A stretch of DNA of 64,000 nt from Patescibacteria group bacterium. GTDB taxonomy: Bacteria; Patescibacteriota; Patescibacteriia; UBA9934. Numbering within the stretch: position 1 is the stretch's first letter; each line of letters starts with the position of its first letter. The notes below the pieces were generated by a model, which was given only the letters and a program-made list of their open reading frames with translations, ran no database searches and was not told the origin of the DNA. The stretch is taken from contig JBAQTB010000001.1 of assembly GCA_049296775.1 (NCBI GenBank), positions 357,284-421,283 of the forward strand, written 5' to 3'. Of the stretch, positions 1 through 64,000 are shown one piece after another. The translations under genes were made by a program, and so were the position numbers.

Positions 1-855
1 CCAAGGATCTTCAGTGAGTTTCTTCATGGACAAGAAGATCTTGCTACCTTCAATCCCGATGATCTCAGCTTTGACGTGATCGTCAACCTTGAGAAGATCG
101 CGGGGGTGGTCAATACGCTGCCAAGCAATTTCTGAGATGTGAACCAAGCCCTCAAGTGGCACGCTAGTACCAGTTGGGTAGAACTTCACGAAGGCTCCAA
201 AGTCAGCGACGGCGCTAACTTCACCAGCAATGATATCGCCAACCTTGCACTGAGCGATGACGTTCTTTTGTTCATCTTCCCAAATAGCTTTTTCAGACAC
301 GATGAGCTTGCCATCATCTTCCATGACGTCCAAAACCTTCACGCGGACATCTTGACCAACGAAGCTCTTCAACTTGTCTAGAATCTTTTGCTTGTCACCA
401 CCGGCTACACGTGGGTAGTGCTCAGGGGCAAGCTGTGATACTGGCAAGAAGCCTTGTACGTGGCCAACACGCACAATCAATCCACCCTTGTTAGCATCAA
501 GAATTTTGACAGAAATCGCCTCGCCGCTTGAAGACAGTTCAGAGAGATCCTTCCAAGCGCGCTTTTGACCAGCGTGACGGAAAGATAGCTCAACCTCACC
601 ATTTTCGTTTTCGGCATCAACTACAGTCGCCTCAACTTCCTCACCTTTTTCTAGGTTCTTATAAATGTCAGATTCGTTATATAGTTCACGACCACGGACG
701 ACACCGATCATTAAACCATTGATATCGATCTTGATCTGGCGGCCTTTGGTAGATAGGACCTTGCCTTTAATGAGGTCGCCAACCTTAGGGACGTTAGTAA
801 AGTTTTCATTATCTAAAAGGGTCTCAAGTTCGCTCTTTTTGACGTCTTCGGTCAT
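1..855 (-). CDS. rpsA: 30S ribosomal protein S1 (3' end truncated at window edge)
   Basis: Reverse-strand translation from ATG at 855..853 gives MTEDVKKSELETLLDNENF... followed by at least four S1 RNA-binding repeats (GDLIKGKV..., GEAISVKILD..., GDIIAGEVSAVADFGAFVKF...GLVHISEI). The ORF runs off the window start. Confidence 0.7.
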   Translation of the reverse strand, partial: MTEDVKKSELETLLDNENFTNVPKVGDLIKGKVLSTKGRQIKIDINGLMIGVVRGRELYNESDIYKNLEKGEEVEATVVDAENENGEVELSFRHAGQKRAWKDLSELSSSGEAISVKILDANKGGLIVRVGHVQGFLPVSQLAPEHYPRVAGGDKQKILDKLKSFVGQDVRVKVLDVMEDDGKLIVSEKAIWEDEQKNVIAQCKVGDIIAGEVSAVADFGAFVKFYPTGTSVPLEGLVHISEIAWQRIDHPRDLLKVDDHVKAEIIGIEGSKIFLSMKKLTEDPW

Positions 856-1001
856 ATAAATAGATTTCCAGGCCAAGTTTAGGCGATTTAAGCGCTAAAG
901 CTGTCCAGGGACTAAGATTAATGAGTGGCAGAAGTGTAGTGGATTAGTCGGTTGATGTCAATGTTGGGCAAAGAAGGGAAACCCTGGTTTTACGGGAGAT
1001 A

Positions 1002-1712
1002 TTGAAGACTGCTATACTGGGGTATATGTCTCACCCTTTTGAATACTTGTTGCAGGAGTTTAAGATATCCATTGATAAGCTAGTGCCTTTGACGCCGCCG
1101 GAGGTCATTGAGGAGGCTCAACAGCTATATACAGAGTTATCGCAAAGTGAAGCTGTGACAGAGAAACAGATTAAACAGGCTTTGGTGTTGGTGGGCAGGA
1201 AAGAGTATCCGTACAGGAAGGCGTATCTTGAATTGTGTGCGCAGGATGAGGAGCAGCGTTTGCAAGCTGAGGTGCTAGGTAAGCTTGAAGGGGAGATCGC
1301 GAGTAAAGTGAAGCACATGACGGATAGCGGCGTACACGTCATGGATTATGTGAATAGTAAGTTATTTGAGCGTGATTTGCAGCCTACCGAACGTTATCAG
1401 GTAGAACAGGCGATTTTGGCCGCACATGATGTTTTAAATAAGCAATGCGATGAACGGGCTAAGGAACGGCAACAAAATTTTGAAAGTTTAGTTACCAGAT
1501 GGCGGGCTGAAGAGGAGAGACTGCAACAGTTAATTGACCAGCTCAAAGGTTTGGCTGAGCGAGACTTGCAGTCTGCGGATGAGATTCGTGGCCGGGCTGA
1601 GCAATTTGAGGAAGGTTGGTCCATTGTAGAGCGTGATCCAGTAGAGGAAGAGATTCGCCAAGAGATCAGTCATTGGACAACTGTGCTTGAAGAAGCCGAC
1701 GAACAAGGGTAG
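1002..1712 (+). CDS. hypothetical coiled-coil protein
   Basis: 236-aa ORF, Glu/Gln/Arg-rich helical composition, no recognisable motif. Confidence 0.45.
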   Translation: MKTAILGYMSHPFEYLLQEFKISIDKLVPLTPPEVIEEAQQLYTELSQSEAVTEKQIKQALVLVGRKEYPYRKAYLELCAQDEEQRLQAEVLGKLEGEIASKVKHMTDSGVHVMDYVNSKLFERDLQPTERYQVEQAILAAHDVLNKQCDERAKERQQNFESLVTRWRAEEERLQQLIDQLKGLAERDLQSADEIRGRAEQFEEGWSIVERDPVEEEIRQEISHWTTVLEEADEQG

Positions 1713-1725
1713 ACTATTGCTGACT

Positions 1726-2361
1726 ATGCAAATTACTTGGAATGGTTTTGGGAGCTTTACATTGGTCTCTAAGCCCTCGCAAACAGAGGTGACTTTAGTG
1801 ACAAATCCATTTACACACGCTGATGTTAAGTTTAAAGCGGTAGAGGCTTCAATTGTAGTTCAGTCGCATCAATCCAAAGACACTAACAATTTAGGGGCGA
1901 TCTCTCCGGAGCATCCTGAGTCTGGTAAGAAAACGTTCTTGATTCCGCATGCCGGTGAGTATGAGGTACAAAATGTGTTCGTGACCGGTATTCACGCGCC
2001 TAAGAGAGACGGGTCCGCCCATACGCTGTATAAATTTGATACAGAAGGTATCAAGATCGGATTTTTGGGAGCCTTAGACAGAGAGCTGACCACGTCAGAG
2101 GTTGAGGCGCTGGGTCCGATTGATATTTTGATCGTGCCAGCTGGTGGTCAGGATGTCATGACAGCCTCGCAGGCCGCAGTGGCGGTGGCGCAGGTTGAGC
2201 CAAGAATGGTGATTGCGGCGTATGTAGGTGACGGCGATTACGGCGCGGTGGAGGCTTTACAGCGCGAGCTGGGTTGTCAGTCTGAAGACGTGGGTAAACT
2301 CAAGGTGACCAGAGCGAGTTTGCCAGAAGAGGATATGAAATTAGTCCTATTAGCTCATTAG
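1726..2361 (+). CDS. hypothetical protein, possibly a degenerate metallo-beta-lactamase-fold hydrolase
   Basis: ATG at 1726 (MQITWNGFGSF...). Layout resembles UPF0173/MBL-fold hydrolases but no clean HxHxDH motif is seen. Confidence 0.35.
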   Translation: MQITWNGFGSFTLVSKPSQTEVTLVTNPFTHADVKFKAVEASIVVQSHQSKDTNNLGAISPEHPESGKKTFLIPHAGEYEVQNVFVTGIHAPKRDGSAHTLYKFDTEGIKIGFLGALDRELTTSEVEALGPIDILIVPAGGQDVMTASQAAVAVAQVEPRMVIAAYVGDGDYGAVEALQRELGCQSEDVGKLKVTRASLPEEDMKLVLLAH

Positions 2362-2365
2362 GCTT

Positions 2366-2743
2366 ATGTCAGATGACCGCCTGATTTTAAAAAGACCGCC
2401 AGCTCATCATAAACATAAGTTATTGGTGGCAGTAGCGGTGTTGGGGTTGGGTGTGGTGGGTATTTGGGGTTTTCAGATGAAGACTACTTATTCACGTTTT
2501 ACTGATCTAAAGGCCGAGCAGCGCACAGCGGATGCTATGGAGACAGCCAGAGAGAATCTGGAGGGTAATGGAGATGCTGCTGGCGCTATCCAAGAAACCG
2601 TGGCTGAGTTAAGAGCGATGCTGGTGGCTGAGTCAGAAAAAGAGGCTGCCAAGCAGGAGGTTTTAGATGTTGTGTCTGAAAGTTTTAAGACAGAAATGTC
2701 AGGTGAAGTCGCAGGTGAAACTACTGAAGTTCCAGTAAATTAA
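2366..2743 (+). CDS. hypothetical membrane-anchored protein
   Basis: 125-aa ORF with one N-terminal hydrophobic helix (LLVAVAVLGLGVVGIWGF) and an acidic C-terminal region. Confidence 0.4.
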   Translation: MSDDRLILKRPPAHHKHKLLVAVAVLGLGVVGIWGFQMKTTYSRFTDLKAEQRTADAMETARENLEGNGDAAGAIQETVAELRAMLVAESEKEAAKQEVLDVVSESFKTEMSGEVAGETTEVPVN

Positions 2744-2746
2744 ATT

Positions 2747-5251
2747 ATGGCCAACAAATCCGACGATCAATTGTCAGCAGACTTGCTACCGATGGGAATA
2801 ATTAAAGAGCAAAGCATTACGGAAGAAATGCGCCGGGCGTATTTGGATTACGCCATGTCCGTGATTGTGTCTCGGGCTTTGCCGGACGTGAGAGACGGCA
2901 TGAAACCGGTGCACCGCCGTATTTTGTACGCCATGTGGACGATTGGTTTGCGGGCGAATGCACGTTTCCGTAAGTCAGCTAACGTAGTTGGAGAAGTAAT
3001 GGCTAAGTATCACCCTCACGGTGACAGTGCTATTTACGAATCCATGGTGCGCATGGCTCAGGATTTTTCTTATCGCTACCCATTGGTCAATGGTCAGGGT
3101 AACTTCGGTTCCATGGACGGAGACGCAGCGGCGGCTATGCGTTACACCGAAGCTAAATTGTCAGGTATCGCAGAAGAATTGTTGGTAGATATTGAACGTG
3201 AGACGGTTAATTTTACCAAAAACTACGACGGTCAGCATGATGAGCCAGTAGTTTTGCCGGCTAAGTTGCCAAACCTGCTAGTCAACGGCATGTTGGGTAT
3301 CGCGGTGGGTATGGCGACTAACATTCCTCCACATAACGTGAAGGAGGTGTGTAACGGTATGTTGGCCCTCATTGATAACGCGGACGTTTCCATTGAAGAT
3401 TTGATGCAGCATATTCCGGGGCCTGACTTTCCAACCGGTGGAATTGTGTACGGCGCGAATGACATGAAGATTGCGTATAGTACGGGCAGAGGCGGGGTGG
3501 TGTGTCGGGCGCAGGCGGATATTGTGGAAGGGAAGAAAGATAATCACCAGATTGTGATTACGGAGATCCCGTACATGGTCAACAAAGCATCTTTGCTAGA
3601 AAAGATCGCAGATTTAGTGCGGGAAAAGCGCTTGGACGGCATCAGGGATTTGCGTGATGAATCCAACAAAGAGGGCGTGAGAATTGTGGTTGAACTCAAA
3701 AAGGATTCATACCCACGCAAGGTGCTCAACATGCTGTATCAGTTGACGCCATTACAGACATCTTTCCATTACAACGTGTTGGCGCTCGTGGATGGCATTC
3801 AGCCAAGAATTTTGAACCTGAAGCAGATGCTTGAGGAACATTTGAAACATCGCAAAGAGGTGATTCGTCGGCGCACACAGTACGATTTGGATCGTATCAA
3901 GGACAGATTGCACATTCTTGAGGGGCTCAGAATTGCTCTGAAGAAGATCGATGAAGTCATTGCGACCATCAAGAAATCGGCCGATAAAGATGAGGCTAGA
4001 GGCAACTTGATGCAGAAGTTTAAAATGACCGAACGTCAGGCGATCGCTATTCTTGAGATGCGTTTGCAGGCTTTGGCGAACTTGGAGGTTCTCAAGATTG
4101 AACAGGAATACAATGAGAAGAAGGCGATCATGGAAGAGCTGGAAGCCATTCTTAAGTCCGAGAAAAAGATGTTGGCAGTGATTAGAGGCGAGTTTGTGGC
4201 TTTGATTGAGAAATACGGTGATGATCGCCGGACTAAGATTGTGAAGTCTGGTGTGAAGGAGTTCTCCATGGAGGATTTGATTCCGGATGCGCAGGCCGTG
4301 GTCATGATGACTAAGGACGGTTACATTAAGCGCTTAGCCTCTGATGCGTTTGCTGCACAGCATCGTGGTGGCAAGGGTGTCATGGGTTTGACCACTAAAG
4401 AAGAAGATTCAGTCGAGGCGGTCTTTTCTACCACCACTCACCAGGACATGATGTTCTTTACTTCTCGTGGCCGCGTGTTCCGCTTGAAGGCGTATGAGAT
4501 TCCAGAAGCCTCACGGACTGCCAAAGGTCAGGCAATTGTGAATTTCTTGGAGCTAGGCCCGGGGGAGAAGGTGACGACCGTACTTTGCAGTGATCAGAAG
4601 AAGGACAAGGCGAAGTTTATTATGATGGTGACCGGTCGCGGCACCATCAAGAAGACTTCCATGGATGATTTTGAGAACGTCCGCCGTTCTGGTTTGATTG
4701 CGATTAAGTTGAATGATGGCGATAGTCTGGAATGGGTCAAAACTACGACTGGTAAAGATGACGTCATGTTGGTGTCTGCCAACGCGCAGTCCATTCGCTT
4801 TAGCGAGGCGGATGTTAGGGCTATGGGCCGCGTAGCAGCTGGCGTAAGGGGTATGAAGTTGAAGGGAGAGGACCGGATTGTAGGCATGGATATTTTGACC
4901 CAGGAGGAAGTGCAGGCGGGTAACCAGCTCATGATTATCATGGAAAACGGTTATGGTAAGCGCACTGACGTGAATGAATACGGCCTGCAGGGAAGAGGGG
5001 GTAGCGGCATTAAGACCGCCCAGATTACTAATAAGACGGGTAAGCTGGTGGCCGGTAGAGTGGTGAAAAAGCAAGATAATCGTGATTTATTGGCGGTGTC
5101 TGTGGCTGGTCAGGTCATTCGTACCCCAGTTACGACCGTGTCTGAATTAGGTCGGGCGACCCAGGGCGTTAAGGTCATGCGCTTCAAAACCGCGGATGAC
5201 AAGGTTGCCACAGCTACTATCGTCAATCGCGAGCCAGAAGTGACGGAGTAG
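2747..5251 (+). CDS. gyrA: DNA gyrase subunit A
   Basis: 834 aa. N-terminal [39 protein letters not shown] with active-site Tyr context, and a C-terminal beta-pinwheel repeat region. Confidence 0.95.
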
Positions 5252-5422
5252 GCGTTTAGGTGGGTCTAGGGCAGGAACGTGGGGTTTGGGGCTAAACTTG
5301 ACGGATTTCGTCAATTTGATAGACTACTGGGCGTTAATCGAAGTATTCTAGTCAACTAGAAAATCAGTCTTTTGTGGCTTGTGCTGCTGAAGCTATAGAA
5401 TACTCGAATACTTGAATGCTTT

Positions 5423-5689
5423 ATGCCATTGCCATCATTTCGTAGCTCACGCTCTAAAGTTCGTCGCCGCCGCTCGCATCATGCCTTAAAGCAGATTGCG
5501 GTGATGTTGTGCGTGAAGTGTTCTGCTCCGGTGTTGCAGCATCGCGCTTGTAAGGCTTGTGGCGCTTACGGTGACCGTTCCGTTAAAGCGACTGGCATGC
5601 AGGAAGTTGCTAAAACTTTGGACAAGAAAGTTAAGAAGGCCAAGAAAGCTACGGTTGTAGCAGAGGCCGAGACGGAAACTAAGAGCTAA
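5423..5689 (+). CDS. rpmF: 50S ribosomal protein L32
   Basis: SRSKVRRRRSHHALK... N-terminal signature of L32 with a Cys cluster (CVKC...CKAC) and a Lys-rich tail. Confidence 0.75.
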   Translation: MPLPSFRSSRSKVRRRRSHHALKQIAVMLCVKCSAPVLQHRACKACGAYGDRSVKATGMQEVAKTLDKKVKKAKKATVVAEAETETKS

Positions 5690-5749
5690 ACACAAACGGT
5701 CCCAGTGGGGACCTTTTGTTTTTCGCTAGGTTTGCTACTATTGTCATGT

Positions 5750-6241
5750 ATGTCTAATCGTCACTTAGCACGCACCATGGCCATGCAGGCCTTATATGAG
5801 TGGGACTTTAGAGATCGAGAAGGTAAGGGGAAGGATATTGAGGAGATTGTGAAGTTTGTCAGGGGGGAGTTTGCGCCTGATTTTGATGACGGTGGTTATG
5901 TGGAGGCGCAGGTGCTGGGCGTGACGAATAAGCTGGCTGAATTAGATGAGCTATTGAATCGCTTTGCGCCAAACTGGAGTGTTGACACCATGACCTTGAT
6001 TGATAGAAACGTGTTGAGGTTAGGAGTTTACGAGCTGAAATTTGATGAAGCTATTCCGTCGATTGTGGCGATTAACGAAGCGATTGAGTTAGGTAAGACT
6101 TTTGGGGGAGATGCCTCGGGTAAGTTTGTTAACGGAGTTTTGGGTGCAATTTACAAAGATAGCCTTGAGGCTGGGTTTAAGAAGCAGATTGATATCGACA
6201 TGGAGAAAAAGAAGCAGGAAAAACAGGCGGCCAAAGCCTAG
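5750..6241 (+). CDS. nusB: transcription antitermination factor NusB
   Basis: ATG at 5750 (MSNRHLARTMAMQALYEWDF...). Conserved NusB motifs RxxAxQALYE and PSIVAINEAIELGK. Confidence 0.75.
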   Translation: MSNRHLARTMAMQALYEWDFRDREGKGKDIEEIVKFVRGEFAPDFDDGGYVEAQVLGVTNKLAELDELLNRFAPNWSVDTMTLIDRNVLRLGVYELKFDEAIPSIVAINEAIELGKTFGGDASGKFVNGVLGAIYKDSLEAGFKKQIDIDMEKKKQEKQAAKA

Positions 6242-6264
6242 AAAGTTTTTAGATCAGTGTCATT

Positions 6265-6957
6265 ATGCAGAAGAATATTCCAGAGTTAGCTAAGTTGATC
6301 AAAGTTCCGTACAAAGCTGGTGGACATTTAGAGCAGGCGGTGGTGCATCGTTCCTATTTGAATGAGCATCCAGATTTTCCGTTGGCGCATAATGAACGTT
6401 TGGAGTTTTTGGGTGATGCGGTTCTTGAGTTGGTGGTGACTGAGTATTTGTATAACAATTTTCCTAATCCAGAAGGTGAATTAACTACTTGGCGTTCGGC
6501 TTTGGTGAACGGGGACAGTTTGTCTGATTTGGCACATGGCCTGGGAGTTGAACCATATTTGTATTTATCTAGAGGTGAAGAAAAAGATGTCAATTCAAAG
6601 GCTAGACGGTATATTTTAGCCAATGCCATGGAGGCGATCATTGGCGCGATTTACTTGGACTTTGGTTGGGATGAAGCTAAGGTGTTTATTACGGATAAAG
6701 TTTTGTCACAGCTGAAGGGTATTCTTGAGTCACGTTCATACGCTGACCCTAAGAGTTTATTTCAAGAAGCTGCTCAGTCAAAAATGGCCACCACTCCAAG
6801 TTATAAAGTCTTAGATGAGAATGGACCGGATCATAATAAGATCTTCAAGATCGGTGTGTATCTAGGCAAGGAGCTAGTGGCGGAGGGGGAGGGATCTAGT
6901 AAGCAAGAGGCGCAGGTGGATGCGGCTAAAAATGCCCTAGAGGTTAAAGGTTGGTAG
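6265..6957 (+). CDS. rnc: ribonuclease III
   Basis: RNase III signature ERLEFLGDAVLELVV, a second catalytic region AMEAIIGAIYLD, and a C-terminal dsRBD. Stop is TAG at 6955..6957. Confidence 0.9.
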   Translation: MQKNIPELAKLIKVPYKAGGHLEQAVVHRSYLNEHPDFPLAHNERLEFLGDAVLELVVTEYLYNNFPNPEGELTTWRSALVNGDSLSDLAHGLGVEPYLYLSRGEEKDVNSKARRYILANAMEAIIGAIYLDFGWDEAKVFITDKVLSQLKGILESRSYADPKSLFQEAAQSKMATTPSYKVLDENGPDHNKIFKIGVYLGKELVAEGEGSSKQEAQVDAAKNALEVKGW

Positions 6958-6960
6958 CAT

Positions 6961-7539
6961 ATTTTTCTTAAAAGCTTAGTTAATCTAAAAGACCTACCTA
7001 CGGATGGTAAACCGCAGGTAGCTTTGGTGGGTCGATCTAACGTGGGTAAATCTTCTTTGATTAATCACTTGGCTGGTCAAAAGGCCTTAGCAAGAGTTAG
7101 TCAAAGTGCCGGTAGAACCAAGACTATCAATCTGTATCAGTTGGAGCGTTATTATTACGTGGTGGATATGCCGGGGTATGGTTTTGCCCATGCGTCCAAG
7201 GAGCAACAATCTGAATTTGGTAATTTAATTGCGGATTACTTAGAGTCAGACGCGAACATTGCGCTCGTGCTGTTAGTGGTGGATGCATTTGTTGGTCCGA
7301 CTGATTTGGATCAGGCGATGCTTGATTTATTGCGTGAGGCCAAGCGACCTTTCATAATGATCGTGAATAAGGTCGATAAACTTTCGCAGTCAGAGCTCGT
7401 TAAGCTAGAACGCACGCTGGCGGCAGATTACGAGCATATCCCGCATATTTTTCATTCCATGCATTCTGGAAAAGATCGGGACCATGCGCTTGGAGCCATT
7501 CATGAAGCTTTGATCGCGGCTAAACCTTCAGAAACATAA
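6961..7539 (+). CDS. engB: ribosome biogenesis GTPase EngB/YsxC (YihA); start codon uncertain
   Basis: G1 motif [12 protein letters not shown], plus DMPGYGFA and NKVDK. Conserved EngB N-terminal residues ([21 protein letters not shown]) lie upstream of the first ATG/TTG/GTG at 7024 and begin immediately after the rnc TAG. The only in-frame candidate start there is ATT at 6961. Confidence 0.8.
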   Translation: [192 protein letters not shown]

Positions 7540-7567
7540 AATAGAAACCGTGAAGATTTCTATTTTA
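7538..7567. terminator. bidirectional rho-independent terminator between engB and tRNA-Arg
   Basis: Hairpin atagaaa-ccgtgaaga-tttctat flanked by an A-run and a T-run. Confidence 0.6.
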
Positions 7568-7644
7568 TGGTGCGAGCTGAGGGACTTGAACCCCCGACCC
7601 CTTGGTTCGAAGCCAAGTGCTCTATCCAGCTGAGCTAAGCCCGC
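7568..7644 (-). tRNA. tRNA-Arg (anticodon TCG)
   Basis: Reverse strand folds as a cloverleaf: acceptor GCGGGCT/AGCTCGC, D-arm GCTC-AGCTGGATA-GAGC, anticodon loop CTTCGAA, T-loop TTCAAGT, encoded CCA. Confidence 0.85.
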
Positions 7645-7721
7645 AGAAAACCTATCCAAGTTCGCCGGCTACAGGTGTATCCGACGCACGTAATAGGTTT
7701 TTTACTCATTAAATTATGCTT

Positions 7722-7765
7722 AGTCTACGCTAAATCTTGACCCAAGTCAAAGATTGAGGCATACT
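7722..7765. promoter_or_regulatory. back-to-back divergent sigma70-like promoters sharing a palindromic -35 region (TTGACccaaGTCAA)
   Basis: Plus strand: TTGACC (7737..7742), 17-nt spacer, CATACT (7760..7765), reading toward the candidate ncRNA and tRNA-Lys. Minus strand: TTGACT (7750..7745), 17-nt spacer, TAGACT (7727..7722), reading toward tRNA-Arg. Confidence 0.45.
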
Positions 7766-7789
7766 GTTGGCGTTGGCGTTTGGTGGCGA

Positions 7790-7906
7790 GGGGCAGTAAA
7801 ATGCTTCAGCTGCGAGGCGCGGGGGATTGAGACTGAGGCGTATGTGGCTATACGGTGAAGTCGAGATGGGGCCCCGCAACAAGGCAGATGGACATTTTAC
7901 TGCCCC
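7790..7906 (+). ncRNA. candidate ~117-nt structured small RNA; identity unresolved (SRP/4.5S-like RNA is one possibility)
   Basis: Perfect 14-bp terminal helix GGGGCAGTAAAATG (7790..7803) / CATTTTACTGCCCC (7893..7906) enclosing ~90 nt with internal hairpins (CGUAU-GUGGCU-AUACG; GCGGGG...CCCCGC). Lies 15-25 nt downstream of a promoter and 8 nt upstream of tRNA-Lys. No protein-coding signal. Shares the decamer AAGGCAGATG with E. coli 4.5S RNA, but the helix-8 GGAA/AGCAGCC motif was not found. Strand not proven. Confidence 0.3.
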
Positions 7907-7914
7907 GAGATTAC

Positions 7915-7989
7915 GCATCGGTAGCTCAGCGGTAGAGCAGTTGACTCTTAATCAATTGGTCGTGGGTTCGAATCCCGCCCGGTGCACCA
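7915..7989 (+). tRNA. tRNA-Lys (anticodon CTT)
   Basis: Cloverleaf: acceptor GCATCGG/CCGGTGC, D-arm GCTC-AGCGGTA-GAGC, anticodon loop CTCTTAA, T-arm GTGGG-TTCGAAT-CCCGC, encoded CCA. Confidence 0.85.
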
Positions 7990-7990
7990 A

Positions 7991-8021
7991 AATCACCTAT
8001 CCTATGGATGGGTGATTTTTG
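7991..8021 (+). terminator. rho-independent terminator after tRNA-Lys
   Basis: Hairpin aatcacctat...atgggtgat followed by TTTTT. Confidence 0.6.
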
Positions 8022-8041
8022 TTTGCTATACTGTAGTTAAT

Positions 8042-8248
8042 ATGTCACCACTTCTATTGATTGGGATTGTGCTCATGGCGGTACCGCTGTTACTGATGAT
8101 TGGGTTTGCGGCCTATATTTTCTGGGGTTTCATGAATGATGACCCAGATGCTAGAGCGGTGCTGAATGTGGGTTTTGCCATTATGGGCGTAGGTTTATTG
8201 TTGATTCTTGGTCACGTGGCCGGTACGGTGATTCAAATTACGCCGTAG
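8042..8248 (+). CDS. hypothetical small membrane protein (two predicted TM helices)
   Basis: ATG at 8042 (MSPLLLIGIVLMAVPLLLMIGFAAYIFWGF...). Very hydrophobic. The upstream part of the annotated ORF overlaps tRNA-Lys and its terminator, so the shorter start is preferred. Confidence 0.4.
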   Translation: MSPLLLIGIVLMAVPLLLMIGFAAYIFWGFMNDDPDARAVLNVGFAIMGVGLLLILGHVAGTVIQITP

Positions 8249-8308
8249 TCAGCGGAGTTAGTAGCAGTTTTTTGTAATATTCTTAAGTTTAGATTACTAT
8301 CTTGGCGT

Positions 8309-9580
8309 ATGCGCTATTCTAAACTTTTTTCAAAATCTTCCAAAACTCGCCCAGCAGATGCTGAGTCGGTTAACGCTCATTACCTGATTCAGGGGAGTTT
8401 TGTGCATCAAGAAATGGCCGGGGTATATACCTGGTTGCCGCTTGGTTTACGTGTTTTGCGTAAGGTCGAAGAGATTATTCGTGAGGAGATGGATGCGATT
8501 GGCGGCCAAGAAACACGCATGCCGTCTTTGCAATCCAAGGAAGCTTGGCTCAAGACTGGTCGCTGGGATACTACAGATATTTTGTTTAAAATCCCTAGCC
8601 AGACAGATAAAGAATACGCCTTAGGGCCATCACATGAGGAGGTTGCGACTCCGTTAGTGCAGGATTATCTGATCTCTTACAAGGATTTACCGTTGTCTGT
8701 GTACCAGATTGCGACCAAGTTTAGAGATGAATTGCGGGCTAAGAGTGGCGTGATGCGCGGGCGCGAGTTCGGCATGAAAGATATGTATTCATTTCATGCT
8801 ACCCAGGATGACCTGGATCAATATTACGCTCAGGTACAGCAAGCTTATCTGAAGATCTTTGCTCGTTGTGGGGTAGATGTAAAAGTAACTTTGGCCTCTG
8901 GTGGAATTTTCTCTAAAAAGCATTCGCACGAGTTCCAAATTATCACTCCAGCCGGTGAGGATCTATTGATTGCGTGTTCTAAGTGTACGTTTGCGGAGAA
9001 TACGGAGGTAGCTACCAAACAGGCGGGGGAGGCTTGTCCAAGCTGTGGGACTGAATTGATAGAAACCAAAGGTGTGGAAGCTGCGAATATTTTTGATCTT
9101 GGTACGCGCTACACGGATGCCTTTGGTTTTAAAGTCACGGATGAAAATGGGGAGCATCTGCCAGTGTTGATGGGTTGTTATGGTATTGGCACTACGCGTT
9201 TAGTGGGTGCGATCGTGGAAGCGTCACATGACGATAAGGGGATTATTTGGCCTAAGAACGTGGCGCCGTTTGCTATACATATCGTCGTGTTGGGGTCTAA
9301 AGACGAAGCTGTCCAGGCTACCACGAATGCAGCCGCCGAGAAGTTGTACGCTGACTTGAGGGCGGCCGGCATTGAGGTGTTGATCGACGATCGCGCTGGC
9401 TTATCTGCCGGCGAGAAGTTTGCTAATGCTGATCTCTTGGGTCTGCCGATTAGAGTGGTCGTGAGTGAGAAGTCTTTGAAGGGTGAAGCCTTTGAGGTTA
9501 AATTACGCGCCGGTGGTGAGCCAATCATGGTGCCGGTGGCTGAAGGCGTGGCTCAGTTGATTGAGCTAGCGCAAGCCTAA
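8309..9580 (+). CDS. proS: proline--tRNA ligase (short form lacking INS editing domain)
   Basis: Class II aaRS motifs and ProRS-specific YTWLPLGLRVLRKVEEIIREEM. 423 aa with an anticodon-binding C-terminal domain. No INS insertion and no archaeal-type C-terminal Zn domain. Confidence 0.88.
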   Translation: MRYSKLFSKSSKTRPADAESVNAHYLIQGSFVHQEMAGVYTWLPLGLRVLRKVEEIIREEMDAIGGQETRMPSLQSKEAWLKTGRWDTTDILFKIPSQTDKEYALGPSHEEVATPLVQDYLISYKDLPLSVYQIATKFRDELRAKSGVMRGREFGMKDMYSFHATQDDLDQYYAQVQQAYLKIFARCGVDVKVTLASGGIFSKKHSHEFQIITPAGEDLLIACSKCTFAENTEVATKQAGEACPSCGTELIETKGVEAANIFDLGTRYTDAFGFKVTDENGEHLPVLMGCYGIGTTRLVGAIVEASHDDKGIIWPKNVAPFAIHIVVLGSKDEAVQATTNAAAEKLYADLRAAGIEVLIDDRAGLSAGEKFANADLLGLPIRVVVSEKSLKGEAFEVKLRAGGEPIMVPVAEGVAQLIELAQA

Positions 9581-9587
9581 CAGATAG

Positions 9588-9620
9588 CAAAAAACTAGCC
9601 ATTCAATTGGCTAGTTTTTT
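9588..9620. terminator. bidirectional terminator between proS and hup
   Basis: aaaaaactagcca-ttcaa-tggctagtttttt hairpin flanked by an A-run and a T-run. Confidence 0.65.
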
Positions 9621-9628
9621 GATCGGTA

Positions 9629-9919
9629 CTAAACGGTCTTAGGTTTCTTGAGAGCGTCCTTGAGTGCTTTGCCAGCTTTGAACTTAGGTACGCGGACTTC
9701 TGGTACCTGGATGCGCTCTGAGGGCTTGCGTGGGTTCACACCCATACGTGCAGATCGGGTTCTGGCTGAGAAGGTACCAAAGCCTGCAATGGTGACTTCA
9801 TTGCCTTCAACCAAGGCCTTAGTCACGATCTCTTCATAATGCTCAACGAAGTCTTCCGCCTGTTTCTTAGGGATATCCATGCGTTCAGCCAGACGAAGGG
9901 CTAATTCAGCTTTGTTCAT
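9629..9919 (-). CDS. hup: DNA-binding protein HU
   Basis: MNKAELALRLAERMDIPKKQAEDFVEH...GFGTFSARTRSARMGVNPRKPSERIQVPE: HU/IHF fold with the arm motif. Confidence 0.9.
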   Translation of the reverse strand: MNKAELALRLAERMDIPKKQAEDFVEHYEEIVTKALVEGNEVTIAGFGTFSARTRSARMGVNPRKPSERIQVPEVRVPKFKAGKALKDALKKPKTV

Positions 9920-10008
9920 ATGCAGGTGAAGAACTGAGGACTAAAAACTCGAAGTAGGCTTACTTTAGCCAAGAACTCATTTTTTTGCAAGCCTTGAACC
10001 TAAATTGA

Positions 10009-11604
10009 TTAGCGCGCGTATTCTATGACCCGGGTTTCTCTGATGATCGTGACTTTGACCTCGCCCGGATAAGTTAATTCACTTTCGATCTTTTTGGCTA
10101 CGTCTCTAGCTAATTCGTAAGCTTGGAAGTCGTTAATGGCGGTTGGCTCTACGAACACACGAACTTCTCGACCGGCTTGAATGGCGTAAGCTTTTTCAAC
10201 GCCGCCAAAACTCATAGCTGCAGCCTCAAGATTTTGGAGTCTTTGTAGATATTCTTCCACTGAATTACGACGTGCACCCGGACGGGCACCAGAAATGGCG
10301 TCAGCTGCTTTTACAATCACGCCCTCAATGGTACGCGGTCTGTCTTCATGGTGCGCGATGGACTGGTAGCACAATTCTTCTGGGAAGCCGAACTTGCGCA
10401 TGATGTTGTAACCAATTTGAGGGTGGGCACCTTGCATGTCGTGATCCACCGCCTTGCCGATGTCATGGAACAAGCCACCTTTTTTAAGCGGGAAGGGATC
10501 CATACCTAGCTCTTCACCCAACATGCCGGCGATACGGGCGACTTCCATGGAATGCTGGAGAACATTTTGTCCGTAACTGGTGCGGAACTTTAAACGGCCA
10601 AGAATTGAAGTTAGTTTAGGGTCGATAGACGAGACTGGAATGCCGAGCTCGTACAAGGCGTCTTCTCCAGCTTTACGCATCTCTTTAGCTAAGTCCATTT
10701 TGGCCTCTTTAACAGCATCCTCAATTTTAGCTGGTTGAATGCGGCCGTCTTTCATGAGAATCTCCAAGGCCCGTTTGGCGACTTGGCGGCGAACGGGGGA
10801 GAAACCACTGATAGTAATGGAACCCGGAGTGTCGTCTACAATTAGTTCACAGCCAGTGAGATGCTCAATCGCTTTAATGTTTCTACCCTCGCGGCCAATA
10901 ATGCGACCCTTCATATCTTCACTCGGAAGATCGACGTAGGTAATGGTGGCGTCAACCACGTGGCTGCTGGCAAAGCGTTGAATAACTAGCGAAAGAATCT
11001 TATTCGCCCGTGCTTCCAATTGCTCTTCAGAGACTTGGTCGAGTTTGCGGATCCGGTTCATGAGCGCTTCCTGTTTCTCTTCCTCAACGCGCTTCATGAT
11101 GAACTCCAGGGCTTCATCCCTAGTCATGCCGGCTACTTCCTGCATGCGCGACTCGACTGCAAGTTTGAGTTCAGCAATTTGCACCTGATCTTTTTCGAGT
11201 TTGTCTCTAGCTTCTTCAAGACGATTTTTGCGATTTTCAAAATCGAGCAAGGTTTTATCTAAAGTCTGTTCACGGTCAGCTAAGCGGTTCTGGGCGGTTT
11301 TTAGCTCCTGATCTTTGGATTGGAGTTCTTTAGTCCCATCTTCAACGATTTTAAGCGCCCGTTCCTTGGCTTCAATGATGAGCTTCTGTTCAGAGATTTT
11401 AGCCGTTTCAATGGCTTGGAGTTCGTGACGTTTGGCATCTTCTAAAATTTGGTGTTCTTGGGTTTTAGCGTCTTCTATAAGCTTTTGGGCTCTAGCTTCG
11501 GCGGTATTGGCATTGTTTTTACTGATAATAATGCGTGAGTACCAGCCGCCACTTGCGCCTATCAGAAGACCTGCGGCCGAAGCCAGCAGGAGAGTAATGA
11601 CCAT
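10009..11604 (-). CDS. rny: ribonuclease Y
   Basis: N-terminal TM helix, long coiled coil, KH domain (IIGREGRNIKAIE) and HD domain (HSMEVARIAGMLGEELG...HDIGKAVDH). Confidence 0.9.
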   Translation of the reverse strand: MVITLLLASAAGLLIGASGGWYSRIIISKNNANTAEARAQKLIEDAKTQEHQILEDAKRHELQAIETAKISEQKLIIEAKERALKIVEDGTKELQSKDQELKTAQNRLADREQTLDKTLLDFENRKNRLEEARDKLEKDQVQIAELKLAVESRMQEVAGMTRDEALEFIMKRVEEEKQEALMNRIRKLDQVSEEQLEARANKILSLVIQRFASSHVVDATITYVDLPSEDMKGRIIGREGRNIKAIEHLTGCELIVDDTPGSITISGFSPVRRQVAKRALEILMKDGRIQPAKIEDAVKEAKMDLAKEMRKAGEDALYELGIPVSSIDPKLTSILGRLKFRTSYGQNVLQHSMEVARIAGMLGEELGMDPFPLKKGGLFHDIGKAVDHDMQGAHPQIGYNIMRKFGFPEELCYQSIAHHEDRPRTIEGVIVKAADAISGARPGARRNSVEEYLQRLQNLEAAAMSFGGVEKAYAIQAGREVRVFVEPTAINDFQAYELARDVAKKIESELTYPGEVKVTIIRETRVIEYAR

Positions 11605-11640
11605 AGATGTTTAAAAATTCAAGAAATTCAACGATCTCAA

Positions 11641-12354
11641 CTAGCTAGAGGGTAGCATGTCAATTTGGCTAAAGTCAATCCAATTCTCTGGAGTTAGGGC
11701 GGTGAGGGTGGCAGCGTTAGCCACGGAGTACGGACCGATTTTAGTTCGTCTGAGGGCAGTTAAGTAACCGCCGGAACCTAGACTTTGCCCGAGGTCTCTC
11801 GCCAGAGCCCGGATATACGTGCCAGATGTGCAGACAATCAAGGTCGAAATAGTCACTGGCAGGCGGTAGTCAGGACTAGTTTTTGAGGTTTGTTTGAACT
11901 CATGAATGGTGACGGGTCTCGGGTCGAGCTTGAGTTCAATACCTTGGCGCGCTAGTTCATACATTTTTTTGCCACCTCTTTTGATGGCGGAATGCATGGG
12001 GGGAATTTGTTCGATTTTACCTGTGAGTTGTTTTAGGGCCGTCTTCAGCTGATCCTTGTCTACAATCAATCTGTGGCCTTCCTGTTTACTAACATCAATA
12101 ATCTCCGATTCCGGATCTAGGGTGGGGGTAGTTTCTCCCAAACGAATGTCAGCCAAGTACTCTTTATCCATGCCTACGTACATTTGCAGGTGCTTGGTAG
12201 CGTCTCTGCCCACAGCCACAATCAAAAGCCCGGTTGCAAATGGGTCGAGCGTGCCAGCGTGGCCGATGGTACGTTCACCGGTGATACGCCTGAGTTTATC
12301 CACGACGTCGTGCGATGTAATCCCAGCCGGTTTGTCGATAAGTAGAAATGGCAT
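11641..12354 (-). CDS. truB: tRNA pseudouridine(55) synthase TruB
   Basis: MPFLLIDKPAGITSHDVVDKLRRITGERTIGHAGTLDPFATGLLIVAVG: TruB catalytic Asp motif. Confidence 0.9.
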   Translation of the reverse strand: MPFLLIDKPAGITSHDVVDKLRRITGERTIGHAGTLDPFATGLLIVAVGRDATKHLQMYVGMDKEYLADIRLGETTPTLDPESEIIDVSKQEGHRLIVDKDQLKTALKQLTGKIEQIPPMHSAIKRGGKKMYELARQGIELKLDPRPVTIHEFKQTSKTSPDYRLPVTISTLIVCTSGTYIRALARDLGQSLGSGGYLTALRRTKIGPYSVANAATLTALTPENWIDFSQIDMLPSS

Positions 12355-12440
12355 ATTGATTTTACGTAGAGACGGGTCGAGGCCTGGTTGAATCTCTAGA
12401 AACTCGGCCGAAGACCCGTCTCCTTGCCCCGCACATTCCG

Positions 12441-13037
12441 ATGCACAGAAGCGTTTACGAATGGATGTTAGGTAAACAGTATGCTAATCTAGCGTATATG
12501 TCGATCGCTTCGTCCGATACACGTGGCAATTACGCCTTCATCGATAGTCAGAATTTGAATCTTGGGATTCGTTCTTTGGGATGGTTCTTGAGTTTTCGTC
12601 GATTCCGAGTTTATCTCGCCGAGAAATACGGGGTGAAAAAGGCTTATGTATTTATTGGATACATGGCTGGGAATACACAACTCTACAATGCGCTCCAGGA
12701 TGCTGGTTTCGTGTGTGTATTCAAGCCGACACTTACCTATAAAGACGGTACTACCAAAGGTAATTGTGATGCTGAGCTGGTTTTGCAGGCCATGATTGAT
12801 TTTGCCGAATACGATCAGGCGGTACTTGTGTCAGGGGACGGAGATTTTTATTGTTTGGCTAAACATCTAATCGAGCAAAATAAATTAGCTGCTCTTTTGA
12901 TACCAAATAAGTTCAAGTTTTCTGCACTGCTCAAGTTTGTTGTAATTCGTCCATTCTTACGTTTTATGAACGATCTCGAGCGTAAATTGGCCTATAAAAA
13001 AGAAAAGACCCCGCAAGGACGGAACCTTGAAGGGTAA
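12441..13037 (+). CDS. NYN-domain (LabA-like, PIN-related) protein
   Basis: NYAFIDSQNLNLG...GNCDAELVLQAMIDFAEYDQAVLVSGDGDF matches the NYN/DUF88 pattern (FIDGxN...D..L......D..VLVSGDGDF). Exact start among M1/M9/M20 uncertain. Confidence 0.6.
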   Translation: MHRSVYEWMLGKQYANLAYMSIASSDTRGNYAFIDSQNLNLGIRSLGWFLSFRRFRVYLAEKYGVKKAYVFIGYMAGNTQLYNALQDAGFVCVFKPTLTYKDGTTKGNCDAELVLQAMIDFAEYDQAVLVSGDGDFYCLAKHLIEQNKLAALLIPNKFKFSALLKFVVIRPFLRFMNDLERKLAYKKEKTPQGRNLEG

Positions 13038-13163
13038 CCTTTTCCGTTGGTGATCTATAAGAAGAATATCACAAATTTTACTCTCTGTCAATTGGGTTAC
13101 AACAAGTGAAGATTGGATGTTGAGGTTTCACTAAGGTACTCTGATAAACATTAAATTGGTTAC

Positions 13164-13982
13164 ATGCCAGAACTTCCTGAGGTCGAAACCGTGCGAAGAC
13201 AACTTAACGATCGTATCGCCGGAAAGACGATTCGGGAGGTTTTGGTGTTTCAGACGGGGAGAGAGACACCGGTGGGAGCGGAATTTGTACGGGCCGTGGT
13301 CGGACGAAGTTTGTTGGGTGTGGAGCGTCGGGCCAAGGTGTTGGTATTCCGGTTTGAAGATGGGGGAGCGATGTTGGGGCACCTGAAAATGACGGGTAAA
13401 TTCATTTTTGTGCCCGTTACTCACAGAGATTCTCCGGGTAAACATGACAGAATACTTTTTGTGTTCGATGATGAGACGCAGGTGGTGTGGAGTGACGTGC
13501 GTAAGTTTGGCTATCTAAAATTAGTGACCTCAGATGAGGCTCGTGAAGCTTTGGCACATTACGGGCCTGAGCCCTTGGAGGCGACAGCTCAAGAGCTAGC
13601 TGAACGCCTGGTGCGTAAATCGACACGTACCATTAAAGCAGCTTTGCTCGACCAAACGGTTATTGCAGGTATAGGCAACATCTACGCGGATGAGTCATTG
13701 TTCCGCGCTAACATTAGGCCGACACGGAAGGTCGATAAATTGACGAACGAGGAACGTTTGTTGCTAGCGACCGAGGTCAAAACAGTTTTAGCTGAATCTT
13801 TGGCACAAAATGGAACGAGTGCCAATGATTATGTGGATGCAGATGGCAAGAAAGGTGGCTTTCAGAATTTGCTCAAAGTTTACGGTCGGGGCGGGGAAGC
13901 GTGCATGGTTTGCACGGCACCAATTATTCGGACGGTCGTAGCGCAACGTGGCACGCATTACTGCGCTAAGTGTCAGCGATAG
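13164..13982 (+). CDS. mutM: formamidopyrimidine-DNA glycosylase
   Basis: MPELPEVETVRR N-terminus (catalytic Pro2/Glu3), H2TH region, and a C-terminal zinc finger CMVC...CAKC. Confidence 0.9.
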   Translation: MPELPEVETVRRQLNDRIAGKTIREVLVFQTGRETPVGAEFVRAVVGRSLLGVERRAKVLVFRFEDGGAMLGHLKMTGKFIFVPVTHRDSPGKHDRILFVFDDETQVVWSDVRKFGYLKLVTSDEAREALAHYGPEPLEATAQELAERLVRKSTRTIKAALLDQTVIAGIGNIYADESLFRANIRPTRKVDKLTNEERLLLATEVKTVLAESLAQNGTSANDYVDADGKKGGFQNLLKVYGRGGEACMVCTAPIIRTVVAQRGTHYCAKCQR

Positions 13983-14115
13983 AGTGATCAGGCAAGAAAT
14001 TAGATAGTAGATTTTAGTGTTTAGAATTTAGTCGAAATTATCAAACTCGCTCGTTTGGCTCTAAGATCTAAAGTCTATGATCTAAAATCTTCAGTAATGG
14101 TGTTACAATAATGTC

Positions 14116-14622
14116 ATGTTGAGTTTGCATAATAAATTCATGCGGGGCACCAAATTGGATGTGGGTGTGGGTTTATTGTTGACGGCGTTTGTTGGGTTGA
14201 TTGCGGTCATGATCGTAGGACCGGCACGGCAATTGGCGGCGGAACGGGATGCGGTTAGGACGGAAGATGTCAGGGGGTTGATGACGAAAATTTTGCAATT
14301 AGAGCTGGTTGATCCGGAGGCTTATACACGTTTAGAGGCAGCAGTTCAGCAGGCTGGTGATCTGAGAACGGTGATTGGTTATGGTGATTGTGCTGGTTCT
14401 TTTGGGCGTGAGTGTGCTGATGCCGTCACATCGGATAGCTGTCTGTCTTTGGCTGAGTTTTTCCCTGATTTACTGCTAGCAAGTGTGCCGGTTGATCCGG
14501 CGGAGGGTCGCTATTCAGCGGAGCGGACGGGCTATTATTTGGTCACGGTGGCAGGGGAGCTGGAGGTTGGGGCGTGTGGAGCGGCAAAGGGACCGATTAC
14601 TTTAAGAAAGGCGTTTGAATAG
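14116..14622 (+). CDS. hypothetical membrane-anchored protein
   Basis: 168 aa, one N-terminal TM helix (VGVGLLLTAFVGLIAVMIVGP), no recognised domain. Confidence 0.4.
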   Translation: MLSLHNKFMRGTKLDVGVGLLLTAFVGLIAVMIVGPARQLAAERDAVRTEDVRGLMTKILQLELVDPEAYTRLEAAVQQAGDLRTVIGYGDCAGSFGRECADAVTSDSCLSLAEFFPDLLLASVPVDPAEGRYSAERTGYYLVTVAGELEVGACGAAKGPITLRKAFE

Positions 14623-14676
14623 GGCTAGGAACAAAAAAGCTTTACACAAAGCGTTTTTTCGTTTAAACTCGCACGC

Positions 14677-16704
14677 ATGAATATCTCCGAATTAGCCAGA
14701 CGTTTACGCGTCCCCACTGAAGAATTACGCTCAAAGCTGCCTGAGCTAGGTTTTGATATCGGTAGTAAGGCGCTGAAGGTGCCAGATAAGGACGTTGGTA
14801 AGATCCAGCGCGCTTGGCAAGAGTTCAAGAAGCGTCAGTATCTCCAGAAGAAAATGGAGGAACAGAAGGCTAGAGCTGAGCGTAAGGCTCAGGTAGCCAC
14901 TGGAGACGCGCCTCACGTAAAGATTCCGCCTACTGTGATGGTGCGTGATTTTGCGGCGTCTTTGGATTTGCCGGTCGCTAAGGTCATGCAAGAATTAATG
15001 CGGAGTGGAATTTTGGCGTCCTTGAATGAACGGATCGATTTTGAAACAGCTACAATTATTGCTGAAGATTTAGGGTTCATTGCTGAGTTGCAAGAAGAGC
15101 GTTCAGATGACGTGGCGGAAGTTGGTGAAGATCGTTTGACTCAGGTGCGTGAAGAAGAGAAAACGAGCGCAGATACGGTACCGCGTGCGCCGGTGATTGT
15201 GGTGATGGGTCACGTTGACCATGGCAAGACGTCTTTGTTGGACGTCATTCGGACCACTAACGTGGTTGAAGGTGAGGCCGGGGGTATCACTCAGCATATC
15301 GGTGCGTATCAGGTGGTGCGTCGTGATCGCGCCCTGACTTTTATTGACACTCCAGGTCACGAGGCCTTTACGGTGATGCGTTCCCGTGGTGCCAAGGTGG
15401 CCGATATTGCGATTTTGGTGGTAGCGGCTGATGACGGCGTTCAACCACAAACCAGAGAAGCGATTAGCATTATCAAGGCCGCAAAATTACCGTTCGTGGT
15501 TGCGATTAACAAGATCGATAAAGAAGGTGCTAATCTTGAATTGGTAAAAACCAAGTTGGCTGAGCTGGAGTTGGTGCCAGAAGATTGGGGCGGTAAAACT
15601 ATTTGCGTCCCGATTTCTGCGAAAAAGAATACTAACATCGACGGCCTGTTGGACGTGTTGTTATTGGTAGCAGATTTGGAAAAGGACAATATTGTCGCTG
15701 ATCCTAATCGCCCGGCCGTGGGTACAATTATTGAATCGCGTGTAGACAAGGGGGAGGGTGCCGTGGCGACAATTTTAGTTCAGGCTGGAACTTTGCGTTT
15801 GCAGGATGTTATTGGCGTGCGGGGCGTGAATTATGGCCGAGTACGTGCCATGCGGGCGTTTGACGGTACATCGATTAAAGAAGCTGGACCATCGACCCCG
15901 GTTAAGATTTTGGGCTTAAAGGCAGCTCCGTCGGTTGGTGATGTCTTGGAGGTAGCTTTAGACGCATCTTCTCTGGAGCCTTTGAAGGCGCAGTCATCTA
16001 GAAAGTCCGGTATTGAAGAAATTTCGACTACTTCAACAGCGGCTAAGAAAGAAGAGGATAGTCAGGGAGAGAAAGTTTTCTTGAATGTCTTAGTTAAGGC
16101 TGACGTTTTGGGCTCTTTGGAGGCGGTGATCGGTATGTTGCAGAAGATCAATAATCCACACGTAGGTGTACAGATTGTGGGTAAAGGTCTAGGTAACGTG
16201 ACTGACGCTGAGGTGTTGCGCGCTGAAGCTGGCAAAGCTGTCATTCTGGCGTTTAACGTAAAGCCGGCTGGTGTGGCTGCTCAAATGGCTAGAGACAAGA
16301 ATGTTACTTTAGCGGAGTACTCCGTGATTTATAAGTTGTTTGAAGATGTCGTAGAGCGACTCAAGACTTTGATTCCGTCAGAAAAAGTTTACACTGAACT
16401 TGGCGCGGGTGAGGTTTTGGCCGTTTTCAAGAAGACGGACAAGGGCATGATTATTGGTGCCAAGGTTAAGAAGGGCAAGTTCATTCCTGGTGCGACTTTG
16501 CGTATCTTACGCGGTGAGCAGATTGTGGGTGAAGGTCGGGTGGAGGCACTTCAGAACGGTAAAATGTCGGTAAAAGATGTTTTGGCCGGTCAAGATTGTG
16601 GTTTGTCATTTACGGGCAAGACAAAAATTGAAGTTGGCGATACACTAGAGGCCTACCATGAGGAGCTGCAAGCTCGGACATTGGTAGTCGAGGGAGCTAA
16701 ATAG
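14677..16704 (+). CDS. infB: translation initiation factor IF-2
   Basis: G-domain [17 protein letters not shown]...DTPGHEAF...NKIDK, followed by IF-2 domains; 675 aa (short N-terminus). Confidence 0.92.
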   Translation: MNISELARRLRVPTEELRSKLPELGFDIGSKALKVPDKDVGKIQRAWQEFKKRQYLQKKMEEQKARAERKAQVATGDAPHVKIPPTVMVRDFAASLDLPVAKVMQELMRSGILASLNERIDFETATIIAEDLGFIAELQEERSDDVAEVGEDRLTQVREEEKTSADTVPRAPVIVVMGHVDHGKTSLLDVIRTTNVVEGEAGGITQHIGAYQVVRRDRALTFIDTPGHEAFTVMRSRGAKVADIAILVVAADDGVQPQTREAISIIKAAKLPFVVAINKIDKEGANLELVKTKLAELELVPEDWGGKTICVPISAKKNTNIDGLLDVLLLVADLEKDNIVADPNRPAVGTIIESRVDKGEGAVATILVQAGTLRLQDVIGVRGVNYGRVRAMRAFDGTSIKEAGPSTPVKILGLKAAPSVGDVLEVALDASSLEPLKAQSSRKSGIEEISTTSTAAKKEEDSQGEKVFLNVLVKADVLGSLEAVIGMLQKINNPHVGVQIVGKGLGNVTDAEVLRAEAGKAVILAFNVKPAGVAAQMARDKNVTLAEYSVIYKLFEDVVERLKTLIPSEKVYTELGAGEVLAVFKKTDKGMIIGAKVKKGKFIPGATLRILRGEQIVGEGRVEALQNGKMSVKDVLAGQDCGLSFTGKTKIEVGDTLEAYHEELQARTLVVEGAK

Positions 16705-16733
16705 TGACGTTTAAGCTTTAGTGGAATAGTCTT

Positions 16734-17048
16734 ATGAACGAATTAACCACGGCTAATTTTGACGCTTTCGTAACTCAATCAACCAAGCCGGTTTTAGTCG
16801 ATTTCTGGGCGGTGTGGTGTGGGCCATGCAAAGTCATGGGTCCGATCATTGATGAATTGACCACTGAGATGCCAGAAGTAGAGTTTGCAAAAGTGAATTG
16901 TGATGATCAGTCAGAGTTAGCGATGCGGTTCAATGTGTTGTCGATCCCAACTTTTGTGGTCATGAAAGGCGGCAGTGAAGTAGGACGATTTTCTGGATCC
17001 ATGTCCAAAGAGTCTTTCAAAGATAAGTTAGCCACTTTTACTAAGTAA
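16734..17048 (+). CDS. trxA: thioredoxin
   Basis: WCGPC active site, 104 aa. Confidence 0.92.
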   Translation: MNELTTANFDAFVTQSTKPVLVDFWAVWCGPCKVMGPIIDELTTEMPEVEFAKVNCDDQSELAMRFNVLSIPTFVVMKGGSEVGRFSGSMSKESFKDKLATFTK

Positions 17049-17051
17049 GTT

Positions 17052-17975
17052 ATGTTGCACGATGTCATCATCATCGGGTCTGGACCTGCGGGTTACACGG
17101 CCGCGATTTATGCTGCCAGAGCTGAGTTAAAACCGCTCATGTTTGCTGGTTTGCAGCCTGGGGGTCAATTAATGTTAACGTCTGAGGTAGAAAATTGGCC
17201 AGGAGAAGCAGATGGCGTGATGGGGCCAGACTTGATGGAGAAACTCAAGAAACAGGCGGAACGTTTTGCGACTGATATTCGTCAGGAAGAAATTGCCAAG
17301 GTAGATTTTTCAGCTCGACCTTTTAAGATTACGTCGATTTCTGGCGAGGAGCATCAGGCTAAGGCGGTGATTATTGCCACCGGTGCATCTGCAAAGTGGC
17401 TTGAGGTGCCGGGGGAAAAAGAATTGCAAGGCAAGGGTGTGTCAGCTTGTGCTACGTGTGACGGGTTCTTTTTCCGCGGCAAGGAGGTGAGTGTAGTTGG
17501 CGGGGGAGATTCGGCTATGGAAGAGGCGACTTTCCTCACGCGCTTTGCGACTAAAGTGACTTTGATCCACCGCAGCGAAAGTTTCCGAGCCTCTAAGATT
17601 ATGTTGGAGCGGGCTCAGAAGAATCCCAAGATTAGTTTCATAATGAACACGGTCGTGGAGCAGATTGTGGGCACAGAAAGAGTCACGGGTGTGCGTTTGC
17701 GCAACCAGGTTACGAACGAGGTGACGGAGATGGCGACCGACGGCGTGTTTGCGGCTATTGGCCACAAGCCGAATACGGGAATTTTCAAGGATTTTCTCGA
17801 CCTCGATCAGAAAGGCTACATCGTAATTCAGCCTGGATCGACTAAAACCAAGATTGAAGGAGTGTTCGCTGCCGGAGACGTCGCTGATCACTACTATCGC
17901 CAAGCCGTCACTGCGGCAGGTACGGGTTGTATGGCTGCGTTAGATGCTGAGCGCTGGCTAGCAGCGCAGGAGTAA
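17052..17975 (+). CDS. trxB: thioredoxin-disulfide reductase
   Basis: FAD motif IIGSGPAGYTAA, redox CATC (GKGVSACATCDG), NADPH motif GGGDSA. Confidence 0.92.
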   Translation: MLHDVIIIGSGPAGYTAAIYAARAELKPLMFAGLQPGGQLMLTSEVENWPGEADGVMGPDLMEKLKKQAERFATDIRQEEIAKVDFSARPFKITSISGEEHQAKAVIIATGASAKWLEVPGEKELQGKGVSACATCDGFFFRGKEVSVVGGGDSAMEEATFLTRFATKVTLIHRSESFRASKIMLERAQKNPKISFIMNTVVEQIVGTERVTGVRLRNQVTNEVTEMATDGVFAAIGHKPNTGIFKDFLDLDQKGYIVIQPGSTKTKIEGVFAAGDVADHYYRQAVTAAGTGCMAALDAERWLAAQE

Positions 17976-17980
17976 TTACA

Positions 17981-18006
17981 AAAAACCGCCTACGGGCGGT
18001 TTTTTG
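17981..18006. terminator. bidirectional terminator trxB/rarA
   Basis: aaaaaccgcc-tac-gggcggtttttt. The hairpin overlaps the last codons of rarA. Confidence 0.6.
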
Positions 18007-19279
18007 TGTCTTTGAGATATTTACGGTTTTTAAGTTTATCAGGCAAGTAATCTTGTTTGGCTTCGGTGGGGTTTGTGAAGGCGGGGGTGTATTTGTAGCC
18101 TTTGCCGTAATCAAGGTTTTTCATGAGTTTAGTCGGGGCGTTTCTGAGGTGGAGTGGGACAGGCTCGTTAGGCAGGGCTTGAATGTCTTGCTGGACGGCG
18201 TTGTAAGCTTCATACAGAGCATTACTTTTTGGAGCTTTGGCTAAGTAAGCGACGCATTGCGCTAGGATGACGTTGCACTCTGGCATGCCGAGCATATGGC
18301 AGGCTTGATGAGTAGTCACTGCCTGCACAAGAGCGTTTGGATCGGCTAGCCCGATGTCTTCGCTGGCAAAACGGACGAGCCTTCTAGCAATATAGAGCGG
18401 CTCTTCGCCGGCCTCTAGCATTCTACCGAGCCAATACAAGGCCGCATTGGCATCATGGCCGCGCATGGATTTGTGTAGGGCAGAAATAATGTTGTAATGT
18501 TCTTCGCCGTTGCGATCGTAAAGTAAATGCGTGCGTTGCAGGGCTTGTTTGAGCAAGTCTTCCGTGATGCTGGGACGGGTCGACGACCCGTCCGTATTGC
18601 GCGGAGCAATATGCGCTGCGATTTCCAGCGTATTCAAAGCGCTCCGGGCATCGCCGTCAGAAATGGTCGCTAGGAGTGTTAAGGTCGCCTCGTCAATTTG
18701 TAGATTCTCGTTACCGAGGCCACGTTCTTTGTCTTTCAGGGCGCGGCGCAAGATCTTTTCCAGGGCCGGAGTCTCAAGTTTGTTGAGTACAACTACTCGG
18801 CAACGTGATAGCAAAGCGGCGTTCACTTGAAATGACGGATTTTCGGTAGTGGCGCCAATTAGAGTGACGATGCCTTTTTCTACCGCTGGCAAAAAAGCAT
18901 CTTGTTGGGCTTTATTGAACCTGTGAATTTCATCCACGAATAAAATCGTTTTTTCAGCATAAAATTTCCGTCTCGTCTCCGCATCTTTGATGAGATCTCT
19001 CACATCTTTGACCGTGCCGGAGACGGCGCTAAATGGCATGTATCTGGACTTGGTCATGTTGGCAATAATTTGACCCAGTGTAGTTTTGCCAACGCCCGGT
19101 GGTCCCCAGAAGATCATGGAGGGGAGTTGGTCTGATTGCAGCGCGGCCTTAAGAAAGCCTTGATCACTAATCGCGGCCATTTGCCCCTCATAATCACTCA
19201 AGGTTTGCGGACGCATGCGTTCAGCCAACGGCGCGCCAAGCTGCAAGTTTTTCGCCAATTTAGCTTCAAACAGATCCAT
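17990..19279 (-). CDS. rarA: replication-associated recombination protein A (AAA+ ATPase)
   Basis: Walker [13 protein letters not shown], Walker [12 protein letters not shown], MgsA C-terminal helical domain. Confidence 0.9.
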
Positions 19280-19324
19280 ACTGGAATAGTGTACGGCGCT
19301 AAGGACTTGCTGTAAATAAAAAAA

Positions 19325-19358
19325 CTGCCCAGTCCTTTTAGACTAGGCAGGCGTTGAT
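19325..19358 (-). terminator. terminator of the NUDIX gene
   Basis: Minus-strand hairpin ctgcc-tagtctaaaaggact-gggcag followed by TTTTTT. Confidence 0.5.
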
Positions 19359-19377
19359 CACCGCGCAGGAGCGTGGG

Positions 19378-20049
19378 TCAGTTCAGGAGCCACTTGGCGA
19401 TGCCTGCGAGTGTGAACCCGCAGTAGATGTCGCCGGCGTCCACCATGGACTTCACCTCTTCTTTTGTGAAGAAGGTGAGGGGCGAGAGCAGCTTCTCGTT
19501 GCGGTCTGGAGCGGCGCCGCTCGGCTTGTCCAGATCGACCGTCGCCATCTGCATGGCAGTCAGGTGCGGGCTCGAGGCGGTGTTGTCGGAGACGTAGCCC
19601 AGGGCTCGGCTGCTCGTGACCTTGCTGCCGGTCTCTTCTTCGGTCTCTCGGACCGCGGCGTCTGCGCCGGATTCCGCTTGGCCGCCTGGGTTGATGTTGG
19701 CGAACCCGCGCGGGAGCTCCCAGCTGGAGCGACCGAGCAGCGTCAGGTCGAGTTTTGGCCAGTTGTTCTTCCACTCGTCCTGGTTCCGAGTGTTGGGGCG
19801 ATGAGCTTTCTGCAGGCCAATACGGCCTGCTGTGTCGACGACCACGGACACCCCCCCGCCTGGCTCGCAGCGCAGGATTTGGTCGTAGAGGACCTTCTTG
19901 TCGCCGGCGTCGTTTTCGTCGATCCAGGCGACGTGCACTACTTGCACGCCAACTTTGAGGTTCTGGAAGACGATGTCGCCTTCTCCGGCAGACCAGCCCG
20001 GTTGAAGTCCCGGAGCTTCGCTTGCAGGCACCACGTAACGTTGAGACAT
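19378..20049 (-). CDS. NUDIX hydrolase (high-GC, compositionally foreign)
   Basis: Nudix box GFANINPGGQAESGADAAVRETEEETG (GX5EX7REUXEEXGU). AAGGAGA RBS 7 nt upstream of ATG. About 62% GC versus ~48% in the flanks. Other-frame ORFs in this segment are high-GC artefacts. Confidence 0.8.
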   Translation of the reverse strand: MSQRYVVPASEAPGLQPGWSAGEGDIVFQNLKVGVQVVHVAWIDENDAGDKKVLYDQILRCEPGGGVSVVVDTAGRIGLQKAHRPNTRNQDEWKNNWPKLDLTLLGRSSWELPRGFANINPGGQAESGADAAVRETEEETGSKVTSSRALGYVSDNTASSPHLTAMQMATVDLDKPSGAAPDRNEKLLSPLTFFTKEEVKSMVDAGDIYCGFTLAGIAKWLLN

Positions 20050-20136
20050 CGTGTCGTTCTCCTTGTATCGCCGGATGATTCAGGCGACGTGAGACTTTAA
20101 TCGATGCGAGAATAAAAGTCAAATAAAGCCTGAACA

Positions 20137-21048
20137 TCAGGCTTGTTTTAGCTTTATCAACTTCGCCACAAAGAAACCTTCGGCTTCGTCGGTGGGGAGG
20201 AGAGTGATGGTTTTGTGGGCGGTTTTGCGAGTGTTTTTGAGAGGGATTGCGATTTCAACTGGCTGCATGAAGGGGAACTCGTTAATTAGCCAAGCGACCA
20301 TGCCTTCATTTTCTTCTGGGGCTAAAGTACAGGTTGAATAAACCAAGGTACCGCCGGGTTTGAGACAGGCGACGGCTGATTTGAGTAAACGGCGTTGGAG
20401 TTTGGCGTGGGCAATGATATTTTTTTCTGACCAGTATTTGTAAGTGCGGAGGTCGGAAAAATCAATGCGGCCTTCTGCAGAGCAGGGGACATCTGCCAGG
20501 ACTTTATCAAAGGCTTCGGGTAACTCTTTATACAGTTGAGCGGCGTCTAGATTTCTAGCGGTGACAGAAGTTGCGCCCTGGATATTTAATGTGTTCAGGA
20601 GTTTTTGGTAGCGAATATCATTATCTTCTGTGGCGATGATCTTGGCTTGGTTATTGGTAAGCGTAGCGATTTCGCTGGTCTTGCTACCGGGCGCTGCGCA
20701 GAGGTCAAGAATTGTATCCGTAGGTTTGAGATCCATGAGGAGTGGCGGCAACATGGAAGTTAGACCTTGCAAATAGATCTGTCCGGAGGTCGCTAGTTCG
20801 TGTTCGAGTAATTGTTTATCTGTACGGTTTTTAATTTTAAAGGCGTGGGGAATGTCTTTGACACGTTCAAAGGCGATCGCCTGTTCACGCAAAACACTCA
20901 TGACCTGTTCGTCAGTGGCTTTGAGAGTATTAACTCTGAAGGTGGGGAGTCGGGGTTTAGCAAAAGTTTTGAGCATGGCGGCCAGACTATTTGGTCCAAA
21001 CTGCACACTTAAGCGATCAGATAAGCTTTGGGGTAGGGGGTTTTTCAT
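20137..21048 (-). CDS. rRNA (cytosine-C5)-methyltransferase, NOL1/NOP2/Sun family (RsmB/RsmF-like)
   Basis: SAM-binding DLCAAPGSKT, catalytic region with PCS and TC cysteines (DVPCSAEG...YSTCT). Confidence 0.8.
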   Translation of the reverse strand: MKNPLPQSLSDRLSVQFGPNSLAAMLKTFAKPRLPTFRVNTLKATDEQVMSVLREQAIAFERVKDIPHAFKIKNRTDKQLLEHELATSGQIYLQGLTSMLPPLLMDLKPTDTILDLCAAPGSKTSEIATLTNNQAKIIATEDNDIRYQKLLNTLNIQGATSVTARNLDAAQLYKELPEAFDKVLADVPCSAEGRIDFSDLRTYKYWSEKNIIAHAKLQRRLLKSAVACLKPGGTLVYSTCTLAPEENEGMVAWLINEFPFMQPVEIAIPLKNTRKTAHKTITLLPTDEAEGFFVAKLIKLKQA

Positions 21049-21182
21049 GTAAAAAGTTTAGGCGACCTTAGGACATTTATCAGATGATTCCTAGAGTACA
21101 GACTTTTTGTGAAATCTCAAAGTAATTTATGACTGCAGTTGGATTTGGATTTTTTCTAGTTTTCAGTTAGCATATAGGCATT

Positions 21183-23525
21183 ATGTCCTACGATCATAAG
21201 CGTATTGATGCTAAGTGGCAGCAGCGTTGGGATGAGGCTAAGATTTTTGAGGCCCAGGATGGCTCCAAGAAAGACAAATACTACGTGCTCGTAGAGTTTC
21301 CGTATCCGTCTGGCGCTGGTCTTCACGTTGGACACCCGCGTAGCTATACCGCTCTTGATATTGTGGCGCGGAAGAAGCGCATGGAGGGCAAGAATGTATT
21401 GTTCCCTATGGGCTGGGATGCCTTTGGTTTGCCGGCGGAGAATTACGCTATCAAGACTGGTGTACATCCAAGTGTAGTGACTCGTGAAAATATCGACAAC
21501 TTCCGCCGCCAGCTGAAGGCGATCGGTTTTAGTTTTGATTGGTCACGTGAGGTGAATACGACCGATCCCAAGTATTACCGCTGGACGCAGTGGATGTTTA
21601 ATCAATTCTTTAAGGCGGGGCTGGCCTATAAAGCAAAAGCTACAATTAACTGGTGTCCAAAAGACAAAACTGGCTTGGCGAATGAGGAAGTGGTGGGGGG
21701 AGCATGTGAACGCTGTGGCACGCCGGTTGAAAAACGTGAGAAAGAACAGTGGATGATTGCGATCACCAAATACGCCGATCGTTTACTGGAGGATCTGAAC
21801 ACGGTCGACTATTTGCCAAAAATCAAAAAGCAACAAGAAGATTGGATCGGTAAAAGCGAAGGCGCCGAGATCGATTTTTCACTGCGCCTTCCCCCCTTGG
21901 ATAAGGGGGGAGCAAGGGGGGTCGTCTCTACGACTTGCCTAACCGCCTTCACCACCCGCCCTGACACCATTTTCGGTGTGACTTACATTGTTCTTGCTCC
22001 GGAACATCCTTGGGTTAAGCTCGCGACCGATGATCAGCATGATGTTCTCGAGAATAAAGAGGAAGTAAGGGCTTATCTTGAGAGCGTAAAATCTCGCACC
22101 GAGATTGATCGTACCAATGACGACAAAGAAAAGACGGGTGTCGAGCTGAAGGGCGTGAAGGCTATCAACCCAGCTACGGGCGAAGAGATCCCGATGTGGG
22201 TGGCGGATTATGTTTTGCCTAATTATGGCACCGGTGTCGTCATGGCCGTCCCGGCGCATGATGAGCGTGATCGAGCGTTCGCTGAGAAATACGCTTTGCC
22301 GATTGTCGATGAACCGCTAGTTAGTTTTGATGAAGGTATTGAAAAATCCAAAGGTCGAAAGAAGACAAATTATCGCCTCCGTGATTGGGTATTTTCTCGT
22401 CAGCGGTATTGGGGTGAGCCGATTCCGTTAGTTCATTGTGAGAAAGACGGGTGGGTAGCTGTGCCGGACGAGCAGTTGCCAGTTGAGCTTCCGAAGGTCG
22501 AGAAGTATGAGCCCACTGACAGCGGCGAATCTCCACTTGCGAGTATCGAAAGTTTTGTAAATACGACCTGTCCAACTTGTGGTGGGCCGGCGAAGCGAGA
22601 GACGGATACGATGCCAAACTGGGCTGGGTCGAGTTGGTATTTCCTCCGCTATATTGATCCAAGCAACGATACGGAGTTCGCATCGAAGAAAGCGCTAAAG
22701 TACTGGACGCCGGTTGATCTTTACAACGGTGGGATGGAACATACGACACTCCACTTGTTGTACTCGCGTTTCTGGAACAAGTTTTTGTTCGATCAAGGCT
22801 TGGTGCCAACGAGTGAGCCTTACATGCGCCGGCACAGTCACGGTTTGATTATGTCCGAGGACGGCACGAAGATGTCTAAGTCCAAGGGGAACGTGGTGAA
22901 TCCGGATGAAGTTGTGGCTGAGTACGGAGCTGATGCTTTCCGGGCGTATATTTTGTTCATGGGGCCATTTGAAGAGCACGTGCCGTGGTCCACTAATGGT
23001 TTGGTGGGCGTGCGTAGATTCTTGGACAAGGTTGAACGCTTGGCGGATAAGTTGGGTGACGAAACGCCGGAGGTGACCAAGGCACTGCACAAAACAATTC
23101 AAAAAGTTAGCAGTGACATTGAGAGTTTCCGTTTCAATACGGCCGTGAGCGAACTCATGAAGTTTGTTAATTTGGTGCAAGAGACAAAGTCGTTGTCGGC
23201 TGAAAGCTTTAAAGTGTTTTTGACACTTTTGTCCCCATTTGCTCCACACTTAGCGAATGAGTTGTGGGAACAGTTGGGTATGACGGGGCTAGTTGAAGAA
23301 CAGTCTTGGCCAGTGGCGGATGAGAAGTTTTTGGTAGACGATAAAATTACCATCGTGGTTCAGGTGAACGGCAAGCTCCGGGCTAGTTTAGAAGTCTCGC
23401 CTGAGATTAGTGATGAAGATTTGTTGCAGTTAGCCAAGGCAGATGAGAATGTACAGAAGTTTTTGGTGGGGGAGATTAAGAAGGAGATCGTGGTGAAGGG
23501 TAAGCTGGTCAATTTCGTAGTGTAA
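21183..23525 (+). CDS. leuS: leucine--tRNA ligase
   Basis: HVGH class I motif, KMSKS (KMSKSKGN), CP1 editing region (TTRPDTIFGVTYIVLAPEHP), 780 aa. Contains the in-frame repeat copy at 21883..21924. Confidence 0.95.
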   Translation: MSYDHKRIDAKWQQRWDEAKIFEAQDGSKKDKYYVLVEFPYPSGAGLHVGHPRSYTALDIVARKKRMEGKNVLFPMGWDAFGLPAENYAIKTGVHPSVVTRENIDNFRRQLKAIGFSFDWSREVNTTDPKYYRWTQWMFNQFFKAGLAYKAKATINWCPKDKTGLANEEVVGGACERCGTPVEKREKEQWMIAITKYADRLLEDLNTVDYLPKIKKQQEDWIGKSEGAEIDFSLRLPPLDKGGARGVVSTTCLTAFTTRPDTIFGVTYIVLAPEHPWVKLATDDQHDVLENKEEVRAYLESVKSRTEIDRTNDDKEKTGVELKGVKAINPATGEEIPMWVADYVLPNYGTGVVMAVPAHDERDRAFAEKYALPIVDEPLVSFDEGIEKSKGRKKTNYRLRDWVFSRQRYWGEPIPLVHCEKDGWVAVPDEQLPVELPKVEKYEPTDSGESPLASIESFVNTTCPTCGGPAKRETDTMPNWAGSSWYFLRYIDPSNDTEFASKKALKYWTPVDLYNGGMEHTTLHLLYSRFWNKFLFDQGLVPTSEPYMRRHSHGLIMSEDGTKMSKSKGNVVNPDEVVAEYGADAFRAYILFMGPFEEHVPWSTNGLVGVRRFLDKVERLADKLGDETPEVTKALHKTIQKVSSDIESFRFNTAVSELMKFVNLVQETKSLSAESFKVFLTLLSPFAPHLANELWEQLGMTGLVEEQSWPVADEKFLVDDKITIVVQVNGKLRASLEVSPEISDEDLLQLAKADENVQKFLVGEIKKEIVVKGKLVNFVV
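21883..21924. repeat. copy A of the short palindromic C5-TTGATAA-G5 repeat (inside leuS, in-frame)
   Basis: ctgcgccttccccccttggataaggggggagcaaggggggtc. About 85% identical over ~45 nt to 26436..26484 and clearly related to 30169..30200. Confidence 0.6.
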
Positions 23526-23528
23526 GTT

Positions 23529-24905
23529 GTGATTAAGCAAGCGACTCCGAGTTTGATCCTGGCGAGTGTACTCGTGGGATTCATAGCTGGGGTCGCTTTC
23601 AGTTCATGGTTTGTGGGTTGGGCGGTGGTGGTTGGCGCTGTGGTCTTGGTGGACTTGGCTTTTTTGGGTTTACGGCGTGCTGCCTGGAGGGATCGATTAT
23701 TGTTGGTGGGATTGTTATTGTTTGGATTAGTAACAGGACATTTTAGATATGTCATGTCGCAGCCGGGCGTAAATTCTTTAGCGGCGTACACGGGTAGTCA
23801 TTATGCCATTACGGGTACTATCGCCAAGCATGAGGGTGATGTCAGTCGGCAAAAATTAACTTTGAACCAGGTCTCTTTGGACGGGGTGAATGTGACTGGG
23901 CGAATGTTGGTGTTTGCGCCAGGTTATCCCAAACTAAAAACGGGCCAGCAAGTTCAAGTAAGTTGCGTAGCTGAGGCGCCGGAGCCGTTTGACGGTTTCC
24001 ACTATGAACGTTACTTGGCGAGTAAGCGTATTTACGCCACGTGTTTTGTGCGTGAGGCCCCGTTTGTTCTTGGAGTGTCACCCAGATTTGTGGGCTTGGA
24101 TAGACTGCATGAGAGCGCGGTGGCCCAGATTAATCAGCTGTTGGGGGAGCCGCAATCAGCGCTGTTGGCCGGCTTGCTCATGGGGGATAATAATTTCTCT
24201 GATGAATGGAAAGGGTATTTCTTGAGTACAGGCACTTCACATGTGGTGGCGGCGTCTGGTTATAACGTGTCCATGTTGGCGATTGTGTTGTTGGCGGTGT
24301 TGGTGAGTTTGGGATTCAGACGACAACAAGCTTTTCCGTTGATTGTGTTGGGGATCGCGGCCTTTGTGATTATCGCTGGGGCGGAAGCGGCCGTGACGCG
24401 GGCGGGGATTATGGGTGTGTTAGCTTTGTCGGCCACGCAATTGGGGCGCAAGACCACAGTTAGAAATATCATTTTACTGACCGTGGTCGGGATGTTGTTG
24501 CTGGAGCCACGACTCTTACGTGATGATGTCGGTTTCCAGTTATCGGTACTATCCACGATCGGATTGATTACCATGGCGCGCTATTTTTCGGAGAAATTTG
24601 CGTTCATTCCGGAGGCGTTGGGCTTAAAGGAGTCATTCGCAGCTACGATTGCTGCAACTTTAGCGACCTTGCCTGTTATCATTTTGGGTTTTGGAAAAAT
24701 TTCGATTATCAGTCCATTTGTTAATTTGTTGATTCTGCCGTTTGTGCCATACGCCATGTTGTTCGGCCTGATTGCGACCGTGGTTGGGGTGATAGATCAA
24801 GGGCTAGGCGCGTTAATTATGGGCCCAGCTTGGATTTGCTTAACGGCCATGTTGAAGATTATTCAGGCTATGGCAGCCTTGCCGTTTGCTATTGTTAAGT
24901 TATGA
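23529..24905 (+). CDS. comEC: ComEC/Rec2 DNA internalisation channel, N-terminal (DUF4131 plus competence) part
   Basis: Multi-TM ORF with a ComEC-like competence-domain signature (SGTSHVVAASGYNVSMLA). The stop overlaps the next ORF start (ATGA). Confidence 0.75.
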   Translation: MIKQATPSLILASVLVGFIAGVAFSSWFVGWAVVVGAVVLVDLAFLGLRRAAWRDRLLLVGLLLFGLVTGHFRYVMSQPGVNSLAAYTGSHYAITGTIAKHEGDVSRQKLTLNQVSLDGVNVTGRMLVFAPGYPKLKTGQQVQVSCVAEAPEPFDGFHYERYLASKRIYATCFVREAPFVLGVSPRFVGLDRLHESAVAQINQLLGEPQSALLAGLLMGDNNFSDEWKGYFLSTGTSHVVAASGYNVSMLAIVLLAVLVSLGFRRQQAFPLIVLGIAAFVIIAGAEAAVTRAGIMGVLALSATQLGRKTTVRNIILLTVVGMLLLEPRLLRDDVGFQLSVLSTIGLITMARYFSEKFAFIPEALGLKESFAATIAATLATLPVIILGFGKISIISPFVNLLILPFVPYAMLFGLIATVVGVIDQGLGALIMGPAWICLTAMLKIIQAMAALPFAIVKL

Positions 24906-25732
24906 CCAGACGTTTAGGGATATTTTTAGTGAGTGTCATGACCTTGGCGTTGTTAGTTTTAGCCGATTTTTGGCCGTCACAAACGGTTAAGATTTGGGTG
25001 CTAGATATCGGTCAGGGTGATGCAATTTTTATCGATGCCCCAGAGGCTCAAGTTTTGATTGACGGTGGACCTAGCCCGGTGGTTCTTGAGAGATTGGGCA
25101 TGGTATTACCGTGGTGGGATCGGCGTCTAGATGTAGTGGTTAACACGCATCCGCATGCTGATCATTTAGTGGGGCTTTTGCCAGTCTTGGAGCGTTACCA
25201 GGTCGACCTAGTCTTGGATGCGGATGAAGGTTATGACACCCCGGAATTTGCAGAATATTTACGGCTTGCGTCTGACGCTAGGCAAGTAGTTTCGGCTGGG
25301 GATGTGTTTGATCTTGGGCAGGGAGCGAGTTTGAGAACTGTTTGGCCGCCTCAGCCTTATGACGGCGCCTGGTTAGATGATCCGAATGATGGTTCGGTGG
25401 TGATGGAGTTTTCGTATCAAGGGGTGTCAGTTTTGTTGACGGGCGATGCTGGGGCAGCAGAAGAGGCAGAGTGGGATGTGGGTCAGATTGATATTCTTAA
25501 AGTTGGTCATCACGGGAGCGATACTTCAACCTCTGTGGAATTCTTACAGCGTATCCAGCCCGAGGTCGCGCTGATTCCGGTGGGAGTGGATAATGATTAT
25601 AATCATCCCAGTACTTTTGTAGTCGATAGATTATTGAACTTTGGCGCGCAGGTTTTCCGCACGGATACAGATGGGAATATTCGAGTCAAGATTAAAAATG
25701 GTCAGTATTCTGTGAAAACCATACGTTTTTAA
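24902..25732 (+). CDS. ComEC C-terminal metallo-beta-lactamase domain as a separate ORF
   Basis: VNTHPHADHLVG motif (HxHxDH), GDAG..., HHGS; typical ComEC beta-lactamase-like domain. Confidence 0.75.
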   Translation: MTRRLGIFLVSVMTLALLVLADFWPSQTVKIWVLDIGQGDAIFIDAPEAQVLIDGGPSPVVLERLGMVLPWWDRRLDVVVNTHPHADHLVGLLPVLERYQVDLVLDADEGYDTPEFAEYLRLASDARQVVSAGDVFDLGQGASLRTVWPPQPYDGAWLDDPNDGSVVMEFSYQGVSVLLTGDAGAAEEAEWDVGQIDILKVGHHGSDTSTSVEFLQRIQPEVALIPVGVDNDYNHPSTFVVDRLLNFGAQVFRTDTDGNIRVKIKNGQYSVKTIRF

Positions 25733-25837
25733 ACTTTGTGTTATTGAGCTTTTATTGAGATAAATGTCCAGAAACTCCCGAAGATTTTGACTTTTTTGAA
25801 TTATCTATTATACTTTCCGCGAATTAACCTTGAGTTT

Positions 25838-26305
25838 ATGGCCGACATTCAACGCACTCTCGTTTTGATTAAGCCCGATGCCATTCAACGCGAATTGGCT
25901 GGTGAGATCGTGACCCGTTTTGAGCGCAAGGGCTTGAAGACGGTCGGTATGAAGATGACTCATTTAGATGAGGCTACTTTAACTGAGCATTACGGCCATT
26001 TGAAAGAGAAGTCTTTCTTTGGTGATCTTATGAAGTTCATGATGCAGACTCCGGTGATCGCCATGGTCCTGGAAGGTTACGACATCATTGAAGTCGTTAG
26101 AGTAATTGTAGGCGCCACTAACCCGCGTGCGGCTGATGCGGGCACCATTCGTTCTGATCTTTCCATGAACGTGCCTTCAAATATTATCCACGCTTCTGAT
26201 TCTTTGGAGTCAGCTGCGGTGGAGATTAAGCGCTTCTTTAAGGACGAAGAGCTCTTTGCTTACGATAAGCTTACAGATAAGTTCCATTTTGGAGAGGGTG
26301 TTTAA
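25838..26305 (+). CDS. ndk: nucleoside diphosphate kinase
   Basis: MADIQRTLVLIKPDAIQR...active-site His context NIIHASDS; 155 aa from ATG at 25838. Confidence 0.9.
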   Translation: MADIQRTLVLIKPDAIQRELAGEIVTRFERKGLKTVGMKMTHLDEATLTEHYGHLKEKSFFGDLMKFMMQTPVIAMVLEGYDIIEVVRVIVGATNPRAADAGTIRSDLSMNVPSNIIHASDSLESAAVEIKRFFKDEELFAYDKLTDKFHFGEGV

Positions 26306-26717
26306 GTGGTTTGGCTCCTGTAGATTATTTGGTATAGTCTATTTACCGACAACGTTTCGTGATTTGACCTAATCACATCGTGAAAGGATCCATTGGCTTG
26401 TAATCAAGCTCCTACGAATTAACGTAGGCTGGGAGCTGCGCCGATTCGCCTTCCCCCTTGATAAGGGGGAAATATAGGGGGTCGTTGCAGCAGGGGATCT
26501 GGCGGCTTAGTTATGTGCAAAGGGCCTTTAGTGGGTGCAGACTCGTTGATTGTCCGTGACATAACGCCCCAATAGGGTTTAGGGCCGGTATCACGACTCG
26601 TTGATCGGTTTTGAGACTTGAAAGTTTTTCCAAGGCCCGCTCACGCGGGCCTTTGGGTTGTTTGCATAATTTTTTAGCGTTTGATAGGTTCAATTAGCCT
26701 TTACTGGTGAGGGGGGT
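26306..26717. other. ~410-bp non-coding region rich in hairpins and short repeats upstream of the orphan ORF
   Basis: No ORF with coding character. Hairpins: gtgatt-tgacct-aatcac, gcttg-taat-caagc, cctacg-aattaa-cgtagg, ccccctt-gat-aaggggg, aaggcccgc-tcac-gcgggcctt. Repeat copy B at 26436..26484. Direct repeats gactcgttgat (26541, 26594) and gggccttt(a)g(t)gggt (26522, 26650). Confidence 0.5.
26436..26484. repeat. copy B of the C5-TTGATAA-G5 palindromic repeat (intergenic)
   Basis: ctgcgccgattcgccttcccccttgataagggggaaatatagggggtcg. Confidence 0.6.
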
Positions 26718-28022
26718 GTGATGGGTTCAATTTCGTTAGGCGTTTTCGTGCCTCAGGAGCATTTGCGAGCCCGATGTTTCGAGGAAGAACTCGAAGCGGT
26801 GCAATACATGAGCCAGAGGGTACTAAATTTGAGGGGCCTGGTGACCAACGCCCAGGCCTTTTATCAAGCCTGGATCGAAACTCATCCGAGTGATCAGGGT
26901 TTGGCCCTGTTTACGGGTGCCGACCAGTTCTACAGTTTAATGCGTGAGATGGTATTACGCTCGCAGGTGTACTTCAACTATTGGCGTGACAGTTACCTAT
27001 GGAAGGTGGAAACCTTCCTAAGGCCGCATAATGCCGCGTCCAATCCAGTCGATCCACTTCAGTTGTTGGCGCTGGTCAGGGACGGAGTTGGTAAAGTTGG
27101 AACATTAGTCCACCAACAGGTACGTTGGGAATCTACGCGTATCTTAGCCACGGCTTTTGGCTTTGCAGCGATGGAGATCGCTCACCCGGAGCACTGGATC
27201 GCGGATGAAGTTACGCGTGTGGACGCATTGTCCCGCGAGCGCTTCTATGCGCCGCGTGATCTTGTCAGCGTGCACGTAGCTTACGGGATAGACAGAGATA
27301 ACGGTGGCAGAGTACTTGGAACTCCGATTGCGAGTTTAAGTCGGACTGTTGCAGCTCGCGCCCGTGCGACGGATGCAAATCTGCCGCGTTGCCGGAACTT
27401 TAAGCATCATTTTAAATGTCGAACTGTTATCGGTGAGGACGGTACGGTTTGGCTGATGGAAAATGGTGACCGCCGCAAGGATTATATTGCCCGATTGCTT
27501 AAAAGGCATGACGGTAAGGAGGTTGGTGATTCTTGCGGTACCAGTTGCGTGCTTGTGGCCATGCAGTCACCGGCTGGTGAGCTGCGATTAGCTACACGCG
27601 AAGACGTGAGCATCGTTCGTCAGTTGGCTGAAGAGCGGTTATGGTCGGCTGATCAGCTGCGCCTGACCGAGCCTCGGCAGAACTCCACGCGTCATCGCAA
27701 CGGTGATTATTGGGATCTTAAGCTGCGGGGTCAGCTGGAGGTAAATAGGGATGGCCAGGTGGTGAAGGCGGAGGTCGAGCAGATCTTTACTTCACTCATC
27801 GACTATCTGAATCAAATTAGGGCCACGGATGGCCTTAACCACCGTATTCGTCGTGGCTATCAGCTGGCCTGTGTGCGCCCTGACCAGCCAGACGCAATAC
27901 CCCCTGCGTGGCAGTATTGGCCTGAGCAGATCTATGGGCTGGATTGGTCAGCCGCCAAAACTCAGCAGACACTTAAGCAGGCTTGGGCTAAGCGTTTTGC
28001 GGATCGCGCTAAGCGTCACTAA
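26718..28022 (+). CDS. orphan hypothetical protein, GC-elevated, with a possible HNH-like (beta-beta-alpha-metal) motif
   Basis: 434-aa ORF. ATG at 26721 is preceded by a GAGGGGGG Shine-Dalgarno. About 57% GC versus ~45% for neighbouring murA. No family recognised. Central segment PRCRNFKHHFKCRTVIGEDGTVWLMENGDRRKDYIARLLKRHDGKEVGDSCGTSC has HH-x7-G..G-x6-N-x15-H spacing with flanking Cys pairs, reminiscent of HNH nucleases (low confidence). Confidence 0.5.
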   Translation: MMGSISLGVFVPQEHLRARCFEEELEAVQYMSQRVLNLRGLVTNAQAFYQAWIETHPSDQGLALFTGADQFYSLMREMVLRSQVYFNYWRDSYLWKVETFLRPHNAASNPVDPLQLLALVRDGVGKVGTLVHQQVRWESTRILATAFGFAAMEIAHPEHWIADEVTRVDALSRERFYAPRDLVSVHVAYGIDRDNGGRVLGTPIASLSRTVAARARATDANLPRCRNFKHHFKCRTVIGEDGTVWLMENGDRRKDYIARLLKRHDGKEVGDSCGTSCVLVAMQSPAGELRLATREDVSIVRQLAEERLWSADQLRLTEPRQNSTRHRNGDYWDLKLRGQLEVNRDGQVVKAEVEQIFTSLIDYLNQIRATDGLNHRIRRGYQLACVRPDQPDAIPPAWQYWPEQIYGLDWSAAKTQQTLKQAWAKRFADRAKRH

Positions 28023-28131
28023 TCTTGACCCGTCTATGCGTGGACCAGGCTGGTTCTACGATAGGCGGGTTTGTCTTTGTCGAGATTTTGGTTTTCAGGT
28101 ATAAATGTTGCACTAGATTAATCCTCGCTTT

Positions 28132-29430
28132 ATGCCAGAGAAATTTATTGTAAAGGGTGGTATTCCGTTGCGTGGTTCGGTGAGGATCGCCGGTGCTAAG
28201 AATGCGGCGTCTAAAATGATCATTGCGTCTTTACTGACGGCTGATGAAGTCATTTTGGAGAATGTGCCGTTACAGCAAGAGTCCGCGATTGCCAGAGAAT
28301 TGGTGACCATGCTCGGTGCTCAGTCAGATTTGACGGATCATACTTTGAAATTGCAGACAGCTACGGTGGCGAGCACTTCGGCCATGCAGTTATCGCGTAA
28401 AAATCGTTTAGCGATTTTAGCGTTGGCTCCGTTGCTGCACCGGTCCGGTGAGGCGTATGTGCCAACTTTAGGTGGTGACAAGATTGGTCCACGTCCCGTA
28501 AATTTTCATTTGGATGCCTTGGAAAAGATGGGAGCTAAAATTGAAGTCGATCATGATGGTTATCGTGCCAGTGTGGAAGGTCGATTAAAAGGGACCGTGA
28601 TTACTTTGCCGTATCCGTCGGTGGGAGCCACAGAAACAGTGTTGTTGGCGGGAGTTATGGCCCAGGGCCGCACGGTGCTGAAAAATGCCGCCATCGAACC
28701 AGAGATTGTTGATTTGATCATGATGCTGCAGAAGATGGGGGCGATTATTGAAATGGGTGCGGGGCGTCATATTGAAATTACGGGGGTGGAAAAATTGCAT
28801 GGCTGTACCCATCATATTTTGCCGGATCGCATGGAGGCTGCCTCTTTTGGCTCAATGGCTATAGCTACTCGTGGTGAAATTTTTTGTGAGGGCGCTAAGC
28901 ACCGGGACATGATTACTTTTTTGAATACGGTGCGGCGCATGGGGGCGGATTATGAAGTGAGGCGTGACGGGATTTTATTTAAGGGAGGGGACAAGTATCA
29001 GGGCTTGAAGCTGGAGACAGATACTCATCCTGGGTTTATGACGGACTGGCAGCAGCCGTTTATTGTGGCGTTGACTCAAGCGGAAGGCACGTCAGTTGTG
29101 CATGAAACAGTTTATGAAGAGCGTTTTGGGTATACTGAAACTTTGCGGGAGATGGGGGCTGACATTGCTTTGTTCGATACATGTTTGGGTGAGGTGAGTT
29201 GTAGATTCAAGGATCATAACTATAAGCATTCAGCGATTATCAAGGGGCCTACACCGCTTAAAGCAGCTAACATCAAGCTTCTGGACATCAGAGCTGGTTT
29301 GGCTTGTGTGATCGCGTCACTGGTGGCTGAGGGCACGTCGACACTGACGGGTTTTGAGCATTTGGAGCGTGGCTACGAAGATTTGTACGGTAAGTTGAAA
29401 TCGATTGGGGCGGATATTCAAGCGGAGTAA
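28132..29430 (+). CDS. murA: UDP-N-acetylglucosamine 1-carboxyvinyltransferase
   Basis: MPEKFIVKGGIPLRGSVRIAGAKNAASK N-terminus, 432 aa, EPSP-synthase fold. Confidence 0.93.
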   Translation: MPEKFIVKGGIPLRGSVRIAGAKNAASKMIIASLLTADEVILENVPLQQESAIARELVTMLGAQSDLTDHTLKLQTATVASTSAMQLSRKNRLAILALAPLLHRSGEAYVPTLGGDKIGPRPVNFHLDALEKMGAKIEVDHDGYRASVEGRLKGTVITLPYPSVGATETVLLAGVMAQGRTVLKNAAIEPEIVDLIMMLQKMGAIIEMGAGRHIEITGVEKLHGCTHHILPDRMEAASFGSMAIATRGEIFCEGAKHRDMITFLNTVRRMGADYEVRRDGILFKGGDKYQGLKLETDTHPGFMTDWQQPFIVALTQAEGTSVVHETVYEERFGYTETLREMGADIALFDTCLGEVSCRFKDHNYKHSAIIKGPTPLKAANIKLLDIRAGLACVIASLVAEGTSTLTGFEHLERGYEDLYGKLKSIGADIQAE

Positions 29431-29432
29431 CT

Positions 29433-30104
29433 ATGTTGTTCCAACTCTTTTTAAATAACCCTCTCGTAGCAGTCGCGTGGATTATTGCTCTGATCCTGTC
29501 TTTAACTGTGCATGAATTCGCTCACGCTTTGGTGGGTAAGTGGCGGGGAGATGACACAGCGGAATTGATGGGTAGGTTAACTTTGAATCCGTTAGCACAC
29601 CTGGACGTGGTTGGGACATTGATGTTGGTTTTTGTGGGTTTTGGTTGGGCCAAGCCGGTACCGTTTAACCCTAGAAATCTCAAGGATCCGTTGTGGGACG
29701 GGGTAGCGATTGCTTTGGCCGGGCCAGCGTCCAATTTGTTTTTGGCCGCGTTTGGAGCCATGGCGTACAGAAATTTGGCTGATCTACCCTTCGCTGAGGG
29801 TTCAGTCTTGCCGATATTTCTGATTTTGTTGATTTTCACGAACCTACTCTTGTTGTTTTTCAACTTGATTCCTGTGCCACCTCTCGACGGCGCCAAGGTC
29901 TTAGATGCGATCCTCTTGCATTTTAACTGGCATCAGGCTGCGGTTTGGATGAACGTTTATGGGCCAAAGATTTTGTTTGGATTAGTGATCGTGTCATTAA
30001 TTACCGGCCTCCAGATCTTTGGATTTATTCAAATTCCCGCCTTATTCACCTGCGATACTTTAGTGGGCGAATCCTGTATTCAGGCCTTGAATGCGGCGCT
30101 GTAA
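29433..30104 (+). CDS. site-2 protease family zinc metallopeptidase (M50)
   Basis: HEFAH (HExxH) within a TM helix, LNPLAHLD, multi-TM, 223 aa. Confidence 0.8.
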   Translation: MLFQLFLNNPLVAVAWIIALILSLTVHEFAHALVGKWRGDDTAELMGRLTLNPLAHLDVVGTLMLVFVGFGWAKPVPFNPRNLKDPLWDGVAIALAGPASNLFLAAFGAMAYRNLADLPFAEGSVLPIFLILLIFTNLLLLFFNLIPVPPLDGAKVLDAILLHFNWHQAAVWMNVYGPKILFGLVIVSLITGLQIFGFIQIPALFTCDTLVGESCIQALNAAL

Positions 30105-30122
30105 GGACTGGGGGGAGATATA

Positions 30123-30151
30123 TTGACCATATTTAGGCCTTGTGTTAGGAT
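30123..30151 (+). promoter_or_regulatory. candidate rpsL promoter
   Basis: TTGACC, 17 nt, TAGGAT. Confidence 0.4.
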
Positions 30152-30168
30152 TCCGTCACTTGTTTTCC

Positions 30169-30200
30169 GGCCTTCCTTTCCTGATAGGGGGAGGTTAGGG
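30169..30200. repeat. copy C (degenerate) of the C5-TTGATAA-G5 repeat in the rpsL 5' UTR
   Basis: ggccttcctttcctgatagggggaggttaggg aligns with gcgccttccccccttggataaggggggagcaagggggg of copy A. Confidence 0.45.
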
Positions 30201-30216
30201 AAACTTTAATCTAGTT

Positions 30217-30645
30217 ATGCCAACAATCAACCAACTCATCCGCAAGGGTCGTGCTAGCAACAAGGTGAAATCAAAGTCACCAGCTATGCAATATACGCTC
30301 GACTCTTTGCATAGAAAGCGCACAGACTTGGCTCATGGAGCTCCGTTCAAGCGCGGTGTGTGTGTCAAAGTGACCACTATGACACCAAAGAAGCCAAACT
30401 CGGCTTTGCGTAAGATCGCACGTGTTCGTTTGTCTAACGGCACTGAAGTGTCTGCGTATATTCCTGGTGAGGGACATAACTTGCAGGAGCACTCAATCGT
30501 GATGATTCGCGGTGGTCGTGTAAAGGACCTTCCAGGTGTGCGTTATCACATTGTGCGTGGTCGTTACGATGCCACTGGCGTTGAAGGCCGCAACCGCAGC
30601 CGTTCATTGTACGGAACCAAGCGTCCAAAGGCAGGCAAGAAGTAA
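30217..30645 (+). CDS. rpsL: 30S ribosomal protein S12
   Basis: [12 protein letters not shown]...[10 protein letters not shown]. Confidence 0.95.
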
Positions 30646-30775
30646 GGATGAGTCGCCGACTCGTCCGTACACAACGTGGGCAAGCAGCAATCAGAGTTCA
30701 AGCGACTATAAATCAAGCCATCGAGTACCACGGCCACGTGGGAAGATAACGATGGCGCCAAAACGATAAAATGAT

Positions 30776-31243
30776 ATGCGTGGTAAAAGTGCCTTAAAGC
30801 GCGAGCTCGCTCCTGATAGTAAGTATGGGAGCGTTTTGGTTTCCAAGCTCGTCAATTACGTCATGAAAGACGGTAAGAAGTCAGTTGCGGAGAAAGTGGT
30901 GTACGCCTGTTTGGATAAGGTGGCTGCAGATACCGCTCAAGATCCAATTGAGGTTTTTGATGAAGCCTTGAAGAATATCACTCCAACCGTTGAAGTTAAG
31001 TCTAAGCGTGTTGGTGGTGCAAACTACCAGGTGCCAATGCCGGTGCGTGGTGATCGTCGTTATGCTTTGGCGTACCGTTGGTTGTTAGTGGCTGCTCGCG
31101 GCAAGAAGGGTCGCCCTATGAGTGAGAAGTTGGCTGAAGAGTTGATGTTGGCTGCAAAAAATGAGGGTGAAGCGGTCAAGAAGCGTGCCGATGTTCAGCG
31201 CATGGCTGAGGCTAACCGAGCTTTTGCTCACTTGGCTCGCTAG
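30776..31243 (+). CDS. rpsG: 30S ribosomal protein S7
   Basis: KSALKRELAPDSKYGSVLVSKLVNYVMKDGKKSVAEKVVY typical of S7. Confidence 0.9.
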   Translation: MRGKSALKRELAPDSKYGSVLVSKLVNYVMKDGKKSVAEKVVYACLDKVAADTAQDPIEVFDEALKNITPTVEVKSKRVGGANYQVPMPVRGDRRYALAYRWLLVAARGKKGRPMSEKLAEELMLAAKNEGEAVKKRADVQRMAEANRAFAHLAR

Positions 31244-31359
31244 AGCGATGTCAGAGTGCTCATAGATCGTTCGATAACATGTCTAGCTAACAACTTAAGT
31301 TTAGACCTGAACAGCAGTTATACTCGCTGATCAAGTCAACCAATTATCCAAAAGTTATT

Positions 31360-33450
31360 ATGCAACGCGATTATCCATTAGACCGGGTACGTAACATTGG
31401 TATCATTGCCCACATTGATGCGGGTAAGACGACTACAACCGAGCGTGTCTTGTTTTATACTGGTAAGAAACACAAGATCGGTGAAGTGCATGAGGGTGAG
31501 GCAACCATGGACTGGATGGAGCAAGAACAGGAGCGTGGTATCACTATCACCGCGGCTGCTACTACTTGTTTTTGGAAGGATCACCGGATTAACATTATCG
31601 ATACCCCAGGACACGTTGACTTTACCGTTGAAGTTGAGCGTTCTTTGCGTGTGCTAGATGGCGGCGTGACTGTTTTTGACGGTGTTGCTGGCGTTGAACC
31701 GCAGTCAGAAACCGTGTGGCACCAGGCTGACAAGTACAAAGTTCCACGCGTGTGTTTTATCAACAAGTTGGATCGTACAGGTGCTGATTTTTACAAGGAC
31801 TTGGATTCAATTTATAAGCGTTTAACCACTAACGCGCATCCAATTCAGCTCCCAATTGGAACCGAAGCTAACTTTGTTGGAATTATTGATGTTTTGAACC
31901 GCAAGGCGCACATCTTTAAAGATGACATGGGCAAGGACGTTGAAATTACTGATGTCCCAGAAGCTGAGAAAGCTAGGGTAGAGGAGTATCGCACTAAGCT
32001 GGTTGAAGCGATTGTGGGCAATGATGAGTCTTTGATGGAGCGCTTTTTTGCAGGTGAAGAGATTTCCGTACCAGAACTGAAGGTAGCTCTCCGCAAGAGC
32101 GTAGTAGCCATGAAGATCTTCCCAGTTTTGTGTGGTTCAGCCTTGAAGAACAAAGGTGTTCAGCTCATGCTTGATGCTGTTGTCGATTATTTGCCATCGC
32201 CACTTGATCGTCCACCTGTAGAGGGCTTTAATCCGGATAGCCCAGACGATAAGATTGTGTGCGAAGCTAAGGATGACGCTCCTTTTGCGGCTTTGGCTTT
32301 CAAGATTGCCGCTGATCCATTTGTGGGTAAGCTAGCTTTCTTCCGCGTCTATTCTGGTTCACTTAAATCTGGTACTTACGTGTTGAACACGGCTACTGGT
32401 GAGAAAGAGCGTATCTCTCGTATTGTGCGTTTGCACGCCAACTCTCGTGAAGAAGTGGATCAGGTCTTTGCTGGTGAAATTGCAGCGGCCGTAGGTTTGA
32501 AGGGTACGGCTACTGGTCAGACTTTGTGTGATCCAGAGCATCCAGTCGTGCTTGAAAATATTATCTTCGCTGATCCGGTTATTTCTCAGGCTATTGAGCC
32601 TAAGACTAAGGCCGACCAGGAGAAGATGGGTATGGCACTGGCAAAACTCATGGAAGAAGATCCAACTTTCCATGTGCACACTGATACCGATACCTCTCAG
32701 ACAATTATTCAGGGTATGGGTGAGTTGCACCTTGAAATCATGGTGGACAGAATGAAGCGTGAATACGGTGTAGAGGTGACCGTAGGTCGTCCTCAGGTTA
32801 GCTACCGTGAAGCTATCCGTGGTACAGCTGAAGGTGAAGGTAAGTACGTTAAGCAGTCTGGTGGACGTGGTCAGTACGGTCACGCTTGGATCCGCGTTGA
32901 GCCAAATACAGATCCTGAAAAGCCTGGCTTCCAGTTCTTTGATGAAGTTAAGGGTGGTTCCATTCCTCGTGAGTACATCAGCCCGATTGAAAAGGGTGCT
33001 CGTGAAGCTTGTGACCGTGGTGTGTTGGCAGGTTTCCCGATTATCAATGCCAAAGCCACCGTCTTTGATGGTTCTTACCACGAAGTAGACTCCAACGAAG
33101 CTGCCTTTAAAATGGCTGGTTCTATGGCCTTCCAGGAAGCTGTGCGCAAGGCGCAGCCAATGCTCCTTGAGCCGGTGATGAAAGTTGAAGTTGTGACTCC
33201 GGAAGATTTCATGGGTACGGTCGTTGGTGACTTGAACAGTCGCCGTGGTCAGATCCAAGAGATGGGCGATCGCGGTAACATCAAAACCGTGCGCGCCATG
33301 GTGCCACTTGCTGAAATGTTCGGCTACGCCACCAACGTTCGCTCTCTTACTCAGGGCCGCGCTAGTTACTCCATGGAATTCGGTGAATACCAAGAAGTCC
33401 CTCGCAACGTCGCTGAGCAGATCATGAAAGATCGGAACGGTACAAAGTAA
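31360..33450 (+). CDS. fusA: elongation factor G
   Basis: [32 protein letters not shown], 696 aa. Confidence 0.95.
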
Positions 33451-33462
33451 TATCGACACAGC

Positions 33463-33491
33463 AAAAACTCAGCTTTACGGCTGAGTTTTTG
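33463..33491 (+). terminator. rho-independent terminator after fusA
   Basis: ctcagc-tttacg-gctgag followed by TTTTT. Confidence 0.65.
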
Positions 33492-33750
33492 TTATCTGAT
33501 CATTCTTATCGTATCGTTTTGTGTAGCGGACGTGATGTCGCGAGGTCGTTTGAGGAAATTTGCGAATCAACAGCGGATTAATTTTTTTAGTTTAGATTGA
33601 GGCGAGAAAGAGGGATGGAAGACGGCCCAAAGGGCCGTCTGTACAGCGAGGGTGGATTGGGCTGGATGAAAGAATGGAAGAGGTGGGGATTGGTAAAAAT
33701 GAGAGTTATTCTGTTGACTCCCTGGGGGAGGGGATTTAAGATGATGGTGT

Positions 33751-34122
33751 ATGAAGAATTCCCAATTGGATAGGTTGTTAAGGTTTGCGCAGCGGACGGG
33801 GGATCGGTTGATTATTACTGACGCTGAGGGCAAGCAGCCGGTGGTGATTCTGTCTTTAGACGATTACGAGGCACTTTTAGGCCAGTCATCTGCTGAGCAT
33901 AATGAGGCACCTAAGCAGGAAATGCGTAAACAGCCTACAAAAACTGAGGCCAGAGAGCCATTACGGGAGACTGAGGAGGAATACGTGAATATGGCGGAAA
34001 TTGAGGCGGCGGTAGAGGCTGTGAACCGGGAGGCGGCTTCTGAGCCTAAAATTGTGCCAATTACACGCAAAAATCCACCTGCAGACGCTGGTGAGGAGCA
34101 ATTCTATATGGAGCCGATCTAG
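33751..34122 (+). CDS. hypothetical protein with Phd/YefM-like N-terminal domain and acidic tail
   Basis: LDRLLRFAQRTGDRLIITDAEGKQPVVILSLDDYEALLG resembles the Phd/YefM antitoxin fold (PVxITRxGKPVAVLxSxEEYESL). The C-terminal 70 aa are Glu/Ala-rich and disordered. No adjacent toxin gene. Confidence 0.4.
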   Translation: MKNSQLDRLLRFAQRTGDRLIITDAEGKQPVVILSLDDYEALLGQSSAEHNEAPKQEMRKQPTKTEAREPLRETEEEYVNMAEIEAAVEAVNREAASEPKIVPITRKNPPADAGEEQFYMEPI

Positions 34123-34292
34123 ACGCATGAAAATAAGCCAATTTGGCTTATTTTTTGTTTCTTGGACTTCTCTACAGCTGGGACTTGCGTGATTTCTAAT
34201 GTTTTGCTACACTCTCGCCACCTTTAGGAAACTAAAAGTCATTAACTGCGGACAGTTCCTTGGTTTTAAGGAACGCGCGACTAATTACTAGT

Positions 34293-35486
34293 ATGGCAGA
34301 GCAATTTAATCGTGAGAAAACCCACGTAAACGTTGGTACAATTGGCCACGTTGACCATGGCAAAACAACTCTCACGGCCGCTCTTACCGCTGTTTCTGCT
34401 GCACGCGGAATGGGTAAGGCTAAGGCTTACGCTGATATCGCCAAGGGCGGTACAGTTCGTGATGCAAGTAAGATTGTTACAATTTCTACTTCACACGTTG
34501 AGTACTCATCTGACAAGCGTCATTACGCTCACGTCGATTGTCCAGGACACGCTGACTACGTCAAAAACATGATCACTGGTGCTGCCCAGATGGACGGTGC
34601 TATTTTGGTGGTTTCTGCGGCTGACGGTCCAATGCCACAGACCCGCGAGCACATTTTGTTAGCTCGTCAGGTTGGTGTGCCGTACATTGTAGTTTTCTTG
34701 AACAAAGTTGACTTGGTTGACGATCCAGAATTGCTTGACTTGGTTGAGCAGGAAGTTCGCGACCTTTTGAACAAGTACCAATACCCAGGTGATACCACTC
34801 CAATCATCCGTGGTTCTGCTTCAGCTGCTTTGGCAAACCCAGGCGATGACGCAGCTGCTAAGCCAATCGTTGACTTAATGAAGACCTTGGATGAATTCAT
34901 CCCTGATCCAGTTCGCGATACTGATAAAGCCTTCTTGATGCCAGTTGAAGACGTCTTCTCTATTGAAGGTCGTGGAACTGTGGTTACTGGTCGTATTGAG
35001 CGCGGTACCATTAAGATTAACGATGAAATTGAAATCGTTGGTTTGAAGGACACTGCCAAGTCTGTAGTGACTGGAATTGAAATGTTCAACAAGTCACTTG
35101 ACTCCGGTATGGCTGGAGATAACGCTGGTCTTTTGATTCGCGGTATCAAGAAAGAGGACGTTGAGCGTGGTCAGGTCTTGGCTAAGCCAGGTTCTGTAAC
35201 TCCTCACACCAAGTTCGAGGCTGAAATGTACGCCTTGACCAAGGAAGAAGGTGGTCGTCACAAGCCATTCTTCAAGGGTTACAAGCCACAGTTCTACATC
35301 CGTACCACTGACGTTACCGGTGAGATTGAATTGCCAGCAGGAACCGAGATGGTTATGCCAGGTGATACTGTCAACTGTATCGTTACCCTTATGAGCCCAG
35401 TAGCTCTTGAGGATAAGACTCGCTTTGCTTTGCGCGAAGGTGGTCGCACGGTTGGTGCTGGTGTTGTAGTAAAAATTCTTGAGTAA
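34293..35486 (+). CDS. tuf: elongation factor Tu
   Basis: [30 protein letters not shown]..., 397 aa from ATG at 34293. Confidence 0.95.
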
Positions 35487-35544
35487 TGCATAAGACGGGG
35501 AAGAGCCTCAAAGCTCTTCCCCTTCCTGTTGCAAAAATTGTACC

Positions 35545-35886
35545 TTGGTTATGAGCGACGTAAAAACAAAAACTGAAGACAACAAGCAGCGCATTCGTAT
35601 CAAGATTCGCGCCTATGATCACAAGATCATTGATACCGCGACTGTAACTATCATCAAAACTGCTGAACGCAGTGGCGCTGAAGTCCTTGGTCCGATCCCG
35701 TTGCCGACTGAAATTCGTCGCTACACGGTCAACCGCTCAACTTTTATCGATAAGACTTCTCGTGATCAATACGAAATGCGTATTCACAAGCGTTTGATCG
35801 ATATCATGAGCCCCACCGAACGTACTATTGACGCTCTGATGAGTCTCAATTTGCCAGCTGGTGTCGACATCGAAATCAAAATGTAA
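35545..35886 (+). CDS. rpsJ: 30S ribosomal protein S10
   Basis: [39 protein letters not shown]. Confidence 0.9.
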
Positions 35887-36293
35887 CAGGACTTCCTCTC
35901 ATCGAAACTAGTCACAAATGAGAATGTCCTCTGTAAAAAGTAACCGCAGCGGATCTGCGTTCTGAGCATGACAAAGTGTCGTGAGCAAGACGCAGTTCCG
36001 ACTGCACCCAAACCTCCACGGTGAACCAGAAAGAAAGATCCCTCCGTAGCTCCAATGGAGCGAAGGGGGAAAACCTTACTGCCGCTTTGCTACGGAGTGT
36101 CTAAGGAGACTGCCTTAACAAAACAACCATACAACCTGAGCAAAACTTATTTAAGTTCTAGTTTCAGGCTGGAAGTCGACCCACTTTGTGGAGTTATCGA
36201 CTTCTGGTTTTTTCGTTAAATAGCCGGTTCCCTTAATCAGATAGACAAAAGATGACTAATGTTCCACTGCGCTCAAGCGTACGAACACAAATT
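35887..36293 (+). other. ~400-nt structured non-coding spacer between rpsJ and rplC, ending in a terminator
   Basis: No ORF. Multiple hairpins: aggac...gtcct (35888..35930), ctgcgt...acgcag (35957..35998), ctccgtagc...gctacggag (36042..36094). Terminal ggaagtcga-loop-tcgacttc followed by TTTTTT at 36169..36214. Confidence 0.5.
36169..36214 (+). terminator. rho-independent terminator/attenuator immediately upstream of rplC
   Basis: 9-bp stem ggaagtcga/tcgacttct followed by TTTTTT, about 80 nt before the rplC start codon. Confidence 0.6.
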
Positions 36294-36917
36294 ATGAAAT
36301 ATCTTCTCGGTAAGAAAATTGAAATGACCCAGGTCTTCCGTGAGGATGGCAGCGTTGTTCCAGCTACCTTGGTAGCCGTGGAACCATGCGTTATTGCTGC
36401 TTTGCGTGAAGATCAGCAGGGGCATAAGGTTGCCATGATCGGTACAGAGGCGTCTGAAAAAATCTCCAAGCCTCAACTGAAGCAATTCGGTGATAAGGGT
36501 GCTTTCAAACGTGTAGCGCAAGTGCGTCTAGACGGTACAGAAGCCCTTGAAGTTGGTCAGGTTTTGACAGTGTCTACTTTCGAGATTGGTGACAAAGTGA
36601 CAGTTATCGGCACTAGTAAGGGTCGTGGTTTCCAGGGTGTAGTTAAGCGCCATGGTTTCCGTGGTCACCCAACTACTCACGGTCACAAGGACCAGGTGAG
36701 AAAGTCTGGTTCCATTGGTGCTGGTGGTGTGCAGCGTGTCTTTAAAGGCATGCGCATGGCCGGCCGAATGGGTAATGACCGTGTAACGGTCCATAACCTA
36801 GAGGTAGTAGCTGTTGATGCAGAGAAGAATGTTATCGGTATTAAGGGAGCAATCCCGGGTGCACGTGGAGGAGATGTGACTTTGATCGCAACTAACGGCA
36901 ATGTATGGCAGAATTAA
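36294..36917 (+). CDS. rplC: 50S ribosomal protein L3
   Basis: MKYLLGKKIEMTQVF from ATG at 36294. Confidence 0.9.
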   Translation: MKYLLGKKIEMTQVFREDGSVVPATLVAVEPCVIAALREDQQGHKVAMIGTEASEKISKPQLKQFGDKGAFKRVAQVRLDGTEALEVGQVLTVSTFEIGDKVTVIGTSKGRGFQGVVKRHGFRGHPTTHGHKDQVRKSGSIGAGGVQRVFKGMRMAGRMGNDRVTVHNLEVVAVDAEKNVIGIKGAIPGARGGDVTLIATNGNVWQN

Positions 36918-37537
36918 AGCTTTACTCAATTGAGGGCAAAGAGGTCGGTACCTTGCCGGTAACCGACAGTCTGTTTGCTGTTGAACCAAAGGAGGCGGTA
37001 ATTCATCAGGCCATTTTGGCACAAGAGGCTAACGCTCGCGTAGCTCTTGCGCACACTAAGGATCGCAGTGAAGTTCGTGGAGGTGGAAAAAAGCCATGGA
37101 AGCAGAAGGGAACTGGTCGTGCTCGTCACGGTTCTAGCCGTTCACCAATCTGGATTGGTGGAGGTGTGACTCATGGTCCACGTAATGAGCGCAATTTCTC
37201 AGTGAAGATTAACAAGAAGACTAAGCGTACTGCTTTGGCCATGGCTTTGACAGACAAGGTTAAGGACGAGGCCTTCGTAGCAGTGGAGAACTTTGACATC
37301 CCAGAAGGCAAGACCAGATTAGCCGCTAAGATGCGCAAGGCTTTGCCAGGAGCTGACAAGAACACGCTCGTTATCATCACTTTGGGTGATGTAGCTATGC
37401 GCCGTGCTTTGCAGAACATGCCAAAGACCAAGTCGATTTATGCTCACAGCTTGAACGTGCGTGACGTTGCTAAGTATCGCAATGTCATTGCTTCTCAGGC
37501 GGCCATCCAAATTATGGCTGAAACTTTCGTCGCCTAA
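36905..37537 (+). CDS. rplD: 50S ribosomal protein L4
   Basis: L4 fold; GTGRARHGSSRSPIWIGGGVTHGP. Confidence 0.9.
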   Translation: MAELKLYSIEGKEVGTLPVTDSLFAVEPKEAVIHQAILAQEANARVALAHTKDRSEVRGGGKKPWKQKGTGRARHGSSRSPIWIGGGVTHGPRNERNFSVKINKKTKRTALAMALTDKVKDEAFVAVENFDIPEGKTRLAAKMRKALPGADKNTLVIITLGDVAMRRALQNMPKTKSIYAHSLNVRDVAKYRNVIASQAAIQIMAETFVA

Positions 37538-37546
37538 CCCCCTGGT

Positions 37547-37996
37547 ATGAGTACTCTTAAAAACAATACCAAAGACTTAACGACTGACGGTGTAGAGGCT
37601 GTTGAAGTTGTGGCTGCTGAGCCTAAGGCTAAGAAGGTTGCAACTAAGAAGCCAGCCAAGAAAGCTGAAAAAGTAGTGGCTACTCCTAAGCCAGTTGGCA
37701 GGATGGTTTCAGCTAGAACTGCAGCGACTTTATTGGCGCCACTTGTAACTGAAAAGACAGCTCACTTGGCTGATGCCGGTGTTTACGCCTTTTTGGTGCC
37801 AGTAACCGCTAACCGTGTAGCTGTGGGTCAAGCTTTCCGTGACATGTACAAAGCGGCTCCAGTTAAAGTGAACATTATTCGTGTGCACGGTAAGGAGCAT
37901 CGCTTTGGAACAGTTACGAGCCGTCAGTCAGACTGGAAGAAGGCGCTCGTGACAGTGAAGAAAGGCACGCGTATCGACATTTTTGAGAAGATCTAA
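37547..37996 (+). CDS. rplW: 50S ribosomal protein L23 with Lys/Ala-rich N-terminal extension
   Basis: L23 core (LLAPLVTEKTAHLADAGVYAFLVPVTANRVAVGQAF...) preceded by a ~50-aa low-complexity extension. Confidence 0.85.
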   Translation: MSTLKNNTKDLTTDGVEAVEVVAAEPKAKKVATKKPAKKAEKVVATPKPVGRMVSARTAATLLAPLVTEKTAHLADAGVYAFLVPVTANRVAVGQAFRDMYKAAPVKVNIIRVHGKEHRFGTVTSRQSDWKKALVTVKKGTRIDIFEKI

Positions 37997-37999
37997 CGT

Positions 38000-38845
38000 A
38001 TGCCGATTAAGCAATATCAACCAACGACTGCAGGTCGTCGCAAATCAAGCGTTCAGTCTTTTGCTGACGTGACTACTAAGAGCCCGCAAAAGTCGCTCTT
38101 ACTTAAGCGTAAGCAGCAGGCTGGTCGCGGTGCGGGTGGTAAGATTACCGTTCGTCATCGTGGAGGTGGCGCTAAGCGTCATGTGCGTATCATTGACTGG
38201 AATCGTGAGAAGTTCGACATTCCAGCTAAGATCATGACAATTGAGTACGATCCAAACCGCGGTGCTCGTTTAGCCCTATTGTTCTATAAGGACGGAGAGA
38301 AACGCTACATTTTAGCGCCAGCCGGCATGACAGTGGGTGATACGATCGTATCTTCCATGGAAAAAGGTGAGCCAGTAGCGGGTAACCGTTTCCCACTTGA
38401 TAAGATCCCGGTCGGTATGGAGGTTCACAATATTGAAATGGAGCCTAGAAAAGGTGGTCAGATGGTGCGCGGTGCGGGTACGTCAGCTGTGCTCCTAGCT
38501 ATTGAAGGCGATTACGCTACCTTGCGCTTGCCATCAGGTGAGATGCGTCGCATGAACCGCTTGTGCATGGCCACGATTGGCACAGTGTCTAACCCAGATT
38601 GGCACTTGGTGCGCTGGGGTAAGGCAGGAAGAACTCGCCATCGCGGTATTCGTCCAACGGTGCGTGGTAAGGTGATGAACCCAGTTGATCACCCACACGG
38701 AGGTGGTGAAGGTAGAAACTCAATTGGTCTCAAGTACGCTAAGACACCAACTGGTAAGCATGCACACGGTGTGCCTACGCGTCGTAATACTCGTTCTGAC
38801 AAGTTCATTGTCCACCGTCGTAAGAACAAGACGGCTTCCAAATAA
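38000..38845 (+). CDS. rplB: 50S ribosomal protein L2
   Basis: [38 protein letters not shown] and other L2 signatures. Confidence 0.95.
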
Positions 38846-38859
38846 CGCGTAATCATTGT

Positions 38860-39183
38860 ATGACACGAAGTCTAAAAAAAGGCCCATTCGTAGCTGACCA
38901 CCTTTTAAAGAAGGTGAGTAAGTTGCGTCCTGGGGACAAAACAGTCGTGAAGACATGGTCTCGCGCTTCTCAGATTACTCCGGCTATGGTTGGATTCACC
39001 TTCGCCGTGCATAACGGTAAGGATTTCATCCAGGTGCGTGTAGTTGAGAACATGGTAGGCCACCGTCTTGGAGAGTTTTCTCCAACGCGTAAGTTTGTAC
39101 GTCACGCAGGTAAGACTGCTGCTGCAGCACCCGCGCCAGCTGCCGCCGCTTCGGCTCCAGATGGTAAGAAACTCAGCCGCTAG
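38860..39183 (+). CDS. rpsS: 30S ribosomal protein S19 (Ala-rich C-terminal extension)
   Basis: [19 protein letters not shown]...[13 protein letters not shown]. Confidence 0.9.
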
Positions 39184-39197
39184 GTTGGCCCCCTCAT

Positions 39198-39623
39198 ATG
39201 GAAGTAATGTGTAAAGCAAAATTCATCCGTATTGCGCCGCGCAAAACCCGCTTGTTAGCAGGTTTGGTGCGTGGTCTTACGGTTGAGGAGGCTAGAAAGC
39301 AGCTCATGTTTTCTCAGAAGGAAGCCGCTGAACCAATGCTCAAGGCTATTAACTCAGCTGTGGCTAACGCGGTGCATAACCATAGGATGACTGGAGAGGG
39401 TTTGGTGGTATCACGCGTTATCGTGGATGAAGGTCCAAAAATCAAGCGTGTTACGCCTAGAGCTCAGGGTAGAGCTACGCCAATTCGTCTGCGTATGTCT
39501 CACATCACAGTCTGGGTTAGCCCAGCTGGTGAGGTAGTAGCGAAGAAGCCAGTAGCACGGAGAACCACCAAGGCAGAACGCAAGCTCGCCAAGACAGCGA
39601 GCGTCGAATCAACCACGAAGTAA
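39198..39623 (+). CDS. rplV: 50S ribosomal protein L22
   Basis: AKFIRIAPRKTRLLAGLVRG... Confidence 0.9.
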   Translation: MEVMCKAKFIRIAPRKTRLLAGLVRGLTVEEARKQLMFSQKEAAEPMLKAINSAVANAVHNHRMTGEGLVVSRVIVDEGPKIKRVTPRAQGRATPIRLRMSHITVWVSPAGEVVAKKPVARRTTKAERKLAKTASVESTTK

Positions 39624-39628
39624 ATCCT

Positions 39629-40348
39629 ATGGGTCATAAAGTCCATCCAAAAGTTTTCCGTCTAGCCACAGTTTATACTTGGGATTCCAAGTGGTTTGCT
39701 CGTGGTCGGAACTACGTCTCTTCTTTGCAGGAAGACGTTGAAATTCGTGAGTTCATGCGCAAGGCTCTTAAGGAGGCTGGTTTGAACAACGTTGATATTG
39801 AGCGCACACCAAAGCAGCTCACCATTACTTTGCACGTTGCAAAGCCAGGTGTAGTCATTGGTCGTGCAGGCGCCGGTATCGAAGAGCTGAAGAAAAAGGT
39901 GTTAAAAGCCTTTTACCGTGGTCGCCGAGTAACTTTGAACATCAACGTTCAAGAGCTGTCACGCCCAACTTTGTACGGTGAAATCGTGGGTCAGCAAATT
40001 GCTCAAGATATTGAAAAGCGCTTGCCATTCCGTCGCTCCATGAAAATGGCGATTGAAAGAGTCATGAAGGCCGGTGCTAAAGGTGTGAAGCTGACTTTGT
40101 CTGGTAGGTTGAACGGTGCGGAAATCGCCCGAACTGAAACCATTTCAAACGGTAGCATTCCTTTGCACAACTTACGTTCAGATATCGACTTTGCACGCGT
40201 CAGAGCTAACACAGTTTACGGAGTAATCGGAATTAAAGTCTGGATTTACCGTGGCGATGTCTTTGACGGGGAAGTTAAGAAAGAGACTTCTGCTGAAGCT
40301 GAGCGCCCACGTTCACGTGGTCCACGCCGTGCTCCAGCGCGTTCGTAA
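39629..40348 (+). CDS. rpsC: 30S ribosomal protein S3
   Basis: MGHKVHPKVFRLATVYTWDSKWFA, KH domain. Confidence 0.95.
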   Translation: MGHKVHPKVFRLATVYTWDSKWFARGRNYVSSLQEDVEIREFMRKALKEAGLNNVDIERTPKQLTITLHVAKPGVVIGRAGAGIEELKKKVLKAFYRGRRVTLNINVQELSRPTLYGEIVGQQIAQDIEKRLPFRRSMKMAIERVMKAGAKGVKLTLSGRLNGAEIARTETISNGSIPLHNLRSDIDFARVRANTVYGVIGIKVWIYRGDVFDGEVKKETSAEAERPRSRGPRRAPARS

Positions 40349-40370
40349 CCCATCCTTGTAGCACCCAATT

Positions 40371-40784
40371 ATGTTGCTCCCAAAGAAAATGAAGTATCGC
40401 AAGTGGCACAAGCGTCACACTCAGGGTGATCGCGTGGCTACTCAAAAAATCGATGTAGCTTTTGGATCTTATGGTCTAAAGGCCACTACCGAAGCTTGGG
40501 TAACTGCCCGACAGATTGAGGCTGCACGTAGGGCCATGACACGCGCTATCAAGCGCGGCGGAAAGATCTGGATTCGTATTTTCCCAGATCACCCAGTTAC
40601 CAACCATGGTGCAGAAGCGCCTATGGGTAAGGGAAAGGGTGGTGTGGATTACTACATGACTCCAGTGCGCGCAGGTACGATTCTATTCGAAATGGATGGT
40701 GTCACTGAAGAAGTAGCGCGCGAAGCTTTCCGCTTGGCAGCCTACAAGTTACCAGTTAAAACCAAGATCATTGTTCGCACCTAG
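40371..40784 (+). CDS. rplP: 50S ribosomal protein L16
   Basis: [19 protein letters not shown]. Confidence 0.95.
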
Positions 40785-40787
40785 CCT

Positions 40788-40982
40788 ATGAACTTCAAAG
40801 AACTTGAAGGAAAGAGTGAGCAAGAGCTCAGCGGTCTATTGGCCGAAGAGCGTGCTCGCCTCCATGCGCTAACAATGAAGCGAGCTGTTAATCAGGTAAA
40901 AGATGTGCGTGAAATTCGTGAGATTCGTCAGCGCATTGCTCGGATCATGACCAAGTTTACGAGCCTCAAGACTAAAGACTAA
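40788..40982 (+). CDS. rpmC: 50S ribosomal protein L29
   Basis: 64 aa, LSGLLAEERARLHALTMK helical L29 pattern; position between L16 and S17. Confidence 0.85.
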   Translation: MNFKELEGKSEQELSGLLAEERARLHALTMKRAVNQVKDVREIREIRQRIARIMTKFTSLKTKD

Positions 40983-40983
40983 T

Positions 40984-41256
40984 ATGGAAACTGCTAACAA
41001 AAAACTTGTAAATCGCCGACGCCTATCTGGGGTGGTGGTTTCGGACAAAATGGAAAAGACCGTGTCTGTTTCCGTTGTTCGCACGATCGTGCACCCTAAG
41101 TATGGCAAACGCTATATCAAGGGGACTAAGTATCTTGCTCACAACGAGGGCAATGAGGCTAAGGCCGGTGATGAGGTAACGATCGAGGAAACTCGTCCGT
41201 TGTCTTCACGCAAGCGTTGGCGCGTGGTTTCTATCAATAAGTCGGCTTCAGTTTAA
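40984..41256 (+). CDS. rpsQ: 30S ribosomal protein S17
   Basis: [40 protein letters not shown]. Confidence 0.9.
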
Positions 41257-41261
41257 CCTGT

Positions 41262-41633
41262 ATGTTGCAACATCGAGCCATGATTGCCGTTGCGGATAAC
41301 ACCGGCGCAAAAAAACTTCAGGTCATCCGTGTTCACGGGGGCTATAAGAAGCGTTACGCTCGCTTAGGCGATGTGGTGACTGCAGTTGTAAAAGAAGCTG
41401 CACCACACAATGCCGTTAAGAAGAGCGACGTTGTGCACGCAGTTATTGTGCGCACACGTAAAGAGACTCGTCGTTCTGACGGCTCTTATATTCGTTTCGA
41501 TGAAAATGCCGCTGTCTTAATTAATCGTGCCACAAAGGATCCACGCGGTACGCGTATCTTTGGACCAGTTGCTCGCGAATTGCGCAACGAAGGTTTCATG
41601 AAGATCGTGTCCCTGGCGCCCGAGGTACTCTAA
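41262..41633 (+). CDS. rplN: 50S ribosomal protein L14
   Basis: [24 protein letters not shown]. Confidence 0.95.
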
Positions 41634-41643
41634 TCCATATCTT

Positions 41644-41865
41644 ATGAAGATCAAGACTGGCGATAAGGTTCGCGTCCTGAGCGGTAAGGATAAGGGTAAG
41701 GAGGGTAAGGTTACCCAAGTTTTGCCAAAAGCTGGCATGGTGGTAGTGGAAGGTGTGAATAACACCGTGAAGCACATCAAGGCCAGGGGTAAGCAAGCTG
41801 GACAGCGCGTGAATTACAACAGCCCAATCCGCAGCGAGAAGGTATCCCTGATCAGCGAAAAGTAG
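41644..41865 (+). CDS. rplX: 50S ribosomal protein L24
   Basis: [23 protein letters not shown] (KOW motif). Confidence 0.85.
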
Positions 41866-41866
41866 T

Positions 41867-42415
41867 ATGCAAAATTCGAAAGCAAAAATGCAGACGGTAG
41901 TTATGCCGGCTCTCAAAGAACAGTTTGGACTTTCCAACGTTCACGAGATCCCGCGCATTCTTAAGATCACCCTCAATGCCGGTCTGGGTAAGGGTAGAGA
42001 TCCAAAGTTTATTGATACTTTGGTGGAGACACTGCGCAAGATCACTGGCCAGCAGCCCATGAAGACTAAGGCTAGAAAGTCAATTGCAGGTTTCAAGATT
42101 AGGGAAGGTATGGTGCTCGGTACGGCTGTGACGTTACGAGGCGAGAGAATGTGGCACTTTATTGATAGATTAGCCAACATCGCTTTTGCACGTATCCGTG
42201 ACTTCCGCGGTATTCCAGAGTCTTCTGTAGATAAAGATGGAAATTTCAACTACGGATTCACTGAGCACACGGCGTTCCCAGAAATTCCACCAGATGAAGT
42301 TGAGTCCTTGCACGGGTTGCAGGTAACTATCACGACCACCGCTAAGACTCATGAAGAAGGACTCGCATTATTTAAAGGTCTCGGGTTCCCCTTCGTTTCT
42401 AAGGTCCAGAAATAA
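41867..42415 (+). CDS. rplE: 50S ribosomal protein L5
   Basis: L5 signatures (MVLGTAVTLRGERMWHFIDRL...). Confidence 0.95.
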   Translation: MQNSKAKMQTVVMPALKEQFGLSNVHEIPRILKITLNAGLGKGRDPKFIDTLVETLRKITGQQPMKTKARKSIAGFKIREGMVLGTAVTLRGERMWHFIDRLANIAFARIRDFRGIPESSVDKDGNFNYGFTEHTAFPEIPPDEVESLHGLQVTITTTAKTHEEGLALFKGLGFPFVSKVQK

Positions 42416-42418
42416 GTT

Positions 42419-42604
42419 ATGGCAACATCAAACCAAATCGCCAAGTCTAAGAAGACACCTAAGTTCATGACCCGTAGCGTTAATCGCTGCTGGCGCTGTG
42501 GACGTAAACGTTTCTTCATGCGCGCATTCGGCCTGTGCCGTATCTGCTTCCGAGAGCTCGCCAACGTTGGTGAGTTGCCGGGTATCCGAAAAGCCAGCTG
42601 GTAA
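42419..42604 (+). CDS. rpsZ: 30S ribosomal protein S14 type Z (zinc-binding)
   Basis: 61 aa with CWRCGRKRFFMRAFGLCRICFRE. Confidence 0.9.
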   Translation: MATSNQIAKSKKTPKFMTRSVNRCWRCGRKRFFMRAFGLCRICFRELANVGELPGIRKASW

Positions 42605-42608
42605 TCCT

Positions 42609-43001
42609 ATGATGACAGATCCAATTTCCGACATGCTGACACGTCTACGTAACGGTGCTACCGTTCACGCTAAGACGGTTACCATGCCGATGTCAAAAAT
42701 GAAGTTTGCTATCGCCAAGCTTTTGCAAGGCGAGGGTTACTTAGTTAAGGTTGATACCTTTAACGAAGGTATCCATCCGATGTTGCGTGTTGAACTGGCT
42801 TATGATGAGCATGGTCCACGTATGTCTTCTGTGAAACGTGTTAGTAAGCCTGGCTTACGCGTCTACGTTAAAGCAGAGGAACTGAAGGCTGTTCGTTCAG
42901 GCTTTGGTCTAGCTATTCTGTCTACTCCTAATGGTTTGATGACGAGCCAAGAGGCTCGCAAGCGCCGTTTGGGTGGAGAGCTTATTTGCGAAGTTTACTA
43001 A
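42609..43001 (+). CDS. rpsH: 30S ribosomal protein S8
   Basis: MMTDPISDMLTRLRNG from ATG at 42609. Confidence 0.9.
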   Translation: MMTDPISDMLTRLRNGATVHAKTVTMPMSKMKFAIAKLLQGEGYLVKVDTFNEGIHPMLRVELAYDEHGPRMSSVKRVSKPGLRVYVKAEELKAVRSGFGLAILSTPNGLMTSQEARKRRLGGELICEVY

Positions 43002-43006
43002 CGTAT

Positions 43007-43558
43007 ATGTCTCGCATTGGTAAAAAACCCATCTTCCTTCCAGCTGGCGTAACCGCCACGGTTAGTGATGCAGGTGTGATGATCAAGGGTCCCAAGGGGG
43101 AGCTTAACTTGAAGTTACATCCGCACGCTCAGGTAGCTGTAACTGAAGAGGAGGGTAAGTCACGTGTAGACGTAACGGTTGGTGATCCAACCGGTGAGGA
43201 TAGGGCTATTTGGGGTACTATGCGCGCCTTGATTGCTCAAAAAGTTAAGGGTGTTACTGAGGGCTATGGCAAGGCCTTGGAATTGAACGGCGTGGGTTTC
43301 CGCATGAGTATTCAGGGCAAGATCCTGCAATGTTCTTTGGGATTCTCTCATGAAGTTCAATACGAGTTACCTGAGTTCATTGAGGCCAAGGTTGATAACA
43401 ACATTTTGACGCTTACGTCTATCGACGCCGAATTGGTTGGTCGAGTAGCCGCTGAGATTCGTGCACTGAAAAAGCCGGAGCCATACAAGGGCAAGGGCTT
43501 TAGGTACACGGATGAAGTCATCCGCCGTAAGGCAGGTAAGGCCGCCAAGAGCGAATAA
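43007..43558 (+). CDS. rplF: 50S ribosomal protein L6
   Basis: [19 protein letters not shown] from ATG at 43007. Confidence 0.9.
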
Positions 43559-43566
43559 CCCTTGAT

Positions 43567-43926
43567 ATGAATCGCAAAGAAATTCTCGCAAAACGTGCCC
43601 GTACAGCACGACGCGCCGCTCGCGTTCGTGCCCGTATTGAAGGTACTAAAGAACGTCCAAGATTATCTGTCTTCCGATCAGATCGTCATATTTCAGCTCA
43701 GTTGATTGATGATACTACTGGTCGTACTTTGGCCTCAGCTAGTGACATGAAGTCTGCAGCTGGAGCTAAGCCAATGGAACGCGCTGCCAAGGTGGGCGCT
43801 GAGTTGTCCGCAGCTGCTAAGCAGGTAGGTATCACAACGGTGATTTTTGACAGAGGTTCATATCTCTTCCATGGTCGTGTGAAGGCGCTGGCTGAAGCAG
43901 CGCGTGAAGGTGGACTTGTTTTCTAA
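43567..43926 (+). CDS. rplR: 50S ribosomal protein L18
   Basis: [30 protein letters not shown]. Confidence 0.9.
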
Positions 43927-43930
43927 GCCT

Positions 43931-44521
43931 ATGACTGAAGAAGTAAAAAAGAGTGTTGGCGGTAGGGGCCGTGGACCTGGTGGTCCAGGCGGCCGCGGCG
44001 GTGATCGCCGTGGTGGCGGTGGCCGTGGTGGTTCTCCACGTGAGCCTAGAGAGTTCGAGCAAAAGATTCTCGAGCTAGCTCGCGTTACCCGTGTGACTAA
44101 GGGTGGAAAGCGTATGCGTTTCCGCGCCAGTCTTGTCATTGGTGATCGCCGTGGCCGTGTTGGCTTTGGTGTCGCCAAGGGTGGTGACGTGTCTATGGCG
44201 ATTGAAAAGGCCTTCCGTCAGGCTAAGAAAAACATGGTTAAGGTACCATTGATCAATGAAACGATCCCACATGAAGTTTCACGTAAGTTCTCAGCTGCCG
44301 TTGTCTTGTTGAAGCCAGCTCCTCAAGGTACTGGATTGAAGAGCGGTGGTCCTATTCGTGTAGTTCTTGAATTGGCTGGAATCCCGAACGCAGTTTCCAA
44401 GATTATGGGTTCGAACAGCAAGATCAACAACGCCAAGGCAACTTTCTTGGCACTGCGCGCTTTGCGTTTGCCTACCGAGGCTATGCTAGCCGCCAAGACC
44501 AAGAAGGCCGCAGCTGTCTAA
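43931..44521 (+). CDS. rpsE: 30S ribosomal protein S5 with Gly/Arg-rich N-terminal extension
   Basis: S5 core RVTRVTKGGKRMRFRASLVIGDRRGRVGFGVAKG preceded by GGRGRGPGGPGGRGGDRRGGGGRGG. ATG at 43931 follows the L18 stop. Confidence 0.9.
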   Translation: MTEEVKKSVGGRGRGPGGPGGRGGDRRGGGGRGGSPREPREFEQKILELARVTRVTKGGKRMRFRASLVIGDRRGRVGFGVAKGGDVSMAIEKAFRQAKKNMVKVPLINETIPHEVSRKFSAAVVLLKPAPQGTGLKSGGPIRVVLELAGIPNAVSKIMGSNSKINNAKATFLALRALRLPTEAMLAAKTKKAAAV

Positions 44522-44530
44522 TCTCACTAT

Positions 44531-44968
44531 ATGGCTATTACATTGCATTCAATGCGTTCTGCTAAGGGCGCCAAAAAGGACAAGAAGCGCGTTGGTCGCG
44601 GTCTTGGCTCTAAGGGCACAACTGCTGGCCGTGGTCAGAAAGGACAAAGCTCACGCTCAGGTGTGGGTGGTTTGAAGCGTTTGGGTATGCGTCATACCTT
44701 ATTGGCAACTCCAAAGGTGAGAGGTTTCCACTCTTTGGTAGGTAAGATGCAGATTGTAAATATCGGTGATTTGAATACCCGATACATCGCAGGCGAAGTT
44801 GTATCTCCACGTACTTTGGCTAAGAAAGGCTTGGTTAAGGATGGCGGAGCTAAGGTCAAGGTTTTGAGTAAAGGTGAATTGACTGTGGCGGTGACAATTA
44901 AGAATTGTCTAGTTTCAGCGGTAGCTACCGAAAAAATTGTAGCAGTTGGTGGCAAGGTTGAGGCGTAA
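44531..44968 (+). CDS. rplO: 50S ribosomal protein L15
   Basis: VGRGLGSKGTTAGRGQKGQ... Directly follows rpsE with no L30 gene between them. Confidence 0.9.
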   Translation: MAITLHSMRSAKGAKKDKKRVGRGLGSKGTTAGRGQKGQSSRSGVGGLKRLGMRHTLLATPKVRGFHSLVGKMQIVNIGDLNTRYIAGEVVSPRTLAKKGLVKDGGAKVKVLSKGELTVAVTIKNCLVSAVATEKIVAVGGKVEA

Positions 44969-44982
44969 AATCTGCGCGTTCT

Positions 44983-46233
44983 ATGAATTACCTCCTGCGT
45001 ATCTTCCGAGTTTCAGAAATTCGGAATGGGCTCTTGTTTATTTTGCTGGTGCTAACGATCTTCCGTTTAGCGGCCCACATCCCAGTGCCAGGTATTGATG
45101 CTTCCAGTTTGTCAGCGTTGTTGACGGGAAATCAATTCTTGGGTCTCTTGAACGTTTTTTCTGGAGGTACGCTTGAGAATTTCTCAATCGTAGCTTTAGG
45201 TGTTGGTCCTTATATTACAGCTTCCATTATCTTCCAGCTGCTTGGCATGATCTTCCCGTCAGTTGAGGAGATGCAGAAAGAAGAGCAGGGCAGACAGAAA
45301 TTGAATCGCTGGACGCGTTTTGCAACCGTACCGTTGTCACTCTTGCAGGGTTATGCGTTGGTAGCCTTAATCAATCAATCTACCGGTTTGGTGATTGGTG
45401 GTTGGGATCTAGCTTTGGCTCTGATATGTATGTCAGCGGGTACGATTTTCTTGATGTGGTTAGCGGAGTTGATTTCTGAGCGCAAGATGGGTAACGGCAT
45501 GAGTATCATGATCTTTGCCGGTATTATTGCATCTTTCCCTGGTTTCTTGGCGCAAACATTGTCTACGTATACGCGCGCTGATTTGCTCGACATGATTGTG
45601 TTTGGAGTGTTGATGGTGGTCACGATTGTGGGTGTGGTATTCGTAAGTGAAGGTCAGCGTAATCTGCCGGTGCAATATGCGCGTGGTGGAGGTACTGGCG
45701 GCTCTAAGGTGGTATCTAGCTTGCCACTGCGCGTGAACATGGGCGGTATGATCCCGATCTTGTTCGCTTTGTCACTTGTGACTTTGCCACCACTTATTGG
45801 TCAGTTCTTTGTTAACGCTAGAACAGAGGTGATCAGAAATATTGCTACTTGGGTGGTGAGCGTGTCATCTACCGGCTGGGTGTATGCCATTGCTTACTTT
45901 GCCTTGGTGGTGATGTTCACCTTCTTTTATGCGGGTATTGTCTTCCGTCCAGAGCAGGTTGCTGAAAACTTGCAGAAGCAGGGCGGGTTCATTCCGGGTG
46001 TCAGACCAGGCGTACCTACCGCCAGTTATTTGCAGTGGGTAGTGAATAGAATCCTCTTGGCGGGTGCGGTCTTCCTTGGTATTATTGCTGTGCTTCCAGT
46101 AGTTATGCAGGAGGTTGCGGGTAATCCAAATCTGTTGGTTGGTGGTTCGTCTGTGATCATCATCGTGTCCGTCATTGTGGACATCGTAAAACAGATTGAG
46201 GCACAATTAACCATGCGTTCTTACGACATTTAA
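44983..46233 (+). CDS. secY: preprotein translocase subunit SecY
   Basis: 10-TM protein, 416 aa, typical SecY N-terminus and conserved loops. Confidence 0.95.
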   Translation: MNYLLRIFRVSEIRNGLLFILLVLTIFRLAAHIPVPGIDASSLSALLTGNQFLGLLNVFSGGTLENFSIVALGVGPYITASIIFQLLGMIFPSVEEMQKEEQGRQKLNRWTRFATVPLSLLQGYALVALINQSTGLVIGGWDLALALICMSAGTIFLMWLAELISERKMGNGMSIMIFAGIIASFPGFLAQTLSTYTRADLLDMIVFGVLMVVTIVGVVFVSEGQRNLPVQYARGGGTGGSKVVSSLPLRVNMGGMIPILFALSLVTLPPLIGQFFVNARTEVIRNIATWVVSVSSTGWVYAIAYFALVVMFTFFYAGIVFRPEQVAENLQKQGGFIPGVRPGVPTASYLQWVVNRILLAGAVFLGIIAVLPVVMQEVAGNPNLLVGGSSVIIIVSVIVDIVKQIEAQLTMRSYDI

Positions 46234-46307
46234 GTCGATTGTGAAAGTAAATTCCACTAAACATAAAGATGAGCTTGACCCTAGGGTTTAGCTCATCTTA
46301 TTTTTAT

Positions 46308-46859
46308 ATGCATAAGATCTTGATTTTAGGACCTCAAGGCTGTGGTAAAGGAACGCAAGCCGCATTATTGTCGGAGAAGTTGGGCATTCCACAGCTATCT
46401 ATGGGACAGCTATTACGTGAAACAGCTAAGGGGGATAGCGAGCTAGCGGAGCAGATTAAAGGTATTCAAAGGGCCGGGAATTTGGTACCGGACAGAATCG
46501 CGATTCAGGTTTTGGATCAGCGACTACAGTTGCCAGATACGCAACGGGGTTATATTTTGGATGGTTTTCCAAGAAATGAGGAGCAATATTTAGCGTTTGA
46601 GAAATATGCTACGCCGACGATGGTTTTAGTTATTGAAGTACCGCCGGAAGTGTCTCTACCTAGACTGATGAAGCGTGCCGAGCTTGAGCATAGATTTGAT
46701 GATACTCCAGAGATTATTCAAAAACGCTTGCGGATTTACGCCGAAGAGACCAAGCCGATGATCCAGCATTATACGGCTCAAGATTTAGTGAGGGTAGTTG
46801 ACGGAGTAGGGACGATCCAGGAAGTGGCAGAACGGATTGCGGCGCTTTTTACGGAGTAA
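46308..46859 (+). CDS. adk: adenylate kinase
   Basis: P-loop GPQGCGKGTQA from ATG at 46308; short form without Zn lid cysteines. Confidence 0.9.
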   Translation: MHKILILGPQGCGKGTQAALLSEKLGIPQLSMGQLLRETAKGDSELAEQIKGIQRAGNLVPDRIAIQVLDQRLQLPDTQRGYILDGFPRNEEQYLAFEKYATPTMVLVIEVPPEVSLPRLMKRAELEHRFDDTPEIIQKRLRIYAEETKPMIQHYTAQDLVRVVDGVGTIQEVAERIAALFTE

Positions 46860-46910
46860 ATTGGGTTTTAGTCTCGACTTTTTAAGGCTATTCCGCTATT
46901 GTGTAGCTAT

Positions 46911-47693
46911 ATGGCTTTGATAAAGACTGATCAAGAAATTCAAGCAATGCGTGAGGGCGGCGCGATTTTGGCGCGCGCTCTTCAGGCGGCGGTGGATGCG
47001 GTCAAGCCTGGGGTGACCATGAAGGAGTTAGATGACATTGCCACTCAGGTGATCGAGAAAGCTGGGGGCAAGCCTTCATTTAAGGGTTATACCTCTGGTG
47101 GGGGCGTGCCGTTCCCGACGACCATGTGTATTTCTAAGAATGATGAGGTGGTTCATGGTTTGGGCGATAGGTTAATCGTACTGAATGAGGGTGATATCGT
47201 GGGTTTGGATATAGGTTGTTGGTATAAGGGTTTGTGTACGGATATGGCCGTGACCGCGCCGGTGGGCCGCATCACGGAGGAACATAGGATTTTGTTATTG
47301 AATACGCGGGCTGCCATGATGGCGGGTGTTGAGGCGGCGGTAGTGGGGGGTACGGTGCGTGACATTAGTGCTGCAGTTGAAGCCGCGACGGATAAGCAGA
47401 AATACGGCATCGTGAAGACGTTGGTGGGCCATGGCGTTGGTCACGCGGTGCATGAGGCTCCGAATGTGCCTAACTATGTGAGCAAACGTTTTAAGAATGT
47501 CGGCTTGCAGCCGGGCATGTGTTTGGCGATTGAACCGATGTTGACGTTAGGTGATGAAGAAGTTGGTACAGGTGAGGATGGCTGGACAATTGTGACTGTA
47601 GACGGAAGCTGGGCGGCACATTTTGAAGTGACGATTGCTTTGACCGCCGCGGGTACAGAGATTTTGACACCGCAACCGGTCGTTAAGATTTAA
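46911..47693 (+). CDS. map: type I methionine aminopeptidase
   Basis: MALIKTDQEIQAMREGGAILARAL..., metal ligands D/D/H/E/E in the pita-bread fold. Confidence 0.9.
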   Translation: MALIKTDQEIQAMREGGAILARALQAAVDAVKPGVTMKELDDIATQVIEKAGGKPSFKGYTSGGGVPFPTTMCISKNDEVVHGLGDRLIVLNEGDIVGLDIGCWYKGLCTDMAVTAPVGRITEEHRILLLNTRAAMMAGVEAAVVGGTVRDISAAVEAATDKQKYGIVKTLVGHGVGHAVHEAPNVPNYVSKRFKNVGLQPGMCLAIEPMLTLGDEEVGTGEDGWTIVTVDGSWAAHFEVTIALTAAGTEILTPQPVVKI

Positions 47694-47704
47694 GTGGACA
47701 CTGT

Positions 47705-47893
47705 ATGCGTGATCGTGAAAGTGATGAGAAGTGGATACGTGATGTGATCAAGCAGGCCCACATTGACGAATTGGTGTACGTGACGCCAAATCATTATGAT
47801 GGGGGCTATGAGGTTAAGATAGGCACAACTGCAGTGTTTGTGGAGTACGGTGCCGTGGATGCTCGTGAGACGGCCTGGCTGAGTAAAGCGTAA
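47705..47893 (+). CDS. hypothetical small protein
   Basis: 62-aa ORF with no similarity to IF-1 (which normally follows map). Coding status uncertain. Confidence 0.3.
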   Translation: MRDRESDEKWIRDVIKQAHIDELVYVTPNHYDGGYEVKIGTTAVFVEYGAVDARETAWLSKA

Positions 47894-47957
47894 CGACCTT
47901 CCCTTAATCCACTAGTTGATTAGATCCTTCGATGTCTCTTAGGATTACGGGGGAGAG

Positions 47958-48398
47958 GTGCAATATAATATGCAAAAAGGTGATTGGGTTGGCTTAATTA
48001 GTGTGGGGGTGATCCTGATGGGTATCGGGCTATTTTTATGGTTTGCACCCCGGGTGGATCAGTTGGTTTATGCGCCAGTTGAAATTACGGGGAGTGCACT
48101 GACTGGTCAGGTGACGCCGGAGGAGAATGCAGTGACGGTGACGGCGGAGATTAAACAACCTGGGTTTGTGGTTTTGCATGAAGCGCTGGGGGAGGCCCCT
48201 GGGCCAATCGCAGGCCAGACTCCGTTGCTAGCTCCGGGCAGTTACACCAATTTTTTGCTTGTACCGACTATGCCTATGGGGCCGCAGGACTATTTCTTGC
48301 TCCTGTTTGTAGATGACGGTGATGGTGTGTATGAACCGATGGTGGATTTGCCGGTGATGACCGCAGGCCAGGTTTTGAAATATAAATTGAGTTTGTGA
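47958..48398 (+). CDS. hypothetical membrane-anchored protein
   Basis: 146 aa, N-terminal TM helix, Pro/Gly-rich. Confidence 0.4.
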   Translation: MQYNMQKGDWVGLISVGVILMGIGLFLWFAPRVDQLVYAPVEITGSALTGQVTPEENAVTVTAEIKQPGFVVLHEALGEAPGPIAGQTPLLAPGSYTNFLLVPTMPMGPQDYFLLLFVDDGDGVYEPMVDLPVMTAGQVLKYKLSL

Positions 48399-48799
48399 AA
48401 TACTTAGGTGTTGATTTCGGATTGAGAAAAATTGGGACCGCGGTTGGGGATGATATCTCTTACATGGCGGTACCTTTTGCTTTGGTGCCGGGCGGTGCAG
48501 ATGCGGCGGTGCGGTTGGGGCTGTTAGCTAGGCAGGAGGGTATAGAAGCTGTGGTGGTGGGTTTGCCGATCCCGACTGACGTGACTCAGAGTACGAAGCA
48601 GCTAGAACTAACGCAGGCCTTTGTAGAGGAGCTTAAAGGTGTGACCGAGCTACCAGTATTTGTGATTGATGAACAATTTTCTTCTGCTGAGGCACGCCGT
48701 GTGCGGGTGGAGTATGGCGCCACAGCTACGGAGGACGAGATTGCGGCCATGTTAATTTTGCAAGCCTATTTTGATGAACAGACCAGGAGAGTGCTGTAG
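48395..48799 (+). CDS. ruvX: putative pre-16S rRNA nuclease / Holliday junction resolvase-like YqgF/RuvX
   Basis: GTG start; MKYLGVDFGLRKIGTAVGD RNase H-like motif. Confidence 0.8.
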   Translation: MKYLGVDFGLRKIGTAVGDDISYMAVPFALVPGGADAAVRLGLLARQEGIEAVVVGLPIPTDVTQSTKQLELTQAFVEELKGVTELPVFVIDEQFSSAEARRVRVEYGATATEDEIAAMLILQAYFDEQTRRVL

Positions 48800-48805
48800 T
48801 GAGGT

Positions 48806-49594
48806 TTGTACAATATGTGGTCGACGATAAAAACTGAGGCCCTGGTGATTTCTAGCGAGCCTTGGAAAGAGGCAGATCGCCGGTATCGGGCGCTGACTCC
48901 GGCGCACGGTAAGCTCGAATTTGTGGGGCGCGGCGCCATGAAGGGCAAAGCTAAGCTAGCTGCACATCTGGAGCCGTTTGCGGTGGTGAAGCTTGAGATC
49001 ATCAAGGGCAGAAGCTCTACGACGGTGATTGGAGTGGAACGCTTGGAAGCTTTTAAGACATTAGCGACGGTCATTGAGTCACGGTTGTTGGCGCTGGCGG
49101 CGGTGGCATTAATTGATAAAACCGTCCGGCCAGATCTGGAAGATCAATTTTTGTATTCAGAAGCTTTGGAGCTGTTGCGTTTTTTAGATACGGCGCCGGC
49201 TTTTGCGCCCACTAGAAATACGTTGGTACTCGGGGGTTTTTTGCTTCGTTTATTGCGACATCTCGGATACGACGTTGAGCTGGGTACTTGTTTGGCGTGT
49301 AAAGATGATATTCGTCCTTTGGCGTTTAGGTGGCACGAGGGCAGGGGAGGTTTGGTGTGTACAAATTGTGTCCTGGAGCAGCCACAAGAATGGTTCGCGG
49401 CCAGGGCCTTGGATGAAGAGATCGTGACCTTGCTACGTTTTGCTAGGGACGCCCGTTATTTGGACTTACTCAAGCCGTCATTACGAGCTGATCATGTGGG
49501 AATGTTCGCGACTTGCGTGCATGATTTACTGCGCTTTCACGTGCCGGGCTATGTGGATGAGACGCCTTTTTGGTACACTACGACGGTGACTTAG
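48806..49594 (+). CDS. recO: DNA repair protein RecO
   Basis: N-terminal OB-fold (EALVISSEPWKEADRRYRALTP), C-terminal zinc finger CLAC...CTNC. Confidence 0.8.
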   Translation: MYNMWSTIKTEALVISSEPWKEADRRYRALTPAHGKLEFVGRGAMKGKAKLAAHLEPFAVVKLEIIKGRSSTTVIGVERLEAFKTLATVIESRLLALAAVALIDKTVRPDLEDQFLYSEALELLRFLDTAPAFAPTRNTLVLGGFLLRLLRHLGYDVELGTCLACKDDIRPLAFRWHEGRGGLVCTNCVLEQPQEWFAARALDEEIVTLLRFARDARYLDLLKPSLRADHVGMFATCVHDLLRFHVPGYVDETPFWYTTTVT

Positions 49595-49600
49595 GCTGGC

Positions 49601-49628
49601 TTGACAAACTAAGCCGTTGCGCTATGGT
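49601..49628 (+). promoter_or_regulatory. promoter of the aspS T-box leader
   Basis: TTGACA, 16 nt, TATGGT. Confidence 0.5.
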
Positions 49629-49800
49629 TTGAGGGTAGAAACAGGCGGTTGACGCCCGCTTGCGAGTGAAGTTAAACCAAGAGAACAAAGTAAGGTGGCA
49701 CCGCGGTTTATCTCAAGCATATGCTAGAGAAGAAATTCGCCCTTACACGCATGATTCAGGTTGAATTGTGCTGTGAGGGCGAATTTTTAAGTTAAAATTT
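49629..49800 (+). promoter_or_regulatory. T-box riboswitch leader (Asp-specific) with intrinsic terminator
   Basis: T-box sequence AAGTAAGGTGGCACCGCGG at 49688..49706 (consensus AATTAGGGTGGTACCGCGG). The UGGC bulge fits the GCCA 3' end of tRNA-Asp (discriminator G). GAC is present in an upstream loop (ggttGACgcc). Terminator aaattcgccctta...tgagggcgaattttt at 49733..49798. aspS lies immediately downstream. Confidence 0.65.
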
Positions 49801-49818
49801 AGTAATCTTTAAGTAAGT

Positions 49819-51228
49819 ATGTCCAGATTATTGACCTCTGAAATCGTGTCTAAGGTAGGGGAGACGGTGACGGTAGCGGGGTGGATTCATGCCCGCCGAG
49901 ATATGGGTAAGGTGGCTTTTTTCGATTTGCGTGATCGTGAAGGGTTGTTGCAGATCGTGGCTGTACCAAGCGAGCTTGGTGACTCTGCTGAGATTTCAAA
50001 TAAGCTGCGTTCAGAGTGGGTGGTCGAGATTGAAGGAGTGGTTCAGGCCCGGGGAGCGAAGCAGATTAATGATAAGTTGAAGACGGGCACGGTTGAATTG
50101 TTGGCTAAGTCGATTAAAGTCTTGAACGAGTCTAAGACGCCGCCGTTTGAGATCGATAAAGATACTCGTCCGGTGAATGAGGAGGCTAGATTGACGTATA
50201 GATATTTGGATTTGCGCAGTGAGCGTATGCAGGCTAACTTGCGCGTGCGTAGCGCCATGTTCCAGGATATGCGTCAGTACCTGAGCAAGGATGGCTTTAT
50301 TGAAGTAGAAACTCCGGTTTTAACTAAGGGCACTCCGGAGGGGGCGCGTGAATTTATTGTGCCTTCCCGTTTGCATGCACAAAACTTTTACGTGTTACCG
50401 CAGTCTCCGCAGCAATTTAAGCAATTGCTGATGGTGTCAGGTGTGGAGCGTTATTACCAATTTGCTAAGTGTTTTAGGGATGAAGATCAGCGTGGTGACA
50501 GACAGCCAGAGTTCACTCAACTTGATCTTGAGATGAGTTTTGTGGAGCGTGAGGAGGTTATGAGTTTGATTGAGGGTATGTTGCTTGAGATGGTTAGAAA
50601 GTATAAGCCAGAGGCTAAATTGGGCCAGGTGCCTTTTCCGCGCATGGCGTACAAGGAGGCGATGGAGAAGTATGGTACGGATAGACCGGATATTCGTGCA
50701 GATAAGACTGATCCAAATGAAATGGCTTTCTTGTGGGTGGTTGATTTTCCATTTTTTGAGAAGACAACTGACGCTGCAGGTTCGGGGCAGGGTGGTTGGA
50801 CCTTTACCCACAATCCGTTCTCAGCAGCTTTGCCAGAATGGCGCGATAAATTGATGAAGAAAGAGGAGATTGGGGAGATTATTACCAGTCAGTACGATAT
50901 TGTGCTGAATGGTTTTGAGATTGGTGGCGGATCGATTAGAAATCACCGCCCTGAAGCTTTGCGTACAGTCTTTGAGATTATGGGCTTTACGACTGAACAG
51001 ATCGATGAACAATTCGGGCATATGCTTCAGGCCTTTGAATTTGGTGCTCCGCCGCACGGGGGTATTGCCCTAGGCATTGACCGAGTGTTGGCCCTGTTCC
51101 AGGGGGAGGCGAACATTCGTGAGGTGATGGCGTTCCCTAAGGATGGCAATGCACGTGATCACATGATGGGAGCACCTTCTCCACTGCCGGATAAGGCGTT
51201 AAAAGAGGCGAATATTAAGTTGGCCTAA
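49819..51228 (+). CDS. aspS: aspartate--tRNA ligase, bacterial-type but lacking the GAD insertion domain
   Basis: N-terminal OB anticodon-binding domain. Motif 2 FRDEDQRGDRQPEFTQLDLEMSF (bacterial type), motif 3 GGGSIRNHRPE. Only ~12 aa where E. coli AspRS has the ~130-aa GAD domain; 469 aa. Confidence 0.9.
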   Translation: MSRLLTSEIVSKVGETVTVAGWIHARRDMGKVAFFDLRDREGLLQIVAVPSELGDSAEISNKLRSEWVVEIEGVVQARGAKQINDKLKTGTVELLAKSIKVLNESKTPPFEIDKDTRPVNEEARLTYRYLDLRSERMQANLRVRSAMFQDMRQYLSKDGFIEVETPVLTKGTPEGAREFIVPSRLHAQNFYVLPQSPQQFKQLLMVSGVERYYQFAKCFRDEDQRGDRQPEFTQLDLEMSFVEREEVMSLIEGMLLEMVRKYKPEAKLGQVPFPRMAYKEAMEKYGTDRPDIRADKTDPNEMAFLWVVDFPFFEKTTDAAGSGQGGWTFTHNPFSAALPEWRDKLMKKEEIGEIITSQYDIVLNGFEIGGGSIRNHRPEALRTVFEIMGFTTEQIDEQFGHMLQAFEFGAPPHGGIALGIDRVLALFQGEANIREVMAFPKDGNARDHMMGAPSPLPDKALKEANIKLA

Positions 51229-51301
51229 GAGACGGAATTTGATTTACAGAGAGCCTCAAAGTTAGAAAACAGCGAGGCTTTTCTGTTACAATAGGCAGGA
51301 T

Positions 51302-52006
51302 ATGCAATTTAATGTGGCACAGGAGGTATTCTCTGGACCATTAGAACTCTTGTTGGAGTTGATTGAGTCTGATGAGCTAGAGATTACCCAGGTGTCTTTG
51401 GCTAAAGTAGCTGAAGGGTATTTACAATATTTAGAGGAGCATGAAGTACCAGCTGATGAGTTGGCCGATTTTTTGTTGGTGGCGTCTAGATTGATCTACT
51501 TAAAGAGCCGGGAGCTCATGCCGTATTTGCGGATTGCGGATGAGGATGAAGGTGTTGATAAACTGCAGGATCAGTTACGTTTATACCGTGAGTATGCGGC
51601 TGCGGCCAGGGAGCTTGAGGAACGGTATTTAAAAGCGAGAATGTATGTGAGGCCATTTGTTAAAATGTCACGTGTTCAGGAGGTAGCGTTTGCGCCGGCG
51701 ACTAATGTGACGACGTTGAATTTGATGGAACTGTACAAGATCGTTCTAAAAAGACTGCAACCGTTCTTTGCTCTGCAACAGGCCAGCATGGAGCGGACCA
51801 AATCAGTTGAGGAACGTTTGGAGGAATTGACGGAAGCCTTGAGGAGTAAAGCGACGATGTCTTTCAAGGAGGTGATCATTGGGGCGGGGTCTAAGATGGA
51901 GGTGGTAGTAAGTTTCTTGGCGCTCCTTGAACTGTTGCGGAGACGGGCAGTACGCGCAGAACAGACGGGATCTTTTGCGGATATTCAGTTAAAACGTGTT
52001 AGCTAG
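51302..52006 (+). CDS. scpA: segregation and condensation protein A
   Basis: ScpA kleisin N-terminal helix pattern (ELEITQVSLAKVAEGYLQYL). Confidence 0.8.
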   Translation: MQFNVAQEVFSGPLELLLELIESDELEITQVSLAKVAEGYLQYLEEHEVPADELADFLLVASRLIYLKSRELMPYLRIADEDEGVDKLQDQLRLYREYAAAARELEERYLKARMYVRPFVKMSRVQEVAFAPATNVTTLNLMELYKIVLKRLQPFFALQQASMERTKSVEERLEELTEALRSKATMSFKEVIIGAGSKMEVVVSFLALLELLRRRAVRAEQTGSFADIQLKRVS

Positions 52007-52592
52007 TATGGCCAATCTTGAAGCACAATTAGAGGCGTGTTTATTCGTAGCCACTAAGCCGGTTAGCATTAAAGAATTAGCTAAGATTACGCAAGTATCT
52101 GAGACTGAGGTGGCAGCGGTTTTGAAGGAGATGCTGCAAACACGTCAGACGAATGCAGCGGGCATTCAGCTGTTATTGCTGGATGGAGCGGCTCAGTTGG
52201 TGACGAGTCCAGAGTGTGCTGAGGTGGTGGCTAGGATCGCTAAGGAAGAGGTGGCGCCTGAGCTAACCAGACCGTCACTTGAGGCCTTAACGATCATTGC
52301 ATACCGGGGTCCGGTGACTAAACCGGAGATCGAGGCGATTCGTGGTGTAAACTGTAGTTTGATTCTGCGCAATTTATTGATGCGGGGCCTAGTGGAAGAA
52401 TCAGAAGATGCCAGACGCATGCAGACTGTTTATACTATTTCTACAGATACTTTACGTTTTCTAGGTCTGCACGAGGAGAAAGAATTGCCAGATTACCAAA
52501 CCCTCCACGCCAACGCTCATATTGATAAATTACTTGAGGCTGTGATGACGCCATCTGAAACTCAGGATGGGTCGGTGCCAGTGTCAGACTAG
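51996..52592 (+). CDS. scpB: segregation and condensation protein B
   Basis: Winged-helix ScpB pattern LEACLFVATKPVSIKELAKIT; overlaps scpA. Confidence 0.8.
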   Translation: MLASMANLEAQLEACLFVATKPVSIKELAKITQVSETEVAAVLKEMLQTRQTNAAGIQLLLLDGAAQLVTSPECAEVVARIAKEEVAPELTRPSLEALTIIAYRGPVTKPEIEAIRGVNCSLILRNLLMRGLVEESEDARRMQTVYTISTDTLRFLGLHEEKELPDYQTLHANAHIDKLLEAVMTPSETQDGSVPVSD

Positions 52593-52594
52593 CT

Positions 52595-53566
52595 ATGCTC
52601 ACCAAGGCGTTATCACATTTACTGTTTGCAGTCAGCGTGGTCAACTTTTTTCCGGTTGATGGGGCCATGTTGGAGTTGCAGGCTGGAGTGAGTACGCCGG
52701 TTGAGGCGGTGATGACGAGTTTACCGTACGGAGCTTTTCCGTCCTTGCCCAAAGCGGAAAGCAAATTGATTCCACCACCAGTTAAAGTTGATTTGGGGTC
52801 TTTTGGAGTAGTGACGAGCGCGCAGAGTGCGGTGGTGATTGATGCCGCAAGTGGCGCGGTCTTATTTTCTAAGAATCCCAATGAGGTGAGGCCAATTGGG
52901 AGTATTACTAAGTTATTAACAGCTTTAGTCTTTTTGGAGACTGAACCGGACCTAGCCAGTTACGTCACGGTCACGCCGGACGATTTTGCCGGTACTGGCA
53001 GGGTGTACGTGTATTACGATGATGCGCTGACGTTGGAAAATGTACTCGGCGCAAGTTTGGTGGGCTCTGATAATACGGCCACGTTAGCTCTGGTACGGCA
53101 TTCTGGTTTGACTAAGGATGAGTTTGTAGCACGGATGAATACTAAGGCCATTGAGCTAGGTATGCTATCTAGCCGCTTTGAAGATCCGAGCGGCTTATCT
53201 GTGAAGAATGTATCCACTGTAACTGAGGTGTCATTGCTCTTGGCTGCGGCTAAGGCGCAGGCTGAGATGGCACAATTTATGACAGATGCTACCTTGAATG
53301 TGCCGCAAATGAGCGGCCGGGTGGCGGTCATTCCTTCCACCAATCTCTTGCTGACTTCAGCTTTAAATTCTGGTAACTATCAAGTGACCGGCGGCAAGAC
53401 GGGTTACATTCCTCAGGCTGGTTACTGTGTGACGACAGCGATCAAGTACGAAGGTCACGAAATTTATGTAGTGGTTTTGGGGGCGGACGGACTGACGTCC
53501 AGATTTGATGATGCTATGGCTTTGGCTGGTTGGACCTTTAAGACGTTTGATTGGACAAACTTATGA
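52595..53566 (+). CDS. D-alanyl-D-alanine carboxypeptidase (S11 family PBP)
   Basis: SxxK (SITK), SxN (SDN), KTG (GKTGY) motifs. Confidence 0.8.
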   Translation: MLTKALSHLLFAVSVVNFFPVDGAMLELQAGVSTPVEAVMTSLPYGAFPSLPKAESKLIPPPVKVDLGSFGVVTSAQSAVVIDAASGAVLFSKNPNEVRPIGSITKLLTALVFLETEPDLASYVTVTPDDFAGTGRVYVYYDDALTLENVLGASLVGSDNTATLALVRHSGLTKDEFVARMNTKAIELGMLSSRFEDPSGLSVKNVSTVTEVSLLLAAAKAQAEMAQFMTDATLNVPQMSGRVAVIPSTNLLLTSALNSGNYQVTGGKTGYIPQAGYCVTTAIKYEGHEIYVVVLGADGLTSRFDDAMALAGWTFKTFDWTNL

Positions 53567-54054
53567 AGGAACTAATCATCCAGGCTTTAGAAGTGGCGCC
53601 ACCGTGGTTGCGCGTGATCGCGCTTTCGGCGATTCCAATTACTGAATACCAATTATCTATTCCGGTGGGTATTCACGAATATCACTTGGCACCGTGGTGG
53701 GTATTTGTGTTGGGCGTGATTGGAGCGGCTGTGCCATTTTTCCCATTGTATTTTGGCTTAGAGTGGTTGCGTGAATTTTTGGTTAAGCATTTTCCACCAC
53801 TGTTGCGACCTTTGGATGTATTACTTGCTAGAGCCGAGCGGAAACTGAAGGATGATTATGCCAAGTATGGCATGATGGCTTTATTTTTATTACTAGTCAT
53901 TCCTTTTCCACTCACGGGAGTTTGGACAGCGTCATTTGCGGCGGTAGCGTTAAAAATTCCGTTTAAAGAAGCGGCCTTAGGTATTCTCTTGGGCATGTTG
54001 GGCGGGGCCACGGTGGTGGTAATTCTAAGCGTAGCCGGGGGAGCGGTGCTTTAG
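53551..54054 (+). CDS. hypothetical polytopic membrane protein (COG2426-like small membrane protein)
   Basis: 167 aa, four or five hydrophobic helices; family assignment tentative. Confidence 0.4.
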   Translation: MDKLMKELIIQALEVAPPWLRVIALSAIPITEYQLSIPVGIHEYHLAPWWVFVLGVIGAAVPFFPLYFGLEWLREFLVKHFPPLLRPLDVLLARAERKLKDDYAKYGMMALFLLLVIPFPLTGVWTASFAAVALKIPFKEAALGILLGMLGGATVVVILSVAGGAVL

Positions 54055-54548
54055 TATAGGAAATACACGATGCTAATTACTGCTAGAGCTTGTGCAAATA
54101 AAGCGTAACGCAGTTTAGGATCACCGTGCTGGCGGCAGAAGTAGTCGTGAAAAAAGAAATGGAGTTTAGTGTGTTTACGGCCTGGGTGGGATTTGATTAA
54201 ATCGTTGATGCCGACGAGCGCATCTGGGAGGACACTGCCAAAAATGGCAGCAATGTAGACGCTGCTACGGGTGACATCATTTGGCAGAAAAGTGCCGAGT
54301 AAGGTTAGGAGGCCGATCCCGAGGGCGACGTCTAGAAGTACAAAAAGGTGAGAAGTTTTTTCATTCGTTTTATTAACGAGATGATCATGGTCACGCATGT
54401 GCATGTCGCCGTGAGGAATCATGTCCACGAGGTAGTGCGAACAGAAGCCGAGGACGAAGCCTAACACGGGATTGCCGACCAGGGTGCCGATTAAGGCGCC
54501 GATTGCGGTATGGGTGGTAGTTGTCATAAATCTGTTCAATTTTAGCAC
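54051..54548 (-). CDS. membrane-bound metal-dependent hydrolase, YdjM/DUF457 family
   Basis: His-rich motifs HYLVDMIPHGDMHMRDHDH within a multi-TM protein. Confidence 0.55.
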   Translation of the reverse strand: MLKLNRFMTTTTHTAIGALIGTLVGNPVLGFVLGFCSHYLVDMIPHGDMHMRDHDHLVNKTNEKTSHLFVLLDVALGIGLLTLLGTFLPNDVTRSSVYIAAIFGSVLPDALVGINDLIKSHPGRKHTKLHFFFHDYFCRQHGDPKLRYALFAQALAVISIVYFLY

Positions 54549-54662
54549 TATTTTCGTGCTCTTGCTAGAGCTTGCTAATATTCGCGTTTTTTGCTATTCT
54601 GATCACCGTGAAGTGCGAGAAAACATATTAAGTTTGGTCAGATCCTAGAGGCGAGCGAGTAA

Positions 54663-54738
54663 GGCTGGGTAGCTCAGTTGGTAGAGCGCAGGACTCATAA
54701 GCCTGTTGTCGCGGGTTCGATCCCCGCCCCAGCCACCA
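54663..54738 (+). tRNA. tRNA-Met (anticodon CAT; elongator, or possibly Ile-lysidine type)
   Basis: Cloverleaf: acceptor GGCTGGG/CCCAGCC fully paired, anticodon loop CTCATAA, T-arm GCGGG-TTCGATC-CCCGC, encoded CCA. Confidence 0.85.
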
Positions 54739-54998
54739 TAAAAACACTTTATTTGGTCGATTTTGGCCTCACGGAGCCTCTATTTTTCTTCACCGTAGGG
54801 TTGCCTACGCCTCAGAAAAATTTTCTCCGTTCAACCAAACTCGCCACAAATAAAGTGTTTTTTTGATTGTGAAAATCTTAGCTTGTGAGGTACCCGGAAG
54901 ATTATCGGCATTTTCATTATGCTTTTAAAGCTTGACCGGAAGTCGAAAAACGTGTATTCTTTGGCCAGGAAATGAAAACCTATTAAGTTTTTAAACGC

Positions 54999-55075
54999 CG
55001 CGGGGTAGAGCAGTCAGGCAGCTCGTCGGGCTCATAACCCGAAGGTCGTCGGTTCAAATCCGACCCCCGCAACCA
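54999..55075 (+). tRNA. initiator tRNA-fMet (anticodon CAT)
   Basis: C1:A72 mismatch at the acceptor end, three consecutive G:C pairs in the anticodon stem (TCGGG/CCCGA), anticodon loop CTCATAA, encoded CCA. Confidence 0.85.
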
Positions 55076-55077
55076 AA

Positions 55078-55107
55078 AAATCTTACCGTTTCGGTGAGAT
55101 TTTTTTG
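55078..55107 (+). terminator. terminator after tRNA-fMet
   Basis: atcttaccg-tttc-ggtgagat followed by TTTTTTT. Confidence 0.6.
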
Positions 55108-55176
55108 TCCAAGGAGGTGGTTTGTTGTGGGATTGCCAGGATAGAAAGAATTTGATACATTATTGGCCGTCAATGA

Positions 55177-55262
55177 GCCATGGTGGCGGAATGGTATACG
55201 CGACGGACTCAAAATCCGTTTCTCGCAAGGGATTGAGGGTTCGAGTCCCTCCCATGGTACCA
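55177..55262 (+). tRNA. tRNA-Leu (anticodon CAA), long variable arm
   Basis: Acceptor GCCATGG/CCATGGT, anticodon loop CTCAAAA, 15-nt variable arm, T-arm GAGGG-TTCGAGT-CCCTC, encoded CCA. Confidence 0.85.
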
Positions 55263-55266
55263 AAAA

Positions 55267-55317
55267 GACCTTAAATTTCCCCAGCTCCTCGTAGCTGAAA
55301 AATTTAAGGCTTTTTTG
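55267..55317 (+). terminator. compound terminator after tRNA-Leu
   Basis: ccttaaattt...aaatttaagg outer stem with an inner cagct-cctcgt-agctg hairpin, followed by TTTTTT. Confidence 0.55.
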
Positions 55318-55486
55318 TTTGAGTGATCGGTCATCAGGTTTGAGAAAGTAGAATAGGTCGATAGTGCCTTGTCGTAATCACAGACGTTGTGGAGACGCGA
55401 CGGTGTCGCTGTTTCCCGAGGGTACTTTGAGGTGTTTATAGTTGGTCTGTTTTTGGGAAATGACTGTGGTAGAATAGCCAACGAAT

Positions 55487-56257
55487 ATGGCTCACATTGT
55501 TTCGGTGGTGAATCAAAAAGGTGGGGTGGGTAAAACTACAACATCCATGAATTTGGCGGCGTATTTGGCGCATTACGGTAAATACGTGTTATTGGTAGAT
55601 TTGGATCCTCAGGGCAATGCCTCGAGTGGTTTTGGGCATGATATTGGATCTTTGCCTGGCACGTATGAGGCGTTGTCTAATACGGAAAAAACTAAAGATT
55701 ACGTGGTGGCTACGGCTCATGATGGTTTGTTGATCTTGCCAGGCAGCCCAAACTTGGCGGGTGCGCAAGTGGAGCTAGTTAGCGAGTTTAATCGTGAGCG
55801 TAAGCTAGAGCAGGCGTTGTTATCTGTGCGGAATGATTACGATTATATTATTATCGATAACCCGCCGTCTTTGGGTTTATTGACGATTAACGGCCTAGTG
55901 GCTAGTGACAGCGTGTTGGTGCCGGTACAGGCGGAGTATTATGCCTTGGAAGGTTTGGGCCAACTCATGCAAACGGTAGATTTGGTGCGTGAGCATTTGA
56001 AGCCGGATTTAGCGATTATGGGGGCGGTGATTACCATGTTTGATCCGCGAACGAATTTGTCTAACCAAGTCTTGCAGGAGTTGTATAAACATTTTCCAGG
56101 TAAAATTTTCCGATCGGTAATTCCAAGAAGTGTGAGATTGGCGGAGGCACCAAGTTTTGGTAAGTCGATTCTGCATTACGATCCATCATCTAAAGCGGCT
56201 AAAGCTTATGAGCGTTTAGCTAGAGAGTTTCTGGAGCGCGAACAGACCCAGGTTTAA
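55487..56257 (+). CDS. parA: chromosome partitioning ATPase ParA/Soj
   Basis: Deviant Walker A KGGVGKTTT; 256 aa. Confidence 0.9.
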   Translation: MAHIVSVVNQKGGVGKTTTSMNLAAYLAHYGKYVLLVDLDPQGNASSGFGHDIGSLPGTYEALSNTEKTKDYVVATAHDGLLILPGSPNLAGAQVELVSEFNRERKLEQALLSVRNDYDYIIIDNPPSLGLLTINGLVASDSVLVPVQAEYYALEGLGQLMQTVDLVREHLKPDLAIMGAVITMFDPRTNLSNQVLQELYKHFPGKIFRSVIPRSVRLAEAPSFGKSILHYDPSSKAAKAYERLAREFLEREQTQV

Positions 56258-56269
56258 CTACACTGAGCT

Positions 56270-57262
56270 ATGTCAAAACCAAAAGGAGGGCTGGGCCGAG
56301 GTTTGGGATCTTTGATTGGTCCTGGTTCGGGGTCTGTGCCTTTGAAACCAGCGGTGGTGACCGAGCTGATGGATGAGCATCGTCCGGTGGCTAATCGGAT
56401 GATGGAGTCAGTGGCCGAGGTGTCGCCTGAGGCTATGGATGCGGCGTCTGAGTTTTTGCCTGAACCAGTTGCTGGTGATGCTCAAGATTTGCGGATTAAA
56501 TACGTTGATCCAGCAGTGATCAAGGTGAATAGCCAGCAGCCGCGTACGTATTTTGATGGTGAAGCTTTATCTGATTTGAAGGCGAGTATTTTAGAGCACG
56601 GAATTTTGCAGCCGCTCGTGGTCATTGAGGCAGGTAAAGGCAAGTATGAATTGATCGCTGGTGAGCGACGTTTACGGGCGTCTAAGGATTTGGGTTTGGA
56701 GCAGATTCCGGTGATTATTCGACCACATGCGGATGAACAGCAGAAGCTGGAATTGGCTTTGATTGAGAATATTCAACGTCAGGATTTGAATGCGGTGGAA
56801 GAGGCCAGGGCTTACCAAGCCTTGATTAATGAGTTTAATTTACGTCAGGAAGATATTGCCGCTAGGGTAGGTAAGGCTAGGTCCACAATTACAAATTCTC
56901 TCAGACTTTTGGATTTAGAGAAGGATATTTTGGAAGCTTTGGCCGACGGCAGAATTTCTAGAAGTCACGCCAGGACTTTATTGGCGGAGCCGGTACCTAG
57001 CAGACGACGGGATATTTTTGCGCAAATGTTAACAGGCGAGATGACGGTGAGACAAGCCGAAGCTAAAGCTGGCGGTAAGAATCGTAAATTAATCGCTAGT
57101 AAAGATCCAAATATTACGGCTTTGGAGGCAGAGTTGCGGGAGGCTTTGGGGACAAAAGTGAGTATTGAGATGCAGGGTGGGACGGGCAAAGTGGTGGTAC
57201 ATTTCTATTCAAGAGAGGACTTGAAGGAGTTGATGACCAAGTTTACCGGACGCGCTTCATAA
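56270..57262 (+). CDS. parB: chromosome partitioning protein ParB/Spo0J
   Basis: N-terminal GLGRGLGSLI, ParB box GERRLRAS, HTH. Confidence 0.9.
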   Translation: MSKPKGGLGRGLGSLIGPGSGSVPLKPAVVTELMDEHRPVANRMMESVAEVSPEAMDAASEFLPEPVAGDAQDLRIKYVDPAVIKVNSQQPRTYFDGEALSDLKASILEHGILQPLVVIEAGKGKYELIAGERRLRASKDLGLEQIPVIIRPHADEQQKLELALIENIQRQDLNAVEEARAYQALINEFNLRQEDIAARVGKARSTITNSLRLLDLEKDILEALADGRISRSHARTLLAEPVPSRRRDIFAQMLTGEMTVRQAEAKAGGKNRKLIASKDPNITALEAELREALGTKVSIEMQGGTGKVVVHFYSREDLKELMTKFTGRAS

Positions 57263-58721
57263 TTGATGACCACAGACCGGTTTTAGTGCCGCGGAGAGCG
57301 TCCTTGATTTTTTCACGGGCGTGTCTAGTTTTTACAAAAGTTAGCCAGTCTTCATTGGGGAGTTTGCGATTTTTATCCACGATAATTTCACACAGATCGC
57401 CGGATTTGAGAGACGTCTCTAAGCTGGCGATTTCGCCATTGATGCGTGTTTGTACGGCTTTATTCCCAATTTCTGAGTGGATAGCGTAGGCTAGATCAAT
57501 TGGGGTGGAGTGCTCTGGGAGGTCGATAACATCTCCGCGGGGTGTAAAGACGAAGATGCGGTCGCTGAACATGTCGAGCTTGAGTTCATTTAGGTGCTGC
57601 ATGAAATCAGAGGTCGAAAGTTCTTTCTGGATTTGGGCTAATTCTTCCATCCAACGCACCTGACGCTCATGTGGGGTGGTGATGCCAGTTTCTTTGTAGC
57701 GCCAGTGAGCGGCGACACCGTATTCATTTTCCTCGTGCATTTGTTGGGTACGGATTTGGAATTCTAACACTGAGCCTTGTTCATCAAAGACTGAGGTATG
57801 CAGTGACTGATAGCCGTTAGGTTTGGGTTGGGCGATATAATCCTTGATACGACCTGGGAGGGGCGTGTAAAGTCCGTGCAGAATGCCTAGCGCAGCGTAG
57901 CAAGATGGCACGTCTTCCGTAACAATTCTGAGAGCGACGATGTCGTAAACTTTGCCGATATCGCTTTTGTATCTGAGTAATTTGCGGTGCAGACTGTAAC
58001 AGTGTTTAACACGACCATGGAGGGCGACATTTTGAATGCCGTGTTTACGTAATTCAAAATCAACATTTTTCAGAGCTCTATCCATGGCGGGGCCAAATTT
58101 TTTGACCCGTTCTTCTAGGAGGTGCTGGGTCCAGCTGTATTCTTTAGGCTGTAAATATTTAAAGGCGTAGTCTTCAAACAGACCGCGGTATTCACCCATG
58201 CCAAGGCGGTTAGCAATGGGGGCGTAAATTTCCAGCACTTCTTTAGCGATACGCATGCGTTTCTTCTCTTCTAGCGCGTAGAGGGTCTCCATGTTGTGCA
58301 TGCGGTCAGCGAATTTGATAAAAATCACGCGCACGTCAGCCGCCATGGCTACGAACATTTTGCGCAGATTTTCCGCATAGCGATCTTCGCCCCGATACTT
58401 CACTTTACCCAGTTTAGTGACGGCCCCCACCATGCTGGCGATATCTTCACCAAATTCTCGACTGACGTCTTCAATGGTGTGCACGGTGTCTTCTGGAACG
58501 TCATGCAACAGGCCGGCGGTAATGACGGCGCTAGGCAGTTTTAGGTCTGCCAACTTGCCGGCGACGCTGGCGGAGTGGGCAAAGTAGGGCTCACCGGTGA
58601 CGCGTGTTTGGCCAGCGTGAGCCGCTTTGGCGTACGCAAAAGCTCGCTCTACGAGCGCAATGTCATCTTGAGAGTAGTGACTATCAAGTTTTTCTTTGAA
58701 TTTTTCGAATTCAATTGACAT
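57243..58721 (-). CDS. rel: bifunctional (p)ppGpp synthetase/hydrolase Rel/SpoT, C-terminally truncated form
   Basis: HD hydrolase domain (HD..ED), synthetase domain (RIVTEDVPSCYAALGILHGLYTP...), TGS domain. The ORF ends after TGS (492 aa); no ACT/RRM region. Confidence 0.88.
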   Translation of the reverse strand: MSIEFEKFKEKLDSHYSQDDIALVERAFAYAKAAHAGQTRVTGEPYFAHSASVAGKLADLKLPSAVITAGLLHDVPEDTVHTIEDVSREFGEDIASMVGAVTKLGKVKYRGEDRYAENLRKMFVAMAADVRVIFIKFADRMHNMETLYALEEKKRMRIAKEVLEIYAPIANRLGMGEYRGLFEDYAFKYLQPKEYSWTQHLLEERVKKFGPAMDRALKNVDFELRKHGIQNVALHGRVKHCYSLHRKLLRYKSDIGKVYDIVALRIVTEDVPSCYAALGILHGLYTPLPGRIKDYIAQPKPNGYQSLHTSVFDEQGSVLEFQIRTQQMHEENEYGVAAHWRYKETGITTPHERQVRWMEELAQIQKELSTSDFMQHLNELKLDMFSDRIFVFTPRGDVIDLPEHSTPIDLAYAIHSEIGNKAVQTRINGEIASLETSLKSGDLCEIIVDKNRKLPNEDWLTFVKTRHAREKIKDALRGTKTGLWSSIMKRVR

Positions 58722-58772
58722 AGTCAGACCTTAAACATACCACGACGGACAAGTTCGTAAAGGGGGTAAGTT

Positions 58773-58801
58773 TTGAGCTTGAAAATGTAGTACAATAGAC
58801 T
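58773..58801 (+). promoter_or_regulatory. candidate promoter of the 108-aa/1067-aa gene pair (near-leaderless)
   Basis: TTGAGC, 17 nt, TAGACT, ending 10 nt before the ATG at 58811. Confidence 0.35.
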
Positions 58802-58810
58802 CAATCTTTT

Positions 58811-59137
58811 ATGGGAGCAAAAATACCCGAGGCAGAATTGTCAGGCTTGGCGGAAGCCAGAGAATATGGCCAGCATTTGGCGGCGTTATTAGCGTCTTCA
58901 AGTTTTACGCCTGAGCAAAAACAGGCTTGGGCGACTTTGGTGCCTGAAATGTCACCAGCACAGCTGATTAAATTTGATGACTTGTTGCGGCTGAATCTGC
59001 AGACTCAGTCGGCGGGGGAGTTAGAGCATGTGTTTGTTGATGTTCAGGCTGCCAGACACAAATTTGAGCTTTCTTTAGCGGCCCTGAATGAACAAACTCA
59101 CCAGGCGCTGGATGAAATTGAGGCTGAGCTGACTTAA
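58811..59137 (+). CDS. hypothetical small helical protein
   Basis: 108 aa, predicted all-helical, no motif recognised. Confidence 0.4.
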   Translation: MGAKIPEAELSGLAEAREYGQHLAALLASSSFTPEQKQAWATLVPEMSPAQLIKFDDLLRLNLQTQSAGELEHVFVDVQAARHKFELSLAALNEQTHQALDEIEAELT

Positions 59138-59151
59138 TAAGCGAGGATTTT

Positions 59152-62100
59152 ATGGGAGGTAAACGTGGTGGAAATGGAGTGGTGATCGATTCAACGGGGT
59201 TGGATGATTTTGGTGTTAGAGATGCTGATCGGTTGGCGAATTTAGACTCTATCCGGGCTTCATCTATTGGGAATAGGTCAAGCGAGATGGAACCCGCTGA
59301 GGACCGGTTTGTTAAGGCTCAGGAGCGGTTGGATGAGCTTAGGGATAAGATTTTAGCGGATAAACTATTGTGGAGAGATGAGGTAGCACTAGAGGAGAAG
59401 ATCGATCTTTTAGATAATGCAACGAGGTCTAGTTTTGGCGTGATCGCTGAGTCCTATGTGAACGTTTTGATGCCGAGAGCGGAGCAGCGCTTTAAAGCTG
59501 CTATTACGGAGTTAAGGGCTTTAGATTCTGTAGTTGCAGGGCTACGGAATGGGGAGCTCAAAGCGATGGAGGCTAGGGGAGGAGATCAGGGTTTGGGGGC
59601 ACCAGTTTCACAGGCTAAGCCAAAACGTGCTAGACGTTTGGTGGCAGAGATCCCGAATAACAGTAGGTCCTACGTTACAAATGATTATAAGCGCCGTATG
59701 GCTTTAGATAAGGTCAAGGCGGCGGGTAAAACGCCGGTTAGGTCTGCTAAGGTCGATAAGGTTGAGGTGACTACTGACTGGCGTCATGATTTAGATGCCT
59801 GGTCCGAGAGATTTAATGAGGTGGATGCACGGCGGTCAGAAGCTTTAGAAGATATACGGGCCAGTGTCGGTACGGGTGAGGGCGATACAGACAGCGTGGA
59901 GGCTGTGTCGCAGGAAGCTGAGCCGGTGATTGCTAAGGCGCCTTTGTATGAGGCGGCGGCAGTCTCTACTCAAGCCGATTTGGCGCGGATGAATAATTTA
60001 GCGACTATAGCAAGTGAAGCACAAGGTGCGACGCAGCCGGAGATGGTGACAGAGGTTAAGGTAGAATCTACCGCTTTGGACCAAGTGGCCGGATTTGGTG
60101 CCGCGATTAAGGCTATTAAGCAAGCTGCTAGGAGAAAGAGCTTTGATGGCCCAGCTGCATTGATAGAGGTACAGACGATGGAAAAAATTGTCTTTGGATT
60201 ATTGGATGATTTGCGGAATAGTCCAGATGATGACTTCCAGGCAGAAGCTGAGCTAGGCAAGTTACTGGATGAGCTGCAAAAAGCGCAGCGCTTTGTGCAG
60301 GAAAAGATGCCAGTCAAGTTAGCGGGGTCAAAAGTTACATCCACTAAGCTCTCCAAGCTGGCATCTAAGGCTTCCGAGACTATGGTACCGGAGGATAGCT
60401 TGGTAGGGAGCGACGATACGGAGGATGTTGTTATTGATCCAGGTGTAGTATCTGAAGCGTCTGCAGATGGGCAGGCTGCTGAGCCGGAGCTAGTGGAAGG
60501 TGTGGATTTACCATCACTTTCAACTCCGACCGCTGCAGATACTCGCCTTAAGGCGAATGTTAGGGCTAGTCGAGCCAAATCAAGAACGAAGAGCCCCAAG
60601 GTCTTGATAGCGGATGCAGAGGGTCGACTGGTTGGGGGTGAAGAATCTGAGCCGACTGAAGATCAATTGGTTGCTAAGAAAGAGCAGCGTGTTTATTCCA
60701 CTACTGATGACGGTGAGCTGACGTCTGTTGAGGACTTGCCATTCATGTCAGTTGCCCCGTTGCCTGAAAAAGAGGCAGGGGTGAAGCTGGTTGAGATCGA
60801 GGAGGAGCCTAAGACGGTATTTGGAAGGGCTAAGAAAACTTGGAGCGGGGCCATGGATTATATTCGTCATGGTTGGCAGCGCGTTGTTGACGAGGAGATT
60901 TACGGTGAGTTAGCTCCGCAAGAATTAGATCCTACGGTTAAGGTTGGTAAAACTGAAAAGGGGGCACACTTATTGGCCGGTTTGTTGAGTGGAGTTTCGA
61001 GTACCATGGGTTTGGCGGTGATTCCGGATGCGGTGCGCTATGTGACACAGTCACGTGCGGCGAGTGCGGAAGGTTTGCAATTGAAGCAGGCGATTAAAGA
61101 GGCGGCTCGGGCTAAGTCGAGATTGTTTGGAGTAGATGCTCCAGAAGGCGAAACAGCTGAGGCCAAGCGAGAGCGCCTCTTGCAAGGTCATGCTGAGAGA
61201 AGGGCTGAGTTAGAGGCTAAAATTCAAAAGTCTAAACGGATGACGCCTAAGGTTAAGGAAGCTTTGTTGGCTAGGTTAGCTTTGGTATTGAGCGATTTTG
61301 AAGACGAAAGTGCCAAGTTGAAGGCGACGAGCGACCAGGAGATAGATGTCGGTATTCATGCTGAATTAGAGAGGCTTGAAGCGTCAACGGGTAAGTTCTT
61401 AGATGCTCATCTGACTAGCAAGGTTAGTGCAGCTAAGGTGGGACGTGAGGCGTTAAACTCTGCCATTGCACTTAGTGCTATGGCTACAGGAGCTGGGACG
61501 ATTTACATGGGTATGCACGCTTTGCGGGGACCGGCGTATGCGGCTGGAGCAATTTTTGAAAAGTACCGTCAACAAACTCGGGAGTTTGCCTTGGGTGAAC
61601 GGCAAGTTGAGGCTAATTTAAAGTCAGCTGTTAATGAGGGTTTTGCAGAGTGGTCTAAACAGTTAGCGCTGGGTAGTAGTTACACAGATAAACGTAAGGC
61701 TATTGGCACGGCGGTTAGAGTTTTGGGCTTTGGTTTGACGGGTGCAGAGACAGTCTTTGAGGGCGCGTTAGATAGGGGCCTGGGGGATGTTGCTGGGGAG
61801 GCTTTAAAGGAGGCGACTGGTCTTGAGATTGATCAGTTGCTAGAAGCTGGAGTGAAGCAGGCTAAGGCCGCATTGAAGGAGGTGTTTGCGCAGTTTGCTA
61901 CGCCTCAGGAGATTAATCTGGGTGAGACTACGGACTGGGAGCCGGTGCCTGAGGTTCCGGTGTTGGACGAGTCTCCAGTTTTCCGGGGCGAGATTCCACT
62001 CGGATCCAGGATTGAAGATATTTTAGAGTCTGGTGAGGCCGTGGTTCAGGCTAAGGAAGGTATCACTTATCCTTTGCGGCGCGTGATTGAGGCAAATCCG

Positions 62101-62355
62101 GAGGCGTATGGCTTTGATCCGGATAAAGGTTTGAGCCCGAGCATGTTTGCTAAACTGAAGGCGGTCGAAATTACTAACCGCGACGGTCAGATGAAGCAGT
62201 GGCTAACTAGTAAGGCCGTGGATAAATTGAATCTCTTCCCTGAGCTGGTAGAGGGGGAATGGCACATTGCAGCGGTGGTGGAAGGTAAGAAGTTATCTTT
62301 GTCAGATCTACAGAAACTTGGGTTCATTAGTCCGCAGCCAGCGTCAGCTAAATAA
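59152..62355 (+). CDS. large (1067 aa) low-complexity Ala/Glu/Lys-rich hypothetical protein
   Basis: Long uninterrupted ORF at typical GC. Coiled-coil/disordered composition, one hydrophobic segment near residue ~830 (AIALSAMATGAGTIYMGMHAL). No signal peptide, no recognised domain. Confidence 0.5.
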   Translation: MGGKRGGNGVVIDSTGLDDFGVRDADRLANLDSIRASSIGNRSSEMEPAEDRFVKAQERLDELRDKILADKLLWRDEVALEEKIDLLDNATRSSFGVIAESYVNVLMPRAEQRFKAAITELRALDSVVAGLRNGELKAMEARGGDQGLGAPVSQAKPKRARRLVAEIPNNSRSYVTNDYKRRMALDKVKAAGKTPVRSAKVDKVEVTTDWRHDLDAWSERFNEVDARRSEALEDIRASVGTGEGDTDSVEAVSQEAEPVIAKAPLYEAAAVSTQADLARMNNLATIASEAQGATQPEMVTEVKVESTALDQVAGFGAAIKAIKQAARRKSFDGPAALIEVQTMEKIVFGLLDDLRNSPDDDFQAEAELGKLLDELQKAQRFVQEKMPVKLAGSKVTSTKLSKLASKASETMVPEDSLVGSDDTEDVVIDPGVVSEASADGQAAEPELVEGVDLPSLSTPTAADTRLKANVRASRAKSRTKSPKVLIADAEGRLVGGEESEPTEDQLVAKKEQRVYSTTDDGELTSVEDLPFMSVAPLPEKEAGVKLVEIEEEPKTVFGRAKKTWSGAMDYIRHGWQRVVDEEIYGELAPQELDPTVKVGKTEKGAHLLAGLLSGVSSTMGLAVIPDAVRYVTQSRAASAEGLQLKQAIKEAARAKSRLFGVDAPEGETAEAKRERLLQGHAERRAELEAKIQKSKRMTPKVKEALLARLALVLSDFEDESAKLKATSDQEIDVGIHAELERLEASTGKFLDAHLTSKVSAAKVGREALNSAIALSAMATGAGTIYMGMHALRGPAYAAGAIFEKYRQQTREFALGERQVEANLKSAVNEGFAEWSKQLALGSSYTDKRKAIGTAVRVLGFGLTGAETVFEGALDRGLGDVAGEALKEATGLEIDQLLEAGVKQAKAALKEVFAQFATPQEINLGETTDWEPVPEVPVLDESPVFRGEIPLGSRIEDILESGEAVVQAKEGITYPLRRVIEANPEAYGFDPDKGLSPSMFAKLKAVEITNRDGQMKQWLTSKAVDKLNLFPELVEGEWHIAAVVEGKKLSLSDLQKLGFISPQPASAK

Positions 62356-62388
62356 AAAATCAGCAGCCCATGTGGCTGCTGATTTTTT
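62356..62388. terminator. bidirectional terminator between the large ORF and topA
   Basis: aaaaatcagcagcc-catgt-ggctgctgatttttt. Confidence 0.65.
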
Positions 62389-64000
62389 ATTTCTTACCTT
62401 TCCAGGCACGTTTGGGAGCTTTGCGTTTTTTGACGAGCATCTCAATGGCCTGTTCTCTGGTGACTGTGAGCGGATCTAGATCTTTAGGGATGGTCGCATT
62501 GGTTTTACCATCTGTGACATAAGCCCCAAACCGACCTGAGCGTACTTGGAGAGGGGTTTTAGTTTCCGGATCTTCTCCTAGGGCTACGAGTGGCTCCAGG
62601 AGCTTGCGCTTTTTCTCGGCGCCGTCAGCAAAGAGGACTTTAGCTTGTTCAAAAGTGAGTTCAGCTGGATCGACTTCTGGTGGCAGAGTTACGTTAGTAG
62701 CTCCAGCCTTGAGGTATGGACCAAATGGGCCTTTGTTGACGAGCAAGTCTTCACCAGTCTCCAGTTGACCTAAGTTACGTGGGAAGATGAGGAGTTTAAT
62801 CGCGTCTTCTAGAGTGAGGGTATCCATGAGTTGGTTCTTGTTCAGGGACGCTCGTGGTGGTTTAGGATTTTCATCTGTAGCCTCACCAACTTGCACGTAA
62901 GGACCAAAGCGACCGGTACGTACAATGATGGTTAGACCGGTTTTTGGATCCGCGCCCAATTCTCGCTCTTTCATGACATCTGCTCGGGACAGATCGGCTC
63001 CCTTTTCTACGATTAGTTCATGGAACGGGGTATAAAAATCACTCATGACCTGGCGCCAGTCGTGTTCGCCTTCTGCAATACCGTCCAGTTGGCGTTCCAT
63101 GTTGGCGGTGAAATCGTAGTCAACGATGTTGGGGAAATGCTCTTTGAGAAGATCAGTAACAATAAGCGCAGTGTCAGATGGGAAAAGTTTCTTGTTGTCA
63201 TCACGAATAACATAACCGCGATCCACCACGGTGGTGAGAGTTGGGGCGTAAGTTGATGGTCGACCGATGCCGTATTCTTCTAGCGCTTTAATCAAAGTAG
63301 CGTCAGAGTAGCGAGCGGCTGGTTCGGTAAAGTGTTGCTCAGGTCTGACCTCATTGGGCTTGCCAAGGACTTCTCCGACTGTTAAAACTGGAAGAATTTT
63401 GTCTTCTGCGGCTTGCCAGACTTTCATGAAACCAGGGAAGACCAAAGTGCTACCATTAGCTCTAAAAATGTGATCGTTACCTTCTAGATCAATGGCTGTT
63501 CGGCGCATCTTAGCGTTAGGCATTTGTGAGGCCACCGTCCGGCTCCAGATGAGGCGATAAAGTTTCCATTCGCCTGGTTCCAAAGTCTCCTTGAGGCTAT
63601 CTGGGCTGGCCGTGACGTCTGTAGGTCTGATAGCTTCGTGGGCTTCTTGAGCGCCTTTTTTACCAGTCTTATAATTCACGACTCCGGTGGCGTACTCACT
63701 GCCAAAGGTAGTTTTTAAATAAGCTTGGGTAGCCGCGGTAAATTGTTCAGCTAGGTTTTGCGAATCTGTACGCATGTAAGTAATGCGACCGGTTTCGTAC
63801 AGACGTTGTGCTAAGGTCATGGTTTGCTTGGCGCTCATGCCAAGGCGGTTGTAAGCATCCTGTTGTAGGCTGGAAGTGGTGAGCGGGGTAGGCGGCTTGC
63901 GTGAGGCCTCTTTGGTTTCAATATTTTTTACGCTAAAATCTGCGCCACTAATGGCGGTTACAATGCCGTTGGCGGTGGCTTCATCTTTAACGTCGAGTTT
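62387..64000 (-). CDS. topA: DNA topoisomerase I (5' end beyond window)
   Basis: Catalytic Tyr context ITYMRTDS, Lys-rich C-terminal tail. The reading frame continues upstream to the window edge, so the N-terminal TOPRIM domain lies outside the window. Confidence 0.9.
   Translation of the reverse strand, partial: KLDVKDEATANGIVTAISGADFSVKNIETKEASRKPPTPLTTSSLQQDAYNRLGMSAKQTMTLAQRLYETGRITYMRTDSQNLAEQFTAATQAYLKTTFGSEYATGVVNYKTGKKGAQEAHEAIRPTDVTASPDSLKETLEPGEWKLYRLIWSRTVASQMPNAKMRRTAIDLEGNDHIFRANGSTLVFPGFMKVWQAAEDKILPVLTVGEVLGKPNEVRPEQHFTEPAARYSDATLIKALEEYGIGRPSTYAPTLTTVVDRGYVIRDDNKKLFPSDTALIVTDLLKEHFPNIVDYDFTANMERQLDGIAEGEHDWRQVMSDFYTPFHELIVEKGADLSRADVMKERELGADPKTGLTIIVRTGRFGPYVQVGEATDENPKPPRASLNKNQLMDTLTLEDAIKLLIFPRNLGQLETGEDLLVNKGPFGPYLKAGATNVTLPPEVDPAELTFEQAKVLFADGAEKKRKLLEPLVALGEDPETKTPLQVRSGRFGAYVTDGKTNATIPKDLDPLTVTREQAIEMLVKKRKAPKRAWKGKK

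Follow-up and report, generated by a model that had tools for sequence, protein, structure and literature searches.

We found that the 117-nt hairpin at 7790–7906 (+) of the window, i.e., the whole 64-kb stretch of DNA that was analysed, is probably one copy of a multi-copy, non-autonomous, strand-specific family of interspersed hairpin repeats, REPIN/ERIC-like in kind, in a clade of Patescibacteria (CPR, Uhrbacteria-like). The family was found in small-genome Patescibacteria and is apparently undescribed; our literature searches returned no description of such an element in Patescibacteria or CPR. The window copy is a "type B" member, assigned by its fold, by the covariance model (CM) R1 and by its orthologues, and it lies in sense orientation in the tRNA-Lys leader, between promoter and tRNA. 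From this position, it would be transcribed inside the pre-tRNA-Lys 5′ leader, fold into a rod and be cut off by RNase P. It would then be a passenger at a harmless site, neither SRP RNA nor a dedicated small RNA gene.

The hairpin and the tRNA-Lys unit

The earlier note had described a perfect 14-bp inverted repeat enclosing a structured element of ~117 nt, and this was confirmed. The 5′ arm of the closing helix P1 (GGGGCAGTAAAATG, 7790–7803, +) pairs perfectly with its exact reverse complement, the 3′ arm (7893–7906, +), and 89 nt lie between the arms. For perfect inverted repeats of at least 14 bp with a loop of up to 150 nt, ~0.13 are expected per random 64-kb window and four loci were observed. 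Only two of the four have long loops, and both are members of the hairpin family. The 117-nt stretch folds into a single long irregular hairpin of −58.9 kcal/mol (z = −6.69; none of 200 shuffles folded as well), and the opposite strand reaches −49.6 kcal/mol (z = −6.24). The apical module (7831–7865, +) reads GACU-GAGG-CGUAUG-(UGGC loop)-UAUACG-GUGA-AGUC-GAG and consists of a 4-bp helix and a 6-bp helix with a variable loop, joined by a tandem G.A loop that contains a G-U pair. CM R1 gave this copy 59.9 bits (E about 1e-10). In addition, compensatory changes were found in the orthologues of L081, L060 and L007; for instance, P1 is changed with compensation to GGGGCUAGAAAAUG in L081 and to GGGGCGAUAAAAUG in L060. 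The proposed lack of coding potential is likewise supported, the stretch being a strand-specific structured element. The two 62-aa ORFs overlapping the tRNA (7730–7918, −; 7827–8015, +) are present as described, and both are spurious, created by the hairpin element.

The hairpin lies between the genes of tRNA-Arg(TCG) (7568–7644, −) and tRNA-Lys(CTT) (7915–7989, +; CCA encoded; ARAGORN and Rfam, 72.7 bits), both of which were confirmed. An 8-nt spacer, GAGATTAC (7907–7914, +), separates it from the RNase P cleavage site of tRNA-Lys. The promoter TTGACC-17-CATACT, placed ~25 nt upstream by the earlier note, was found in a consensus scan as a predicted sigma-70-type promoter of the tRNA-Lys unit (7737–7765, +). 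It ends 24 nt ahead of the hairpin and is conserved in orthologous loci, where the promoter block CTTGACCCAAGTCAAAG...GGCATACT is kept both with and without the hairpin. Its −35 box overlaps that of the divergent tRNA-Arg promoter (TTGACT-17-TAGACT, 7750 to 7722, minus strand). The single-stranded part of the leader from promoter to hairpin (7766–7789, +) shows partial conservation in L081 and L007, orthologues that have the element, and a hairpin with a T-run, resembling an intrinsic terminator, marks the end of the unit in a terminator scan (7989–8019, +). With a conserved promoter on one side and tRNA-Lys on the other, the hairpin is almost certainly transcribed in the tRNA-Lys leader and separated from the tRNA by RNase P, as had been suggested before. 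RNase P cleavage 8 nt downstream of the hairpin would remove the rod. The long perfect basal helix may be an extra substrate of RNase III, as for Correia elements, whose transcripts are cut by this enzyme (PMC10969869).

The same setting bears on the reading of the hairpin as a transcription terminator or attenuator between divergent tRNA genes, or as a chance palindrome, which we consider very improbable. Copies of types A and C (see below) start with an A-run and end with a U-run, and in this they resemble bidirectional terminators. However, the window copy has no U-tract after its stem (CUGCCCC-GAGAUUAC), it stands between the sole promoter and the tRNA to be expressed, and in the terminator scan the one site detected lies after tRNA-Lys. 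A chance palindrome is ruled out by the z-score of −6.7 and by the homologous copies elsewhere.

The reading as SRP RNA

The earlier note had compared the hairpin with bacterial 4.5S/SRP RNA. The two are similar in size, both have an end-pairing hairpin architecture (small SRP RNA, RF00169, is also about 115 nt long with its ends paired into one irregular rod), and there is a 10-nt match, AAGGCAGAUG, to what we take to be a decamer of E. coli 4.5S RNA. However, the decamer sits in a non-conserved stretch; AAGGCAGATG is located at 7881–7890, where related copies are not conserved. Neither Bacteria_small_SRP nor any other SRP model matched 7640–8010 at E ≤ 10 with Rfam in E-value mode, and the whole 64-kb window gave no SRP match at the gathering score. 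The apical loop, UGGC in this copy, varies freely between copies and is not GNAR; furthermore, the window hairpin is without the helix-8 loops of SRP RNA, and its conserved loops are tandem G.A loops of different sequence. There are at least three copies in the window alone and many per genome, and the orthologous site is empty in the close relatives L005, L008 and L082. As far as sequence analysis can go, the SRP reading is refuted, and we give a divergent SRP RNA almost no chance.

The Rfam scan that had been proposed in the earlier note matched no family at all in the hairpin at E ≤ 10, SRP included. Meanwhile, copies of types B, A and C gave nothing above noise with Rfam 15 in E-value mode, and 20 related loci gave only tRNAs at the gathering score. 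The noise consisted of YrlA at 12.9 bits, which borrowed the tRNA, and of miRNA-precursor matches far under the cut-off. Identities as 6S RNA, Y RNA or a ribozyme were rejected, since Rfam gave only tRNA and noise. A hammerhead or k-turn apical loop was also rejected because CUGA is not conserved (CCGA, ACGA and AUGA occur). By inspection, a 3-nt bulge followed by GA is also absent, and the loop is a symmetric tandem G.A loop.

Other copies in the window

CM R1 found three matches in the window (7790–7906, 7646–7702 and 54740–54862), and there are two remnants in addition. An internally deleted type A copy (7646–7702, −; 29.8 bits) lies in the tRNA-Arg(TCG) leader, 1 nt short of the tRNA. It retains both termini (AAAACCTATTA...AACTTGGATAGGTTTTC), with 17/17 identity to the type A 3′ terminus, and its conserved apical module is deleted; the orthologue is full-length in L008 and L007. 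Near tRNA-Met (54663–54738, +), a full-length type C copy of 123 nt lies on the opposite strand (54740–54862, −; 47.1 bits, E about 1e-7), with its 3′ end 1 nt from the CCA end of the tRNA. This copy folds at −57.1 kcal/mol in the sense and −48.8 kcal/mol on the opposite strand. The 5′ side of the same tRNA-Met is fused directly to a truncated copy consisting of a type A 5′ arm (54619–54662, +; 43/47 identical to the L017 copy), and a 17-nt remnant of the type A 5′ terminus (GAAAACCTATTAAGTTT, 17/17) was found in a second tRNA-Met leader (54973–54989, +).

Size and structure of the family

CM R1 was run against Patescibacteria MAGs and metagenomes, and 61 non-redundant copies were found (36 copies in the genome set and 45 in the metagenome set). 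They are 106–164 nt long, about 120 nt on average, and have no ORF. A scan with the core pattern gave 25 genome loci, ~19 of them in nine Patescibacteria-type MAGs with a maximum of seven per MAG, and 41 metagenome loci; the sampled loci of a single MAG held up to 13 CM matches. All share a rod architecture, in which a basal helix of 14–22 bp is followed by helices of 2–4 bp parted by tandem G.A internal loops. The cap common to the family is GGNC-GAGG-CGUAnn-loop-nnUACG-GUGA-GNCC, and the apical loop is variable (UGGC in the window copy; UAAC, UAAAU, AUAG, UGAAAA and others in relatives). The termini of type A (GAAAACCTATTAAGTTTG...) are conserved inside the subfamily, and types B and C have unrelated termini. 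Thus the apical core is what types A, B and C have in common, while the termini vary between subfamilies with compensation.

The conservation was measured in a CM-based alignment of 35 copies, 11 of which had not been chosen by the pattern scan; MAFFT with RNAalifold on all copies misaligned the middle helices. In the seed alignment, GAGGCGTA, TACG, TGA and CGA are invariant, although the pattern scan had required them in its 24 seed copies. In the alignment of 35 copies, 31–33 out of 33 scored rows keep each of the four CGUA/UACG pairs unchanged, and 28 out of 34 keep the G-U pair. In this alignment, which was fitted to the model, 95.4% of cells are paired, double compensatory changes occur in 37 of 43 pairs, and the covariation score is 0.635 versus at most 0.114 for slid controls. 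Furthermore, the sense strand folds better in every one of the 61 non-redundant copies. The average advantage is 11–16 kcal/mol in each context class; for example, the 39 leader copies have means of −57.6 kcal/mol sense and −41.7 kcal/mol antisense.

The apical motif was also found in hairpins from Acidobacteriota and Nitrospiraceae MAGs, which could mean a conserved cellular partner and hints at a protein. Pfam searches on the ORFs beside the Acidobacteriota copy were uninformative.

Placement at the ends of tRNA genes

The results of placement showed that 52 of the 61 copies abut a tRNA, always through the element 3′ end; no copy among the 61 has only its 5′ end facing a tRNA. In 39 copies, the 3′ end lies 1–14 nt ahead of the 5′ end of a same-strand tRNA, and in 13 it is no more than about 6 nt away from the CCA end of a tRNA on the opposite strand. 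The spacer between element and tRNA is 1–14 nt long in the family, mostly 3–6 nt, and often ends in TAC. For instance, CCA|GTAGAAAAC occurs in seven distinct tRNA flanks and CTAC|tRNA in L008 and L053, with GTAC, TTAC, ATAC, CAT and others elsewhere; TAC at −3 to −1 also precedes tRNAs without an element. A few copies lie ahead of other genes in the sense orientation. The L035 copy is 12 nt ahead of the 23S rRNA 5′ end (confirmed by Rfam), the L065 copy probably also precedes 23S rRNA, judging by sequence resemblance, and further copies are in the rplJ and rpsL-rpsG leaders. An effect of replication direction on orientation was rejected, as both orientations occur in one window and GC skew is uniform (4 kb sampled).

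This placement would suit a module that acts in cis in the leaders of stable-RNA and ribosomal operons and has a function there, its repeat-like spread being secondary. The rod ahead of tRNAs, 23S rRNA, rplJ and rpsG would recruit a factor through its GA-rich apical motif, and candidates are RNase III or another processing enzyme, or an antitermination or chaperone protein, which would aid maturation or shield the precursor. The 39 sense copies in tRNA leaders at a fixed short distance from the cleavage site are in favour of it, as are the copies before 23S rRNA and in the ribosomal protein leaders, which may reflect a role in the expression of such operons. So are the conserved apical motif and G-U pairs with their strong covariation, the presence of the motif in other phyla, and the leader copy or remnant at four of the five window tRNAs. 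However, tRNA-Lys and tRNA-Arg leaders of close relatives are without the element or have lost its apical module (L060; 7646–7702 in the window), so the element is dispensable at each site. In addition, with the 13 copies after tRNAs it is the weaker strand, with its UC mismatches, that becomes part of the tRNA transcript. One and the same tRNA has different subfamilies in different genomes, and near-identical copies stand at unrelated tRNAs. We regard the cis-acting module as a minor possibility. Counting against the repeat family reading is that the apical core is conserved while the termini vary with compensation, a pattern resembling protein-binding RNA.

Another explanation, close to the proposal of the earlier note, is a family of trans-acting small RNA genes, in which the adjacent tRNA, or a cloverleaf-like antisense, serves as an RNase P-dependent 3′-end signal. 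On either strand, a cloverleaf always follows the element 3′ end at nearly the same distance, as RNase P 3′-end formation would need, the sense strand is always the better folder, and a promoter-like site lies upstream of the opposite-strand copy at 54740–54862. However, in the tRNA-tRNA spacers of L021, L046 and L050, two elements stand head to head with only 16–25 nt between them, which leaves no room for a promoter, and an opposite-strand spacer copy would need transcription through the antisense of another tRNA. The sense-specific structure is kept in these promoterless spacer copies, and we argue that it serves the element and not the local transcript. Furthermore, there are many divergent, decaying copies per genome instead of one conserved gene, and no Rfam family matches. 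A small RNA gene family is quite unlikely. An outward promoter within the element was also rejected: its 3′ arm has no acceptable −35/−10, and the promoter upstream of the window copy is also conserved in relatives without the element.

Spread between loci

The repeat family reading draws directly on the evidence of mobility. Copies at different tRNAs are 94–99% identical, and orthologous tRNAs of different genomes hold different subfamilies. For example, the Gly-Thr(cgt) spacer is 99% identical over its whole length to the Tyr-Thr(ggt) spacer, with identity beginning just past CCA and ending at tRNA +1, and in further paralogue pairs homology is lost at the hairpin base and at the tRNA start. 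In the orthologous tRNA-Lys leader, the element is full in the window and in L081, apically deleted in L060, truncated at its 3′ side in L007, and absent from the three relatives with an empty site named above. These results showed that copying between non-homologous tRNA loci is recent and that copies decay by deletion. Vertical inheritance alone was rejected because of the 94–99% identity of copies at unrelated tRNAs. Homologous recombination via tRNA sequence was rejected as the source of the identical spacers, since the left junction shares only CCA. A phage origin was rejected as well, because a viral contig collection gave no matches.

In 584 kb, we found neither a transposase or other partner gene linked to the family nor a parent IS sharing the element termini. 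The single Y1 transposase there (L060, 4922–5413) is of IS200 type: it scores 104 bits with the NCBIfam IS200 model and only 27 bits with that for RAYT (cut-off 80). No family repeats flank it. No clear target-site duplications were seen at family copies; GTAC or TTAC is on both flanks of some copies (L017, L024, L040) and not of others, and GTAC may equally extend the stem.

A single-stranded intermediate in the spread is suggested by the structure, which is specific to one strand, and by the polarity towards cloverleaf ends; this intermediate could be ssDNA cut by an HUH/Y1-type enzyme, or RNA. Homology between copies ends exactly at mature tRNA ends (past CCA; at +1), and the element 3′ tail joins the tRNA 5′ end or, as the complement, the CCA end. 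These junctions suggested to us a spread via RNA, with tRNA processing setting the ends of the intermediate, an idea that we hold as rather unlikely. Leader or spacer RNAs released by RNase P would be used by a reverse transcriptase, through end-to-end template switching or tRNA-primed cDNA synthesis, and recombination into tRNA genes would be the last step. If true, the element would be a bacterial "retro-spacer" parasitising tRNA maturation. As a milder alternative, cloverleaf ends may be recognised by a new system for transposing single-stranded DNA.

Comparison with known repeats

The earlier note had allowed that the inverted repeat might be the termini of a small MITE in multiple copies. 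A small multi-copy repeat is essentially what was found, with 61 dispersed, non-coding copies below about 300 bp as in classical MITEs. However, the classical MITE does not fit, as the family conserves an apical core while its termini vary.

The family shares several features with REPINs, but to our knowledge no REPIN has been described as lying strictly end-on, with a fixed polarity, against the ends of tRNAs. Like REPIN/RAYT systems, it is extragenic, multi-copy and non-autonomous with compensatory stem changes, REPINs being hairpins of about 100 nt with such changes (PMC3733652, PMC3337134). In REP/REPIN sequences, G-T pairing suggests one functional strand, and they are recognised as single-stranded hairpins with a GTAG tag beside the stem (PMC3733652, PMC3337134). 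The family also maintains its structure on one strand, with compensatory changes and G-T pairs, and many copies have CTAC, GTAC or TTAC by the 3′ end, which is GTAG, GTAC or GTAA on the other strand. However, no RAYT was found in 584 kb, where the only Y1 transposase is the ordinary IS200 type, and the most conserved part of the family is the apical module instead of two terminal REPs. Patescibacteria are not among the phyla listed for GTAG repeats (PMC3733652).

ERIC (IRU) and Neisseria Correia elements are also imperfect palindromes of 100–150 bp in transcribed intergenic DNA, form long RNA hairpins that influence or undergo processing by RNases, and are polymorphic in presence between strains. 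They differ from the family in their conserved terminal inverted repeats, in their insertion into mRNAs in both orientations, and in having no tie to tRNA ends. They make TA target duplications, and no clear signature of terminal repeats and duplications was seen in the family. Rickettsia palindromic elements (RPEs), of 100–150 bp, can sit in or near RNA genes and often insert in frame into protein genes; we know of no tRNA-end polarity for them, and they have no sequence similarity to the family. Together with other CGTC-tagged repeats, they are a case of hairpin repeats spreading in a reduced genome (PMC3733652).

A study of organelles reportedly described conserved palindromic repeats that immediately adjoin the tRNA and rRNA genes of a compact genome; both a role as processing signals and an identity as mobile DNA are said to have been considered for them. 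These palindromes are short and GC-rich, in contrast to the 120-nt GA-loop rod, and have no known sequence relationship to it.

Two features of the family are unusual for bacterial repeats. First, it is strictly the 3′ end of the element that is turned to the mature end of a tRNA, on whichever strand. Second, complete spacers between tRNAs have been copied, and the copied stretches begin and end precisely at the tRNA ends. Both offer a handle on a new targeting mechanism, or on a processing role that long GA-loop rods would play in the leaders of pre-tRNAs and pre-rRNAs. The genomes of Patescibacteria are very small and compact, and little repetitive DNA is generally expected in them; the family occupies a large share of their tRNA flanks. 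For annotation, copies create spurious ORFs, could pass for sRNA or SRP genes, and break metagenome assemblies at tRNA loci. The contigs of relatives often terminate at element loci, as expected for repeats.

Hairpin ahead of tRNA-Lys

The perfect 14-bp inverted repeat (GGGGCAGTAAAATG at 7790-7803 and its exact reverse complement at 7893-7906) encloses 89 nt; about 0.13 perfect inverted repeats of at least 14 bp within 150 nt are expected by chance per random window of equal size and composition. The 117-nt RNA folds into one irregular hairpin (-58.9 kcal/mol, z = -6.69, with 0 of 200 shuffles equally stable), and the opposite strand gives a weaker fold (-49.6 kcal/mol). The sequence and its closing helix are as an earlier note described them. 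The divergent tRNA genes reported there were also located, namely tRNA-Arg(TCG) at 7568-7644 (-) and tRNA-Lys(CTT) at 7915-7989 (+), and so was the promoter-like TTGACC-17-CATACT, which ends at 7765. In addition, a terminator-like hairpin lies 3' of tRNA-Lys, and we infer that the element is co-transcribed with this tRNA, as had been proposed. Both 62-aa ORFs overlap tRNA-Lys and are mechanical ORFs. The contig is from an assembled metagenome, and the gene order is gyrA, rpmF, nusB, rnc, engB, tRNA-Arg/tRNA-Lys, a 68-aa membrane protein gene, proS, hup, and rny. The EngB homologues carry Patescibacteria names, Uhrbacteria among them. A palindromic TTGACCCAAGTCAA (7737-7750) is common to the two divergent tRNA promoters, whose -35 boxes therefore overlap, one on each strand; every orthologous locus seen has kept this block.

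The earlier note had suggested a divergent SRP (4.5S) RNA. This identity was rejected: the defining features of 4.5S RNA are missing, and related copies do not conserve the stretch that holds the decamer AAGGCAGAUG. The Rfam scan proposed in that note found no described RNA at the hairpin. Rfam 15 at the gathering score returned only five tRNAs in the whole window, and the permissive mode over 7640-8010 gave no match over the hairpin except YrlA (12.9 bits), which mostly covered the tRNA. Two further family members and 20 related loci likewise matched no described family.

A family of repeats

The core pattern GAGGCGTA-N8-10-TACGKTGARKYCGA was found in 25 stretches of one-genome-per-species contigs, of which about 19 were in nine Patescibacteria-type MAGs (up to seven copies per MAG) and the others in unrelated phyla. 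Furthermore, 41 stretches were found in metagenomes, and viral contigs gave no match. Fourteen copies were used to build a covariance model, which detected 36 copies in the one-genome-per-species contig set and 45 in the metagenome set. The earlier note had read the hairpin as an RNA rather than a multi-copy small repeat; after duplicate removal, we found 61 family copies, three of them in the window.

These three are the hairpin itself (59.9 bits), a copy at 54740-54862 (-) (47.1 bits), and an internally deleted copy in the tRNA-Arg leader (7646-7702) that retains both termini. The second full-length member (123 nt, -57.1 kcal/mol) has its 3' end 1 nt from the CCA end of an opposite-strand tRNA-Met (54663-54738, +). 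On the tRNA strand, seven T in a row follow the long hairpin, which may therefore also act as the tRNA-Met terminator. Upstream of this copy is a promoter-like TTTAAA-17-GATAAT (54929 to 54901, minus strand). Meanwhile, two remnants were recognised by eye and alignment: a truncated type A 5' arm or half at 54619-54662 (+), 43/47 identical and fused directly to tRNA-Met, and a 17-nt type A terminus at 54973-54989 (+) in the following tRNA-Met leader. Among the five tRNAs of the window, only tRNA-Leu (55177-55262) carries no trace of the family.

All copies share a rod architecture, in which a basal helix of 14-22 bp is followed by small helices and an apical module. The middle rod is a series of short helices (2-4 bp) with purine-rich loops between them, mainly 5'-GA/5'-GA tandem mismatches, and the apical module reads GGNC-GAGG-CGUAnn-loop-nnUACG-GUGA-GNCC with a variable loop. 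This module, not the termini, is the conserved part of the family. In a model-based alignment of 35 copies, standard pairs filled 95.4% of cells, 37 of the 43 pairs had changed on both sides, and the covariation score was 0.635 (shuffles, 0.18; slid partners, no more than 0.114); these figures lean towards the structure because the alignment was fitted to the model. Several G-U pairs are conserved. In addition, the sense strand gave the better fold in 61 of 61 copies, by a mean of 11-16 kcal/mol per context class. Therefore, the structure belongs to a single strand, whether as RNA or as single-stranded DNA.

Placement relative to tRNA genes

In 39 of the 61 copies, the 3' end lies 1-14 nt (mostly 3-6) upstream of a same-strand tRNA. 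Another 13 are on the opposite strand, with the 3' end at most about 6 nt from the tRNA CCA end, and none of the 61 has only its 5' end towards a tRNA. The other nine include one antisense intergenic copy, a few contig-end or rearranged placements, and rRNA and ribosomal-protein placements. For instance, L035 3290-3412 (-) (L-numbers denote loci from other MAGs or metagenomes) is sense and ends 12 nt upstream of an Rfam-confirmed 23S 5' end. L065 10030-10154 (+) is a putative 23S case, assigned without an Rfam check by the resemblance of its downstream sequence to the L035 23S start. Copies in an rplJ-rplL leader (L020 4103-4224, -) and an rpsL/rpsG interval (L023 340-457, -) are sense and lie inside ribosomal-protein operons.

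Promoter-like sites lie at variable distances upstream of leader copies (9-51 nt, one about 100), and therefore the fixed point is the tRNA, not the promoter. In tRNA-tRNA spacers (L021, L046, and L050), two elements stand head to head with 16-25 nt between them. This gap leaves the CCA-abutting copy no room for its own promoter, so it would be transcribed in antisense. Such copies retain the sense-strand structure as well as leader copies do; thus, the structure appears to serve the element, not the local transcript.

Variation at the orthologous locus and signs of recent movement

Orthologous loci were retrieved via EngB and the small membrane protein. In their alignment, both tRNAs and the divergent promoter block are conserved, and the leader content varies. 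The tRNA-Lys leader of L081 holds a full orthologue with a different middle stem, and its basal helices show compensated changes relative to the window (CAGU/ACUG to CUAG/AUAG and CUGC/GCAG to CUAC/GUAG). In L060, the apical third is deleted. L007 has the 5' half of a window-type element and then a complete element of another subtype adjoining the tRNA; a boxA-like GCTCTTTAAACAA (L007 3575-3592) between this truncated copy (type B) and the complete one (type A) may be a coincidence. L008 (and L085-87) has no element there, only 14 nt from the -10 box to the tRNA, and carries a 122-nt element in the tRNA-Arg leader instead. Both leaders are empty in L005/L004 and also in L082 915-1138 (GCA_943356555.1), where the tRNA pair is inverted. 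In L082, the entire tRNA-Arg/promoter/tRNA-Lys unit is flipped with respect to rnc and the gene for the membrane protein, and engB is missing between them.

Clustering showed that similarity among copies does not track tRNA identity, and the subfamily found at a given tRNA differs between genomes. The tRNA-Gly(ccc)/tRNA-Thr(cgt) copies of one contig are 99% identical to the tRNA-Tyr/tRNA-Thr(ggt) copies of another. Identity reached 94% between tRNA-Glu and tRNA-Ile copies, and likewise between tRNA-Arg and tRNA-Gly copies, and 95% between two copies of one MAG. At the 99% loci, the entire inter-tRNA spacer is shared (GTA, antisense copy, 25 nt, sense copy, GGCTT); identity starts directly after CCA and stops at +1 of the next tRNA, and the tRNAs themselves differ. 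In other copy pairs, homology is lost at the hairpin base and at the tRNA start.

These data are better explained by an interspersed, non-autonomous repeat family, akin to REPINs, ERIC, and Correia elements, than by a gene: the copies are many and divergent, orthologous sites show indel polymorphism, copies decay by deletion, and some at unrelated loci are almost identical. In addition, the contigs of relatives frequently end at element loci, as is usual for repeats, which suggests that the repeats fragment metagenome assemblies of these genomes. Such ends, within or beside elements or the adjacent tRNA, were seen in L004, L006, L012, L013, L015, L025, L034, L036, L062, and L067.

Possible mobilisation and known systems

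A tblastn search of 584 kb with an IS608 TnpA query found a sole Y1 transposase, at L060 4922-5413 (+), of the IS200/IS605 family (Pfam Y1_Tnp, 94.6 bits). It is of ordinary IS200 type, scores under the RAYT cut-off, and is not flanked by the hairpin repeats, and no transposase in the 584 kb was tied to the family. This gene lies directly after the tRNA-Arg terminator in the locus orthologous to the window, and is preceded by a hairpin of its own (GATCGTAGCAC...GTGCTACGATC). The copies compared showed no consistent target duplication. Many copies have (G/C/T)TAC between stem and tRNA. Read on the opposite strand, this resembles the GTAG tag of REPs (PMC3733652), but element-free tRNAs often have TAC at -3 to -1 too.

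The homology boundaries coincide exactly with mature tRNA ends, so a spread via RNA is possible, in which a reverse transcriptase, switching templates or primed by a tRNA, would copy leader or spacer RNA released by tRNA processing. The favoured mechanism for the window copy is transcription from the conserved tRNA-Lys promoter within an approximately 140-nt leader, after which the hairpin would fold. Judging from its position and established tRNA processing, an RNase P cut 8 nt downstream would release it. By analogy with Correia elements (PMC10969869), the perfect 14-bp helix might also be cut by RNase III.

Full-text literature searches gave no account of such an element in Patescibacteria. 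The nearest known systems are REPINs/REPs with RAYTs, ERIC, and Correia elements, and the nearest likeness in placement is the palindromes flanking tRNA genes in Neurospora mitochondria (cited in PMC4478555). The family differs from all of these in having a GA-loop rod, in conserving its apex, and in the strict polarity of its 3' end towards the tRNA.

The same apical motif was also seen in an Acidobacteriota chromosome (L028 1986-2116, -), where Pfam gave no match for the flanking ORFs, as a hairpin of 131 nt and -98 kcal/mol, and in a hairpin of a Nitrospiraceae MAG (L027 ~6360-6445, -). Both hairpins are GC-rich, read GGNC-GAGG-CGUAC...GUACG-UUGA-GNCC-GAG, and have no tRNA nearby.

What the first reader, a model, noticed from the sequence alone, without database searches (positions are those of the whole stretch)
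19325..20110. High-GC NUDIX hydrolase gene wedged between rarA and rsmB: likely horizontal acquisition
The 223-aa NUDIX ORF has a canonical Nudix box. It is ~62% GC (individual 60-nt stretches reach 72%), sharply above both flanks (~45-50%), which is why every frame there shows long spurious ORFs. It carries its own RBS and terminator. If the host genome is an epibiont/CPR type, a high-GC donor such as an actinobacterial host is a plausible source. That source is inference.
Basis: partly seen in the sequence, partly recalled or inferred. Interest (0 to 1): 0.6.

Follow-up and report, generated by a model that had tools for sequence, protein, structure and literature searches.

The report
GC-rich Nudix cassette in variable slot
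A single GC-rich Nudix hydrolase gene sits in a fast-changing slot between two core genes of a Patescibacteria (Uhrbacteria-like) genome; it is swappable accessory cargo shared among such bacteria, not a detectable import from an actinobacterial host.

Summary
A 223-aa Nudix ORF (19378-20049, minus strand) is 62.6% GC with GC3 0.78. The window is 48.7% GC and its 64 other ORFs have GC3 0.34-0.58 (z about 6). The gene has its own promoter-like site, AAGGAG RBS and terminator.

In five related genomes the rsmB-rarA interval holds different cargo, and 9 of 10 cargo genes have GC3 >= 0.70, against 0 of 92 core genes. So this is flexible cargo in a replacement hotspot.

The nearest homologues (52-59% identity) lie in related Patescibacteria. 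Two occupy the same slot, and one of those is labelled Candidatus Uhrbacteria. Every named family member is Patescibacteria/Uhrbacteria, and none is actinobacterial, plasmid or phage.

In low-GC Patescibacteria the gene is 6-20 points GC-richer than its flanks, in four separate genomic contexts. In two contigs of about 60% GC it matches its surroundings.

I could not resolve why the GC excess persists although synonymous sites are near saturation.

Verdict: ordinary accessory gene with one curious compositional pattern.

The parts
19378..20049 (-). Nudix hydrolase CDS, 223 aa, GC 62.6%, GC3 0.78. Predicted two-domain NudF/NudK-like NDP-X pyrophosphatase.
20059..20064 (-). Shine-Dalgarno AAGGAG, 9 nt upstream of the ATG
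   Evidence: Read directly from the sequence.
20094..20122 (-). Promoter-like site, TTGACT-17-TAAAGT, in front of the Nudix gene
   Evidence: Consensus scan: 3 sites found against 0.2 expected in shuffles. A consensus match only.
19315..19350 (-). Intrinsic-terminator-like hairpin (11 pairs) plus T-run, 3' of the Nudix gene
20126..20144 (-). Terminator-like hairpin of rsmB overlapping its stop codon. It marks the left edge of the variable slot.
   Evidence: Homology among relatives ends at the rsmB stop codon.
19288..19316 (-). rarA promoter-like site, TTTACA-17-TACACT, conserved in relatives. It marks the right edge of the variable slot.
   Evidence: Alignment of five relatives shows conservation from this point into rarA and none upstream of it.
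17990..19279 (-). rarA/mgsA (429 aa), conserved flank
   Evidence: Pfam MgsA_C, AAA_assoc_2 and AAA. 73-87% identical orthologues in relatives.
20137..21048 (-). RsmB/F-family rRNA m5C methyltransferase (303 aa), conserved flank
   Evidence: Pfam Methyltr_RsmB-F at 152.7 bits. 66-84% identical orthologues in relatives.
19354..20100 (+). Spurious 248-aa ORF in the codon-aligned antisense frame of the Nudix gene
   Evidence: The same frame carries 1-6 stops in L002, L006, L007, L011, L013, L019 and L020, so it is not conserved.

Best explanation
The region from about 19315 to 20125 is a self-contained one-gene cassette: promoter-like site, RBS, Nudix CDS and terminator.

Where it sits: it occupies a replacement hotspot between the core genes rsmB and rarA of an Uhrbacteria-like Patescibacteria genome. 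Each related genome carries different cargo in this interval. Sequence homology stops exactly at the rsmB stop codon and the rarA promoter. No integrase, tRNA gene or flanking repeats are present. Inference: cargo is most likely swapped by homologous recombination in the conserved flanks after DNA uptake; a ComEC gene lies nearby.

What it encodes: the product belongs to a small, uncharacterised Nudix family whose named members are all Patescibacteria. Its predicted fold is that of the NudF / NudK / NDP-sugar hydrolase group. Inference: it hydrolyses the pyrophosphate bond of an NDP-X compound such as ADP-ribose or a GDP- or ADP-sugar, using the intact REx2EE metal-binding residues.

What the GC excess means: it is real, but it is a property of this gene family and of the clade's slot cargo in general. 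It is not the scar of one recent import from an actinobacterial host. The cassette most likely circulates within a gene-sharing network of Patescibacteria that includes, or draws on, genomes of about 60% GC.
For: Composition outlier:
- z is about 6, and no other ORF in 64 kb comes close.

Hotspot:
- Five different cargo sets occupy the slot in five relatives with 73-87% identical rarA.
- 9 of 10 slot cargo genes have GC3 >= 0.70, against 0 of 92 core genes (Fisher p = 4e-12; raw values).
- Breakpoints fall at the rsmB stop codon and the rarA -35.
- There are no meaningful flanking repeats.
- GC3 shows no gradient in rarA or rsmB towards the slot, so the boundaries are sharp.

Lineage:
- Closest homologues are P0002 (58%), P0003 (57%, same slot) and P0004 (52%, same slot, Uhrbacteria MAG).
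- The scan of GTDB species representatives found only four Uhrbacteria.
- The window's copy groups with these in an NJ tree, sister to the classic Uhrbacteria copies.

Family-wide GC excess (gene % / flank %): L002 65/51, L011 61/52, L003 55/46, L006 57/47, L012 59/43, L019 53/38, L021 66/46, L044 59/49.

Copies that match their surroundings: contigs of about 60% GC, L043 60/59 and L045 56/60.

Function:
- AF2 model with pLDDT 91.
- A profile search of PDB sequences gives ADPR pyrophosphatases as the best full-length matches.
- In Uhrbacteria the gene lies among NDP-sugar genes (NTP_transferase/GMPPB_C, epimerase, RmlD, hexose dehydratase) and next to an IMPase-like gene.

Literature: most HGT detected in aquifer Patescibacteria is between Patescibacteria (PMC12455944).
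Against: - No donor was identified, and no homologue above 59% identity exists among 5.8 billion proteins. The time and direction of transfer are therefore unknown.
- Three relatives (window, L002, L011) carry the gene in the same slot, and the Nudix tree is roughly compatible with the core-gene relationships. Vertical descent with losses is therefore a live alternative to repeated import.
- If recombination uses rsmB/rarA homology, donors must be relatives with genomes of about 50% GC. That makes the persistent GC3 of 0.74-0.87 hard to explain by passive carry-over, because 4-fold sites are near saturation (window-L011: 0.35 identical against 0.35 expected; window-L002: 0.51 against 0.38).
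- Recombination itself is inferred, not observed.
- The substrate is inferred from fold and gene context only. No NCBIfam equivalog comes near its cutoff.
Confidence: 0.6

Rival explanations
1. The Nudix gene has been inherited vertically in this slot since the common ancestor of the window, L002 and L011 lineages, and was lost or replaced in L015, L016 and the P0018 lineage. Its high GC3 is actively maintained, either by selection on synonymous sites or mRNA, or by GC-biased repair acting on the cargo.
For: - The gene has the same slot and orientation in three relatives.
- In the NJ tree of the Nudix proteins L011 branches first, and L011 is also the most distant of the three in rsmB identity (64-66% against 79% for window-L002), so the Nudix and core-gene relationships are roughly compatible.
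- In the classic Uhrbacteria pair L003-L006, the synonymous similarity excess of the Nudix gene (0.15) lies inside the range of its syntenic neighbours (0.10-0.28). It therefore co-diverged with them yet keeps GC4 of 0.62-0.72 against 0.33-0.67 (mostly 0.37-0.57) in the flanks.
- 4-fold sites are near saturation across the window group, yet GC3 stays at 0.74-0.94.
Against: - Unrelated cargo genes in the same slot are equally GC-rich. A Nudix-specific selective reason therefore does not suffice.
- There is no GC3 gradient into the flanking genes, which argues against regional biased conversion.
- Highly expressed genes of the window are not GC3-rich, which argues against translational selection.
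- The closest relatives by rarA (80-87% identity) lack the gene, so at least three losses or replacements are required.
- Pairwise Nudix identities do not track the core genes: L002-L011 is 60%, higher than window-L002 at 57%, although window and L002 are closer in rarA and rsmB.
Confidence: 0.25
2. One reading: a recent direct transfer from a high-GC non-CPR organism, such as an actinobacterial host of an epibiotic Patescibacterium.
For: - By the Muto-Osawa / Lawrence-Ochman regressions (recalled from memory), GC1, GC2 and GC3 of 0.64, 0.46 and 0.78 resemble a gene at equilibrium in a genome of roughly 60-70% GC.
- Family members exist in contigs of about 60% GC and unknown taxonomy (L043, L045).
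- The closest relatives by rarA lack the gene.
Against: - No homologue above 59% identity exists anywhere, and none carries an actinobacterial name.
- The nearest relatives are Patescibacteria copies in the same slot.
- In the NJ tree the window's copy is nested among Patescibacteria copies, and the copies native to high-GC contigs fall in another cluster.
- There are no plasmid or phage carriers and no real match in viral contigs.
Confidence: 0.07
3. An assembly or binning artefact: a fragment of a high-GC organism was spliced into a Patescibacteria contig.
For: An abrupt composition change confined to about 0.8 kb.
Against: - The same arrangement is on record in two places: the protein's cluster includes an NCBI MAG contig of 455,697 bp, and a Logan contig of 53,877 bp carries the gene in the same context.
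- The boundaries coincide with a terminator and with promoter-like sites.
- Homologous genes occupy the same slot in independent samples, L002 and L011.
Confidence: 0.02
4. The GC excess exists to keep a second, overlapping antisense gene open (dual coding).
For: In the window the codon-aligned antisense frame is open for 248 codons. It has zero stops in 6 of 13 family members.
Against: The same frame has 3 stops in the syntenic orthologue L002, 3 each in L007 and L019, 6 in L020, and 1 each in L006, L011 and L013. An open codon-aligned antisense frame is the expected by-product of avoiding the A-ending codons TTA, CTA and TCA.
Confidence: 0.02

Closest known systems
NDP-X Nudix pyrophosphatases: ADP-ribose pyrophosphatase NudF (E. 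coli 1g0s, 1viq; M. tuberculosis 1mk1), GDP-mannose hydrolase NudK/YffH (3o52, 3o61), NudE (1vhg), Bdellovibrio NDP-sugar hydrolase (5c7q), T. thermophilus Ndx2 (2yvm)
   Same: - Two-domain architecture: an N-terminal beta-sheet domain plus a Nudix alpha/beta/alpha domain.
- Intact E-x7-REx2EE catalytic motif.
- In Uhrbacteria the gene neighbours NDP-sugar biosynthesis genes.
   Different: - Only 13-20% sequence identity to these structures.
- No NCBIfam equivalog hit near its cutoff: best 21 bits against 200.
- Longer N-terminal region, about 100 aa.
- The window's subgroup has a 5-residue insertion inside the G-x5-E part of the Nudix box.
- The substrate is untested.
Replacement-type flexible genomic islets: variable cargo between conserved core genes, exchanged by homologous recombination of the flanks, with no mobility genes. 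The concept is recalled from the pangenome literature.
   Same: - Different cargo at the same inter-core-gene slot in each relative.
- Sharp homology breakpoints at the edges of the core genes.
- No integrase, att sites or tRNA gene.
   Different: - The cargo here is GC-richer than the host, whereas recently acquired bacterial genes are typically AT-richer (established knowledge).
- The islet is only one to three genes long.
Intra-phylum horizontal gene transfer and genomic islands in aquifer Patescibacteria (PMC12455944)
   Same: That paper studied the 'nzgw' aquifer Patescibacteria MAGs, and L011's isolate name (nzgw374) follows the same naming scheme. It reports that most individual transfers are between Patescibacteria and that islands make up as much as 13% of a genome.
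   Different: The paper does not mention Nudix genes, this slot or a GC-rich bias of cargo: a term search found 0 occurrences of 'nudix', 'GC-rich' and 'hotspot'.

Membership tests
Nudix hydrolase superfamily (Pfam PF00293) | Score above the Pfam gathering threshold | tested here: met
   25.8 bits against a cutoff of 21.1, covering residues 108-199. The margin is small.
Nudix hydrolase superfamily (Pfam PF00293) | Nudix box G-x5-E-x7-R-E-U-x-E-E-x-G-U | tested here: inconclusive
   E-x7-RETEEETGS is present. G-x5-E is expanded to G-x10-E (GFANINPGGQAE) in the window and its three closest relatives. It is canonical (GFAKVGE) in the rest of the family. The catalytic Glu and Arg residues are invariant or nearly so across 15 and across 90 sequences.
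Nudix hydrolase superfamily (Pfam PF00293) | Alpha/beta/alpha Nudix fold | tested here: met
ADP-ribose / NDP-sugar pyrophosphatase group (NudF, NudK, NudE, Ndx2) | Two-domain architecture with an N-terminal beta domain preceding the Nudix domain | tested here: met
ADP-ribose / NDP-sugar pyrophosphatase group (NudF, NudK, NudE, Ndx2) | Sequence-level membership (NCBIfam equivalog, or a significant PDB sequence hit) | tested here: not met
   No equivalog is near its cutoff. PDB profile hits have E of 1e-4 to 1e-3 only. Treat the gene as fold-level kin, not as an orthologue.
ADP-ribose / NDP-sugar pyrophosphatase group (NudF, NudK, NudE, Ndx2) | Hydrolysis of ADP-ribose or NDP-sugars; domain-swapped dimer | not testable with these tools
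   This needs enzyme assays and an oligomer structure.
Horizontally acquired genomic islet | Atypical base composition relative to the host genome | tested here: met
   GC 62.6% against 48.7%. GC3 0.78 against 0.49 +/- 0.044.
Horizontally acquired genomic islet | Patchy presence among close relatives, at a variable locus | tested here: met
   Absent from the relatives with rarA 87%, 84% and 80% identical. Present in those with 76% and 73%.
Horizontally acquired genomic islet | Mobility signatures (integrase, att or direct repeats, tRNA target, phage or plasmid carrier) | tested here: not met
   No significant flanking repeats. No mobility genes in the neighbourhood. No plasmid or phage matches.
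Horizontally acquired genomic islet | Identified donor lineage, or gene-tree versus species-tree conflict | tested here: inconclusive
   All named relatives are Patescibacteria. The NJ tree and pairwise identities neither clearly agree nor clearly conflict with the core genes. Copies native to high-GC contigs exist, but their taxonomy is unknown.

The most novel reading that the evidence does not exclude
In this Uhrbacteria-like clade, and in other Patescibacteria that carry the family, flexible genes at replacement hotspots form a distinct GC-rich pool (GC3 0.7-0.97 against about 0.5 for core genes). The pool does not ameliorate even though synonymous sites are saturated.

That would imply one of two things. 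Either there is continuous gene flow from a so far unsampled high-GC partner or host population into many low-GC CPR lineages, or there is a force (selection or biased repair) that specifically keeps accessory genes GC-rich. That direction is the opposite of the usual AT-rich bias of acquired bacterial genes.
Probability: 0.25. Interest if true: 0.6.

Novelty: new member of a known kind. Interest (0 to 1): 0.33.

Why it matters
On its own this is an ordinary accessory Nudix gene. Three things give it some value.

1. It marks a well-defined replacement hotspot (rsmB-rarA) in an uncultivated Patescibacteria clade. The hotspot can be used to track gene flux between these organisms.

2. It defines an uncharacterised two-domain Nudix family: 95 clusters at E <= 1e-30 in 1.84 billion representative proteins. 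Its named members are all Patescibacteria. In Uhrbacteria it sits beside NDP-sugar genes, which suggests a role in nucleotide-sugar or ADP-ribose housekeeping in organisms that scavenge nucleotides.

3. Cargo that is consistently GC-rich, rather than AT-rich, in low-GC CPR genomes could be a tracer of who exchanges DNA with whom, including possible hosts, if the pattern holds genome-wide.

Tried and rejected
- Overlapping antisense gene as the cause of the high GC: rejected. The codon-aligned antisense frame has 1-6 stops in 7 of 13 family members, including the syntenic orthologue.
- Regional GC-biased conversion at the hotspot: no GC3 gradient in rarA or rsmB towards the slot.
- Translational selection: ribosomal-protein and EF genes of the window have GC3 0.34-0.53.
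- Defence-system membership: no PADLOC hit for the Nudix protein or for eight cargo or neighbour proteins.
- Phage or plasmid carriage: tblastn found nothing. The IMG/VR scan gave only a 41-codon match to the Nudix-box region (query residues 110-155), in a region with GC3 0.29, which is not a family member.
- att sites or target duplications: only short chance-level repeats.
- Relation to the Nudix domain inserted in the LeuRS of relatives: none, beyond a 23-residue Nudix-box match scoring 2.7 bits (5.7 bits overall); that insert is 47.5% GC.
- Taxonomy of distant family members: the listing of cluster members returned no organism names.
- Literature: a search on assembly accessions found nothing. 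Searches for 'Uhrbacteria + Nudix' and for GC-rich accessory genes in Patescibacteria found nothing specific.
- L011's 283-aa ORF as a degenerate Nudix paralogue: only 3.7 bits, not supported. L015_h253 scores 17 bits with colinear motifs, which is suggestive only.

Full report
**1. Observation**

- The ORF at 19378-20049 (minus strand) encodes 223 aa. It lies between rarA (17990-19279) and an RsmB/F-type methyltransferase (20137-21048), all on the minus strand.
- It is 62.6% GC in a 48.7% GC window. Sliding 672-bp windows elsewhere have sd 2.2% and a maximum of 55.4%.
- By codon position, GC is 0.64 / 0.46 / 0.78. The 64 other long ORFs have GC3 0.34-0.58, mean 0.49 and sd 0.044. These include the ribosomal-protein and elongation-factor genes.
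- The excess is therefore mainly synonymous, is unique within 64 kb, and is not linked to expression level.
- The long ORFs in other frames exist. The 248-aa plus-strand ORF is the codon-aligned antisense frame.
- The gene has an AAGGAG RBS, a promoter-like site at 20122-20094 and a terminator at 19350-19325. rsmB has its own terminator and rarA its own promoter-like site.
- One correction concerns the Nudix box. E-x7-REx2EExG is intact, but G-x5-E is stretched to G-x10-E by an insertion shared with the three nearest relatives. The Pfam hit is only 25.8 bits against a cutoff of 21.1.

**2. Whose genome, and who has the gene**

- The protein is identical to an NCBI entry from a 'Patescibacteria group bacterium' MAG (contig of 455,697 bp) and is also present on an independent Logan contig with the same context.
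- A word-indexed search of 5.8 billion proteins found only 15 relatives. The best are 58%, 57% and 52% identical, and the only named ones are Patescibacteria or Candidatus Uhrbacteria.
- A full profile search of 1.84 billion cluster representatives shows a larger family: 95 clusters at E <= 1e-30 and 375 at E <= 1e-10, mostly full-length matches.
- The scan of GTDB species representatives found four loci, all Candidatus Uhrbacteria.
- A second profile search added another 'Patescibacteria group bacterium' entry and no other phylum name.
- There are no plasmid or phage matches. The one IMG/VR match covers only the Nudix-box region (query residues 110-155).

**3. The slot is a replacement hotspot**

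Relatives are ranked here by rarA identity. All keep the order infB-trx-trxB-rarA ... rsmB, but the cargo between rsmB and rarA differs.

| Relative | rarA identity to window | Cargo between rsmB and rarA |
|---|---|---|
| P0018 contig | 87% | A LOG/Lysine_decarbox-family gene |
| L015 | 84% | Three ORFs; one is mis-called on the wrong strand |
| L016 | 80% | A TPR protein and a Pro-rich 125-aa ORF |
| L002 | 76% | An RTX-repeat protein plus a Nudix 57% identical to the window's |
| L011 (Uhrbacteria nzgw374) | 73% | A 283-aa ORF plus a Nudix 52% identical to the window's |

- DNA alignments show that homology ends at the rsmB stop codon on one side. On the other side it resumes at the rarA -35 element.
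- There are no meaningful flanking repeats or mobility genes. A ComEC gene is nearby.
- Inference: cargo is exchanged by recombination in the conserved flanks.

**4. The GC excess is a trait of the cargo and of the family**

- Nine of ten slot cargo genes have GC3 >= 0.70 (range 0.72-0.97; the exception is 0.58). None of 92 core genes does; their maximum is 0.63. Fisher p = 4e-12.
- The Nudix family is GC-richer than its flanks in every low-GC genome examined, and in four different genomic contexts:
  - rsmB-rarA: window 63/49, L002 65/51, L011 61/52.
  - PP2C to NDP-sugar genes in classic Uhrbacteria: L003 55/46, L006 57/47, L012 59/43.
  - gyrB-FtsW: L044 59/49, with two GC-rich neighbouring genes.
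  - A block next to T4SS-pilin genes: L007 53/47, with four GC-rich neighbouring genes.
  - Also L019 53/38 and L021 66/46.
- Three contigs are different. In L043 the gene matches a contig of about 59% GC (60/59, next to a CHAT-domain protein). In L045 (56/60) and L020 (52/57) the gene is slightly less GC-rich than its contig.
- L009 carries the closest homologue. Its contig is 60% GC throughout, and the gene is 68%.

**5. Import or maintenance? Unresolved**

- 4-fold sites at conserved residues are close to saturation:
  - window-L011 Nudix: 0.35 identical against 0.35 expected from composition.
  - window-L002 Nudix: 0.51 against 0.38.
  - rarA pairs: 0.28-0.42 against 0.27-0.30.
- In the syntenic Uhrbacteria pair L003-L006, the synonymous similarity excess of the Nudix gene (0.15) lies inside the range of its neighbours (0.10-0.28). 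It therefore co-diverged with them while keeping GC4 of 0.62-0.72.
- That pattern fits either partial amelioration of a once very GC-rich gene or a force that maintains the GC.
- For the window group, GC3 of 0.74-0.94 after saturation is hard to reconcile with one ancient acquisition and passive decay. It fits repeated import from a GC-rich reservoir or active maintenance.
- Regional biased conversion is disfavoured, because there is no GC3 gradient into the flanks.
- Translational selection is disfavoured.
- Dual coding is rejected.
- MAG names in NCBI taxonomy suggest that Uhrbacteria span about 36-63% GC. This relies on the Banfield-lab naming convention, recalled from memory, in which the penultimate number of the name is GC%. 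A within-phylum high-GC reservoir is therefore conceivable. However, the GTDB scan did not find the family in such genomes (that scan used a single peptide pattern).

**6. Function**

- The AF2 model, built with the 15-sequence alignment, has pLDDT 91.
- Foldseek and the PDB sequence profile agree.
- In Uhrbacteria the gene sits among NDP-sugar genes and next to an IMPase-like gene. An IMPase-like fragment also flanks the L009 copy.
- I infer a Mg2+-dependent NDP-sugar or ADP-ribose pyrophosphatase. The substrate is untested, and no NCBIfam equivalog applies.

**7. Verdict**

- The 'horizontal acquisition' reading is supported in the limited sense that the gene is flexible cargo in a hotspot.
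- The gene is a new member of known kinds: an accessory Nudix hydrolase and a replacement-type genomic islet. Intra-phylum HGT in Patescibacteria is already documented (PMC12455944).
- The one curious point is the systematic and persistent GC-richness of the cargo in low-GC CPR genomes. I could describe this pattern but not explain it.

Noticed in passing
L002:1776-4619 (-) and the P0018 contig, compared with window 21183-23525 (+): The LeuRS of two relatives (947 and 976 aa) has a Pfam NUDIX hit within its editing-domain region. In L002, where it was examined, the domain lies at about residues 362-540, scores 52.8 bits, has a canonical box (GGGVDDGETLEDALRREIREETGY) and is 47.5% GC. The window's LeuRS (780 aa) lacks the insertion. 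The insert is unrelated to the stand-alone Nudix family. No literature on such a fusion was found.
   Followed up: partly
window 13982-14116; L015:11807-12181; L016:11343-11720: There is a second variable slot, between fpg and a 168-aa hypothetical gene. It is empty in the window. In L015 and L016 it holds a small GC-rich ORF (GC3 0.73 and 0.77). In the P0018 contig it holds a 164-aa Nudix and a 128-aa ORF.
   Followed up: partly
L043:5175-8675: In a uniformly 59% GC contig, a family member (P0136) lies 43 nt downstream of a 927-aa CHAT-domain protein. An OmpR-type response regulator is nearby. This hints at a conflict or signalling context in some lineages.
   Followed up: no
L015:3528-5146: The database gene call h233 (-) looks spurious. 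The plus-strand ORF 3633-4250 (205 aa, GC3 0.97) is the likelier gene. The next ORF, h253, has motifs colinear with the Nudix family, but its box is degenerate (AETEGSEEMG, Arg lost) and it scores only 17 bits against the family HMM.
   Followed up: partly
P0007, P0009, P0010 (L007:8189-9022): One subgroup of the family carries a C-terminal extension of about 55 aa with two CxxC pairs (RDCGACHGTG ... YCPICGGTG), which looks like a zinc ribbon. In L007 the gene heads a GC-rich block of five genes next to T4SS-pilin genes.
   Followed up: no
L006:9679-10725; L009:1-279: An IMPase/CysQ-like (Inositol_P) gene is adjacent to the Nudix gene in two otherwise different contexts. In L006 it overlaps the Nudix stop codon. 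In L009 it is divergently oriented. The two are 34% identical over 86 aa. This may be a functional pairing.
   Followed up: partly
window 1-64000: Plus-strand GC skew is positive in almost every 500-bp window, and the cumulative skew rises monotonically to 22.7. Nearly all genes are on the plus strand. The window therefore seems to lie within a single replichore with strong gene co-orientation.
   Followed up: no
L011:4586-5855: In the Uhrbacteria MAG nzgw374, two extra genes sit between rarA and trxB: an 89-aa ORF and a 321-aa acyltransferase-like ORF. They are not GC-rich (GC3 0.50 and 0.48), so not all variable genes in this clade share the GC excess.
   Followed up: no

Follow-up and report, generated by a model that had tools for sequence, protein, structure and literature searches.

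Copy A and the loop that it occupies in leucyl-tRNA synthetase

How does a palindrome built of C and G runs come to lie in frame inside the gene of a leucyl-tRNA synthetase (LeuRS), and what becomes of it in the protein? The question is raised by leuS in a stretch of 64,000 nucleotides from a Patescibacteria group bacterium (contig JBAQTB010000001.1), which was analysed as a whole and is called the window below. Patescibacteria have tiny genomes and few recognised mobile elements. The leuS product carries the Pfam domains tRNA-synt_1, tRNA-synt_1_2 (the LeuRS editing domain) and Anticodon_1, matches the Thermus thermophilus LeuRS 1H3N with E = 5.7e-212, and has 100% identity to P0001, a protein of a Patescibacteria MAG at NCBI. 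The host gene and the parts of the repeat within it, designated copy A, are as follows.

21183..23525, + strand: leuS, leucyl-tRNA synthetase of 780 aa, the host gene (ORF list, Pfam, homologue searches)
21879..21938, + strand: 60-nt segment without counterpart in the nearest relatives, codons S233-C252 (codon-by-codon comparison with L001, protein alignment)
21882..21925, + strand: copy A, CTGCGCC-TT-C6-TT-GGAT-AA-G6-AGCAA-G6-TCGT (sequence, alignment to copy B, translation)
21890..21911, + strand: copy A hairpin, perfect 9-bp stem TCCCCCCTT/AAGGGGGGA with loop GGAT (hairpin scan, RNA fold)
21916..21921, + strand: second G-run (G6) of copy A, a duplicate of the 3′ arm (pattern and structure scans)

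The presence of a palindromic repeat in frame inside leuS, as reported in the preliminary description, is confirmed by the sequence, the ORF and the translation. The 42-mer quoted there for positions 21883-21924 is present as well, but is shifted by one base and actually spans 21882-21923. Copy A is read in frame as LRLPPLDKGGARGV, in the protein context S-LRLPPLDKGGARGV-VS flanked by GAEIDF and FTTRPDT, and the predicted LeuRS sequence over the insert includes LRLPPLDKGGARG.

The syntenic locus of the closest relative, L001 (LeuRS 88% identical, BLASTP), has neither copy A nor the copies B and C described below, and all three are therefore lineage-specific. The same holds for copy A on alignment of orthologs, where lineage specificity had been expected: the LeuRS of P0002 and P0003 (86-88% identical) are without this segment and have instead the loop ELNFT(F/H)(K/T)PEAN(Q/K)NRG(P/Q)NGEKAM, the DNA encoding which contains no C/G-run hairpin. 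The event in leuS put a 60-nt segment (21879-21938) in place of the 66-nt loop ELNFT...EKAM of the nearest relatives; by the codon-level comparison, part of an older loop gave way to the leuS copy, which is not a plain addition of 12 amino acids. A replacement of such similar length, in place of a clean insertion, is not predicted by simple transposition. The claim of a linker about 12 aa longer is correct as to length, since the loop has 12 residues more than in the T. thermophilus structure 1H3N and presumably about 12 more than in E. coli LeuRS, but not as to a clean addition.

In the AF2 model of the window LeuRS, residues 224-235 form a strand, residues 236-251 are unstructured and residues 252-257 form another strand; pLDDT is about 48 for residues 241-250 versus 86.5 overall. 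The insert is modelled as a low-confidence beta-hairpin tip at the entry to the CP1 editing domain, which bears out the surface loop anticipated at this place. In 120 LeuRS sequences the loop varies in length between 0 and about 30 residues, and two other kinds of long palindrome are found in the same loop, in L127 and L128. The position is permissive.

Copies elsewhere in the window

Both tests proposed for refuting the preliminary description support it: the nearest relatives are without the protein segment, and further copies exist, two more in the window and many members of the same architecture in other Patescibacteria, mostly in frame in conserved genes. The features in the window are the following.

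26436..26485, + strand: copy B, CTGCGCC-GATTCGCC-TT-C5-TT-GAT-AA-G5-AAATATA-G5-TCGT, non-coding (sequence, pattern and hairpin scans, alignment)
26428..26503, + strand: extended imperfect hairpin around copy B, with G-U pairs in the outer helices (RNA fold)
30162..30204, + strand: copy C, degenerate, in the rpsL 5′ leader, GTTTTCC-GG-CCTTCCTTTCC-TGATA-GGGGGAGG-TTA-GGGAAAC (fold, leader comparison)

Copy B lies 130 nt downstream of ndk, before the next ORF, and contains a stop codon in the leuS frame. Near-identical copies had been announced at 26436..26484; a copy is present there, but it is a single one and shares 79% identity with copy A, ungapped over 33 nt. The two copies also differ by two one-base indels and by the 8-nt extra GATTCGCC in copy B, and the stretch common to both is CTGCGCC...GGGGGGTCGT (21882-21925 in copy A). 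Like the stem of copy A, that of copy B is perfect over 9 bp in the hairpin scan. About 310 nt of intergenic DNA around copy B is missing from L001. Stretches of 76-81 nt containing copies A and B are predicted to fold into RNA structures of -32 and -36.6 kcal/mol, respectively, with modest z-scores of -2.2 to -2.4, and the extended hairpin of copy B reaches -36.6 kcal/mol on the + strand versus -27.9 kcal/mol on the - strand. In this predicted fold the second G-run of copy B pairs with an upstream CGATTC, whereas that of copy A has no upstream pairing partner. The degenerate copy described at 30169..30200 has the architecture of the repeat and is an insertion in the rpsL leader, but it matches copies A and B in architecture only, and its fold uses G-U pairs. 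The insertion amounts to about 48 nt; three relatives (L001, L003 and L250) have no hairpin in this leader, and in L001 and L250 only 3-8 nt separate the conserved CCACT from the start codon. No target-site duplication is visible between the filled rpsL leader and the three empty leaders, the one site examined.

The motif, made of C and G runs, has low complexity, and the window has just two good copies, so that chance resemblance or an assembly artefact has to be considered. However, CCCCYTKGATAAGGGGG with up to two mismatches has 2 matches in the window versus 0.02 expected, the pattern C5-N-G5-N-G5 finds only copies A and B versus 0.01 expected, and a structure-only scan that finds 2 matches in the window finds none in any of 30 shuffles. 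Over 15 kb, a Logan assembly of run SRR28012402 agrees with the window at every position, both NCBI and Logan contain P0001, and the leuS ORF stays open between conserved flanks. Chance and artefact can practically be dismissed. The density of copies in this genome is low, with 2 strict and 1 degenerate copy in the approximately 71 kb examined, which comprises the window and a left extension of 7.25 kb without any further copy. The 41 window ORFs scanned (all called ORFs except the rpsL-fusA and 36-49.6 kb blocks, taken as ribosomal) contain no Y1_Tnp, RAYT or other transposase domain, and there is no IS in the window. A literature search by sequence string gave no relevant match. We also considered the G-runs as Shine-Dalgarno (SD) sites and the C-arm as an anti-SD mimic, and rejected this for the present genome because most window genes are without an SD sequence and no start codon lies near copies A and B.

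Related elements in other Patescibacteria

At least four other Patescibacteria carry, at the same leuS codon boundary, an element of the same architecture (C-arm, loop of 3-4 nt, G-arm, short spacer and second G-run); the elements at this boundary were verified at the DNA level in the window, L003, L124, L125 and L126. In the LeuRS tree, each hairpin bearer is nested among relatives without the hairpin. At the locus L250/L126 (L250 being ERZ25039499 contig_40404) there are 7 copies in 4.6 kb, two in leuS, three in comEC, one in an MBL-fold gene and one just after ndk, and each of the intragenic copies adds 5-23 aa relative to the window orthologue. The leuS gene of L125 has two internal copies that are identical at 44/45 nt, the rsmB genes of L124 and L127 have one copy each at the same RsmB loop, and a DUF559 gene of L003 holds one copy. 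Altogether, 14 of the 17 copies listed from Patescibacteria loci, copy C included, are intragenic; in the window, leuS is the sole gene with an in-frame copy. The stems are perfect over 7-10 bp and show compensatory differences between subfamilies.

All 14 intragenic copies are in sense orientation, two of them in minus-strand genes, and all 14 lie within an open frame; the unit type of L003, the only one checked by hand, closes two of the three frames. Judging from the sequences, the copies are translated straight through and not removed. Their removal at the RNA level, by an intron or by translational bypass, was considered on account of the sense bias and rejected, since every intragenic copy keeps an open frame. 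A replication-strand bias was rejected as well, the copies in the minus-strand rsmB genes flipping along with the gene. The consistent orientation could also mean that the hairpin is a functional RNA or DNA structure in cis, acting through ribosome pausing at the boundary between the catalytic core and CP1, through mRNA stabilisation or through protein binding. The repeated acquisition at one domain boundary, the perfect stems with their compensatory differences, and the G-U pairs of copies B and C, which suit the transcribed strand only, would fit such a function. However, the hairpin is absent from the nearest relatives and from most LeuRS of the clade, the same unit occurs in unrelated genes and in intergenic DNA, the z-scores of the folds are modest, and look-alikes in other phyla show no strand bias. 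The motif also matches no Rfam family: Rfam 15 reports tRNAs alone at gathering score in the window, nothing significant with E up to 10 at 26300-26720, and no match to the motif at 18 motif-bearing loci. A function in cis is thus very unlikely.

Alternatively, the peptide PPLDKGG / PLLxKEG might be under selection, with the nucleotide palindrome a by-product of its codons. A similar F-PLL-x-KEG-x-x-G is found in several LeuRS sequences, and the loop of another LeuRS, P0026, contains PLLFKEGARG. This explanation is hardly credible when set against the same nucleotide unit read elsewhere in other frames, giving SPSFQEGATGES, LPPSRGTKGV and SPFQGDKGGSG, and against the stop codon in non-coding copy B. 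Furthermore, the leuS hairpins of L003 and L124 are identical at 25/25 nt, loop and third positions included, which exceeds what peptide constraint keeps.

Since the synonymous sites of leuS are saturated between L003 and L124 (0.38 identity), this 25/25 nt identity is not the result of old vertical inheritance. The window copies and L126 have in common the 5′ signature (G/A)TTCGC(C)TTCCCCCT and the 3′ signature GGGGGAGCA(A/G)(G/A)GGGGGTCGT, and the leuS copies of the two, which agree in site and frame, are identical at 20/22 positions of the 22-nt tail formed by the latter, although the genes are only 69% identical. Both observations could be explained by import of the loop as a cassette, through short-patch homologous recombination with another Patescibacteria leuS, in place of insertion de novo. 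These organisms encode ComEC, for DNA uptake, the conserved flanks GAEIDF and FTTRPDT would act as homology arms, the loop was replaced and not extended, and the same pattern is seen again at one RsmB loop. On the other hand, the 5′ boundaries differ, with an extra TCACTGCGCCTT before the C-run in the window copy but not in L126, and copies B and C and many of the comEC, MBL and leuS sites would be left unexplained, so that a dispersing repeat is still required. We consider import not very likely as the source of copy A.

A probable dispersed repeat and its likeness to known systems

Copy A is best explained as a dispersed palindromic repeat of the REP/RPE type, translated as part of a permissive loop and tolerated there, a reading to which we assign a probability of about 0.78. 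A unit of the architecture given above, with C-rich and G-rich arms around a loop of 3-4 nt and a second G-run beyond a short spacer, would have entered leuS after the split from the 88%-identical relatives and overwritten part of the hypervariable loop. Translated straight through, it would yield a Pro/Gly-rich peptide that forms a floppy beta-hairpin tip at the entrance of the CP1 editing domain, and this peptide would be tolerated because the LeuRS loop accepts almost any sequence. The insert is probably neutral or nearly neutral for LeuRS. The copies appear to have arisen by a copy-and-paste process acting on the hairpin. The process may have been driven by a trans-acting single-strand transposase of the HUH/RAYT type, or have consisted in template switching or in gene conversion between copies; these are our best guesses, and any one specific mechanism of spreading should be regarded as doubtful. 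A neutral selfish-DNA model does not account for the strictly sense orientation of the intragenic copies.

The C5/G5 hairpin architecture is abundant among the listed matches in cyanobacterial, Nitrospirota, Planctomycetota and viral contigs, and the cyanobacterial look-alikes among these matches form REPIN-like inverted pairs about 45 nt apart. A metagenome scan with CGCCTTCCCCC...AAGGGGG retrieved 77 loci with a GC content of 36-71%, none of which is like copy B beyond the pattern itself; thus, no close relatives were sampled by that scan. It is conceivable, if unlikely, that the hairpins belong to a very widespread class of tag-less C5/G5 palindromes that have been moved into coding DNA in Patescibacteria by a strand-specific route, which could be transcription-coupled or RNA-mediated insertion, or loop-cassette exchange via natural transformation. 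If true, this would account for the all-sense orientation of the intragenic copies, for the same LeuRS and RsmB loops being struck independently in many lineages, and for the replacement, not extension, of the old loop sequence, and this class would keep supplying the essential proteins of these reduced genomes with new surface loops.

The reading of copy A as a dispersed repeat suggests that short palindromic repeats remodel surface loops of essential Patescibacteria proteins, the entrance loop of the LeuRS editing domain being a repeated landing site, where two other kinds of long palindrome are found besides this repeat type. Such loop differences should not be taken as adaptive or phylogenetic signal. 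The repeats may account for odd Pro/Gly-rich peptides in CPR proteomes and would mark, as a natural map, the sites at which LeuRS, RsmB and ComEC permit insertions. Their strict sense orientation and their recurrence at the same sites are testable clues to a spreading mechanism undescribed for REP-like repeats. Intragenic REPs, including those in tRNA synthetase genes, are known already, and what is new here is a variant in the phylum Patescibacteria.

One review describes Rickettsia palindromic elements (RPEs) as palindromes lying in frame in numerous, mutually unrelated housekeeping genes of a small, reduced genome, where they are translated and located at sites tolerated by the protein fold (PMC10969869), and RPE-1 measures about 100-150 bp (Ogata et al. 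2000, as summarised in PMC10969869). The present repeats resemble RPEs as in-frame palindromes that keep the ORF, in leuS (two sites), comEC (three), MBL, rsmB and DUF559 genes of related genomes, and in the permissive position of the insert in the host protein, as indicated by the AF2 model and the variation in loop length. Unlike RPEs, they are units of 30-50 nt in Patescibacteria, being set apart by size and lineage from RPEs as described; the same loops have been struck repeatedly in separate lineages, and the intragenic copies are all sense. A unit of one such hairpin is also smaller than the MITEs named in the review, e.g., the 204-bp Correia element (PMC10969869). Another comparison is offered by REPINs and their RAYT transposases (Bertels & Rainey 2011, PMC3116915; Quentin et al. 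2018, PMC6006769). The GI REP of P. fluorescens, GTGGGAGGGGGCTTGCCCCC, has a G5/C5 hairpin core (PMC3116915; PMC6006769) like that of the present repeats, and REPs lie in frame, with the frame kept, inside tnpA_REP genes of subclass 2.4 (PMC6006769). In contrast to REPINs, the window has no RAYT among the 41 ORFs scanned, its copies are not doublets and are low in number, and the stem has no adjoining GT[AG]G foot.

Palindromes in frame had been thought uncommon outside the RPEs of Rickettsia. They are less so, since intragenic GTAG/CGTC REPs are known in several phyla, some of them in tRNA synthetase genes (PMC3733652), and RPE-4 and RPE-6 of Rickettsia have themselves been classed as CGTC REPs (Di Nocera et al. 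2013, PMC3733652). GTAG/CGTC REPs are GC-rich hairpins of 20-40 nt, some of which lie wholly within an ORF, keeping the frame and adding about 10-30 aa; they are found in genes for tRNA synthetases and for tRNA modification, among others, different REPs lie at about the same site in recB of two Xanthomonas species, and G-T pairs suggest the transcribed strand (PMC3733652). The repeats described here are likewise dispersed short GC-rich hairpins with in-frame intragenic copies and a tRNA synthetase host, and copies A and B are short stem-loop palindromes with perfect 9-bp stems. Patescibacteria are not among the phyla reported for GTAG/CGTC REPs, and the present repeats differ from these in the duplicated 3′ arm (the second G-run) and in that the copies in the window occur singly and not as inverted dimers. 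The high copy number and mainly extragenic location of REPs are seen neither in the approximately 71 kb of this genome nor at the Patescibacteria loci; known REPs are mostly extragenic, whereas the sampled Patescibacteria copies are mostly intragenic. No consistent terminal GTAG or CGTC tag is seen in the present copies. Right after the second G-run, CGTC is present in copy A (21923-21926) and CGTT in copy B; the ends of the L250 copies are TTC, TCGT or TTTGG. A GTAG is located at 26424-26427, directly upstream of the extended hairpin of copy B, possibly by chance.

Hairpin repeats of the window

The window (~48% GC, strong positive GC skew) comes from a Patescibacteria (CPR) genome, and its LeuRS matches a protein of an NCBI "Patescibacteria group bacterium" MAG (455,697-bp contig) with 100% identity. 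The preliminary description of a palindromic repeat lying in frame in leuS is confirmed as an observation and supported in its interpretation, although its coordinates were one base too high.

leuS and the hairpin repeats of the window
21183-23525, + strand: leuS ORF, 780 aa; class I synthetase with LeuRS editing and anticodon-binding domains
21882-21925, + strand: copy A, inside leuS; CTGCGCC-TT-CCCCCC-TT-GGAT-AA-GGGGGG-AGCAA-GGGGGG-TCGT
21890-21911: core hairpin of copy A, perfect 9-bp stem
21916-21921: second G6 run of copy A, 3′ of the core hairpin
26436-26485, + strand: copy B, non-coding, 130 nt 3′ of ndk; CTGCGCC-GATTCGCC-TT-C5-TT-GAT-AA-G5-AAATATA-G5-TCGT
30162-30204: copy C, rpsL leader; fold GTTTTCC-GG-CCTTCCTTTCC-TGATA-GGGGGAGG-TTA-GGGAAAC

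Copy A reads in frame as LRLPPLDKGGARGV, flanked by GAEIDF and FTTRPDT, and conserved motifs are preserved on either flank. Copies A and B have their parts in identical order. The near-identical non-coding copies reported earlier come down to a single one, at 26436-26485, with 79% identity to copy A over 33 nt (ungapped). The + strand RNA of copy B is predicted to form an extended imperfect hairpin (26428-26503, −36.6 kcal/mol; −27.9 for the weaker fold of the opposite strand), in which G-U pairs join the second G-run to an upstream CGATTC. The second G-run of copy A is without its 8-nt pairing partner, and copy A therefore looks like a 5′-shortened unit. Copy C, described as degenerate, retains the hairpin fold and is a ~48-nt insertion absent from relatives, but its sequence similarity to copies A and B is weak.

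The sequence pattern has 2 matches in the window (0.02 expected), the C5/G5/G5 pattern is confined there to the sites of copies A and B (0.01 expected), and a structure-only scan, requiring C4 in a stem of ≥6 bp, a 3-7 nt loop and G4+ no more than 10 nt away, finds 2 matches in the window and 0 in 30 shuffles. A chance origin of copies A and B is therefore excluded.

All three copies are absent from L001/L002, the syntenic locus in the closest relative (LeuRS 88% identical), and are thus lineage-specific. The leuS loop of L001 encodes ELNFTFKPEANQNRGPNGEKAM and has no C/G-run hairpin; the spacer downstream of ndk is 99 nt in L001/L002 versus 412 nt in the window, and the rpsL leader of L001/L002 is short. 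Just 3-8 nt separate the conserved promoter and CCACT motif from the rpsL start codon in L001 and in L250, a locus of a more distant relative, and the rpsL leader of another locus, L003, though longer, is without such a hairpin. As for the DNA around copy B, ~310 nt 3′ of ndk (26306-26620, copy B mid-region) are absent from the 88% relative; outside the hairpin this stretch resembles none of the fetched loci, and Rfam has no match to it. The 11-mer GACTCGTTGAT occurs twice in the ndk-downstream region (near 26551 and 26606).

The LeuRS loop as a recurrent site

Homology between the window and L001 stops exactly at 21879 and restarts at 21939, so that 60 nt in the window stand for 66 nt in L001. 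Part of an older loop was thus replaced, rather than 12 aa cleanly gained. The linker had been described as ~12 aa longer than in E. coli LeuRS; against T. thermophilus LeuRS (1H3N), the loop is 12 residues longer. In an AlphaFold2 model (48 homologues, mean pLDDT 86.5), residues 236-251 are unstructured (block 241-250 pLDDT 48) between predicted strands 224-235 and 252-257, the latter leading into the TTRPDT editing motif. The model thus places the insert at the tip of a predicted beta-hairpin, by the entrance of the CP1 editing domain, where a surface loop had been expected. LeuRS homologues have loops of anywhere between zero and about 30 residues, and the enzyme is probably little affected by the insert.

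At the DNA level, hairpins begin at one codon boundary, directly after the Phe of AEIDF, in the leuS genes of five genomes (the window, L003, L124, L125 and L126), and the telltale peptide F-PLL-x-K/G-E/G-G is also found in LeuRS homologues P0026 and P0032. A neighbour-joining tree of 120 LeuRS puts every such sequence amid relatives whose loops are ordinary, which implies several independent acquisitions, or transfers, at this loop. The L003 and L124 hairpins are identical at 25/25 nt, yet their leuS genes agree at just 38% of third positions within identical four-fold codons; the hairpins are thus no relic of ancient, passive inheritance. The site is also occupied, in frame, by at least two further types of long palindrome: GTCATCCC...GGGATGAC (L127:3697-3795), encoding CHPSSHIVISSAARDLIDGVPPIVGM, and GTCATTGCGAG...CTCGCAACGAC, also given as GTCATTGCGAGCG...CTCGCAACGAC (L128:3694-3765), encoding VIASDSEAISSDGIATSTASPRND. 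Our best guess is that units spread by hairpin-dependent copying, which might involve a trans-acting HUH/RAYT-like enzyme, template switching or gene conversion. For the same-site cases, import of loop cassettes by recombination is a serious alternative. No transposase was found in the 41 window ORFs scanned (every called ORF except those of the rpsL-fusA and 36-49.6 kb blocks, taken as ribosomal), and the rpsL leader, the sole site inspected, shows no target duplication.

The window LeuRS is ~100 aa below the Thermus enzyme (878 aa). Its Pfam editing-domain match ends at profile position 137/185, and residues 360-406 and about 594-621 of the 1H3N chain are left unaligned; both the CP1 end and the leucine-specific insertion thus seem reduced. 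Many LeuRS of the clade (940-980 aa; P0004, P0020, P0022, P0025 and others) contain a NUDIX domain (PF00293), unlike the 780-aa window enzyme. A Shine-Dalgarno sequence is unrecognisable upstream of most window genes (e.g., starts 2747, 21183, 28132 and 31360), and G-runs stand in its place at a few (26718, 33751 and 47958). An ORF for a Phd/YefM-type antitoxin (33751-34122) lies between fusA and tuf in the otherwise conserved str operon region.

A dispersed family in coding DNA

Hairpin scans of other Patescibacteria loci, obtained via LeuRS homologues, found the identical architecture many times. In L250/L126 (LeuRS P0040, 71% identical), seven copies lie within 4.6 kb: in the leuS loop, at a second leuS site, in comEC (three), in an MBL-fold gene (one) and 14 nt past ndk. 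Aligned to the window orthologues, each intragenic copy is an insertion of 5-23 aa (HCAQGDQDGAHSPSFQEGATGES..., SSPSFKEGATGESVV, SLPPSRGTKGVLL, WFPLLGGIKGGLV and SSPFQGDKGGSGLNAGGRM). The window and L250 copies have common 5′ ((G/A)TTCGC(C)TTCCCCCT) and 3′ (GGGGGTCGT) end signatures, so they form one family and do not just resemble each other in shape. The leuS gene of L125 has two copies, 44/45 nt identical, each encoding IPLLSKEGLGEVA, and the DUF559 gene of L003 has one. Copies in the minus-strand rsmB genes of two different genomes (L124:477-507 and L127:120-147) lie in one and the same loop, which directly follows the GSKTSQIAA SAM-binding helix and is a second site of recurrent landing. 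The copy A unit is thus a repeated, lineage-specific sequence, in frame in a permissive loop, whose family is often found inside genes.

The frame is open in 14/14 intragenic copies, and the repeat is probably translated, judging from these reading frames; read by hand, the L003-type unit has stops in 2/3 frames. Orientation is likewise sense in all 14 copies, and this holds even for the two of the minus-strand rsmB genes, so the bias tracks the gene and not replication direction. The probability of sense-only orientation is ~6e-5 with copies treated as independent and 0.016 counted per genome. Reverse complements of three units, read by hand, are not closed in every frame. Sense-only orientation and replacement, instead of extension, of the old loop are two unexplained features.

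Known repeats and the bare motif

Frame-keeping intragenic REPs of the GTAG and CGTC super-families are known in several phyla, with tRNA synthetase and tRNA pseudouridine synthase genes among the reported hosts, and Rickettsia RPE-4 and RPE-6 are CGTC REPs by classification (PMC3733652). In-frame REPs occur inside RAYT genes (PMC6006769), and RPEs are the textbook case (PMC10969869). The Patescibacteria element behaves like all of these. No GTAG/CGTC tag is consistent across its copies, and no RAYT is found in the 41 window ORFs scanned; unlike REPs, it is not chiefly extragenic, and it is much smaller than RPE-1. What is new is a hairpin repeat that lacks a consistent tag and has its 3′ arm duplicated, in a phylum previously without such a report, and its recurrence at one LeuRS loop and its sense-only orientation are striking.

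The bare pattern C5TT-N3-4-AAG5-N5-7-G5 was scanned in GTDB genomes (L004-L123) and IMG/VR (L130-L249). It is very common in cyanobacteria, which account for most genome matches listed; the others are from Nitrospirota, Planctomycetota, Thermodesulfobacteriota and one Patescibacteria, and viral contigs are among the IMG/VR matches listed. The matches listed in both sets are mostly intergenic and show no strand bias, and no Rfam family covers the motif. Its flanks are lineage-typical (...GGGGGATC, ...GGGGGTTGT and ...GGGGGATTT), and ATTGA, ACTAA, TTA and CTA are frequent spacers. One cyanobacterial locus retrieved for the motif contains a HEARO RNA (L044:5484-5701; RF02033, 87.9 bits), which is probably unrelated to it. 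Cyanobacterial units are often inverted pairs ~45 nt apart, and the Microcystis ichthyoblabe chromosome has a tandem array of the hairpin motif, with thirteen head-to-tail 37-nt units CACCCCCCTTATCAAGGGGGGACTAAGGGGGGATCGG (L081:6483-6960).
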